From IMG/VR virus record IMGVR_UViG_3300032219_001111, positions 1-32,062 of that record: a stretch of DNA of 32,062 bases, one strand, 5' to 3'. The notes beneath the pieces were generated by a model. It was not told where the DNA came from and did not search any database. It saw only the letters and a list, made by a program, of their open reading frames with translations. Of this stretch, positions 1-32,062 are shown piece after piece. A program made the position numbers and the translations under genes. How positions within the stretch are numbered: position 1 is the first letter of the stretch; every line of letters starts with the position of its first letter. The stretch is from a virus. Lineage: Duplodnaviria; Caudoviricetes.

Positions 1-1
1 A

Positions 2-145
2 ATCGCTGCCGCTCCCGAACTATTAGCGGCGCTGCGCCTGATGTTGCGCGAATATGAGGCTCTTCGCTTTGAACAGCCGGAACGGTGGCCGACCGCCGCC
101 GCAGCGGCTCGCGCGGCGATCGCCAAAGCGGGAGGCGAACAATGA
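2..145 (+). CDS. Partial (5'-truncated) small phage early protein of the 'IAAAPELLAAL...AAIAKA' family
   Basis: Hand translation from base 2 gives IAAAPELLAALRLMLREYEALRFEQPERWPTAAAAARAAIAKAGGEQ*. Its TGA (143-145) overlaps the next ATG (ATGA). Not in the ORF track. Confidence 0.8.
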   Translation: MAAAPELLAALRLMLREYEALRFEQPERWPTAAAAARAAIAKAGGEQ

Positions 146-408
146 GCGCGCACACACCCGGGCCGTGGCATCGCAACATTCCAGCCGATGGCAAATATCC
201 GACCGTGTTTGCTGGCCGCAATCAGCACGTGGCGGTTGCGTCACAGCAAAAAGACAGCGCCGAAACGGAGGCTAACATTAGCTTGATTGCGGCCGCGCCC
301 GAACTACTGGCCGCGCTGCGCGGCCTGCTAGACGTGACACTTGAGACGGTCGATAACCGCGCCGAATGCGCCGCCGCGCTGGATGCCATCGCCAAAGCGG
401 AGGCCTGA
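142..408 (+). CDS. Small phage early protein (HTPGPW...ANxxLIAAAPELL family)
   Basis: MSAHTPGPW...EANISLIAAAPELLAAL...AIAKA is a common phage motif. GGAGG at 131-135 and the ATGA overlap support a start at 142 rather than 85. Confidence 0.85.
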   Translation: MSAHTPGPWHRNIPADGKYPTVFAGRNQHVAVASQQKDSAETEANISLIAAAPELLAALRGLLDVTLETVDNRAECAAALDAIAKAEA

Positions 409-409
409 C

Positions 410-589
410 GTGGTTATCACGCCCCGCGTACACCTGACCCTGACCGAATGCAACCTAATCATTGAGGCCTTGCAAGCCCTACCGGCGTTCCGCCAGTACC
501 ACGCGCCCATGGGCTCAACCGAGCTCTCCGAGCTTGTCGCCCTGCGCGACTATCTATCGGCCGCTTTCGACCACGCCAAGGAGGCATGA
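410..589 (+). CDS. Hypothetical early protein
   Basis: GTG at 410 follows GGAGG (399-403); the stop overlaps the next ATG (ATGA). Confidence 0.65.
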   Translation: MVITPRVHLTLTECNLIIEALQALPAFRQYHAPMGSTELSELVALRDYLSAAFDHAKEA

Positions 590-864
590 CCATGAAATGC
601 ATTGTGACGAAATACTTGGGCCCGACGACTTTCCGCGGCGCTCGGATTAAAGCCGTGATTAGTGGCGGACGCCACTCCGTCACCATCGACTACCCGCACG
701 AGCTCGACGGCGAGGCCGCGCACTGGAAAGCCGCGAGCGAACTGATCCGCAAACTTGAATCGCCGGTGATCCGCCGGCTCGAATGGCCGGCGGTTTACCA
801 CGGGGCCGAATTGCAGACCGGCTGGGTATTTGTGCCCGACGTGGGACAGGGGCGGACAGCATGA
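586..864 (+). CDS. Hypothetical early protein (IxTKYLGPTxxRGARIKA family)
   Basis: AGGAGG RBS, translational coupling at both ends, and a recurrent phage N-terminal motif. Confidence 0.8.
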   Translation: MTMKCIVTKYLGPTTFRGARIKAVISGGRHSVTIDYPHELDGEAAHWKAASELIRKLESPVIRRLEWPAVYHGAELQTGWVFVPDVGQGRTA

Positions 865-956
865 CGTTCGCCGACGCGCTCCGCGCTGCACTGACCCGGC
901 TCGGCTGGACGTCCGAGCGTATCGAGACCATTTTGAGGAAAACACCATGCAACTAA
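861..956 (+). CDS. Possible 31-aa peptide
   Basis: MTFADALRAALTRLGWTSERIETILRKTPCN*; starts in an ATGA overlap and fills the gap between neighbours. Confidence 0.4.
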   Translation: MTFADALRAALTRLGWTSERIETILRKTPCN

Positions 957-1198
957 CAATGCACTCCGACCCTGGCCATGGCTGGCTTGAGGTTCCGCGC
1001 GGACTACTGGACACGCTCGGCATCGCCGGGGATATCTCGGACCACTCTTACATTCGGGGGGACCGGGCGTTCCTCGAGGAGGATTGCGACGCGGCCCGAT
1101 TTGCGGAGGCTATGAAAGCGGCCGGGCAAACCTTCACCGTCAAGGGTAGCCATATCGACGCCGACCATTGGATCCGCAACCTTTCCCGATTCATCTAA
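947..1198 (+). CDS. Hypothetical early protein (DPGHGWL...LEEDCD family)
   Basis: GAGG RBS before ATG 947; motifs HSDPGHGWLEVP and AFLEEDCDA are common in phage and plasmid early genes. Confidence 0.8.
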   Translation: MQLTMHSDPGHGWLEVPRGLLDTLGIAGDISDHSYIRGDRAFLEEDCDAARFAEAMKAAGQTFTVKGSHIDADHWIRNLSRFI

Positions 1199-1208
1199 AA
1201 CGCGGGCC

Positions 1209-1237
1209 TTGACAATCTACTGTCGGGCCCGTATTTT
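1209..1237 (+). promoter_or_regulatory. Sigma70-type promoter
   Basis: TTGACA (1209-1214), 17-bp spacer, TATTTT (1232-1237), in an intergenic gap. Confidence 0.7.
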
Positions 1238-1281
1238 CATGAGATGCAAGCGCAGACTTGCATCTACTAGGAGACGCAACC

Positions 1282-1956
1282 ATGTATCACTTGACGAAAG
1301 TCAGCAGCAATCGAAAGACGGGGCCGATTCCGGTCTCGACTACCACGTCGGACTCATGCCCGCCGACGTGCTCACTCAAGGGGGCCGGATGCTATGCCGA
1401 ACAAGGCAAGCTCGGCATCTGGTGGCGACAAGTAAAAACCAAGGGCGTGAGCCTGGAGGCGTTCGCCGCCCAGGTTAAGCGGCTCCCCAACGGTCAGCTA
1501 TGGCGACACAACCAAGCGGGCGACTTGCCGCACACCGACGGCCGCATCGACGTGGAAGCTTTGCAGCGGATCGTCGACGCCAATCGTGGCAAGCGGGGGT
1601 TTACGTACACCCATCACTCGATGCTGCGGCTGGACGCCGACCGGGACAATCGCAGCGCGGTGCTCAATGCCAACCTGAGCGGGTTCACCATCAACCTTAG
1701 CGCGGACTCACTGAAACAAGCCGACGCACTGGCCGATTTGAACATCGGGCCGGTGGTGGCAATCGTGGAACCGGGCGGTCCCTTGTGGGGGAAGACTCCG
1801 GCCGGCCGGCATTACGTAGTCTGCCCGGCACAGCATCGCGAATACACAACCTGCGCTACGTGCCAGCTATGCGCGAAGAAACGCAACCACATCGTCGCCT
1901 TTGAGGCGCACGGATCCCAATCTCGCCGCGTCATTAACATCGTGAGGGCCGCATGA
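1282..1956 (+). CDS. Cys-rich phage protein, probably metal or Fe-S binding (DUF7227/GP88-like)
   Basis: AGGAG at 1269-1273 supports ATG 1282. Motifs SCPPTC...GCYA, WRHNQAGDL, FTYTH, NLSAD and CPAQ...CATCQLC...AFEAHG. Confidence 0.8.
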   Translation: MYHLTKVSSNRKTGPIPVSTTTSDSCPPTCSLKGAGCYAEQGKLGIWWRQVKTKGVSLEAFAAQVKRLPNGQLWRHNQAGDLPHTDGRIDVEALQRIVDANRGKRGFTYTHHSMLRLDADRDNRSAVLNANLSGFTINLSADSLKQADALADLNIGPVVAIVEPGGPLWGKTPAGRHYVVCPAQHREYTTCATCQLCAKKRNHIVAFEAHGSQSRRVINIVRAA

Positions 1957-2084
1957 AAATCACACACAACAAACTTTTGGGCGGCTGGTACATCGTACGC
2001 GGCCCCCATCACACGCCACTGGGCGGGCGGTATGCAACCTATCAAGCGGCGCTCGCCGCACTGAGGAGCAAAAAATGCAAGTAA
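1953..2084 (+). CDS. Small hypothetical protein (43 aa)
   Basis: MKITHNKLLGGWYIVRGPHHTPLGGRYATYQAALAALRSKKCK*; ATGA overlap with the upstream stop. Confidence 0.65.
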   Translation: MKITHNKLLGGWYIVRGPHHTPLGGRYATYQAALAALRSKKCK

Positions 2085-2449
2085 CCGCTGCAATGCTAGA
2101 GGGCGACGTGTACGAGATAACCGTCAATCTGCCGGATACGGTAGACACGTCGGCATGGACGCGCGACGACTGGCAGGCACTTGGCTATGCCATGGCGCGG
2201 GCCCGATTCGACGACCGCGACGATTTGGTGCGCTTGGTGGGCGAGGTTGACGTGCGCGACCGCCACCTGGAGGGCGACTCCGAGCTGCAGGCCGTGGAGG
2301 TGGACGACACCATTGTTTTCGACTCTTATGATCCGCAGCGGAACATCCGCCGGGCACTGGAAACAGTCCGGACGTGGTGCGCCCAGCAGCCCCATTGTGG
2401 CGACGTCCTAAACGTCATCGACAAAGCCCTGTTTGGGGGGCGCGAATGA
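2075..2449 (+). CDS. Hypothetical acidic protein
   Basis: GAGGAG RBS; coupled to both neighbours. Confidence 0.75.
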   Translation: MQVTAAMLEGDVYEITVNLPDTVDTSAWTRDDWQALGYAMARARFDDRDDLVRLVGEVDVRDRHLEGDSELQAVEVDDTIVFDSYDPQRNIRRALETVRTWCAQQPHCGDVLNVIDKALFGGRE

Positions 2450-2646
2450 TTACCGGGGGCAACATCGAACGCTTTCGACTTATCACCCTGCGGGCCGCCC
2501 TAAAGCTTGAGATTGCGGGCATGCACCGCCGGGGCCGGTCGGCCGCGACCATCATCCGCGAGATTCTGGGAACCCAGACGCGGGGGCGGACGAAGCTTTT
2601 AGCCGAGTTTGACGCACGCCTGCGCGAGGCGGGCATTTTGGAGTGA
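2446..2646 (+). CDS. Small basic hypothetical protein (LKLEIxGM...RGRSA family)
   Basis: ATGA overlap at 2446; sequence MITGGNIERFRLITLRAALKLEIAGMHRRGRSA. Confidence 0.75.
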   Translation: MITGGNIERFRLITLRAALKLEIAGMHRRGRSAATIIREILGTQTRGRTKLLAEFDARLREAGILE

Positions 2647-2747
2647 AGGGCAAAGAACCCCGGCACAAGGGGAAACTGTGGACGCTGGCGGCATGCCTGT
2701 TCTGGCTGTCGCTGGCATTTTTAGGGCTGTTTTTTTAGGAGAGCAAC

Positions 2748-3299
2748 ATGCCGAACTGGTGCATGAACACGTTGGATATCACGGGGCCGCGCGAGCGGAT
2801 CAATAACCTGGCCGAGGCTTTTGCCAAGGGCGAGCTGTTGGAATTCATTCGGCCGGTCCCTGCGCCGCTCATGAATAACGACACGAGCTCATTCGGTGGC
2901 ATCGACGCCGAGGCTAAGGACGAGCTGCGCGCCAGACTTCGAGACGAGTACGGATATACCGGATGGTACGAGTGGCGGCTTGCCAATTGGGGGACAAAGT
3001 GGGACGTGGGAGGGCCGGAGGCGTATTGCCAAGTTACCGAACTACCCAACGGTCTCGCCCATATGTCGGCCGAGTTCGAGTCGGCATGGACGCCACCGCT
3101 TGAGGTTTATGAATGGCTTGTTGCAGAACGCTTGCAAGTCAAGGCATACTACTTTGAACCGGGCTGTGGTTTCGCGGGGCGTTATGAGGATGGAGTCGAC
3201 GACTACCACGAGATATTTAACCGGGAGGGGGCGGTGCAATTGCCGCACGACATTGTCGAGATGTTCGACGTTATGGCGGCTTATGAGGAGGTTGAGTGA
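2748..3299 (+). CDS. DUF1281/YubB-like ferredoxin-fold protein
   Basis: Signature MPNWCxN...WYEWRLANWGTKW...FESAWTPP...YFEPG; AGGAG RBS. Confidence 0.85.
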   Translation: MPNWCMNTLDITGPRERINNLAEAFAKGELLEFIRPVPAPLMNNDTSSFGGIDAEAKDELRARLRDEYGYTGWYEWRLANWGTKWDVGGPEAYCQVTELPNGLAHMSAEFESAWTPPLEVYEWLVAERLQVKAYYFEPGCGFAGRYEDGVDDYHEIFNREGAVQLPHDIVEMFDVMAAYEEVE

Positions 3300-3484
3300 C
3301 GCATCAAGAGCGGCTGCGGTTGATCCACAGTCTTGTTGATTTTGACCTGGACGTGGGCAGTTACGCTGCCCCGGCCGGGCGTGAGGACTATTTCAAAATG
3401 ATTTTGCGGGACGGTTTCGTCGGTTATCACAACATGACCGACGACGATCTGCGCCGCGAGGCATACGACAGGGGGCTGACATGA
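3296..3484 (+). CDS. Hypothetical protein
   Basis: GTGA overlap, GGAGG RBS, coupled to the next gene. Confidence 0.7.
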   Translation: MTHQERLRLIHSLVDFDLDVGSYAAPAGREDYFKMILRDGFVGYHNMTDDDLRREAYDRGLT

Positions 3485-3654
3485 AAAAATTTACCGAGTA
3501 CCGTTTTAAGGATTATCACGTGCCGCGTTCTATGCGGGAGGCGTACGGTTTTGATGCGCCGCTGTATGTGGAGGGCGATCGGGATATGAGCGGCTGGTTT
3601 CTGGCCGGCTTCATTATGTGGGTCGTGATCTGGGTGGGCTACGGCTGGCTATGA
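3481..3654 (+). CDS. Small membrane protein (57 aa)
   Basis: MKKFTEYRFKDYHVPRSMREAYG...GWFLAGFIMWVVIWVGYGWL*; ATGA overlaps at both ends and one C-terminal hydrophobic helix. Confidence 0.7.
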   Translation: MKKFTEYRFKDYHVPRSMREAYGFDAPLYVEGDRDMSGWFLAGFIMWVVIWVGYGWL

Positions 3655-3953
3655 ATCTGAGCTCATTCGGCGGCCGCGTGCCTATCGCGGGGACGGATCC
3701 CAATCAACCGATTGTGCTGGTGGATTTCCCATCGGAACAATTATTCAATACGCTGTACGAAGACATCGCCCCTGGATACACGTCGGATCAGGCGCGTAGA
3801 AAATACTGGGCGATTCTCAATGCCCGGAAAGATGGGGCGACTCTGGCTGATGCTGGCAAACCCTACGGACTAAGCCGGGAGAGGGTTCGCCAGATTGAGG
3901 CACGATTCAAGAAGCTATTGAGTCTTTGGCATTTTCCACAAGAAACTTCCTAA
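3651..3953 (+). CDS. Sigma70 region-4-like HTH protein
   Basis: TLADAGKPYGLSRERVRQIEAR resembles the sigma region 4.2 pattern TLEEVG..F.VTRERIRQIEA; start at the ATGA overlap. Confidence 0.8.
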   Translation: MNLSSFGGRVPIAGTDPNQPIVLVDFPSEQLFNTLYEDIAPGYTSDQARRKYWAILNARKDGATLADAGKPYGLSRERVRQIEARFKKLLSLWHFPQETS

Positions 3954-4746
3954 GCGAGGCAGTGGCATGGAACAGTCCGACGCGGATATGAAAATCGTTA
4001 AAGTCTTCACCGACTGTATCGGATACCCAATACGGCTTGCCTGTTTCCCGGGCGGCAGCCTCGCCGACCCCGTTGAGGTCTTTGTCTGCGACGACGACCC
4101 CGCCTTGGACCATGCCAGCCACAGCCTTTATGTTTCCTGCCGAGAAGCACACATGGATGGTGTAGCGAATCTTCATGGCTTTCATCGCGGCACGGACGCT
4201 AAGGGCCGTCGCATACCCTTCCACAAAGATGGGGACACCCTTTGCATCCAAAACAAACGATGCCCCCTTCGTCTTCTGACCGGGGAGGAACTTCTTCTTC
4301 CCTTCCTCGGTGATGAGCTGGGCTCCGACCAATCGGTTTTCCATCCGCATTGGCACAACTAAAAGCTTTTCCCCGTCGTCATCCCACACGTTCGCCATCT
4401 CATCCGGGAAACCTTTCTTCGCCAAATACGCGTGATGGGTGGATTCAGTTTGGTGCATGATCCAGCCGGCCCTCTGAGCGGCCCTACTCGCTGCTTCTAT
4501 GCGCTCTTGGTCCGCTACCCTTTGCTCGCGCTGCCAATCGATTGTGGGCGTTTTGGTGACGTCTGAGCGCCACATTTCTGGCTTGGTCATGGTCGCCCAG
4601 TTTTGAACCCAGCCAACATTACCCATCAACTTATATCTGCCGTTCCTTTTTCTGGGGTGATCTTCCGTGGGGACGGCCACCCATTTTCCAAATACAACAT
4701 GGTTCAACATCAGGCCGTAGGCCTTGGCAAAGTCTTCAAACGTCAT
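3907..4746 (-). CDS. Toprim-domain DNA primase
   Basis: IFVEGYATALS, VVVADKD and EDFND Toprim motifs, plus HAYLAKKG and LVVPM as in phage/plasmid primases. Confidence 0.88.
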   Translation of the reverse strand: MTFEDFAKAYGLMLNHVVFGKWVAVPTEDHPRKRNGRYKLMGNVGWVQNWATMTKPEMWRSDVTKTPTIDWQREQRVADQERIEAASRAAQRAGWIMHQTESTHHAYLAKKGFPDEMANVWDDDGEKLLVVPMRMENRLVGAQLITEEGKKKFLPGQKTKGASFVLDAKGVPIFVEGYATALSVRAAMKAMKIRYTIHVCFSAGNIKAVAGMVQGGVVVADKDLNGVGEAAARETGKPYWVSDTVGEDFNDFHIRVGLFHATASLRKFLVENAKDSIAS

Positions 4747-4747
4747 A

Positions 4748-6238
4748 TCAGAACCCTAGTGGTAGGCGCAGGCGCTGCGTCTTGGCGTAAGCAATCATTC
4801 GGCTCTTGATCCACTGTGCCGTGGGGCCAGTGATGGGGGAGGGGGATTCATGCAAACCCCTCGGCCACACGCCGAACTTCTCTTTGTATTTGTGTTTCGC
4901 CCAGTTGGGGTTGTAGCCCTTAGCCATCGCGTAAGAGATCAGCTCAGAATAGAACTGCTGCTTGATGTCCATCTTCGTTACGCTAGACGTCAGCTCCTCC
5001 AGCTCCCCAGCAACGGCCGAGATTTCATTCCTACGCTGCCGGACGTGACCGCAGGCGGGGCACATGTCAGCAAACTTAGGCCATAGAAACCCGCAGGATG
5101 GGCACTTCGATGCCTCCTTCTCTTTAGTGGTTGGTTCTTTCTTAGCCTTCTCGACCGTCTCGTCCAGGTCTTTGACGCCCTCGGCATAAAGCTGGTCCCA
5201 CTCATCCCTGAACCGCAGATAATTTCCAGAGTGATCCAGCCACAGGGCAAACTCTTTCGAGTGGTGGGGGCGCATGACCCGGCCCATCTGCTGGACGTGG
5301 CTCGATAGGGATTTGGAAAACGGTCTAGCCGAGACGCCGATCTTGACGTCGGGCACATCAAAACCTCTAGTCAGGATGTCTGTTGCGATCAGGCCGTGGA
5401 TCTCTGTATCCGGTCGGGCAAAGTCTTCAATGGCCTGGCGCTTGAAGTCGTCGTTATCTTTGTAGCTGACCGAAACAAAGTTATATCCATGCCGGGCAAA
5501 CTGCTGGACCAGGTCGGCCCCATGGGCTACGCCAGCACAGAACACGATGGTCTTTTCTGGTTTGCCGTAGACCTCGTGGGTCTTTTTAATCCACTCCTCA
5601 ACGATGTCCCCGGTGATCTTCATGCCACGCTCGGTGACTTCATCCTGGGCCCACTCGCCGGCGACCTTCTTTGCACCGGCCATGTCGATCTCTTTGGCGA
5701 TAAAGACTTTGAGAGGGGTCAACCAACTGTTATCAACCAGCCAGCTATTCGTTGCGCCGGTGACGACGTTTTCATAAACGTCACCCAGACCTTTGGTGAA
5801 CGGGGTGGCAGTAAGACCTATGACCGAAACGTGGGGGTTGTTCTTGATGAACGCGGTCGTTTGCTTTCTGGTGATGTGGCACTCATCCACGATCAGTAGA
5901 TTCATGCCGGGCATGTTCTCCCGCCGTTCCAGGGTCTGAGCACTACAGATCTGTATGAGCTCGGTCGGATCCCACTTCCAGTGACCCGACTGATAGACCC
6001 CGTGGGGAAGGTTGTACTTTGTTAACCGCATGCTTGTCTGGTCGACAAGGACTATGCGGTCCATCACCATGGCAGACCGTTTGCACTTCTCCCTGGCTGC
6101 CTTCATGAGGTAGATGGCTACCTCGGTCTTACCAAACCCCGTTGGGGCGTACAGCAACTGCGATTTATAGCCCTTACGAAAACCTTCCCTGAGCTCCTCG
6201 ATGACTCGCATCTGGTGCTCGCGTAGCTGCAGCTCCAT
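4748..6238 (-). CDS. Superfamily 2 DNA helicase with C-terminal Zn ribbon
   Basis: Walker A APTGFGKT, DECH, GLTATP, LTRGFDVP, QQMGRVMR, CPSC...CPAC; AGGAG RBS. Confidence 0.93.
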   Translation of the reverse strand: MELQLREHQMRVIEELREGFRKGYKSQLLYAPTGFGKTEVAIYLMKAAREKCKRSAMVMDRIVLVDQTSMRLTKYNLPHGVYQSGHWKWDPTELIQICSAQTLERRENMPGMNLLIVDECHITRKQTTAFIKNNPHVSVIGLTATPFTKGLGDVYENVVTGATNSWLVDNSWLTPLKVFIAKEIDMAGAKKVAGEWAQDEVTERGMKITGDIVEEWIKKTHEVYGKPEKTIVFCAGVAHGADLVQQFARHGYNFVSVSYKDNDDFKRQAIEDFARPDTEIHGLIATDILTRGFDVPDVKIGVSARPFSKSLSSHVQQMGRVMRPHHSKEFALWLDHSGNYLRFRDEWDQLYAEGVKDLDETVEKAKKEPTTKEKEASKCPSCGFLWPKFADMCPACGHVRQRRNEISAVAGELEELTSSVTKMDIKQQFYSELISYAMAKGYNPNWAKHKYKEKFGVWPRGLHESPSPITGPTAQWIKSRMIAYAKTQRLRLPLGF

Positions 6239-6283
6239 GTGTTCTCCTAGCGACCGGAAACCCTCCGGCTTGGGTCGTACCGC

Positions 6284-7123
6284 TTAAGCGGCTTTCTTCA
6301 ACTTATTTTGCAGCGACTTCACAGTATCCATCAGTTCAGCATTCCGAGATTGAAACATGTCCCGGCTTTCCCGCAGGGCGCTGTTATCAATCTCCAACAC
6401 ACGGATCTGCTGGCGTAGCTGCTCGATGGTTTCTTGCACGTCCATCTTTTCAAACTCGGTGGCATCCCACGCGCCAACAGCAATGATGTCCCTGAGCTTC
6501 TGATTCTCAGCACTCAATGCGTTGATGGTATCCGTGAGCTCATCAATGAACTCCTGCGTCTCATCAAACTTGGGCTCTTCAACAACGGGCTCAACCGGCT
6601 CCTTCTTGGGACGGCCAAGTTTTTTGGTGTTGATTTCCTTGACCTCGCCTTGCTTGGTGAACTTCTTAACCTCAGGCTCTTTCTCAGCGTCATAGATCAG
6701 GCCCGACTTCACCCGGCCAATGGTCATACTCGACACGCCGATATGCTTGGCAATCTCGGTGTTTGCCCACTTGCTCCACTCCGGGTGCTGAAGCATGAGG
6801 AGGATAACTTTGCGCTTGTCTTCGCGTGACATCGACAGGCCGCGCTTGCCGTTAGCACCGTAAGCCCAGAGCTTGGCGTCTTCCAACGTGCCGGTCTTGA
6901 GATCACACTCAATCTCGGTCTCACCGTTCTGCTTGTGCGCCATGTAGCGGTGGAACCCATCAGCCAGCCAGTGATCGCTGCCGTCGTGGAAGACGGTGAT
7001 CGGCGGGAAGATATCGCCATCTTGCAAGTGCGCCGCATACTCAGCAACAACGTCAGTGTTCAGCGATACGCGGGCTTGTGTGCCACCATCCAGGCGGATG
7101 ATGTCCATGTTCAGTTTCGTCAT
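6284..7123 (-). CDS. ParB/Srx-like N-terminal domain protein with HTH and coiled coil
   Basis: FPPITVF...WLADGFHRY (ParB-like GxHR), HTH NTEIAKHIGVSSMTIGRVK, heptad-rich C-terminus; GAGGAG RBS. Confidence 0.85.
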   Translation of the reverse strand: MTKLNMDIIRLDGGTQARVSLNTDVVAEYAAHLQDGDIFPPITVFHDGSDHWLADGFHRYMAHKQNGETEIECDLKTGTLEDAKLWAYGANGKRGLSMSREDKRKVILLMLQHPEWSKWANTEIAKHIGVSSMTIGRVKSGLIYDAEKEPEVKKFTKQGEVKEINTKKLGRPKKEPVEPVVEEPKFDETQEFIDELTDTINALSAENQKLRDIIAVGAWDATEFEKMDVQETIEQLRQQIRVLEIDNSALRESRDMFQSRNAELMDTVKSLQNKLKKAA

Positions 7124-7201
7124 GTGCTCTCCTCGTGGGCAGGCCGTTTGGTATTACTAGGTACATGCTAACAGCTTCATCTGTTGCATGTGGGGAAAAG
7201 T

Positions 7202-7450
7202 TTACAGCCCGGCCGCCGGGATGTCACTGACCTCAAGGTGGAAGCGATGCAGGAGAGCTATCTTTTCATGTAGCCGTGGGTCTATCGCCCACCCATCGAC
7301 TTCAGCCGCTGACTTTTGCGCGTTCAGCGCCTCTCGTTTCAGCAGGCTTATCTTTTCAATCGCCAGCCTCAAGTTCAGCTCTTCATCTTCAGTCAATCTC
7401 CTGTAGATCGACCGTCTATCTTTTTCCTTAAACAGCTTCTTCAGATCCAT
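7202..7450 (-). CDS. Hypothetical protein, first ORF after the structured RNA region
   Basis: 82-aa ORF on the operon strand; weak RBS. Confidence 0.5.
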   Translation of the reverse strand: MDLKKLFKEKDRRSIYRRLTEDEELNLRLAIEKISLLKREALNAQKSAAEVDGWAIDPRLHEKIALLHRFHLEVSDIPAAGL

Positions 7451-7469
7451 ATCTCTAACATCCCGCTAT

Positions 7470-7645
7470 GGTGGACGCACCTAGCCTATCCCAGGTGCGC
7501 CTTCAGCTGTATCCCTCTACGGAGCCACAGCACCCGACAGCCTTTTCGTTCCAACGGTGCTCTCTTCGCCGCCGTTTGCGAGTTCTCAGAACTATCCCAC
7601 AGTCTCGCTTATCCCCCAGCTCCTGCGGTTACCCCACAAGCTGAG
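7470..7645 (-). ncRNA. Multi-stem structured RNA (or ssDNA structure) of unknown class
   Basis: Consecutive stems on the - strand: CUCAGCU/AGCUGGG, GCGAG/CUCGC enclosing two small hairpins, AACGG/CCGUU, GCUGUG/UACAGC, and the 11-bp GGCGCACCUGG/CUAGGUGCGUC. Non-Watson-Crick pairs within stems are G-U on - and would be A-C on +. Confidence 0.65.
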
Positions 7646-7655
7646 CGGTCTGGCC

Positions 7656-7798
7656 AAAGAAAAACCCCGACACTTTGGTAGAGGCTTAGGCCCTTGGCGT
7701 TGGGCAACTCTAGGCGCAGATAGGATGCGATTTGAGTCACGCAAAGCCCCTACCAAAATATCGGGGTTCCTATCGTCGCCCGGGAGCCACCCCAGACG
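7656..7798 (-). ncRNA. Structured 5' leader: small hairpin, 25-bp helix and U-tract (attenuator-like)
   Basis: Arms 7768-7744 and 7687-7663 pair over 25 uninterrupted bp with three G-U wobbles and end in GGGGUUUUUCUUU. A 5' hairpin spans 7798-7777. Confidence 0.75.
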
Positions 7799-7803
7799 CG
7801 TGC

Positions 7804-7832
7804 ATCGTATGTCCAAATAAATCCGTTGTCAA
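7804..7832 (-). promoter_or_regulatory. Sigma70-type promoter for the leader and replication operon
   Basis: TTGACA (7832-7827), 17-bp spacer, TACGAT (7809-7804). The predicted start near 7797 coincides with the first hairpin. Confidence 0.78.
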
Positions 7833-7938
7833 CAGTCCGGTTTACTAATCAGGCTGCAGCTCGGGTTCGCGACCCCTTACTTCACCCTTTCGTCCTCGGG
7901 AAAACCCCACGCAGCCCGCTACACCGGAAGGTCACGCT

Positions 7939-8030
7939 GTCCTTTACCTAACGCCCAATCAACGGATGAGGTGCCCATTGACTCCAAATAGGGCGATAGG
8001 TTTCGGCCATTGAGGCCTCATCAGAAGGAC
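7939..8030 (-). ncRNA. Type I hammerhead self-cleaving ribozyme
   Basis: GUCCUU-CUGAUGA-GGCC(UCAAU)GGCC-GAAA-CCUA...UAGG-UA^AAGGAC. All core nucleotides are present, with a 6-bp stem I, 4-bp stem II and extended stem III. Predicted cleavage is after GUA, between 7945 and 7944. Confidence 0.93.
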
Positions 8031-8035
8031 TGTCT

Positions 8036-8058
8036 GTACTTTAACATTGTTAAAGTAC
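8036..8058. promoter_or_regulatory. Perfect 23-bp palindrome, putative operator or parS-like site
   Basis: GTACTTTAACA-T-TGTTAAAGTAC, intergenic; each strand contains an extended -10-like TGnTAAAGT. Confidence 0.7.
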
Positions 8059-8060
8059 TC

Positions 8061-8088
8061 AAAAAGACCCCCTCACGAAGAGGGGGCT
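8061..8088 (-). terminator. Rho-independent terminator of the recombination operon
   Basis: CCCCCUC-UUCGU-GAGGGGG followed by UCUUUUU, just after the stop at 8107. Confidence 0.85.
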
Positions 8089-8106
8089 GAGATTTACTTA
8101 TCGCCA

Positions 8107-8400
8107 CTAGGATGAGGCCCGCGCATTCTGACATAGTTGTGGATTGTCCAGCAATGTCTTTATGGTGTCGTTGAGAACCGACAGCTCGGTCTTCTTGTAG
8201 ACAGACCAGATCCGCTTCTCGCCGTGGATCCCGTTATGAGATCCCTGGTGGCAGTCCCGACATAAAGGAATGCACAGGTACTGCTTTTGCTGCTCGATGT
8301 GATGAGCATCACTCGGTCCAGCAGCTCCGCAAACTCCACACGGCAAAGACTTAACCTTTTGCAGGTGGCGTCTTTCAGAAGGAGTGAGCTTGTTATTCAA
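8107..8400 (-). CDS. HNH-type Zn-binding nuclease (Ref/DUF968-like)
   Basis: LPCGVCG...DAHHI...IPLCRDCH...GIHG; the TTG at 8400 overlaps the upstream stop. Confidence 0.8.
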   Translation of the reverse strand: MNNKLTPSERRHLQKVKSLPCGVCGAAGPSDAHHIEQQKQYLCIPLCRDCHQGSHNGIHGEKRIWSVYKKTELSVLNDTIKTLLDNPQLCQNARASS

Positions 8401-8626
8401 CCAGCTTGCCCTCTGCCTCAATCATCTTGGTCAGTTCGCCAAAGGTGCGGCCGCCTTCCATCTGAACGGAGTAGAGAGAGGACAACAGAGTCCTCAGCTC
8501 CATCCTTTCCTCGCGGTCGTACGAGTTATCAATCCCGGTCTCTATGAGGTTGCGCATCATGCACAGCTGCTCATACGTAACCGGAAAGCTCAAGTCGTAC
8601 AGGGTGACGTCGACGTATCGGTCCAT
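8393..8626 (-). CDS. Hypothetical protein
   Basis: GGAG RBS; coupled within the operon. Confidence 0.65.
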   Translation of the reverse strand: MDRYVDVTLYDLSFPVTYEQLCMMRNLIETGIDNSYDREERMELRTLLSSLYSVQMEGGRTFGELTKMIEAEGKLVE

Positions 8627-8826
8627 TTCTCTCCCCTTCTAATCAGCGATGCCGCAGCCAGTGTGCTGTAGCCATTAAGGTAAGCCCGCTCGCACGCTTG
8701 AGCACATTGTTCTCTGGTGCTTGCACCAATCAGCTTAGCCAGGCTTTCCAGCTCCTCATCGGTAGCGCTAAACGCCAACGCCGGGATGGTCTGCTTGGCC
8801 CAATCACGAATCATTTGTGGATTCAC
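8590..8826 (-). CDS. Hypothetical protein (REQCAQACE motif)
   Basis: ERExCAxxC-like motif common in small phage proteins; overlaps its neighbours. Confidence 0.65.
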   Translation of the reverse strand: MNPQMIRDWAKQTIPALAFSATDEELESLAKLIGASTREQCAQACERAYLNGYSTLAAASLIRRGEKWTDTSTSPCTT

Positions 8827-9097
8827 TTCCTACCCCCAATCGTTTGTGCAGCAATGGGATTAAAAACTGGGCGTGGCAAAGATCAAACACTTGTGTATCG
8901 CCTGTTTTATAAACCTCTTCAATAGCCTGTAAACAACGCTTCAACAAAGCGGTATCGGCAGTAGCAATCAATTCTGCAAAGCGCTCCAAGAACCCGGCAA
9001 GCTCTTTCTCCGAGTAGTCCTGCAGGTATGGCAAACAACAATCACATTCAATCCCGCCAGCCTTGCGAGCCATAAGGACAATGTCATCACGGTTCAT
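8804..9097 (-). CDS. Hypothetical protein (MNRDDI..MARKAG...LERFA family)
   Basis: Recurrent small phage protein motif; ATGA overlap with the upstream stop. Confidence 0.7.
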   Translation of the reverse strand: MNRDDIVLMARKAGGIECDCCLPYLQDYSEKELAGFLERFAELIATADTALLKRCLQAIEEVYKTGDTQVFDLCHAQFLIPLLHKRLGVGSESTNDS

Positions 9098-9204
9098 TTG
9101 CGTTTCCTAATCGCTGTCCATACCAGCTGTGCAATAACAGCTGTGATAAAAAAACCGAACAACAGCAGAATCAAAATGAAAGCACCGCCAATTAGCTCTT
9201 GCAT
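9094..9204 (-). CDS. Small membrane protein (36 aa)
   Basis: MQELIGGAFILILLLFGFFITAVIAQLVWTAIRKRK*: one TM helix with a basic tail. Confidence 0.6.
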   Translation of the reverse strand: MQELIGGAFILILLLFGFFITAVIAQLVWTAIRKRK

Positions 9205-9305
9205 TCTTCAGCTCCATGAACTCTTTCATCTAGCCACATGACCAGCTCGCCGGAGATGCGCTGCATTTCCATGGCGTAACGCTTGGCCGCCTGTTCAAAC
9301 TTCAT
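9192..9305 (-). CDS. Small hypothetical protein (37 aa)
   Basis: MKFEQAAKRYAMEMQRISGELVMWLDERVHGAEECKS*; ATGA overlap and GGAG RBS. Confidence 0.5.
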   Translation of the reverse strand: MKFEQAAKRYAMEMQRISGELVMWLDERVHGAEECKS

Positions 9306-9547
9306 GACTGCTCCATCATGTTAAAAAGTTGCGCCTCAATGCTATCGATCTGCTGGGGCGTTAGCTGAACCTCTAGCCACTCGGCCCGCTGGCCGTCGAC
9401 AAACAGCGCCCAGTCACCGTAACCACCCTCTGCGGGATAACAATTCTCCGGTGCTCCGCTGATGTAGGCCGGACGGTAAGGCGTCCAGTTATACAACCGC
9501 ACGGTGCATTCCGTTTCAGCAACCTCAGTCTGGAGCTCGGCAATCAT
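9302..9547 (-). CDS. Hypothetical protein (SGAPENCYPAEGG motif)
   Basis: Recurrent phage motif; ATGA coupling at both ends. Confidence 0.75.
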   Translation of the reverse strand: MIAELQTEVAETECTVRLYNWTPYRPAYISGAPENCYPAEGGYGDWALFVDGQRAEWLEVQLTPQQIDSIEAQLFNMMEQS

Positions 9548-9825
9548 TTCATCTCCAGCTCTTTGATCCGCTCGGTCAGGATGGCGCCCAGGTCTTTGCC
9601 TTTCACGGCAACCATCTGAGCTTCCTCACATTCGTAGACAACCTTGGCCGCGTCGGTGATGCCCTTGTTGTAGGCAGACTTGTAGACGTCCTCGTTGTCC
9701 AACAACAAAGTGATGGCGTCACGGATCGTCGACGAAGCCTTGCGCACCTTGGCCAGATCCTTGAGTTTCTCGTGGTACTTCACCGGCAAATACAAACTGT
9801 AAGGGACTAGCTTTTTTGCTTCCAT
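9544..9825 (-). CDS. Probable ribbon-helix-helix DNA-binding protein
   Basis: VPYSLYLP-VKYHEKLKDLAK-...SSTIRDAI fits a strand-helix-helix pattern. Confidence 0.6.
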   Translation of the reverse strand: MEAKKLVPYSLYLPVKYHEKLKDLAKVRKASSTIRDAITLLLDNEDVYKSAYNKGITDAAKVVYECEEAQMVAVKGKDLGAILTERIKELEMK

Positions 9826-10220
9826 GCCAAGAATTCCTTGTGCAGTGAATCGAGTCGGATGCGCGCTTCCGCGTTGTCCTTGAGCTCGGCTCGGGATTGG
9901 ATTTCCAAGAAGTCTCGCAACCAGTCGGCCGCATCTTTTTCGGTAGCCGTAAAGATCTGACTGTCCTCATGCAGGAACTCCCAGAACTTGGGATCCCGGC
10001 ACAACATGCCAGCAGTCTTAACGGCTTTGTCCGACTCAAACTCCTCTTGGGGGTCAGCGTTATGGTCAAGGCGCACCATGACAACCTGGTACACAGCCCC
10101 GACATAGGACCGGAGTAGATCCTCCGGTACCTCGTCAGGGTGAATGCAAAGCGTCAGGATGTAGCCGTTCTTGTCCTGCTTGAACGCAACCTTGACCGCC
10201 TCGAATTGCAGCGTCTTCAT
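9807..10220 (-). CDS. Conserved hypothetical phage protein
   Basis: 137 aa; AGMLCRDPKFWEFL...IQSRAEL motif; TGATG coupling. Confidence 0.8.
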   Translation of the reverse strand: MKTLQFEAVKVAFKQDKNGYILTLCIHPDEVPEDLLRSYVGAVYQVVMVRLDHNADPQEEFESDKAVKTAGMLCRDPKFWEFLHEDSQIFTATEKDAADWLRDFLEIQSRAELKDNAEARIRLDSLHKEFLAWKQKS

Positions 10221-10501
10221 CAGAAGGGAACGTCGGACTCGTCAACCGATGACGAATGTTTCGTCTCTTCCGGCTTGACGTACGGCTCGGAGACCTGAAG
10301 GGACAGACACTCCTTGCCGGCAAGAACCTTGTTCCAACCCGCCACCTGGATCTTGACTAGGTCATCGCCTGTCTTGCGCAGCAGCCCTTCAAGGAATGCC
10401 CGGTCTAGAAACACATCACCGCGCACGTCGGGATGGTTCTGGCTGACCTTACGGTTGGGCCACAGGGTGCCGGTGTTTGGGCGGGGGACATAATTGCTCA
10501 T
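10220..10501 (-). CDS. Putative single-stranded DNA-binding protein (DUF736-like)
   Basis: NTGTLWPN...HPDVRG...AGW...LSLQV with the acidic tail DESDVPF; adjacent to ERF. Confidence 0.75.
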   Translation of the reverse strand: MSNYVPRPNTGTLWPNRKVSQNHPDVRGDVFLDRAFLEGLLRKTGDDLVKIQVAGWNKVLAGKECLSLQVSEPYVKPEETKHSSSVDESDVPF

Positions 10502-11185
10502 TTAATTCCCTTTCAACTTATTCTTGGTTTCGGTGAACTTGGTCATCAGGTCCTTGAAGTAATCAGGATCTGCTGCCTTGATCGAGTCAAACAGCTGCTT
10601 GTTCTTCTTGAAGATCTGCATGACGTCGTCTTCTTTGTTAGCCATAGCGAGCCCGGCCAACACGGCATCATTCACAACAACTAGCCACTCATCAACACTT
10701 CCCTCCGGAGTCAGGGTGGTCTTGATCGACCAATCCCCAGAGCTCTCAATCTCAGCGGGAGGGCGCGGCTTCTCTACCTTTTCTACAGGCTTGGCTACGG
10801 GTTTGGACTCCGGCCTAGGAGAAGCATCAATGACGTCGTTCTCGGTGATCTCCATGGCGTTGATCCACAGATAGCGCCGCTGGTAAGACTCGGCTGCACC
10901 CAGGTTTTGAATAGGATGAGCGCCCTTGAGACTGGCGTCAGCCATCGGGCTGCGGATAACAATCACCGTGCCATCCTCCACGTCGGTGATGGTCATGGTC
11001 GCGTACTCAGTATCAAACGAGATCACGCTGCAGATGCCCAACTCATTGAAGATCTGCATGGTCTGCGGGATAAAGTCGCCGAGCTCAAAGTATCGGTAGC
11101 CAGCAAACTTGTTCTCGCCAGACTTCTTCAACTCCATGCTGTGCAGCTTGACGCGGGCTTCCATCAGCTTCTTGTGAACACTCAT
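10502..11185 (-). CDS. erf: ERF-family single-strand annealing protein
   Basis: KSGENKFAGYRYFELGD and QNLGAAESYQRRY ERF signatures; start at the ATGA overlap. Confidence 0.88.
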   Translation of the reverse strand: MSVHKKLMEARVKLHSMELKKSGENKFAGYRYFELGDFIPQTMQIFNELGICSVISFDTEYATMTITDVEDGTVIVIRSPMADASLKGAHPIQNLGAAESYQRRYLWINAMEITENDVIDASPRPESKPVAKPVEKVEKPRPPAEIESSGDWSIKTTLTPEGSVDEWLVVVNDAVLAGLAMANKEDDVMQIFKKNKQLFDSIKAADPDYFKDLMTKFTETKNKLKGN

Positions 11186-11541
11186 GCTGTCCATCCTTTC
11201 GGCTTGTATTTACGGGGCTCGCCGTTCTTCTTAAAGCCAAACGGCGCAGCTTTGGTCGGGGTCTTCTTGACGTACTTGCGCCTGGCCTCTTTATTGACAG
11301 GAGCTACAGGAGCTTCTACGGGAACGGTGATCTCGACTAACTTTGTTAGGGTGTGCAGAGCCTTTCTAAGATCTTCGTTAGATCCCTTGCTGCGCTCCCT
11401 TGCGAGATACACAAGGGCGTTCCCTTTCATCCAGCCCCGATACTCCTCTTCGGTCATCCAGTGCCGCAGCACATCCCAAGGTTGGAACTGGCCCATATCC
11501 TTGTAGTGGCTGCCACCGATCTGAATATCATTCGCGCTCAT
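11182..11541 (-). CDS. DUF3310 (SaV-like/T7 gp1.7-like) protein
   Basis: QIGGSHY...GNALVYLAR...K...EDLRKA signature. Confidence 0.85.
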   Translation of the reverse strand: MSANDIQIGGSHYKDMGQFQPWDVLRHWMTEEEYRGWMKGNALVYLARERSKGSNEDLRKALHTLTKLVEITVPVEAPVAPVNKEARRKYVKKTPTKAAPFGFKKNGEPRKYKPKGWTA

Positions 11542-12422
11542 TCGCTCTCCTTCCAGCCTTGCTGGTAATCACGCCATTGCTGGCACCATGTGTTGACCGA
11601 GCAGAAGTTTGCGCAGCGCGTGCGCTCACCCAGCCTGGTCTCCACTTCGTATTCACTGCCCAACTGCATGGCGATGACATTCGCCTCTGGCTCGTTGTCG
11701 TGCAGTGACTTGGCGCGGACTGCGCCTTTCTTCTTCACCGCATACACGGTGGGCTTCTCCCACATCTCCTCAGGAGTGCAGGGAGGCAGAAGCTGTTCAG
11801 CCTCAAGGGCAAACTCGCATGCCGAGTGAAGCGAGATACGGTCACGGACAAACTTATCGCGCTCCGCATAGCTCCACAGATTGATGGGAATCTCCTTGAT
11901 AGGGGCGGTAGGATAACCTTCCCGAGTAGCCGCATCTCTACGGCTCCAGTCCCGAATGATGGCCACGATGCCAAGATCCTTGACCGGCTTCTCCTTGACC
12001 GTCTCAACCAGCCACGCGTAGATATTGAGTTGCTGCTCCCATTCGACCTTTTCGTTCATCACCGACCATGCCGAGGTGGTCTTGTAGTCACGAATGGAGA
12101 TGCCATCCTCGTTGAGGATCTGAAGGTCGATAGCCCCTGAGATTTTCCAGCCGTCGACCTGGGTGTGCAGCCGTTCCTCGATCAGATGGTTGTCATCGGC
12201 GCCGTGCTCTAAGACCTTGTGGATAGCTGAGCCGAAGATCGACCACACCATGTCCGACACGTCTTGCTCGATGTCATCGGCAAACTTATTGGTCAGGGCA
12301 ACGATCTTGGGGCTGTTGATCAACTGGGTAACAGACAGATGGGCAGCGCCCTTGCTGTACGTAGGACGCTCCAGGATGTTGATGAACGTCTGCGGGATGT
12401 TGTGCTTGTTGGTGAGTTTCAT
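11538..12422 (-). CDS. Cas4-like/PD-(D/E)XK exonuclease
   Basis: SVTQL, GSAIH, ISGAID, DYKTT, QLNIY and a C-terminal Cys cluster RCANFCSVNTWCQQ; AGGAG RBS. Confidence 0.88.
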   Translation of the reverse strand: MKLTNKHNIPQTFINILERPTYSKGAAHLSVTQLINSPKIVALTNKFADDIEQDVSDMVWSIFGSAIHKVLEHGADDNHLIEERLHTQVDGWKISGAIDLQILNEDGISIRDYKTTSAWSVMNEKVEWEQQLNIYAWLVETVKEKPVKDLGIVAIIRDWSRRDAATREGYPTAPIKEIPINLWSYAERDKFVRDRISLHSACEFALEAEQLLPPCTPEEMWEKPTVYAVKKKGAVRAKSLHDNEPEANVIAMQLGSEYEVETRLGERTRCANFCSVNTWCQQWRDYQQGWKESE

Positions 12423-12446
12423 TGTTGGCTCCTAGTGGTTGGGGGT

Positions 12447-12475
12447 ATTCTTATACCTACCTAAGTGCATGTCAA
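12447..12475 (-). promoter_or_regulatory. Sigma70-type promoter of the recombination operon
   Basis: TTGACA (12475-12470), 17-bp spacer, AAGAAT (12452-12447), in the divergent gap. Confidence 0.6.
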
Positions 12476-12509
12476 TAGGTGCATGCCAACTATTCCATGT
12501 GTGGTGTAT

Positions 12510-12854
12510 ATGCAGCATATCCAACTGCTCTTGCCCTGGCCGCCTTCGGTCAATCACTACTGGGGGCAATCAGGAAAAAGTCGTTTCATATCAAAGCGCG
12601 GGCAGCAATTTCGTGCGTCAGTGATAGAAGAGTGCAAAGGTGTTATGGCGCTGGAGGGAAGGCTAGCCGTGCACATCACTCTCTTCCCGCCTGATCGCAG
12701 GAAGAGGGATGTCGATAACATTTTGAAAGCCCTGCTGGATGCCTGCGAGCACGCCGGATGCTATGAGTCCGACAGTCAGATAGATGAGCTACACATTGTT
12801 CGGCGAGAGGTTAAGAAGGGTGGCGTGTGCACCATTTTGATACACACGCTCTGA
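12510..12854 (+). CDS. rusA: RusA Holliday junction resolvase
   Basis: LPWPPSVNHYW...PPDRRKRDVDNILKALLDAC...DSQI; likely start is ATG 12510. Confidence 0.92.
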   Translation: MQHIQLLLPWPPSVNHYWGQSGKSRFISKRGQQFRASVIEECKGVMALEGRLAVHITLFPPDRRKRDVDNILKALLDACEHAGCYESDSQIDELHIVRREVKKGGVCTILIHTL

Positions 12855-12857
12855 GCA

Positions 12858-12874
12858 CTATAACAATGTTATAG
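12858..12874. promoter_or_regulatory. 17-bp palindrome related to the one at 8036-8058
   Basis: CTATAACA-A-TGTTATAG shares the core TAACAWTGTTA; it lies between convergent genes. Confidence 0.6.
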
Positions 12875-15800
12875 ACCGGCTTCTTTCCGCATCTCTCGGA
12901 TGTCGTCGACCAGTTCCATCTTCTCGCGTTGGAGATCAGTGATTTCCTTGCGCCGCTGCTCGGGCGTCATGTCTAGATCCTTGGCAGTGCCTAGCTCACG
13001 GATTTCTGAGTTGATCTGACCCAAAGCGTCATTGAACTTGTTGACGTCGCGGTACATGTCTAGCAAGTCTGAGTTCTTCTCTTCGTAAGCATCAGCAGCC
13101 TTGATATCACCACGATCCATCAAGGTCTTCCACGTCTGATACTTCTCATCGACGCGCTGCTTGAGGTCGTAGAACAGATCCTCGTTAGCACGGCCAACCT
13201 CAGGTCTGATGAACCGCCCAACCACCGGAGTTTCGCGGCCAGTCAATTCAGGACGATCGCCGTTGTGTTCGCCAATAGCGTTGGAGATCCACTGAGCGGT
13301 GAAGCCTACAGAGCCAAACAAACCACGAATTAGATGGTCCGCCTCGATGGGGCTCAAGACGCGCTTGCCATCAGTGCCAGGGATTTCGGTGTAAGAACTA
13401 ATCCCCTTTGCCAGCTCTGACGTAGAGGCATCCCACTGTTCAAAGCCTTCAACGCGCTTAAGGTTTTCAGGAATAAGGCCGCGCCCAGTAAAGAAGTTAT
13501 GGTCCATGACCACTTCCATAACCGGACGCACACCGGCCGGGATTGGCTCAGGACCAAGCAGCATGTCCTTGGCCGCTTGAGACAAAGCCTTCTTCAAGCG
13601 GGTACGGTCAACCTCGTTCTTGGTGCCTTCGTTGATGATCGTGTTGTAGAGCATCTCGGGTACGGCTTTCCAGATATAGGCGGCCGAGGTGTTCATGGGA
13701 AGCTTAATCTTGGTGCCCGGCACGATGATGTTCCGCATCTTCGTCTGGTCATCAAGCTCTTCGTAATCAGGATCTCCGCCAACCAACATGCAGTACAGCA
13801 ACGTCAGGCTAGATAGCATGGCCGTTGTAATGGCCAACCTTTGCATGGCCTTAGCGCGGCTCATGCCCTTGAGGTTTCCGCCAATCAAAGCATTAGCCAG
13901 CACATCTGTTGCGTTGGCGTACGCGCTCATAAACGGAACAGTCTTGAACAAAGCCTGGGCGTAACCAGCAGACCCACGGTGCAAGAAGTTGATGACGTTG
14001 GCCGCCTGATACACGGCCTGCATCTCATCACCGGTTTCTGCAAGAACACGCTTGTACACAGCCACGCGCTGAGCCATATCGGCAGAGTCGCCAATGTGGT
14101 CAAGCATCTGAATCATGGCCGAGTAAGTATTGCGGTTCATCACCCCGATGCGACGCTTAACCGTTTCTTCTGATGTACGAGATGGACTATGGAATCCACC
14201 AATACCGGCAGCTCTAAGGATGTTGATTGTGGGCTCAATATCAACACCAGCAGCTTTGCCGGCAGGCTGAACCAAAGAGGTAACCAAGCCCTTCAACACC
14301 CCGCCAATTAACTTGTCGGGTCGCTTAACGCCGGTAACCATGGCTGCCGTTGGGGCGTCCTTCAAAACCTGTTCAATCTGGAACGCGCCCGACAAAGTGA
14401 TAGACCGGCGAACAAAGTTAGAGACCATGGCCAGTGGCTTCCACATCTCTAGGTCTAGGTTCTCCATGCCATAGATAGATGCGGCAACCAAAGGATCACT
14501 GATTTCCACCACAACCTTTTGCCCATCAATGATGAAGTTAAAGCGGTTCTTTGCTTTGTCCACCTTGGGGAAGGTCATCAACTTGCCATCAGGCGCGCGC
14601 GTGCCGTATTCATAAACAATCCGTGCAGCCGCGTAGTGGCGGATGGCGTTCATGCTCATGCGCATGACGTTCTGCGTCATGTTCTCAATGATGTTGTTGA
14701 TCGGTCGGGTGACCTTAAACACCACCAATGAGCCTTCTTCAATCGGCTGATCGATACGCACCTTGCCGTCTTCAGTAACCGAAAGAAGATCTGTGGGCAC
14801 CTTCTTGCCATCAACCTCAACGCGCAGCACCGTCGAGGCAGGAACCTCAAAAGTGTTCTGACCTTCTTTGGCCTTGAAGTCCAGGACGTCAGTAGGTGCA
14901 CCGCGTTTAAACAGTTTCTCCCGACCAATGTTGGCCAGGTTGCGAGTCGTCGACTGAAGCGGCGTGTGCGGATCTTCACCGTCTTCCATCAAACGCTGCC
15001 AGGGCACATAGTCCTTGATGTTTGACAAGGAGTTATAGCGCTCTTCTGAAAGAAGGCCAACGTCACGCCAGACCCTAAGCAAGTTTTGATTAACGGCGTT
15101 GAAGTTCTGCATGATCTCGCGCAGCTCTGGATGGCGCTTATCCAAAGCAGCAAAGTCGCGCATCTCTTGCTCCGACATCAACACGGATGATGATGCTTTC
15201 TGCACAGCATTCAAGCTGTTTTGAGCATCTGCTACCAAGTCCTTGGCGTCTTGGATTTCTTTTTCGCTTGCACCTTCATTGACAGCGCGCTCGAGATCTT
15301 CCTTGGCGCCCTCGTAAACATCCTGGCGATCGTAGAGCTCGTTCATGATGCTGATAGAACGCTTGGCCTCCAGATAACCATTGATAAGGTTAGTGGCCTT
15401 CTGGGCGCCGAGGCGGTCCTTCATGCGTTTTTCTGCTTCGTACACGCCACGCATACCAAGCTTGCGGTCAACGGCAACAAAACGATTAAACCTGGGGTCG
15501 TACGCCAAACCGCCCTGGAAGATAACTTGGATACCAATGTTGGCGCTGTGGATTGCGTTATCCAAAGCAACCGAGGCGACCGCTAGACCCTCGCTTGTAC
15601 GTAGCTGGCCGCCATAGCGATTGAAGTCGCGCGACTCCAAGCCGGCACCAAACCATACGTTCTTCATCCGGGCTGAGATCGCGGCATCAAATGCTGAATC
15701 ACCCGTATCTTTCGCAGCTTCTACCGGATCGTTGACGAAGTCTTTGAACAGCTGTTTGCCGTTCTTCCACTGGTCCAGAAGGAACGTGCCAAGCGGTTTG

Positions 15801-18800
15801 CCATCAAGCATCGGCGTGTTCGGCCGGTTGTAACGACTCAGAAGGGCGTCGTCTTCATCCTCAATGTTCTGCACCGGAGCCGTTACGTCCATGACGTAGT
15901 CGGCAAGCATGTCCTTGGTGATGCGCTCCTTGCTGCCGGTCATGATGTCGCGGAAGGTCTTGTGTACGGCGTAGTTCTCGTCGAAACCAATAACCTTTTT
16001 CAAGCCTTCAAACAGGCGACGCACTGCTGCTTTGAAGCGCTGCCAGTGACCACCCAGTTGCGCTGCCATGAGGGGCTCAGCATTGACCGCCCAGTACTCA
16101 GACGGGCTGATGTACTGGTACATCTCGTATGACGGCAGTAGGCCAATGGCTTTTTCGTAATTGGCTGTGTTTGGTTTATCAAGGAAATTCAGCACAGCCT
16201 CGAAATACTTCTGGTGCTTTTCATCTTGATGCTTTGCAATCGCCCGATCCAAAGCTTTTTGCCACTGCTCCACCATAACCACGCGCTGTTCTGGAGTCAT
16301 CATCTGCTCCAGCGTGTGGGTCAATTCATGGCGAATCGTGGATGGATTGGTTACTCCAGAGCTGGCCTTGTACAAACGCACAATGCGCTTCATCGGCAAG
16401 AACGACCCAGCCGCCCGGTCCATGCCCTCCGGCGCCTGCTTAACACTAAGCAGAAGGCCATTCAGCAGGTTGGGATACTTGTCGTACGCGGCCTTGATGA
16501 CGTTCAGCACCTCTTCGCTGATGTTGCCGTCGTCGTATTCCTTAAGAGCGCGGGCCAGGAACTGCTCCGGGCTATCGCGGCGCTCCCTGCTCATTAGCAA
16601 AGCATGTTTGAGATCAGCAGCACGCTCCAACATGCTCTTGATTATTAGCGGCTCACCAACCTGAATACGTTGCTCAGCCACCTTGCGCGGGATAGCAGCC
16701 AGGCGCTGACGCAAACTTTTCAGTTCAGACATCTGCTCTTCGCGGATCAGCGCTTCTCTTGTCACAAGCTCAACTGTGACTGGCCGTTCGGTGGGCTCGA
16801 CGTTGGCAAAGATATCTGCTTGCGTCGTATCAAACGCTCCGACGTTACTGATAGCCGACTTAATCTGTTCTGGTTCAAACGCTACAAACACACGCTGTTT
16901 GTCAAACTCAGTGCTGCTGCCAAACTCATCAAGCTCTTTGCGCATTGACTTTAGCGTCTGCTCCAGCCGCTCGCGCTTCTGTGTATAGGGCTGGCGATCT
17001 TTGCGCGGAACAGAAAACTCGTCACGCTTAGCACGCTCAACGGCGTCTTGCATGTCCGTGATGTCTTGCATCAAAGATTCATTGGCCGTTTGTTCAAACT
17101 CAATACCGTCGTAGCCTTGAGCCTTTAATTCTTTGCGCAACTCTTCTGCCGATCCTCGACCGGGCGCTTCCTCAGGCATTGGGCGGCCTGCCGCGCGGTG
17201 CATGTCACGGAGAAATTCGTTGAAGGTGCGGTAAATCTTGGGGTTCTTGATGTTGAGGTATACGGGCATCAATATGCGCCCGTACAAGCCAGCACCTTCT
17301 TGTGAGCTAGGGTTATTGGAGAACCATGACCCAACAGTGTCCATTGACACTTGCCGCCATTCCGTAGACTTCAGGCGGTCAAAAATTTTGAAGTCATCTT
17401 TCTCGGTCCCGTGGTACATCCTAATTGGATGACCTTGGGCGTCGACCAAAACGCTATCTCCAAACTCTTTCCAGAAGTTGCGGATGCCGTCTTCTGTCGG
17501 GTAGATTGGCAAGCCATCACTGTTAGTAGTGGGGCGCTTTTTTCCATTAACCACAACGGAGTCTGCCAACGCCTGTTGTGGAGCTTGCGTTTGGTCTGGT
17601 ATTTCTTGCTCATAAACAACCGTGCCATATTCGCCTGTATCAAATTCTGGAATATGGCGAACGTCAATACCGTCATAGCCCAATCTCTTCATGACGCGCG
17701 TTGAAGCACTATCAACGTACGCGTTTGTATGGGCTACTTGCTCGTATTCAGCCTTGGCTTCTTTAACTACATCTTGAATAACTTGATATATGTCTTCTAC
17801 GGTTTCCCCTTTATTGCTATAAAGGGTTCCCATCCAAATGTTGATTGCTGCTTGGCGTATATCACGTTCGCGTGTTGGAAAATCATTGACCATACGCAAG
17901 CCATCATGCAGTAGCTGCGCGTCTTTGGCGTCTCGCGGTGTGGCCAGCGTGTATTTAGACAAATCAATTTTAATGATTGGTCGATTGGCCCTTGAAGACG
18001 CTTTGATCTTTTGTTTAGACGAGTACATGTACACGCCCGTGCCAAAGTGTCCGGTGCCTCGCCCAGCCATACGCCCAAGAACGGTGTCACGCGCGTACTG
18101 TCCGTTGCCAGCGTGATAGCCAAATTCTGGCTCAGAGCCAAACTCTGGCTCAATGTTGAAATACTCTCGTTCGCCGGGCTTACCTTGACTGACTTGCTTA
18201 GTCAGGTTAGCAAGATTCTCTAATTTGTTTTCTTCTTTAACTAGCTGCAAAGCCAACGGCAAACGGCTAAGTTCTGATGCGCCAAGCGGCGTGTTAGGAC
18301 CAATTGCGTTGTATGTATTAACTATGTTCTTGAGCTCATCAACTTGACGTTGTAGCTCACGATGCTCTAAAGAATTTGGAAATTCTGATTTTTTAAGCGC
18401 GCCCTCTGCTTTGGTTACCGCTGTCCAAATTTTTTGAATTTCTGGCTTGTAGCCCTTCAACCGCTTAATACCTGCAACGCGGCTTTCTTCCATCTCCGCC
18501 GCTTCTTCCGCTTCTTCTTGCGCCTCAATCTGCGCCTCTCTACGCGCAGTCATGTCAACGACACGGGCCGCTTTTGCCTTCTTACCCCGTGACTGCTCAA
18601 TAGCATCCACTTCTTCCTTGATGGCATCGAACTCTTGCTTAGCCTCTAGGAACTGGTCATCGTTGAGCTCGCCACGACGATACGCAGCACGCGCATCCTC
18701 CATGTTCTTGTAGGCGCGGCGATACCACTCGACCACTTCGGGGTATGTCAGGCGTTCGCCGTCTAGGTTCTCAATGGCATAGGTGGGCTCTGCGCCCTTG

Positions 18801-21682
18801 AGCTCAGCCGGCTTCTCTTTCGCAACAGCCGGCTCTTGCGAGGCGAACAGGTCACCCATGCCAGACAGTTGCTGATCTGGAGTCTGACCAAGCTCAAACA
18901 AACCAACAGTTTCATCAGCACGAGCACGCTCTGCTGCCTGTTGCTCTGCCTGTCTGACTGCACCTTCTTCAGCCCGGAGGCGACGCTCTTCAGCTGCCGC
19001 TGCCTCTTCACGCGCACGGATCTCTTCTTCCGTTTCACCACGCAGGGTCAGCTCAGGAGCTTGAACACCACGAGCCTGGCGGATCTCGCCAATCAGGTCA
19101 GGGTTGGTCGACCAGTTATCCCAAGCTGCCTTAGCCTGACGCAGCTCTTGGATACGCTGATTAACAGCGTTAGGGTCACGGATGTCGATGCCCTCTGCCT
19201 TGGCGATCGCCGGGTTCTTGGCTGCACCACTGATAGCCGAGAGGCGCGTTTGGATTTCTCTTTGCTTGCGAGCCGCGACTTGTGCCATGGCTTGCGCTTC
19301 TTTCAAAGCGCTGTCGTCAAAGCCAAACATGTCCGTCGTGGTGTTGTTCTCTATGCCCAACGCCTTGACGGCTTGCATCATGTTGACCGCCATGTTGGCC
19401 GACTTGCCATCCATGACAGCCTGAAGACCCACGCCTTGTAGACGCGAGTCGTTAGGTGCGTTTAGCGCGATGAAGTACGCCGCTTCATCGGGGACTTGGT
19501 CGTTACGAATTGCGGCAACGAGCTCATCACTTCCTTGAGTTGCGACGGTGAAAGCCCTTTTGCCCGTTGCTCTTGCCAGAAGTCCTCTTGACTCGGCATC
19601 TTGCGGGTCGATCCCGGACGCTTTGAAATAGTTGACATAGTCTTTGACCTTTCCTTGTCCATCACGGATGTTCAGCTCGGCATCCAACACGGCTGCCATC
19701 TGCGGCGTGAAGCCTTGGGCCTCATCGTAAATCTGAGACGGAATAGTTTTTTCACCACTACGTCGAGCCAGATCCAAGCGGTGACGACCAGAGATGACCT
19801 CTAGGCTCCCATCGTTGCGACGCCACACTTGAATAGGAGCTACCCCACCACGCTCAAACTTGCCGCCAAGAGGCTCAACCACGCCCTTCTCATCAGCGCC
19901 CATCTTGAACTGCGGCACATCCTTGGAAAGAGTTAGATCTTTCAACGGTATAAAAACCGTTGGCAGATCTTCAGCCGACGTTTCGGTAGGCGGCTCCGGC
20001 GCCTTGGGCTCTGCCTGAATCGGCGGCATCGGCGTTTCAACAGGGGGCGCTGCACGTGTACCACCCAGCCTATCCCGGCGCTTCATGATCCGGTCAAGCG
20101 CTTCCTCTTCGCCAAACCCAGTGGCTAGGTAGCCAGTAACAAGGTTCTGCTCTTCCTCAGTCAGGTCAGCTGCTGATTCTGGAATGGTTTCTGCTGCCGA
20201 CACAATGCCGGGGATACCTTCCGTGGGCGCAGGGGCTGGCGGTTCTTCGCCAACAAATGGCTCTACCTTGCCGGGAGTTGGAGCGGCAGCTTCTTGGATT
20301 GGACCTAGCGGAGATGGTGCAACGCGCGGCTCTGTCGGTTCGGCAGCGCGACGTCCTGCCAATAGCTCAGCGCCTTTGACACCGCCCATCATCACGCCAC
20401 CCTGCATGATGGTTTGCGTCAGGGTATCGCCGGCCTGCTGCAGATAGTCTTTGAAACCAGCCTGTGGGTTCAGAGCAAAGCTGGGATATTTGTCAGCCAG
20501 GAATTGAGTGACAGTAGTGAGCTGCTCACCGGGGATCTGGCTAATGATGTACCGCGATACAGCATCGGTAGCTTCATCAAAGCTCTTTTTACCAAAAGCT
20601 TTCCTGACGCCGTTGGTCAAACCGGTCAAACCAAAACGTTCACCAAGTATTTCTGCAGCAGCAAAAACACTGGCACGCTTAGCAGCAGACTCCCGATCAA
20701 GCCCACGGCTTACGCCCTCGGTATAGTTTTGGCCAAACGATTGCACGCCCATAACGGCCAGCGGAATGACTGCTCCACCGCTAACAATCCCACCAAGAAT
20801 GCCGGGGATGTTTTGAGTCAGGCTGCTGATAGCGCCTTCAAAGTTACGCGACAGATAATCAGGGCGCTCACCAATAGCTTCAACGCGCCCAGCCGCCTGC
20901 TCTGCTCCAGCCTTTTGCGTATCAGCAAAATCAGGCGCACCAACAAAATCACCAAGCGCTTGGTTTAGACCGAGCACGCTCTGCTTGTAGCCGTAATAAC
21001 CTTTAACAGCACCACGAACCACTGGATTAAGGGTTTTGTATTGACTGGCTAGATCAAAATCAAACTTTGATTCCTTAGCCTGAGGGATCACCTCTTCCGT
21101 TGGCAAGCCTTCAATGGCGCTTTGAGCAGCCATGTTAGAAGCGGTTTGCGGAGATGCACCCTGACGTCTAGCTACGCGCTCACGAGCTTCTTTGCGTGGG
21201 TCTCCAAGATCAGAGATACGCCGAGCCATCGACCCTATTTGGGTTTCTAGACCCTTTGTGGCTGCGTCTTGCTGTTTGTATTGCTGGTCACGGTATGCAA
21301 AGTACATACCTTCCAACGTCTGCCGCTTATCTTTGGTGCGGCCGCTAATGATCTTGTCTCGCTCTTCGGGAGACAAGGCATCATATTTACGATCAAGCTG
21401 ACGCCGAGCATCTTCGCTTAGCGGCGGCGGTGATGGTTGTGTCGGCGGCACATAGTCTTCCGCACGGCCCACAACAGGAGCTGCGGGCTGGCTAGGAGAC
21501 GGGGCAAAGAAATCAGTTACCGCTGTCTTGGCGCGCTCAAGAAAGCCAGCTTCTGGCTTATCAAATTGGTCAAAAGGATTAGCCGCCTGGGCTACTGGCG
21601 CTTCATCAAACTGATCAAACGGATTTGGGGATGCCGAATCAAACTGGTCAAACGGATTTTCTTTCCGGTCCATGTCATCCAC
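12869..21682 (-). CDS. Large polyvalent (probably virion-delivered) protein: ParB-like, two ART-PolyVal-like, HExxH metallopeptidase and LPD38-like domains
   Basis: 2937 aa. APIQVW...VISGRHRL (~19960-19660); YHAG...GTGVY...GYDGI (~18122-17605); MYHGT...GSWFS...YLNIKNP...GYDGI...VAFEPEQIKS (~17560-16810); HELTH (16330-16316) with a downstream SEYWA; LPD38-like C-terminus (~13950-13200). Confidence 0.88.
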   Translation of the reverse strand: MDDMDRKENPFDQFDSASPNPFDQFDEAPVAQAANPFDQFDKPEAGFLERAKTAVTDFFAPSPSQPAAPVVGRAEDYVPPTQPSPPPLSEDARRQLDRKYDALSPEERDKIISGRTKDKRQTLEGMYFAYRDQQYKQQDAATKGLETQIGSMARRISDLGDPRKEARERVARRQGASPQTASNMAAQSAIEGLPTEEVIPQAKESKFDFDLASQYKTLNPVVRGAVKGYYGYKQSVLGLNQALGDFVGAPDFADTQKAGAEQAAGRVEAIGERPDYLSRNFEGAISSLTQNIPGILGGIVSGGAVIPLAVMGVQSFGQNYTEGVSRGLDRESAAKRASVFAAAEILGERFGLTGLTNGVRKAFGKKSFDEATDAVSRYIISQIPGEQLTTVTQFLADKYPSFALNPQAGFKDYLQQAGDTLTQTIMQGGVMMGGVKGAELLAGRRAAEPTEPRVAPSPLGPIQEAAAPTPGKVEPFVGEEPPAPAPTEGIPGIVSAAETIPESAADLTEEEQNLVTGYLATGFGEEEALDRIMKRRDRLGGTRAAPPVETPMPPIQAEPKAPEPPTETSAEDLPTVFIPLKDLTLSKDVPQFKMGADEKGVVEPLGGKFERGGVAPIQVWRRNDGSLEVISGRHRLDLARRSGEKTIPSQIYDEAQGFTPQMAAVLDAELNIRDGQGKVKDYVNYFKASGIDPQDAESRGLLARATGKRAFTVATQGSDELVAAIRNDQVPDEAAYFIALNAPNDSRLQGVGLQAVMDGKSANMAVNMMQAVKALGIENNTTTDMFGFDDSALKEAQAMAQVAARKQREIQTRLSAISGAAKNPAIAKAEGIDIRDPNAVNQRIQELRQAKAAWDNWSTNPDLIGEIRQARGVQAPELTLRGETEEEIRAREEAAAAEERRLRAEEGAVRQAEQQAAERARADETVGLFELGQTPDQQLSGMGDLFASQEPAVAKEKPAELKGAEPTYAIENLDGERLTYPEVVEWYRRAYKNMEDARAAYRRGELNDDQFLEAKQEFDAIKEEVDAIEQSRGKKAKAARVVDMTARREAQIEAQEEAEEAAEMEESRVAGIKRLKGYKPEIQKIWTAVTKAEGALKKSEFPNSLEHRELQRQVDELKNIVNTYNAIGPNTPLGASELSRLPLALQLVKEENKLENLANLTKQVSQGKPGEREYFNIEPEFGSEPEFGYHAGNGQYARDTVLGRMAGRGTGHFGTGVYMYSSKQKIKASSRANRPIIKIDLSKYTLATPRDAKDAQLLHDGLRMVNDFPTRERDIRQAAINIWMGTLYSNKGETVEDIYQVIQDVVKEAKAEYEQVAHTNAYVDSASTRVMKRLGYDGIDVRHIPEFDTGEYGTVVYEQEIPDQTQAPQQALADSVVVNGKKRPTTNSDGLPIYPTEDGIRNFWKEFGDSVLVDAQGHPIRMYHGTEKDDFKIFDRLKSTEWRQVSMDTVGSWFSNNPSSQEGAGLYGRILMPVYLNIKNPKIYRTFNEFLRDMHRAAGRPMPEEAPGRGSAEELRKELKAQGYDGIEFEQTANESLMQDITDMQDAVERAKRDEFSVPRKDRQPYTQKRERLEQTLKSMRKELDEFGSSTEFDKQRVFVAFEPEQIKSAISNVGAFDTTQADIFANVEPTERPVTVELVTREALIREEQMSELKSLRQRLAAIPRKVAEQRIQVGEPLIIKSMLERAADLKHALLMSRERRDSPEQFLARALKEYDDGNISEEVLNVIKAAYDKYPNLLNGLLLSVKQAPEGMDRAAGSFLPMKRIVRLYKASSGVTNPSTIRHELTHTLEQMMTPEQRVVMVEQWQKALDRAIAKHQDEKHQKYFEAVLNFLDKPNTANYEKAIGLLPSYEMYQYISPSEYWAVNAEPLMAAQLGGHWQRFKAAVRRLFEGLKKVIGFDENYAVHKTFRDIMTGSKERITKDMLADYVMDVTAPVQNIEDEDDALLSRYNRPNTPMLDGKPLGTFLLDQWKNGKQLFKDFVNDPVEAAKDTGDSAFDAAISARMKNVWFGAGLESRDFNRYGGQLRTSEGLAVASVALDNAIHSANIGIQVIFQGGLAYDPRFNRFVAVDRKLGMRGVYEAEKRMKDRLGAQKATNLINGYLEAKRSISIMNELYDRQDVYEGAKEDLERAVNEGASEKEIQDAKDLVADAQNSLNAVQKASSSVLMSEQEMRDFAALDKRHPELREIMQNFNAVNQNLLRVWRDVGLLSEERYNSLSNIKDYVPWQRLMEDGEDPHTPLQSTTRNLANIGREKLFKRGAPTDVLDFKAKEGQNTFEVPASTVLRVEVDGKKVPTDLLSVTEDGKVRIDQPIEEGSLVVFKVTRPINNIIENMTQNVMRMSMNAIRHYAAARIVYEYGTRAPDGKLMTFPKVDKAKNRFNFIIDGQKVVVEISDPLVAASIYGMENLDLEMWKPLAMVSNFVRRSITLSGAFQIEQVLKDAPTAAMVTGVKRPDKLIGGVLKGLVTSLVQPAGKAAGVDIEPTINILRAAGIGGFHSPSRTSEETVKRRIGVMNRNTYSAMIQMLDHIGDSADMAQRVAVYKRVLAETGDEMQAVYQAANVINFLHRGSAGYAQALFKTVPFMSAYANATDVLANALIGGNLKGMSRAKAMQRLAITTAMLSSLTLLYCMLVGGDPDYEELDDQTKMRNIIVPGTKIKLPMNTSAAYIWKAVPEMLYNTIINEGTKNEVDRTRLKKALSQAAKDMLLGPEPIPAGVRPVMEVVMDHNFFTGRGLIPENLKRVEGFEQWDASTSELAKGISSYTEIPGTDGKRVLSPIEADHLIRGLFGSVGFTAQWISNAIGEHNGDRPELTGRETPVVGRFIRPEVGRANEDLFYDLKQRVDEKYQTWKTLMDRGDIKAADAYEEKNSDLLDMYRDVNKFNDALGQINSEIRELGTAKDLDMTPEQRRKEITDLQREKMELVDDIREMRKEAGL

Positions 21683-23129
21683 CTAATGCGCGAGCGGCTG
21701 CCCCCTTACCGTATTTTGCATCAAACGCTGCCCGATGAGACGGGTCGTTGTTTGCTTTAAGGAAACCAATGGCCTTGTCCGGTATGGCTGATTGCGCGGG
21801 CGATGCCTGAGGTGCAGGGGCCGGTGAGGGCGCTGCTCCGCCCACCGGCATATTGTAGTAATCCTGGATCAACTTTCGTTTATATGCTATAGCCGCATCA
21901 GGACCATATTTATTCTTGATGTTTTTCATTTCTCTAGCTTCTACGCTGCGAGGATTATCAAGAGCTTTGGTGACTGCATCTACAGAAGAATCCAAACGAC
22001 GCTGATCAATGCCAGCTCGCTGAACGTCTTGTTCACCAATTGCCGCCGCGCCGCGTTGTTGAACACTAGCAAACTGAGGTTGTTGTTTGGCAAGGATGTA
22101 AGCATCACCAGCCTGTCTACGCAACTGTGCTACCGATGCCTTGGGATTTTTTTCCAACGCATCTGCCACGTAATCCTCTACATACGTGCGGTAGTCCGTG
22201 ATCTTATCCTTAGCCGCAGCAATCTGAGCAGCGCGCACCCTAGCGTTAGCTGTAGCCTCACGGCCCTTCTCTTCAAGCTCAGTCTTGTACAAACCCAGAC
22301 CACCAGTAATGTCAGCCATGGCCTGCTCACGAGCCTGCCTTGACAGGCTACTACGAGCCAGCAGGTTCTCAAGGCCAGCTTTTTCACGAGCTGCCTCATC
22401 CTGAGCAAACAGCGGAGCCACTTGCTTTAAGCCACCACTGATAGCAGCCAGCGGGTTGTAGGCTTGATCAGACGAACCAATCGCCCCGGCCAGCTCAAGG
22501 AACCGGTAGCCCTCCGCCCGCTTGGCGTTTGCTTCTGCGTTCTCTGCTTGCTTAATCAACGCTGCTCTTACTGCGTCGTCTTCAGCTTGCGTTGAAGGCA
22601 AACCGCTGGTCAGCCTTCTAAACCGATTAACCGCCTTAACAGCATCATCTTCACCCGGAGAAGAAACCAAAGAACTGATGCCTTCGCGGGTCTGTTCATA
22701 GTCTGACCCAAAGACTGCCTCTGGGCTGGTTGCAACATCCAACCTTTCTCTCATCCCTTGCGGAATCCTAAAACCAAAATCGTCTTCTTCATCTACCAAA
22801 CCACGGCTCGCATAGCCGGGTGCACCACCATGGGCAAACGCTACAATCCCACCGGGGGCGTAGTTGTATTCGTCTACTGGAAGGTTAGATTCCAAGCCCG
22901 GCAAGCCTTGATCAGCCTGCTGCAGGATCTCTTCTGCAACAGTAGGCGCCCCTTCTTGCGGAGCACCCTGGCCAGCCATGGCCATCTGCATCATCTTTTC
23001 TTTCTGGGTCTTTTCTTCAATCAACGGGATGGCGATATACGCCGGCACCACGCCTTGATTGAGAGCAGCCTGCAGCTCTGCTTTGCTGAAGCGCCCAGGG
23101 TTAGCCATGATCTGTTGTGCAATGCTCAT
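21675..23129 (-). CDS. Putative internal virion/DNA ejection protein
   Basis: Ala/Gln-rich and helical; lies between another ejection-like gene and the giant gene; GGAGG RBS. Confidence 0.7.
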   Translation of the reverse strand: MSIAQQIMANPGRFSKAELQAALNQGVVPAYIAIPLIEEKTQKEKMMQMAMAGQGAPQEGAPTVAEEILQQADQGLPGLESNLPVDEYNYAPGGIVAFAHGGAPGYASRGLVDEEDDFGFRIPQGMRERLDVATSPEAVFGSDYEQTREGISSLVSSPGEDDAVKAVNRFRRLTSGLPSTQAEDDAVRAALIKQAENAEANAKRAEGYRFLELAGAIGSSDQAYNPLAAISGGLKQVAPLFAQDEAAREKAGLENLLARSSLSRQAREQAMADITGGLGLYKTELEEKGREATANARVRAAQIAAAKDKITDYRTYVEDYVADALEKNPKASVAQLRRQAGDAYILAKQQPQFASVQQRGAAAIGEQDVQRAGIDQRRLDSSVDAVTKALDNPRSVEAREMKNIKNKYGPDAAIAYKRKLIQDYYNMPVGGAAPSPAPAPQASPAQSAIPDKAIGFLKANNDPSHRAAFDAKYGKGAAARALGG

Positions 23130-24574
23130 GCTTTTCCTCCCAGAGCCTTACGCAGAGCAAGCCTTTCAATACCACCAGTCTTAATCTGACCACCAGCCTT
23201 GCGGCCTGTACCGGAAATACCACGAGCAGCCGCTGCAATCGTTGCAGCTGTAGTGCCCATAGCCGGACCAGCACGATAGGTCGAAGCTGTCGTCGACTCA
23301 GTCGGCAAGCCACGCAGCATGGCGTTCATGAATGACAGCTGTTGTTGCGGATATGCCTGTGCTTGTGCGTAGTTATTGATAGCCGAATCTATAATGCCTT
23401 GCTGGCGTGCCTGTTGTTCAGCACCAATACGGTTCTGCAATTCCAAAATCCCGGTCTGCCCAGCCAACTGTTGTGTACCCAGAGACCCCAACGTGCCAGC
23501 CGCTTGATTGGCCAAACCGTATCCTGACTGAGCGCCAGATACACCTTGCAAGCCCGCCTGTGCACCTTGAATACCGGTTTGGGCACCTTGCATACCAGCC
23601 TGTTGGCCAGCGATCGCTTGACCAATACCCGACAAACCCAGCTGACCACCTTGCAGCGCAGTGCCTAGACCAGCCTGAGCACCAGACAAGCCCTGCAAAC
23701 CAAGCGCGGCACGCTGGTTGATGTTCTGTTGTGCCTGTTGATATGCGCTCTGCAAACCTTGAGCTTGAATGGCATCAAGCTGAGTTTGTAGAGCACGATT
23801 AGCTTCTGCGTTTTCAATAGCTTGACGAGCGCCGCCAAAAGCACCAGCACGAGTAGCTGCCGTCTTTCTTCCCTGTGCAGCAATGTCCGCCTGGCGCTGT
23901 GCCGCAGCAACCTGAAGATCAGTAACGTTTTGCTGATACGGCGACATATACGCTTGATATGCGCGGGGATCGGTAGCCATCTGGCCGTACAGATCACCCA
24001 TGCCAGCTGCTTGGGCAGCATAGTCCTGAGCTTGGCTACCAATCATTCGCCCATAGTCTTGGGCTTGCAGGGCCATCTCACCAATGTTAGCCGCGCGCTG
24101 ACCATAACCAGCACCCATGCCGCCGTAATTGGCGCCCATGTTGCCGTAGTCATAAGCACGCTGAGCGCTGTCCAAACCGCCCATGCCAGCCATGTTGGCC
24201 AGTCGAGTGCCTTGTTGGAACTGCCCCGGCATTTGAAGGTTGGCAGCGTTGTACTGGACCTGTTGTTGCAGAGGGCTAAAGCCTGCTACGTAATCCTGAG
24301 GATTGGCGCTATAAGGAACGTATGGCTTGAACCCCTCAATCTGCAGATTGCCTTTGGAATCTTTCGATGTATTGAAGAGTTGCTGCATCGTTGCGCCAAG
24401 CATCGGGCCGGCATAGGGCTCCAAATACTTAGGAATCGAGTTCTGGTAAACAGTTGAGCTGGTCGAACCACCGCCACCGCCTGTGCCATAAATGCGGCCA
24501 CCCGGCTTGGCTTGCGTCGCAGATTCGCCAAACGGCTCACCAAGAGCTTCTAACTGACGACGAGAATAGTTCAT
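23126..24574 (-). CDS. Putative DNA ejection/pilot protein
   Basis: Gly/Ala/Gln-rich with AGAFGGARQ and an N-terminal GGGGGSTS; follows the GNAT gene as in podovirus core modules. Confidence 0.72.
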   Translation of the reverse strand: MNYSRRQLEALGEPFGESATQAKPGGRIYGTGGGGGSTSSTVYQNSIPKYLEPYAGPMLGATMQQLFNTSKDSKGNLQIEGFKPYVPYSANPQDYVAGFSPLQQQVQYNAANLQMPGQFQQGTRLANMAGMGGLDSAQRAYDYGNMGANYGGMGAGYGQRAANIGEMALQAQDYGRMIGSQAQDYAAQAAGMGDLYGQMATDPRAYQAYMSPYQQNVTDLQVAAAQRQADIAAQGRKTAATRAGAFGGARQAIENAEANRALQTQLDAIQAQGLQSAYQQAQQNINQRAALGLQGLSGAQAGLGTALQGGQLGLSGIGQAIAGQQAGMQGAQTGIQGAQAGLQGVSGAQSGYGLANQAAGTLGSLGTQQLAGQTGILELQNRIGAEQQARQQGIIDSAINNYAQAQAYPQQQLSFMNAMLRGLPTESTTASTYRAGPAMGTTAATIAAAARGISGTGRKAGGQIKTGGIERLALRKALGGKA

Positions 24575-24984
24575 AGCGTTACCTCTACAAGGTTGGTGCG
24601 GTGCTTAAACCCACACTTATCCAACAACCTAACCATTGACTCTCTGCAAAACGCTTGCACTTTTGTCGCCCCAAGCCGCTTTACGATCTCAACAAACTGT
24701 TCAAACATCTCCGGGTTGGCCACAAACTTGCCGCCCGTTGTGGTCATGAACGCTACCCGATGCAGGGGATAGTTGGTAAACGACACCGTTGCCGCCCCAT
24801 GCACCATCCCATCATCATCCACAACCACCAATAGCAACCACTGACCACTAACAACAAACTGTCTGACATGGTGGATGTTGTACTCCGCATCCCCTGGGTC
24901 TTTCTCTAACGCATCTGCCAAATACTTTTCTGCTGCCGGCCACATCTGCTGGATGTAGTTTGCATCCACATAGTGCAGCTTCAT
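24571..24984 (-). CDS. GNAT-fold virion assembly protein (T7 gp13-like position)
   Basis: 137 aa, alpha/beta pattern ending in RLLDKCGF; GNAT-like motif and synteny. Confidence 0.65.
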   Translation of the reverse strand: MKLHYVDANYIQQMWPAAEKYLADALEKDPGDAEYNIHHVRQFVVSGQWLLLVVVDDDGMVHGAATVSFTNYPLHRVAFMTTTGGKFVANPEMFEQFVEIVKRLGATKVQAFCRESMVRLLDKCGFKHRTNLVEVTL

Positions 24985-25817
24985 CGTCTGCCAGACCTTC
25001 CCAAAGATGCAATACCGCCCGTTAACGCACTCGTAAGACCGCCCAACACACCTCTTGGCTGACGCAAAGTGCTACGAGACGGCGCGGGAGGCGGCGTGTA
25101 AGCCGGGTTCTGCATATAGAACGATGGCGGCGGTGCATAAAACTCTTGGTAGCCACGGTTCATCACATCAAACGCAGAGTATGGATCCATGCCATACGTT
25201 GCCACGCCAAATGCAGTCCTCGGGCTAGCGTAATTTTCATACTGCTCCTGATACACCGGCTGATAAAACTGACGCTCTCCAGAAGGGCGGGCCCCGCTGA
25301 TCTGCGACAGCTGCAGATCTTGCAAGCGGCTCATCATCGTATCTTGTGAGGGGCCAAGGTTTACTTGGTCCATGCCCGGCAACTTGCTTGCTGGAGCTGG
25401 AGCTGGAGCTGGCGGGTTTTGATAATTTTGCTGAAACGGATTGTATGGGTTAAATGGTTGGTTTAAATAATTGCTTGCCGTCACTGGTGCCGGTGCTGGA
25501 GTTGGCGCGGGCGTCGGAGCAGGAGGTGCCATGCTCTGAACAGTGTTGTAGAACTGACTTTGAAAATTTGCCGGGTTAATCTGGCCTGTTGCAAAGCCCT
25601 GAGCTAGCTGGTTATAAATAGCCGGGTTGATCTGTTGTGGACCAGTCCCAACACCAGCAAGACCAAGCTGGCCAAAACCCTGACGGATCATGGCATCTTG
25701 CTGGTTTGTGATGTATTGCGGCGATTGGTTGCTTGGCATAGTGGATTGACCGGTCTGGCCGCCCAACATGCTAGAAACCGACTGCCCCATCCCACCAAGT
25801 GATCCGCCTCCAGCCAT
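24981..25817 (-). CDS. Pro/Gln-rich virion-associated protein
   Basis: GGAG RBS; PAPTPAP tracts; C-terminal GGIASL. Confidence 0.7.
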   Translation of the reverse strand: MAGGGSLGGMGQSVSSMLGGQTGQSTMPSNQSPQYITNQQDAMIRQGFGQLGLAGVGTGPQQINPAIYNQLAQGFATGQINPANFQSQFYNTVQSMAPPAPTPAPTPAPAPVTASNYLNQPFNPYNPFQQNYQNPPAPAPAPASKLPGMDQVNLGPSQDTMMSRLQDLQLSQISGARPSGERQFYQPVYQEQYENYASPRTAFGVATYGMDPYSAFDVMNRGYQEFYAPPPSFYMQNPAYTPPPAPSRSTLRQPRGVLGGLTSALTGGIASLGRSGRR

Positions 25818-25827
25818 TTCAATCTCC

Positions 25828-26802
25828 TTATGCCGGCAACAGTTTGCGGGCTTTGCTATCTACGGCCACTCGGTTCTTGCCGGTGGTCTTGCCGCGACGG
25901 GCTTGAACGCGGTCCATCATCTTGTACAGATGACGCGCACCAGCATCAGTTGATCCATTGCCCAGCTCAGACACAATGCGGGCCGGGACTACAAACTCAC
26001 CATCAGCCAAACGGGCAGGTTGCTTGCGGCCAATCATCGCAGGGATGCCATCCGATACACCATCGCCCGGACCCTTGAGCAAACTACCACCATCGGAGTA
26101 GTGGCCCAAATTGGCAATCCCACCGTCAGCCATATAGTTAACGGGGAAAGAATTTTGCTGGAAGTTGCTAGACGGCTCAATTGAAGAAATGTTGCGGCGC
26201 GGATCACCGCCAACAGAGATGTTTCCACCGGGCAGATTGGTAATGCCACCATCTGCATAGGCTACGCTGGGGCGGAACTTGCGCGGGTCATATTTAAAAC
26301 GCTTGAGCGGTTGGTAGCCATCATCTTCTTTAAGGTAGTTCGGCTCCATCAACTTGCTCAACAAAGTGCTACCAACAACACCAACGCCAATCTTTTCCGG
26401 CGTCGACAGAGCATTATATTTGCCCATGAGGTTTCCAAAGAAACCTGGCTGACCAGCAGGAGCTACAGCATTCGCAATCCCCGGCACACCTGCTTGAATA
26501 GCGTTAGCACCAGCCAAAGTGGCCGGAATCCCATTCATTCCAGACTGCACCAGACCGGACGCTGCTGGATCTACAAAACTTGTGAGCATGCCTTGGGTGG
26601 CGTTTGCCCCCAGGGCTTGATTTGCTGCCGCTGCTGCCGGGTTAACAGTTTCTGTGACCGGTGTAGCTCCGCCAAGACGCAAGGCACTACCGGCGCCGCC
26701 CATTGCAGCGCCCGTCACCACGCCTTGCGCCAGGTCATCTCCAGTCAACAGCGCTTTGGTACCACCTATGGCTGCCCCAATAAGCATCGCCTCACCGGAC
26801 AT
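25828..26802 (-). CDS. Virion-associated protein with ADGG repeats and a GPGDGxSD...DGEFV domain
   Basis: YADGGI, MADGGI and YSDGG repeats followed by GPGDGVSDGIPA...ARLADGEFVVP. Confidence 0.78.
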   Translation of the reverse strand: MSGEAMLIGAAIGGTKALLTGDDLAQGVVTGAAMGGAGSALRLGGATPVTETVNPAAAAANQALGANATQGMLTSFVDPAASGLVQSGMNGIPATLAGANAIQAGVPGIANAVAPAGQPGFFGNLMGKYNALSTPEKIGVGVVGSTLLSKLMEPNYLKEDDGYQPLKRFKYDPRKFRPSVAYADGGITNLPGGNISVGGDPRRNISSIEPSSNFQQNSFPVNYMADGGIANLGHYSDGGSLLKGPGDGVSDGIPAMIGRKQPARLADGEFVVPARIVSELGNGSTDAGARHLYKMMDRVQARRGKTTGKNRVAVDSKARKLLPA

Positions 26803-26836
26803 ATATCCCCCTGCAAATTTTGCACATTGTATGGTC

Positions 26837-27088
26837 TTAAACTTTTATCTTCAACGTGTTAGTCGCTGAGTCACGGTACACATCCCCTACCCGCAAGTTA
26901 GCAAGATCAGCCTGAGTAGGTAAAGTACTAATATTAATATTTAGATTTGCAATATTAATTTGTTGCACCGAATTAATGCTATTAAAAAACAACCGCAAAA
27001 TGTTGTTTAGCTGGTCTATGTATTGTTGGCTGTATTCTTTGGGGGCCAACGGCAAATTTGGTACGGCTTGGTTTTGCAACAAACTCAT
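26837..27088 (-). CDS. Small tail-associated protein
   Basis: PNLPLAPKEY...LRLFFN...GDVYRD...LKIK; immediately follows the tail gene, GGAG RBS. Confidence 0.75.
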   Translation of the reverse strand: MSLLQNQAVPNLPLAPKEYSQQYIDQLNNILRLFFNSINSVQQINIANLNINISTLPTQADLANLRVGDVYRDSATNTLKIKV

Positions 27089-27090
27089 AA

Positions 27091-29199
27091 TTATCTCCGG
27101 CCATCTTTGCGGATATCAATCCGCGGCGCGCCCAACTGCCACGTCGTACCAAGCTGGTTTGATTCAATTTCAAAAATCAACTGCCGCCCTCTTACGCGTG
27201 TGTATACTTGCCCATTGAATTCTTCAGTTATGTTGTACGTGGTACTTAACGTTACCGCTTTGGTTTCGGCGTTGCCAACACCAGAGCCTGAGTTCTGCAT
27301 TGGATAGAGCGTCAAAGTAACTTGCGGCTGGCTGCCGTTTGGAGCTGCGCTGGAACCAGAAAACGTCAAGTCAGGCAGTACGCGCCACACGTAACCAAAG
27401 TTGTGCCCGTCATCAATGTCAAACTCAGACGACGAGATGTACGCGTTAATAGCTACCGCAGTGCCGGTCTCATTGTCATCCACACCATCTTCGTGATTGA
27501 CAATATAGCCGTTGTAGGTCGTTGCAATTGGGTAAGGCAACAAGCCTGAGTCCAGCCACGCCGATCGGCCCATGGTGCCGTAGTGCCAAACATTCTCAAG
27601 ATAGTTGTAGACCACATACCTATCAGTGGTGCTGCTGTTTTCAGAGGGATAGAACCACCAGACTTCGTTGAAACCTTCGTTAGTACCAGCGTAGACCTGT
27701 TGCGCTTGTTGAATATTGAAGTCTTGAAACACATACCGCCGCAAGTCACAGGTCAGCGTTTGCACGCGACCGTCGTATTTGTAAAACTTATCCACGCCCA
27801 TCCAGTAGATAACACCCGAAGCAATGATTGCCGCGTTAGGGCTAAGAATGGATATATTGTCACCCAGTAGCTGAACGCCCCAAACAAGCGGTGCACCAAG
27901 GTACTGCATGGAATACAGTGTCGAGTCCGTAAAGACCGCGATTTCCTGACGAGTCTGAATGGCAGTGATGATTTCCGAACCATGCGATAGTTTTAGGCTG
28001 CCGGCTTGGTTGGTTGCAGATGGATCCCATGTAAACGGATCTTCTTGATCAGACCAGCGAATGAGCATTGGGTCTAGCACCGTGCTGCCATAGTCATTCG
28101 TACCAAACACAATCACAAACCGCGACGCGTCCGACACAGTCATGAAGTTTTGGTACAGCGGTGTCTCTGCATCTCCAATATCAACAAAGTCGATACCACG
28201 AGCCGAGATGCGCTGTATGCCTGACCCGGCCGAGCTGGTAGTAATGGGCGCGCCACCAGCGCTAGTGGCTACGCTAAACGTGCCGCCGGTTGAGTTCACC
28301 ACAAAGTACACAGTCCCAACACTCAGGCCAGTCGGCAGAGCACCAGTAGAAGTAAATGTGATGGCAGTGTCGTCAACAAAGTTAAATCCTGCGGGCAACG
28401 TAATGATGCCAGGCGTGCCCGAACTGATGGTGACTTGAATGTCACTCGGACCTACTTCTGCTTCCCAGTAGTACAAACCACCACCACGCGGACCGTAGAT
28501 CAGGTTCTGACCAAAGTTGGTTTGATTCCATAGTTGAATAGAAGTAGGCGTCGTTGAGCCTATGCCCCACGTGCCCTGCCCCCATGTGCCCGCACCCCAA
28601 CCAACAAGAGGCACCTCAAATGACGGGCCAGTATTGACTTGGTATTGCGTAACAACCGAACCACCGCCTGGCGAGCCCGACACATCAGTAGCATTTGCCG
28701 TAGCCGACACCGTGATGGTGTAGGCATTGATGCTAATAACAGTGACTTGAAACTGACCGGTCAGTACGGCAGCCGTAATGTTTCCGCCCAGCCCTGTGAT
28801 ACCTGAACCGCTATAAGTTACATAGTCTCCAGTCACGCAGCCATGGTCGGTATCTGCAACCGTAATAGTCGACGATCCGTTTGTAGCTGTGAATGGGTTG
28901 GTTAACGTGACCGTGCTACGAATGGGAGTTACGTCGTTATATGCGCCACCCTGGCTGATGTAGAACTTAAGATTGGTGCCAATGCCCACCAAATTCTGAT
29001 TGGCTAGCGTCACCCAGTTCCACAAAGAGCGGCATGTACCTAGAAAGGTGTTGCTACTGAACTGAGTCCATCCGCCGATCTTTTCGGGATTGCCTTGGCG
29101 GAAGCGAATCTTGTCGCACTCATACCAGCCACCTTCAGTGGTGTATCGAGTGTTTTCCCGGTTAACGCCCGGCTTGTAGAGGATCTTCTGTAGCGCCAT
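27091..29199 (-). CDS. Tail tube/DNA stabilization protein (P22 gp10/T7 gp12-like) with inserted beta-rich domains
   Basis: KPGVNRENT...WYECDKIRFRQG.PEKIGGW, IRWSDQE, YWMG, EVWWFYP, C-terminal RVRGRQ...WQLG.PRID...DGRR. Confidence 0.82.
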   Translation of the reverse strand: MALQKILYKPGVNRENTRYTTEGGWYECDKIRFRQGNPEKIGGWTQFSSNTFLGTCRSLWNWVTLANQNLVGIGTNLKFYISQGGAYNDVTPIRSTVTLTNPFTATNGSSTITVADTDHGCVTGDYVTYSGSGITGLGGNITAAVLTGQFQVTVISINAYTITVSATANATDVSGSPGGGSVVTQYQVNTGPSFEVPLVGWGAGTWGQGTWGIGSTTPTSIQLWNQTNFGQNLIYGPRGGGLYYWEAEVGPSDIQVTISSGTPGIITLPAGFNFVDDTAITFTSTGALPTGLSVGTVYFVVNSTGGTFSVATSAGGAPITTSSAGSGIQRISARGIDFVDIGDAETPLYQNFMTVSDASRFVIVFGTNDYGSTVLDPMLIRWSDQEDPFTWDPSATNQAGSLKLSHGSEIITAIQTRQEIAVFTDSTLYSMQYLGAPLVWGVQLLGDNISILSPNAAIIASGVIYWMGVDKFYKYDGRVQTLTCDLRRYVFQDFNIQQAQQVYAGTNEGFNEVWWFYPSENSSTTDRYVVYNYLENVWHYGTMGRSAWLDSGLLPYPIATTYNGYIVNHEDGVDDNETGTAVAINAYISSSEFDIDDGHNFGYVWRVLPDLTFSGSSAAPNGSQPQVTLTLYPMQNSGSGVGNAETKAVTLSTTYNITEEFNGQVYTRVRGRQLIFEIESNQLGTTWQLGAPRIDIRKDGRR

Positions 29200-29201
29200 G
29201 G

Positions 29202-29645
29202 TCAGCTCATATACAAAGAGGCTTCATCTTTACGGCGCTTAACAAGTCCCGGAAGCTCCTTGCCGCCCGCCTTCGTGTACTTCATCAGACCGCGAACAGC
29301 ACCTTCCTTGTCATCACGATTGGTGCACATGCGCACCGAACTACGCTGCAGGCCGCCTAGCCCCAGATTAAACGAAAAGCTGACCAAGGCGTCAAACTGC
29401 CCTTGAGTAAGATCACCAGGGCACATACGAAGAACGCCTCTTTCAAAACGTCGTAGGTCAGCCGCAAGTATCTGATCAACCTCGTCCGGCGAGAGTGTTC
29501 GATTCCACTCTGGCGGCAGCGTTTTGCCATCCCCGATAAGGTGCCCAACCCCCACCGTCCATAGCCCAGCTGGGCATTTGTATGGCTTTGGCCTAACACC
29601 CTCATGGTGCTTGATCATGGCTTTGCATTTGTCAGAAGCTTTCAT
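29202..29645 (-). CDS. Endolysin, GH24 (T4-like) lysozyme
   Basis: HEG...YKCPAGLWTVGVGH, QFDALVSFSFNLG, GLVKRRKDE. Confidence 0.93.
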   Translation of the reverse strand: MKASDKCKAMIKHHEGVRPKPYKCPAGLWTVGVGHLIGDGKTLPPEWNRTLSPDEVDQILAADLRRFERGVLRMCPGDLTQGQFDALVSFSFNLGLGGLQRSSVRMCTNRDDKEGAVRGLMKYTKAGGKELPGLVKRRKDEASLYMS

Positions 29646-30127
29646 TTCTTCTGAAATGCTTGACTACCAAACCAGAACGCAATGATGGTGGCCAGGATCT
29701 GCATCTCTTGGTCGTCAAAGCAAAGCTCCATTGCCTTAGCAAAGTCCACGCCAGTCGACCACGCCCACCAAATGCCAGAGATGTCTACGACGACAAGCAG
29801 CGCCACAAACAGGTAAGTAACAACGGGACGCACAGAAGCGCGAAGGTTGATCACCCATTGGGATGCACCCTCACCAATCTTCATGTCGTGCTGGTACAAA
29901 GCTTCACGCTCTTTGTAGTAGCCCTCTGTCTGCACCTCTTCCAGCTTGATCTCTTCAATCTTCTGCTGGGCAACGAAACCACGCTCCGCCATGGCCAGTT
30001 CGCGCTCGTTCTGGATACGGGCAAGCTCTAACTCATGACGCTTGTCTGATTTGTCCTGAAAGAAGTCGAGGATCTTTGGAAGACCGGAGGAGGCAAAGCC
30101 CAGGATGGTAGACAGGATGGTAAACAT
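29642..30127 (-). CDS. Putative holin (3TM holin-like)
   Basis: Hydrophobic segments with LRASVRPVVTY and IIAFWFGS motifs; directly upstream of the endolysin. Confidence 0.75.
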   Translation of the reverse strand: MFTILSTILGFASSGLPKILDFFQDKSDKRHELELARIQNERELAMAERGFVAQQKIEEIKLEEVQTEGYYKEREALYQHDMKIGEGASQWVINLRASVRPVVTYLFVALLVVVDISGIWWAWSTGVDFAKAMELCFDDQEMQILATIIAFWFGSQAFQKK

Positions 30128-30396
30128 CAGCGACGCTCCTTTGTGCGCTCTTCCAGTAGGCGGACACGCACCTCTAACTCTTGGATGCGCGTCACCAAGT
30201 CTTCTTTGAGCTGGGCTCTTGCCGCAGCAGACAGGGGCGAATCAGTCGGCACGCCCTGCGGAGTAATCAGCGCCGGCATCTTGGACTTGATGTCGATCAG
30301 GTCAGACTGCAGGGAGTTGACTGAAGTAATCATCCAACCCACCGCTGCCACAAGGATGGGAAAGACCATTGGAACAATGTTTCCCCAGTTCATCAT
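30127..30396 (-). CDS. Membrane-anchored coiled-coil protein
   Basis: N-terminal TM helix and heptad C-terminus; coupled to both neighbours. Confidence 0.7.
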   Translation of the reverse strand: MMNWGNIVPMVFPILVAAVGWMITSVNSLQSDLIDIKSKMPALITPQGVPTDSPLSAAARAQLKEDLVTRIQELEVRVRLLEERTKERR

Positions 30397-30563
30397 TTCC
30401 CCCTCATCCTTTCGTTGAACAGCTCAAACAGAACGCGCACCTTTTCTTTCAGCTGCTCGATGTCAGAGTGAGACTTGGCCAACCAGAAGACGAGCGCAGT
30501 AAACCCCACGGCGATCGGCCATAGGGTGTTAATGACGTCTAAAAAGCCAACATCTTCTTTCAT
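30393..30563 (-). CDS. Small membrane protein (56 aa)
   Basis: MKEDVGFLDVINTLWPIAVGFTALVFWLAKSHSDIEQLKEKVRVLFELFNERMRGK*; ATGA overlap downstream. Not in the ORF track. Confidence 0.72.
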   Translation of the reverse strand: MKEDVGFLDVINTLWPIAVGFTALVFWLAKSHSDIEQLKEKVRVLFELFNERMRGK

Positions 30564-30568
30564 AGCCT

Positions 30569-31183
30569 CTACACCAACTTTTGCAGTATCGACGGCAGAA
30601 ACTTGTCCTCGCTATTCACTAACTTGGCGCAGAACCAGATCGGCAAGGTTACTCGCATTCCCTTCTTGACCTCATAGACACCGTGTTCTGCGGTCTCATC
30701 CGACGGAAAGATAACGGTCGAACCTACCTTTGGAACGCTTATGTAATCGTTGCCATGCTCCGTTTGAACAAACGTCGCTCCGCCTTCATACCCTTCGTTT
30801 AAGTAGGTGATGCTGGTAAAGATCCGGTGACGCAAGATGTCGTTGTCGCCGGAGTAACCATTGTCCTTGTGCCTTGGATGGCTCTTGCCTACTTTCCACA
30901 ACACAATCGTCGTGTGCTCAGGAAAAACAATCTGGTTAAAACACTGTTTGACTAGGCTGACTACGTTGGCTCTATGGTCTATGACCTTGCGTAGCAGCGC
31001 TTTATCTTGCAGTTCGTGCCAAACCAAAGTGTCGCCATCGTGCCAAGGCATCTTCTCGTCATCTTGGCGTTGCTCCGCACCCTTTTGAGAAATGATCAGA
31101 TCAGACAGGGCAGCGCACGTCTCCGGGTCTATGACGCCGTCAAACCTAAAGATGTGCTTGCTGCCTGTGTCAATTTGCTCCAA
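30569..31183 (-). CDS. 2OG-Fe(II) oxygenase (prolyl 4-hydroxylase-like)
   Basis: HKD (HxD)...TYLNEGYEGGAT...FPS...HGV.EV..GMRVT..IWF. Confidence 0.9.
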   Translation of the reverse strand: MEQIDTGSKHIFRFDGVIDPETCAALSDLIISQKGAEQRQDDEKMPWHDGDTLVWHELQDKALLRKVIDHRANVVSLVKQCFNQIVFPEHTTIVLWKVGKSHPRHKDNGYSGDNDILRHRIFTSITYLNEGYEGGATFVQTEHGNDYISVPKVGSTVIFPSDETAEHGVYEVKKGMRVTLPIWFCAKLVNSEDKFLPSILQKLV

Positions 31184-31197
31184 TCCATGCCCCTTGC

Positions 31198-32061
31198 TTA
31201 GACAGTCGGTGATCCGCCTGAGCCACCTCTACCACCACCACCAGCAGACGCATCGCCCACGGCTACGTTGGCACCCCCAGATTGGCCCTGTCCAGAAATG
31301 CCAGAACCACCAGAATAAACACTGCCATCACCGCCACCAGCGCCACCACCAGAGCCGCCCGAACCACCCGACCCACGATTCGCACCATAACCGCCGCCGG
31401 TAGCCGTCAGTGCTGACGGGAAATCAACTGACGAATCCGAGCCAGAGCTGCCATTGCCCTGCGATCCGGCCGAGCCGCCACCACCAACAACCACGGTGTA
31501 AGTAACACCAGCTGTGACCGACTCGCTGACGAAGGACAACATACCGCCCGCGCCACCGCCGCCACCACCGCCACCGCCAATAGAGCCACCGCCACCGCCA
31601 CCGCCACCGGCAACAACCACATAACCAGCGCTCGTAACTCCAGTCGGGAAAGCAATGGTGCCCGAGCCAGTAAACGTATAGACCCTATTGTTTCCTGAAG
31701 GGTTTGAGTACGTCGGGCCACCCGTTACGGTAGCCAAGCTGGCAGACGAGAACCGAACTATAACAACACCGGAACCGCCAGAGCCGCCCGTGGACCCACT
31801 ACTACCACCACCGCCACCACCGCCACCACCCAGGTTGGCCGAGCCAGCACCACCAGTGCCTGATCCGCTAGCGCCATTACCGCCGCCGCCAGACCCACCG
31901 GAACCACCAGACGAAGTACCACCGCCGCCACCACCACCCGCGTAGGTAATGGTTGACCCAGAGGTTGCATTAGCAAGACCAGCACCGCCCGTACCACCAT
32001 TGAGTGCCGCTGGTGGTGGTGGCGGGGGAGGCGGCCCTGGAGGCGGCCCTGGAGGGGGCGG
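31198..32061 (-). CDS. Partial (5'-truncated) glycine-rich virion/tail protein with a polyproline tract
   Basis: The frame is open from the window edge: PPPPGPPPGPPPPPPPAALNGGTGG...YAGGGGG...GSGVVIVRF...YTFTGSGT...VVVAGGGGG. The track start at 31737 is internal. Confidence 0.82.
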   Translation of the reverse strand, partial: PPPPGPPPGPPPPPPPPAALNGGTGGAGLANATSGSTITYAGGGGGGGTSSGGSGGSGGGGNGASGSGTGGAGSANLGGGGGGGGGSSGSTGGSGGSGVVIVRFSSASLATVTGGPTYSNPSGNNRVYTFTGSGTIAFPTGVTSAGYVVVAGGGGGGGGSIGGGGGGGGGAGGMLSFVSESVTAGVTYTVVVGGGGSAGSQGNGSSGSDSSVDFPSALTATGGGYGANRGSGGSGGSGGGAGGGDGSVYSGGSGISGQGQSGGANVAVGDASAGGGGRGGSGGSPTV

Positions 32062-32062
32062 A

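Follow-up and report, generated by a model that had tools for sequence, protein, structure and literature searches.

A hypervariable lock-and-key leader, likely a C4/CI-like antisense attenuator, before phage replication genes, with a hammerhead RNA and a palindrome as neighbours

How does a phage use a gap that is rich in folded RNAs and lies just ahead of its replication genes? The question is raised by positions 7451 to 8106 of a 32-kb viral record (32,062 nucleotides, ∼51% complete), called the window below, which encodes a ParB-like protein, a helicase, a primase, Erf, an exonuclease, RusA, an endolysin and a 2937-aa polyvalent protein. An earlier note on this DNA had read the gap as one RNA-based circuit controlling replication or lifestyle, without a match to a described system. 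Every element that it listed is present on the − strand at its place. The interval is a set of separable modules rather than one circuit, and it holds three separate RNA modules: a promoter–leader, a Betaproteobacteria-1 RNA and a hammerhead unit. Judged from sequence comparison and folding, the leader is likely, with appreciable room for error, a C4/CI-like antisense attenuator gating transcription into the replication region, the hammerhead RNA and a palindrome being separate neighbours.

The sequencing runs containing the interval carry the labels freshwater, lake water or plain metagenome (the four that were compared being freshwater or lake water), and a search of catalogued genomes (annotated phages and plasmids) gave no match to this locus. 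The interval is framed by the following genes and signals.

8107..8421, − strand: upstream ORF, DUF968-like (phrog_1588), final gene of the upstream operon
8059..8087, − strand: intrinsic terminator closing the upstream operon (stem 8087-8067 plus U-tract)
8036..8058, no strand: 23-bp perfect palindrome with the core TAACA-N-TGTTA, a candidate protein-binding DNA site
7202..7450, − strand: 82-aa ORF without family match
6284..7123, − strand: ParB-like protein (phrog_1033)
4748..6238, − strand: superfamily 2 helicase (phrog_16)
3907..4746, − strand: primase (phrog_2249, Toprim)

The replication genes do follow the interval, as had been noticed, but the 82-codon ORF (7450-7202) intervenes between the cluster and ParB; other DNA takes its place in close relatives. 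A conserved 29-nt stretch at 7164-7190, which contains an imperfect AACAG/CTGTT palindrome, is retained there though the surrounding ORF is replaced. Relatives of the ParB-like protein reach at most 39% identity in annotated phages and at most 50%, over partial segments, in GTDB genomes. Elsewhere in the window, the polyvalent protein (12869-21682, − strand) carries ART-PolyVal and LPD38 domains and is preceded by three ORFs without family match, and a 2OG-Fe(II) oxygenase gene (30569-31183, − strand) is found close to the lysis genes.

The promoter–leader spans 7832-7657 on the − strand and is made of the following parts.

7804..7832, − strand: sigma70-type promoter, TTGACA-17-TACGAT, 10/12 matches
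7767..7798, − strand: segment A, a 5′ hairpin with a GUGGC loop plus the variable ‘lock’ (A = 7793-7767)
7744..7768, − strand: 5′ arm of the long terminator helix
7691..7743, − strand: interior of the terminator junction, with hairpin a, segment B and hairpin b (GCCAA loop)
7726-7701, − strand: segment B, the variable ‘key’, inside the terminator helix
7657..7687, − strand: 3′ arm of the terminator helix plus U-tract

Segment A lies 5′ of the long helix, which joins 7768-7744 to 7687-7663 over 25 bp and is followed by the U-tract. The leader folds with a z-score of −6.0, and 0/200 shuffles are equally stable. Promoter, helix and U-tract are thus as the earlier note had them, and its reading of the G-U polarity is borne out in the leader family, where equal-length terminator arms contain 99 G-U against 15 A-C in favour of the − strand.

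The variable parts of this leader are seen best between close relatives. Compared with L001 (ParB 91% identical), the window shows few differences, which are located in the mutually complementary segments A and B; L331 carries a third lock allele, so that three alleles exist among near-identical phages (the window, L001/L015 and L331), and contigs from four other DNA runs also differ at A and B. A search pattern built from five seed leaders matched at least 119 viral loci, with an estimated ∼310 IMG/VR stretches; since it derives from five seeds and covers the matches listed, the sample is limited to this leader subfamily. Together with the seeds, the matches listed give 124 leaders, 105 of them distinct, and after removal of one without U-tract 97 distinct A/B pairs. 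Among these, the mean duplex energy is −19.3 kcal/mol for cognate A:B and −9.7 kcal/mol for non-cognate combinations, the cognate partner being the best in 80/97 and within the top five in 96/97 (the window ranks 2). Of 51 distinct terminator scaffolds among the matches listed, 13 carry more than one A/B pair, one of them as many as 21; when the scaffold is identical, cognate beats non-cognate in 512/550 comparisons. Variation of A and B on an identical scaffold is what would be expected if self/non-self specificity were under selection. The terminator helix itself has 11/23 pairs altered on both sides, a level reached in 0/500 shuffles (8 sequences). This covariation shows pairing of segment A with B and a genuine terminator helix.

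Folding suggests how the two helices may compete. Growing prefixes of the leader, folded by equilibrium energy minimisation rather than kinetic simulation, form a 21-bp A:B helix at 80–120 nt and the terminator from 125 nt. In the 97 leaders among the matches listed, at least eight A:B pairs are predicted before the 3′ terminator arm is made in all cases (97/97), and the predicted full-length fold is dominated by the terminator in 95/97. With the 5′ terminator arm enclosed by it, the A:B helix could plausibly act as a kinetic antiterminator. A −10 box stands upstream of 108/110 leaders among the matches listed, with a −35 box or TG in addition in 42. An opposite-strand promoter occurs in only 2/105 leader loci among the matches listed, with no conserved antisense promoter, so any regulator RNA would be same-strand.

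The mechanism that we infer from these comparisons runs as follows. In a fresh transcript, A:B (21 bp) would form before the 3′ terminator arm exists and hold the 5′ arm in a closed loop, and polymerase could then read on into Betaproteobacteria-1 and ParB–helicase–primase. Terminated leaders of ∼140 nt would expose A and B; on accumulating, they would pair in trans with new same-lock transcripts, keep the cis A:B helix from forming and cause termination. Such action in trans, to which the lock diversity points, would restrain replication by negative feedback and exclude phages that bear the same lock, the likely outcome being that each phage's own small RNA would shut off transcription into its DNA-replication region.

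What stands downstream of the leader fits an association with replication. Among the matches listed, with duplicate contigs included, replication genes lie downstream in 59/75 leaders that have at least 1.2 kb of downstream DNA, 54/75 being followed by a 114–152-aa protein of one cluster and 5/75 by ParB–helicase–primase; in 16/75, again among the matches listed, no replication gene lies within the available DNA. In the one cluster member that was scanned, similarity to phage replication initiators (phrog_9474, phrog_270) is confined to their C-terminal half. The replication-initiator-like proteins of L124:1827-2282 and relatives are only 114–152 aa long. L105 and L182 combine leader and Betaproteobacteria-1, but no obvious replication gene appears in the next 1.3 kb, and the L182 record is without this ParB–helicase–primase. 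The leader core is best regarded as a putative hypervariable lock-and-key attenuator before phage replication modules. When the ParB clade is taken as the starting point, 23 of 50 distinct loci have a long U-tailed helix upstream, only 10 pass the strict A:B test, and the remaining loci have different leaders. In L028, L044, L079 and L094, a different promoter–leader family, which has variable segments of its own that are complementary to each other, occupies the same position upstream of Betaproteobacteria-1. In L029, L039, L049, L063, L073 and L075, classic C4-like leaders with an outer helix, two hairpins and short loop complementarity stand ∼340–375 nt before ParB; where scanned, they gave no Rfam C4 match.

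Between terminator and gene, the leader family carries an exchangeable folded element. In 79 leaders among the matches listed, profile searches assign this slot to Betaproteobacteria-1 in 4, to element X in 13 and to element Y in 4, and motif searches to Z1 in 43 and Z2 in 11, which makes Betaproteobacteria-1 apparently swappable with other RNAs downstream of the leader. X, Y, Z1 and Z2 are conserved folded elements of ∼200–250 nt located 20–330 nt after the leader terminator (L104-L222), and their representatives have no Rfam match. In the window, the slot is occupied as follows.

7532..7647, − strand: RF02932, Betaproteobacteria-1 RNA, 92.6 bits against a gathering cut-off of 49.4, full model length
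7457..7531, − strand: conserved 3′ extension, with a hairpin showing R1, a second hairpin and R2
7520-7511, − strand: repeat R1, hairpin loop
7469-7460, − strand: repeat R2, 3′ edge

The multi-stem element of the earlier note is therefore this RNA (7647-7532), as the Rfam search that had been called for revealed. Betaproteobacteria-1 reportedly first came from a survey of 224 motifs. The conserved unit measures ∼190 nt and extends ∼75 nt beyond the RF02932 model. R1 and R2 are two copies of an 8–10-nt word at its end that change together between phages, with an agreement of 7.74/9 against 4.98 when shuffled (0/2000; 43 distinct Betaproteobacteria-1 and Z1 pairs, relatedness being ignored); no covarying complement is found nearby, and Z1 shares the covarying direct repeat. 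Betaproteobacteria-1 comes directly after the primase gene in L017, L243, L244, L267, L271 and L272, a linkage that is biased since all of these except L017 were found through ParB. It also follows primase in 3/7 above-cut-off matches from 151 genomes of one bacterial family, one of the three being the search centre.

ColE1 RNA II is a primer RNA. What the two would have in common is a folded RNA in which an internal segment recurs close to the 3′ end and could anchor an R-loop, and a ColE1-like primer role would fit the direct repeat. In the proposed step, the extended Betaproteobacteria-1 would help open the origin through base-pairing between the looped R1 and the template strand at R2; we hold this to be possible, with the chances somewhat against it. 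The GC skew lends the origin role no support, no switch being found at the Betaproteobacteria-1 site, and the AT-richness after R2 (18/20 and 28/31) is confounded with ribosome-binding regions. In L001:2100-2155, short tandem repeats of iteron-like appearance begin right after R2, their start being common to other runs. The main text of PMC5737381 does not name Betaproteobacteria-1.

Upstream of the leader, the hammerhead module comprises two parts.

7939..8030, − strand: type I hammerhead ribozyme, predicted cut 7945|7944, with an optional 46-nt stem III insertion
7835..7944, − strand: ∼110-nt RNA predicted to be released by the hammerhead; not in Rfam

The hammerhead (8030-7939) is complete, in agreement with the earlier note. 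It has the core CUGAUGA/GAAA, a GUA cut site and stems I–III whose pairing probability is mostly >0.9, and its descriptor has 0 matches in 300 mononucleotide shuffles of the window; the general core CUGANGA / GAAA / UH and covarying stems I–III in type I order assign it to type I. Cutting at 7945|7944 would release an independent RNA of ∼110 nt. The Rfam hammerhead models find no match in the window, and among relatives L231 reaches the Hammerhead_1 cut-off while L228, L329 and L341 stay below it; the 46-nt insertion, absent from L001, L015, L331 and run X10, probably hides the window hammerhead from Rfam. The ∼110-nt RNA contains the conserved motif ACCU-NYCGGU-GU, the core of which is paired to 7841-7836. 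A hammerhead-plus-motif pattern gave 36 distinct matches including the seeds, of which 16 are complete type I hammerheads, reduced to 13 representatives by removal of three near-duplicates. In 11/13 the motif core pairs downstream with at least 5 Watson–Crick pairs and compensatory changes (shuffle control: mean 2.1, maximum 7/13 in 1000). A second helix making this RNA a pseudoknot is weakly supported, the cognate being best in 2/13. The unit stands beside tRNA genes in 6/13, in unrelated phages, and three compact hammerhead forms lie directly before a start codon. In L224, L227, L228, L237, L239 and L329, hammerheads in phage tRNA clusters begin 0–9 nt past a tRNA 3′ end and are followed by the motif RNA. 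For the ∼110-nt RNA, Rfam returned only sub-threshold COG2908 fragments, and its reading as a second ribozyme was dropped after comparison by eye with the consensus structures of twister, pistol and HDV-like ribozymes, none of which it fits.

The phage type I hammerheads of PMC3088659 are similar in their complete consensus core, three stems, GUA cut site and intergenic position; they differ in that the present ones are followed by a conserved ∼35–150-nt RNA with a covarying long-range helix, stand beside tRNA genes in the 6/13 just given and, in the window, have the optional 46-nt stem III insertion. Passages of PMC10085705 deal with permuted hammerheads, and the main text of PMC10879173 does not mention ‘hammerhead’. 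The hammerhead itself is to all appearances ordinary; the released RNA is outside Rfam, as judged by sequence searches. Leader-family representatives have no Rfam match either. No publication was found that describes the leader family or the hammerhead-released RNA, and both may sit without function among the 8,495 IMG/VR candidates of PMC10690425 or in the supplement of PMC5737381.

Hammerhead and leader part company outside the close relatives. Of the 78 leaders among the matches listed that have at least 400 nt upstream, only those of the window's clade have a hammerhead next to them; in L026, a relative with 69% identity, the gene and the terminator ahead of the hammerhead module correspond to those of the window (the terminator as a similar, equally placed hairpin with U-tract), but ∼1.8 kb of other DNA then precedes the leader, the hammerhead being 1.9 kb away from it; and hammerheads occur without leader in unrelated phages. 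Being separable from the leader elsewhere, the hammerhead appears to be an independent hammerhead-matured RNA unit. The palindrome likewise, present as described at 8058-8036, behaves like a DNA site and not like an element of an RNA circuit. The hammerhead RNA may be transcribed from an extended −10 promoter that overlaps the palindrome. In L001 the palindrome is another one, though likewise perfect; L331 has a broken hybrid, and L026 lacks a palindrome here. The core TAACA-N(1-2)-TGTTA is present in 28/64 ParB-clade loci, 0/64 leader-search loci and 1/79 bacterial ParB-like loci (duplicates included). These features suggest a protein-binding DNA operator, which is likely, rather than an RNA element, with the ParB-like protein as a candidate binder. 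A second extended TAACA-A-TGTTA palindrome lies at 12851-12872, with its core at 12861, between the convergent RusA and giant-protein genes.

How does the leader relate to known antisense systems? RNA-mediated immunity has been described in a handful of enterobacterial phages, P4, P1/P7 and also N15; C4 acts on an a2-b2 target in antirepressor control. In P4, an RNA processed from the leader base-pairs with both seqA and seqC, halting transcription of the replication genes, and P4 CI (seqA-seqB-seqC) resembles the present leader in being a same-strand RNA of an untranslated leader, with a complementary upstream segment and premature termination before replication genes (PMC4825925). The window leader family differs from it by the lack of a seqC-type downstream target, by a 20–25-bp intrinsic terminator that encloses B, by a hypervariable A:B of ∼20–30 bp and, in near-complete relatives, by the lack of an integrase. 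With P1/P7 C4 (RF01695) and the c4-a1b1 motif (PMC2864571), it shares a long outer helix closing two hairpins and a similar loop in the upstream target hairpin (GUGUGGUAA in the c4-a1b1 rows, GUGUGGCAA in L140). The C4 model nonetheless gives no match at E ≤ 10 in the window or at E ≤ 1 in 22 related loci, and, in contrast to C4, the genes downstream are replication genes rather than an antirepressor and a second target is lacking. The pIP501 plasmid system (PMC4981023) also relies on premature termination in the leader of a replication-initiator (rep) mRNA, induced by the antisense RNAIII, but that RNA comes from an opposite-strand promoter, found here in only the 2/105 loci mentioned above.

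Two features of C4/CI systems are found in the leader family, namely an untranslated leader, close to the promoter, whose upstream target is complementary to a regulator segment, and a regulator segment within a three-way junction closed by a long helix. Others are missing. A second downstream target is not seen across 61 leaders (cognate ranks are uniform; the window ranks 2 of 13), none is consistent in three relative records and the window, and the one stronger site in G157 belongs to the opposite strand. Temperate genes (integrase, resolvase, ParA, S24 repressor) are absent in four relatives scanned, three of which are 96–100% complete, so that a lysogenic ‘immunity’ state is not evident. 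A seqC-type target of B at 7509-7484 was considered and rejected, since Betaproteobacteria-1 keeps this hairpin in phages whose leaders are different; the leader family (61 leaders, ranks uniform) does not support one either. The leader pattern occurs in 1/401 bacterial genomes, and one control match was seen. By analogy, the leader likely works like a CI/C4 attenuator, yet as a distinct variant. The claim that the cluster matches no described system is partly wrong, the multi-stem element being a known Rfam RNA and the leader having a C4/CI antisense layout.

Other readings of the leader have to be weighed against an attenuator acting in trans. It could be a switch or timer purely in cis, in which polymerase speed, a pause or a phage or host protein decides between A:B and terminator and the lock diversity is drift with compensation. 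All the covariation seen is within one molecule, no downstream target is found and the near-complete relatives are without lysogeny genes, as such a switch would have it; yet variation is concentrated in A/B, with up to 21 pairs on one terminator and three lock alleles in near-identical phages, from which a cis switch would have no obvious gain, and we consider it unlikely. Still less probable is that the leader is mainly the gene for a processed small RNA, a helix-closed junction acting on another phage or host target as C4 does on a2-b2, with A only autoregulatory and the terminator largely constitutive. Its three-way junction closed by a long helix does resemble the C4 alignment rows, the full-length fold strongly favours the terminator, and the loop of a Betaproteobacteria-1 hairpin is a match for B both in the window (rank 2 of 13) and in L001 (rank 1 of 13). 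That looped match, however, is the conserved Betaproteobacteria-1 part already rejected as a target, no covarying second target lies downstream of the 61 leaders or consistently in the three relative records and the window, and the stronger B site of G157 is on the other strand.

That the hammerhead-released RNA, running into the leader, controls the attenuator, so that everything belongs to one circuit, seems very improbable. No terminator separates the two, the order of elements is kept in the window, L001, L015 and L331, and the stem III insertion of the window has 7 nt complementary to lock A; the adjacency is nevertheless confined to the window's clade, with 1.9 kb intervening in the 69%-identity relative and hammerheads elsewhere lacking the leader, in an X3 contig the insertion goes together with another lock, and the upstream RNA leaves the predicted A:B fold unaltered. 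The single circuit that included the hammerhead is thus not supported, while RNA attenuation of replication finds support for the promoter–leader, with its covarying antiterminator and terminator and its 59/75 downstream replication genes. Co-conservation, covariation and linkage, which had been named as checks, come out the same way: A:B and the terminator covary and replication genes follow, but the hammerhead is unlinked beyond the clade.

The preferred reading, an antisense attenuator acting in trans, brings a layout related to the immunity RNAs of P4 and P1/P7 into an estimated ∼310 IMG/VR stretches. Its natural lock diversity opens specificity to direct tests and is a source of many orthogonal RNA attenuator pairs, and the tie of the leader to replication genes is a testable lead for the unexplained Betaproteobacteria-1 RNA. 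A wider picture, tentative and on balance doubtful, is that a widespread freshwater phage group, without integrase or classical repressor, runs replication from an all-RNA control cassette: the lock-and-key attenuator would define dozens of incompatibility groups and set genome copy number, and would gate an exchangeable folded RNA of ∼200 nt (Betaproteobacteria-1 or one of four uncatalogued families) that may open the origin by pairing with its own DNA, replacing the missing DNA-binding half of the initiator. If control in trans is true, it would explain how phages that show no lysogeny genes could exclude their own kind or control copy number.

Follow-up and report, generated by a model that had tools for sequence, protein, structure and literature searches.

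The locus in the phage record

The window, by which we mean the whole stretch of DNA analysed, is a whole linear virus record of 32,062 nt. Its genes include those for an endolysin, virion proteins, RusA, a PD-(D/E)XK exonuclease, ERF, a ParB-like protein, a helicase and a primase, and no tRNA was found in the window. A protein of 2,937 residues (21682-12869, minus strand) contains ART-PolyVal and LPD38 domains and is probably an injected polyvalent virion protein. The unit described here, a hammerhead ribozyme followed by a structured RNA, is placed in non-coding DNA, with a DUF968/HNH-like ORF (8421-8107) on one side and the replication genes on the other (Table 1). A hairpin with U-tract sets the unit apart from the DUF968/HNH-like operon. 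The adjacent inverted repeat, which in L062 is a hybrid of the window half and the half found in L001, is likely an operator. A weak extended -10-like element (8046-8038) overlaps this repeat, ends 7 nt before stem I of the hammerhead and may serve as promoter; it was not called in a sigma-70 scan of the window, and the window unit's own promoter site scores 6 of 12.

On the other side of the unit, the next promoter starts 4 nt past the RNA (7944-7836), and no terminator was found after this RNA in the window. The neighbouring RNA that follows has a long hairpin (z = -6.0) and a pseudoknot in which complementarity persists between strands of differing sequence, as seen in the window, in L001/L018, in L062 and in L128. 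Situated upstream of both Betaproteobacteria-1 and the replication genes, it is possibly a replication-control or attenuator RNA. Betaproteobacteria-1 is the sole Rfam match in the window and stands in this phage upstream of the genes for the ParB-like protein, helicase and primase. It also occurs in L001, in L018 and in the record of L029, which is the one positive among five further unit-bearing phage records searched. We found no relevant paper on this family in phages in the literature, and its name suggests a betaproteobacterial host. Protein searches for cultured relatives returned distant phages only, with no host indicated.

Table 1. Features of the hammerhead locus and its neighbours (positions in the window)
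Feature	Positions	Strand	Remarks
Intrinsic-terminator-like hairpin and U-tract	8061..8087	-	3' of the upstream DUF968/HNH-like ORF
Perfect 11-bp inverted repeat, 1-nt spacer	8036..8058	.	symmetry kept with changed letters in L001
Type I hammerhead ribozyme	7939..8030	-	predicted cut between 7945 and 7944
Stem III of the hammerhead, 54 nt	7947..8000	-	variable region
Conserved, unannotated RNA motif predicted to be released (about 110 nt)	7836..7944	-	initial 6 nt also form the 3' strand of stem I in the hammerhead
P1 helix around conserved loop ACCU-UCC-GGU-GUA (7932-7920)	7912..7939	-	like the COG2908 (RF02939) core, below threshold
Pseudoknot, 5' strand UCCGGU	7923..7928	-	
P2 short hairpin	7898..7908	-	
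P3 arm, variable middle	7844..7895	-	base: loop-E-like GAAA (7891-7888) opposite RAGUA (here GAUUA, 7850-7846)
Hairpin at the tip of P3, loop G-UCGCGA-A with palindrome at 7872-7867	7863..7876	-	predicted kissing loop
Pseudoknot, 3' strand ACCGGA	7836..7841	-	
Sigma-70-like promoter TTGACA-17-TACGAT	7804..7832	-	serves the next RNA; neighbour, outside the unit
Neighbouring unannotated structured RNA	7656..7797	-	long hairpin, covarying pseudoknot 7774-7768/7725-7719, U-tract
Betaproteobacteria-1 RNA (RF02932), neighbour	7532..7647	-	92.6 bits

The hammerhead ribozyme

The preliminary description had recognised a canonical type I hammerhead with a long stem III, and the parts that it named are all present on the minus strand at the positions it gave: stem I is formed by GUCCUU (8030-8025) and AAGGAC (7944-7939) and is followed by CUGAUGA (8024-8018), stem II (8017-8005) and GAAA (8004-8001), and the cleavage triplet is GUA (7947-7945). 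With the core criteria given in the methods of PMC3088659, the core is complete (C3 U4 G5 A6 N7 G8 A9, G12 A13 A14 A15.1, U16.1 H17), all three stems are paired next to it, and the open ends lie in stem I, as in type I. When 7939-8030 is folded, the minimum free energy structure is that of a hammerhead (z = -3.74), and none of 200 shuffles was as good. It had also been argued that the core and three helices are unlikely by chance, and a type I descriptor indeed has a single match in the window and none in 300 dinucleotide shuffles, both strands included; a second hammerhead was not found. The canonical identity is thus borne out by anatomy, fold and the covariation in 33 related copies.

The Rfam search that had been proposed as a check gave a different result, with the window copy matching no hammerhead model at the gathering score or at E <= 10. 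The gathering score of RF00163 is a database threshold and not a biological requirement, and since it is passed by four relatives with a short stem III (L028, L033, L054, L070), we attribute the miss to the 54-nt stem III of the window copy. This stem (8000-7947) contains an 8-nt bulge and, in its distal helix, two G-U pairs. Its length is no defining feature: stem III varies from 8 to 73 nt among 33 relatives, and we regard the long form as incidental because L018, with flanks near-identical to the window, has a stem III of 8 nt. Stem III was also considered as an antisense guide and dismissed, as the window contains only scattered complements of 8-11 nt and none at a start site; this comparison was made without a shuffle control. 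Judged from its sequence, the ribozyme is a type I hammerhead by every feature testable here save the Rfam score.

Among the 33 copies, stems II and III covary. The four pairs of stem II hold throughout, the second position showing four pair types and the fourth three. Stem I barely covaries, with three compensatory cells in 33 copies; it was fixed in most of the hammerhead search patterns, and the sample therefore leans to one lineage. The cleavage triplet is GUC in 22 and GUA in 11 copies, and conserved residues comprise an A before stem I (32/33), an A after it (30/33) and a U that opens loop II (32/33). In L083, L086, L089, L116, L135 and L139, stem III measures 64-73 nt and contains a GAAA/AGUA loop-E-like motif, and the core GAAA is replaced by GUAA or GAUAA.

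For the transcript from 8035 to 7830 that had been suggested for a cleavage assay, folding predicts a problem: stem I has a predicted probability of 0.07 in 8036-7830, compared with 0.63 when the RNA ends at 7836, because 8034-8027 pairs with 7838-7831. The longer construct would thus be predicted to misfold.

A conserved RNA starts at the predicted cleavage site

What the preliminary description overlooked is a conserved RNA that starts at the predicted cleavage site and is likely the reason for the ribozyme. The observations on this unit are the hammerhead anatomy, the fixed link to the downstream motif, the covariation of P1 and pseudoknot, and the conserved palindromy of one loop. The link was found from both sides. 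Scans for the hammerhead only gave 22 matches in a first round, from which nine with unpaired stem I were dropped as chance, while each of the remaining 13 is followed by the motif; a second round gave 20 matches, all with paired stem I and all followed by the motif. The distance from the cut to the ACCU of the motif is 11-16 nt in 33/33.

Five scans for the motif only returned 36, 4, 27, 47 and 23 rows, that is 137 that are mostly chance pattern matches, with 13, 1, 18, 8 and 2 members, respectively. Altogether 23 distinct contigs carry the RNA, and in 20 of these a hammerhead lies directly upstream. In the other contigs (L080, L102, L110) the RNA starts just past a stop codon and has no hammerhead, and so the hammerhead is not obligatory. 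In the hammerhead-less L080/L121, L102/L137 and L110, a second shared stretch with a weak GP20-b match comes next, and then a RepB-type primase gene.

Among these five scans, the one with 47 rows used the 3' half of the motif, and its eight members were all known already; the one with 23 rows and two members was a group B scan. Members were first chosen by eye, and a covariance model was then built from 19 of them. Training sequences and near-identical copies score at least 63 bits and six divergent non-training members 25-36 bits, whereas L058, L028, L046 and L014 reach 17-24 bits. As the best non-member also reaches 24 bits, clean separation by this model is limited to the main group. A scan of bacterial genomes yielded four matches with one member, L110 on a contig of 2 kb, and model R1 applied to 61 genomes around that of L110 found the same contig and no other (1/61). 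The unit is present once per record in the nine records searched. In blastn searches of the unit against a phage collection, no match was obtained for the window or L015, and L055 gave one chance match of 29 nt.

Structure of the downstream RNA

The downstream RNA measures 110-184 nt across the units and has no Rfam match at threshold. In P1 the sequence varies and pairing is mostly kept (CGU/GCG, CAG/CUG, CUCAU/AUGAG, CACCGA/UCGGUG), with fewer than three pairs in 6 of 36 units in a strict register test; the loop ACCU-N3-GGU-GYR was fixed by the search patterns. In the pseudoknot, this loop pairs with the 3' end of the RNA; across 36 units the helix covaries at both of its variable positions, which are position 4 (C-G 26, U-A 8, U-G 2) and position 5 (C-G 21, G-C 8, U-A 4), and RNAalifold recovers its helix without guidance. 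At the base of P3, the main group shares GAAA opposite RAGUA, with AUUA in place of AGUA in the window; this internal loop looks loop-E-like.

The invariant GGU can pair with a local or a distal ACC, and both pairings are possible in 36/36 units. A ligand-sensing switch, with the ligand controlling hammerhead cleavage or downstream expression through this choice, could exploit the two pairings; the COG2908 drawing in Rfam shows the local hairpin, and pairing that competes with stem I is predicted in long constructs. We give this idea little credence, as covariation is seen in the distal pairing only, the competitor of stem I comprises 4-8 bp and is absent in several relatives, the competing strand would be transcribed 100 nt after completion of the ribozyme, and the copies share no gene that might be regulated. 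Switching between stem I and a 3' GGAC was also considered as a conserved, general mechanism and was rejected, since this pairing is variable among relatives.

Invariant unpaired residues together with a pseudoknot and a multi-stem junction are also what an undescribed class of self-cleaving or ligating ribozyme might display, which with the hammerhead would excise and possibly circularise an RNA. Self-cleaving ribozymes do cluster in bacteria (PMC6765202), and three copies of the motif dispense with the hammerhead. Nevertheless, the motif is longer than the 50-80 nt to be expected and matches no Rfam ribozyme model, the window is without a second hammerhead, and all ten motifs next to ribozymes that were tested in PMC10085705 showed no cleavage, so that we consider a second ribozyme improbable. 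The folds of group II introns, twister, pistol, hatchet, hairpin and HDV ribozymes were compared by description and by Rfam, and none fits.

The palindromic loop at the tip of P3

At the tip of P3, the window has the self-complementary hexamer UCGCGA, in place of which the relatives have UCUAGA, UGUACA, AGUACU, GUGCAC, GCUAGC, ACGCGU, GGCGCC, UGGCCA, CCUAGG or UGAUCA. By a blind rule, a strict palindrome in a hairpin loop occurs in 27 of 36 units compared with 8.7 expected from shuffles and with 9/36 in a flank control; in L049 the match sits in a different hairpin. The nine units that miss comprise seven with UGAUCG, which is self-complementary only with G-U, as well as L033, whose UGAUCA falls outside the loop rule, and L046, which is without a palindrome. 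If units are clustered at 70% identity, 13 of 17 clusters have the palindrome (P about 1e-5), and with 60% single-linkage clustering, which merges six different palindromes in one cluster, it is 5 of 9 (P = 0.087). When loops were picked by hand, that is by eye and post hoc, the central tetramer is palindromic in 36 of 37, with eight different tetramers, and matching hairpins picked in this manner contain double changes that preserve the palindrome (UCGCGA/UCUAGA, UGUACA/AGUACU).

Bases that adjoin in a loop are unable to pair with each other in the same chain. In OLE and GOLLD, palindrome switching supports the intermolecular bridges that are seen by cryo-EM (PMC12286853). By its pattern of substitution, the P3-tip loop is predicted to be an intermolecular kissing loop that forms a homodimer.

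As an alternative, the motif could serve the ribozyme alone, as a peripheral domain with a tertiary contact to loop II, or could act as a protein-binding palindrome at the DNA level. The fixed spacing to the cut would suit a peripheral domain, and no conserved loop II pseudoknot was seen among the related hammerheads, so that tertiary stabilisation could come from elsewhere. However, complete copies of the RNA exist without a hammerhead, eleven different strict palindromes cannot form one recognition site for a protein, and the G-U substitutions point to RNA. We think that either version is very improbable.

A resemblance of the loops to an anti-Shine-Dalgarno sequence, noticed in the window and in L090, was dropped, as these are two cases only. 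The 3' strand of stem III is near-palindromic in L014, L021, L028, L033 and L054-L065, and loop III of L015 contains a palindrome; the ribozymes with these features might pair as dimers too.

Genomic contexts and proposed function

The surroundings of the unit vary: it precedes HicA-like and exonuclease genes or a terminase small subunit gene, follows DUF932 genes, or lies within tRNA arrays, in unrelated phages and with unrelated flanking genes. A hammerhead starts 0-9 nt past a tRNA in L049, L046, L015 and L017, and the next tRNA begins 3-8 nt past the pseudoknot in L015, L049, L124, L125 and L127; such close neighbours speak for a discrete unit. In 4/33 copies (L013, L016, L029, L057), a sigma-70-like site with a good score (9-10 of 12) lies upstream, its end 9-19 nt short of stem I. 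No co-occurring protein partner was identified among the 15 flanking proteins scanned, and the ParB-like gene was rejected as partner because the unit is present at only 1 of 12 related loci. Just 3' of the unit, L013, L029 and L070 have a short HicA-like ORF and then a PD-(D/E)XK exonuclease gene; the HicA-like ORF has a weak Pfam match in L070 only (E = 0.0098).

In L017, L029, L070, L113, L028 and L054, an ORF starts about 10-25 nt past the pseudoknot, as would be expected for a cis-acting 5' leader, in which cleavage and pseudoknot cap and stabilise a downstream mRNA or tRNA transcript or control its translation, and no free small RNA accumulates. The similar core of COG2908 is classed as cis-regulatory in Rfam, and phage hammerheads have been proposed to cut long transcripts into gene-length mRNAs (PMC3088659). 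A leader is nonetheless difficult to reconcile with the new promoter that follows the RNA in the window and in four close relatives, with the tRNA within 8 nt downstream in five copies and with downstream genes that are unrelated; also, a palindromic loop would be superfluous in a cap. We therefore regard the leader as unlikely.

The reading towards which we lean, with some confidence, is that of a free RNA: the hammerhead would cut at 7945/7944, and the released RNA, about 110 nt long and with a hydroxyl at its 5' end, would form a homodimer via the palindromic kissing loop and act in trans, likeliest as a protein decoy or scaffold. The hammerhead would be transcribed and would cut during transcription; synthesis of any competing strand would come about 100 nt after the ribozyme is finished. 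The RNA would thereby obtain the same 5'-OH end regardless of the upstream promoter, gene or tRNA. Within tRNA arrays, its 3' end may be generated when RNase P processes the tRNA that follows, and in the window by trimming to the pseudoknot, or transcription may read through to the U-tract (7664-7656). The pseudoknot would join both ends of the RNA, and the tip of P3 would link two copies. RNA decay can depend on a 5'-monophosphate, and the 5'-OH end may protect the RNA. These steps, from transcription and cleavage through 3' end formation and end protection to the dimer, we infer.

For the role of the RNA, we favour a stable molecule with two arms that serves a protein as decoy or scaffold, because there is no common neighbour gene and because the internal loop is of a protein-binding type, but this assignment is a tentative one. 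Equally tentative is a wider proposal, in which the unit represents an undescribed family of small phage RNA genes in unrelated phages, where every such gene brings a hammerhead as a portable module for 5' processing, and in which the pseudoknotted homodimer has an activity of its own, either as a bivalent trap that captures a protein of host defence or RNA decay or as a new class of ribozyme that needs the 5'-OH. If such a family exists, the changing palindrome would limit pairing to copies from the same phage.

Relation to described RNAs

By itself, the hammerhead is ordinary; new is the conserved unit of hammerhead and RNA with its palindrome-switching loop. With the type I hammerheads of phages and prophages (RF00163; PMC3088659), it has in common the full core, three stems, an open stem I, an NUH triplet and the intergenic position in a phage. 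It differs from the phage hammerheads of PMC3088659 in being tied to one downstream RNA and not to changing flanking genes, and in having no second ribozyme in the window; from RF00163 it differs in that the window copy with its long stem III misses the model.

The downstream RNA shares with COG2908 (RF02939) the core ACCUUUCGGUGUAG hairpin within a closing helix, and weak matches occur in five loci, with 14.4 bits for the window and 25.8 for the best relative at a cut-off of 58.7. The 14-nt side hairpin of the model is absent from the downstream RNA, which, if compared with the Rfam model alone, runs 80-150 nt further and includes the pseudoknot, the arm with the loop-E-like base and the palindromic loop. 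A COG2908 RNA would be expected upstream of a COG2908 gene, of metallophosphoesterase type, but no Pfam match to such a gene was found among the 30 proteins of the window or the 15 flanking proteins scanned in relatives.

GOLLD and ROOL are encoded by phages, in many cases close to tRNA islands, and are, like OLE, structured RNAs with unassigned function (PMC12286853). OLE and GOLLD possess symmetric kissing loops that switch between palindromes, according to the same paper, and the loop of the downstream RNA switches in this manner too. Compared with GOLLD, ROOL and OLE, the downstream RNA is far smaller, has one palindromic loop and no Rfam match to these families, and possesses a dedicated 5' hammerhead. 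By the tests made here it is not a member of COG2908, GOLLD, ROOL or OLE, and shares the core hairpin with the first and likely the mode of assembly with the others.

In the dimerisation initiation site of HIV-1, purines flank a 6-nt palindrome within a hairpin loop. The P3 tip has the same layout, with GUGCAC in L016 and L090; the HIV-1 site is a retroviral genome signal, and homology with the phage RNA is not implied. Theta ribozymes cut at the 3' end of tRNAs. These small self-cleaving ribozymes, which lie next to phage tRNAs (PMC10879173), have an HDV-like fold, whereas the unit has a hammerhead core and no HDV-type Rfam match, and its cut falls 46-110 nt past the start of stem I and defines the 5' end of the next RNA.

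In the parts of the literature covered, the pairing of a hammerhead with this downstream RNA is undescribed, although the candidate lists of PMC5737381 and PMC10690425 and the hammerhead cluster #1,533,398 of a preprint (10.64898/2026.10.21.760802) may hold the motif; six supplement files of PMC10690425 were searched for it and gave no match. The roles of self-cleaving ribozymes in bacteria and phages are largely elusive according to reviews (PMC6765202, PMC6155905). The hammerhead lineage described here has a fixed and identifiable substrate, a structured RNA and not an mRNA, and for this reason the role of a phage ribozyme becomes open to short experiments. If the hammerhead frees a self-pairing RNA, phage ribozymes would have a testable purpose, and the RNA would be a compact natural case of palindrome-driven multimerisation in phages that is small enough for structure work.

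Two viral contigs that entered the scans as chance pattern matches have catalytic RNAs of other kinds. L027 contains three type II hammerheads within 3 kb (252-316, 2241-2309 and 2801-2868), and L024 carries a group I intron at 118-331.
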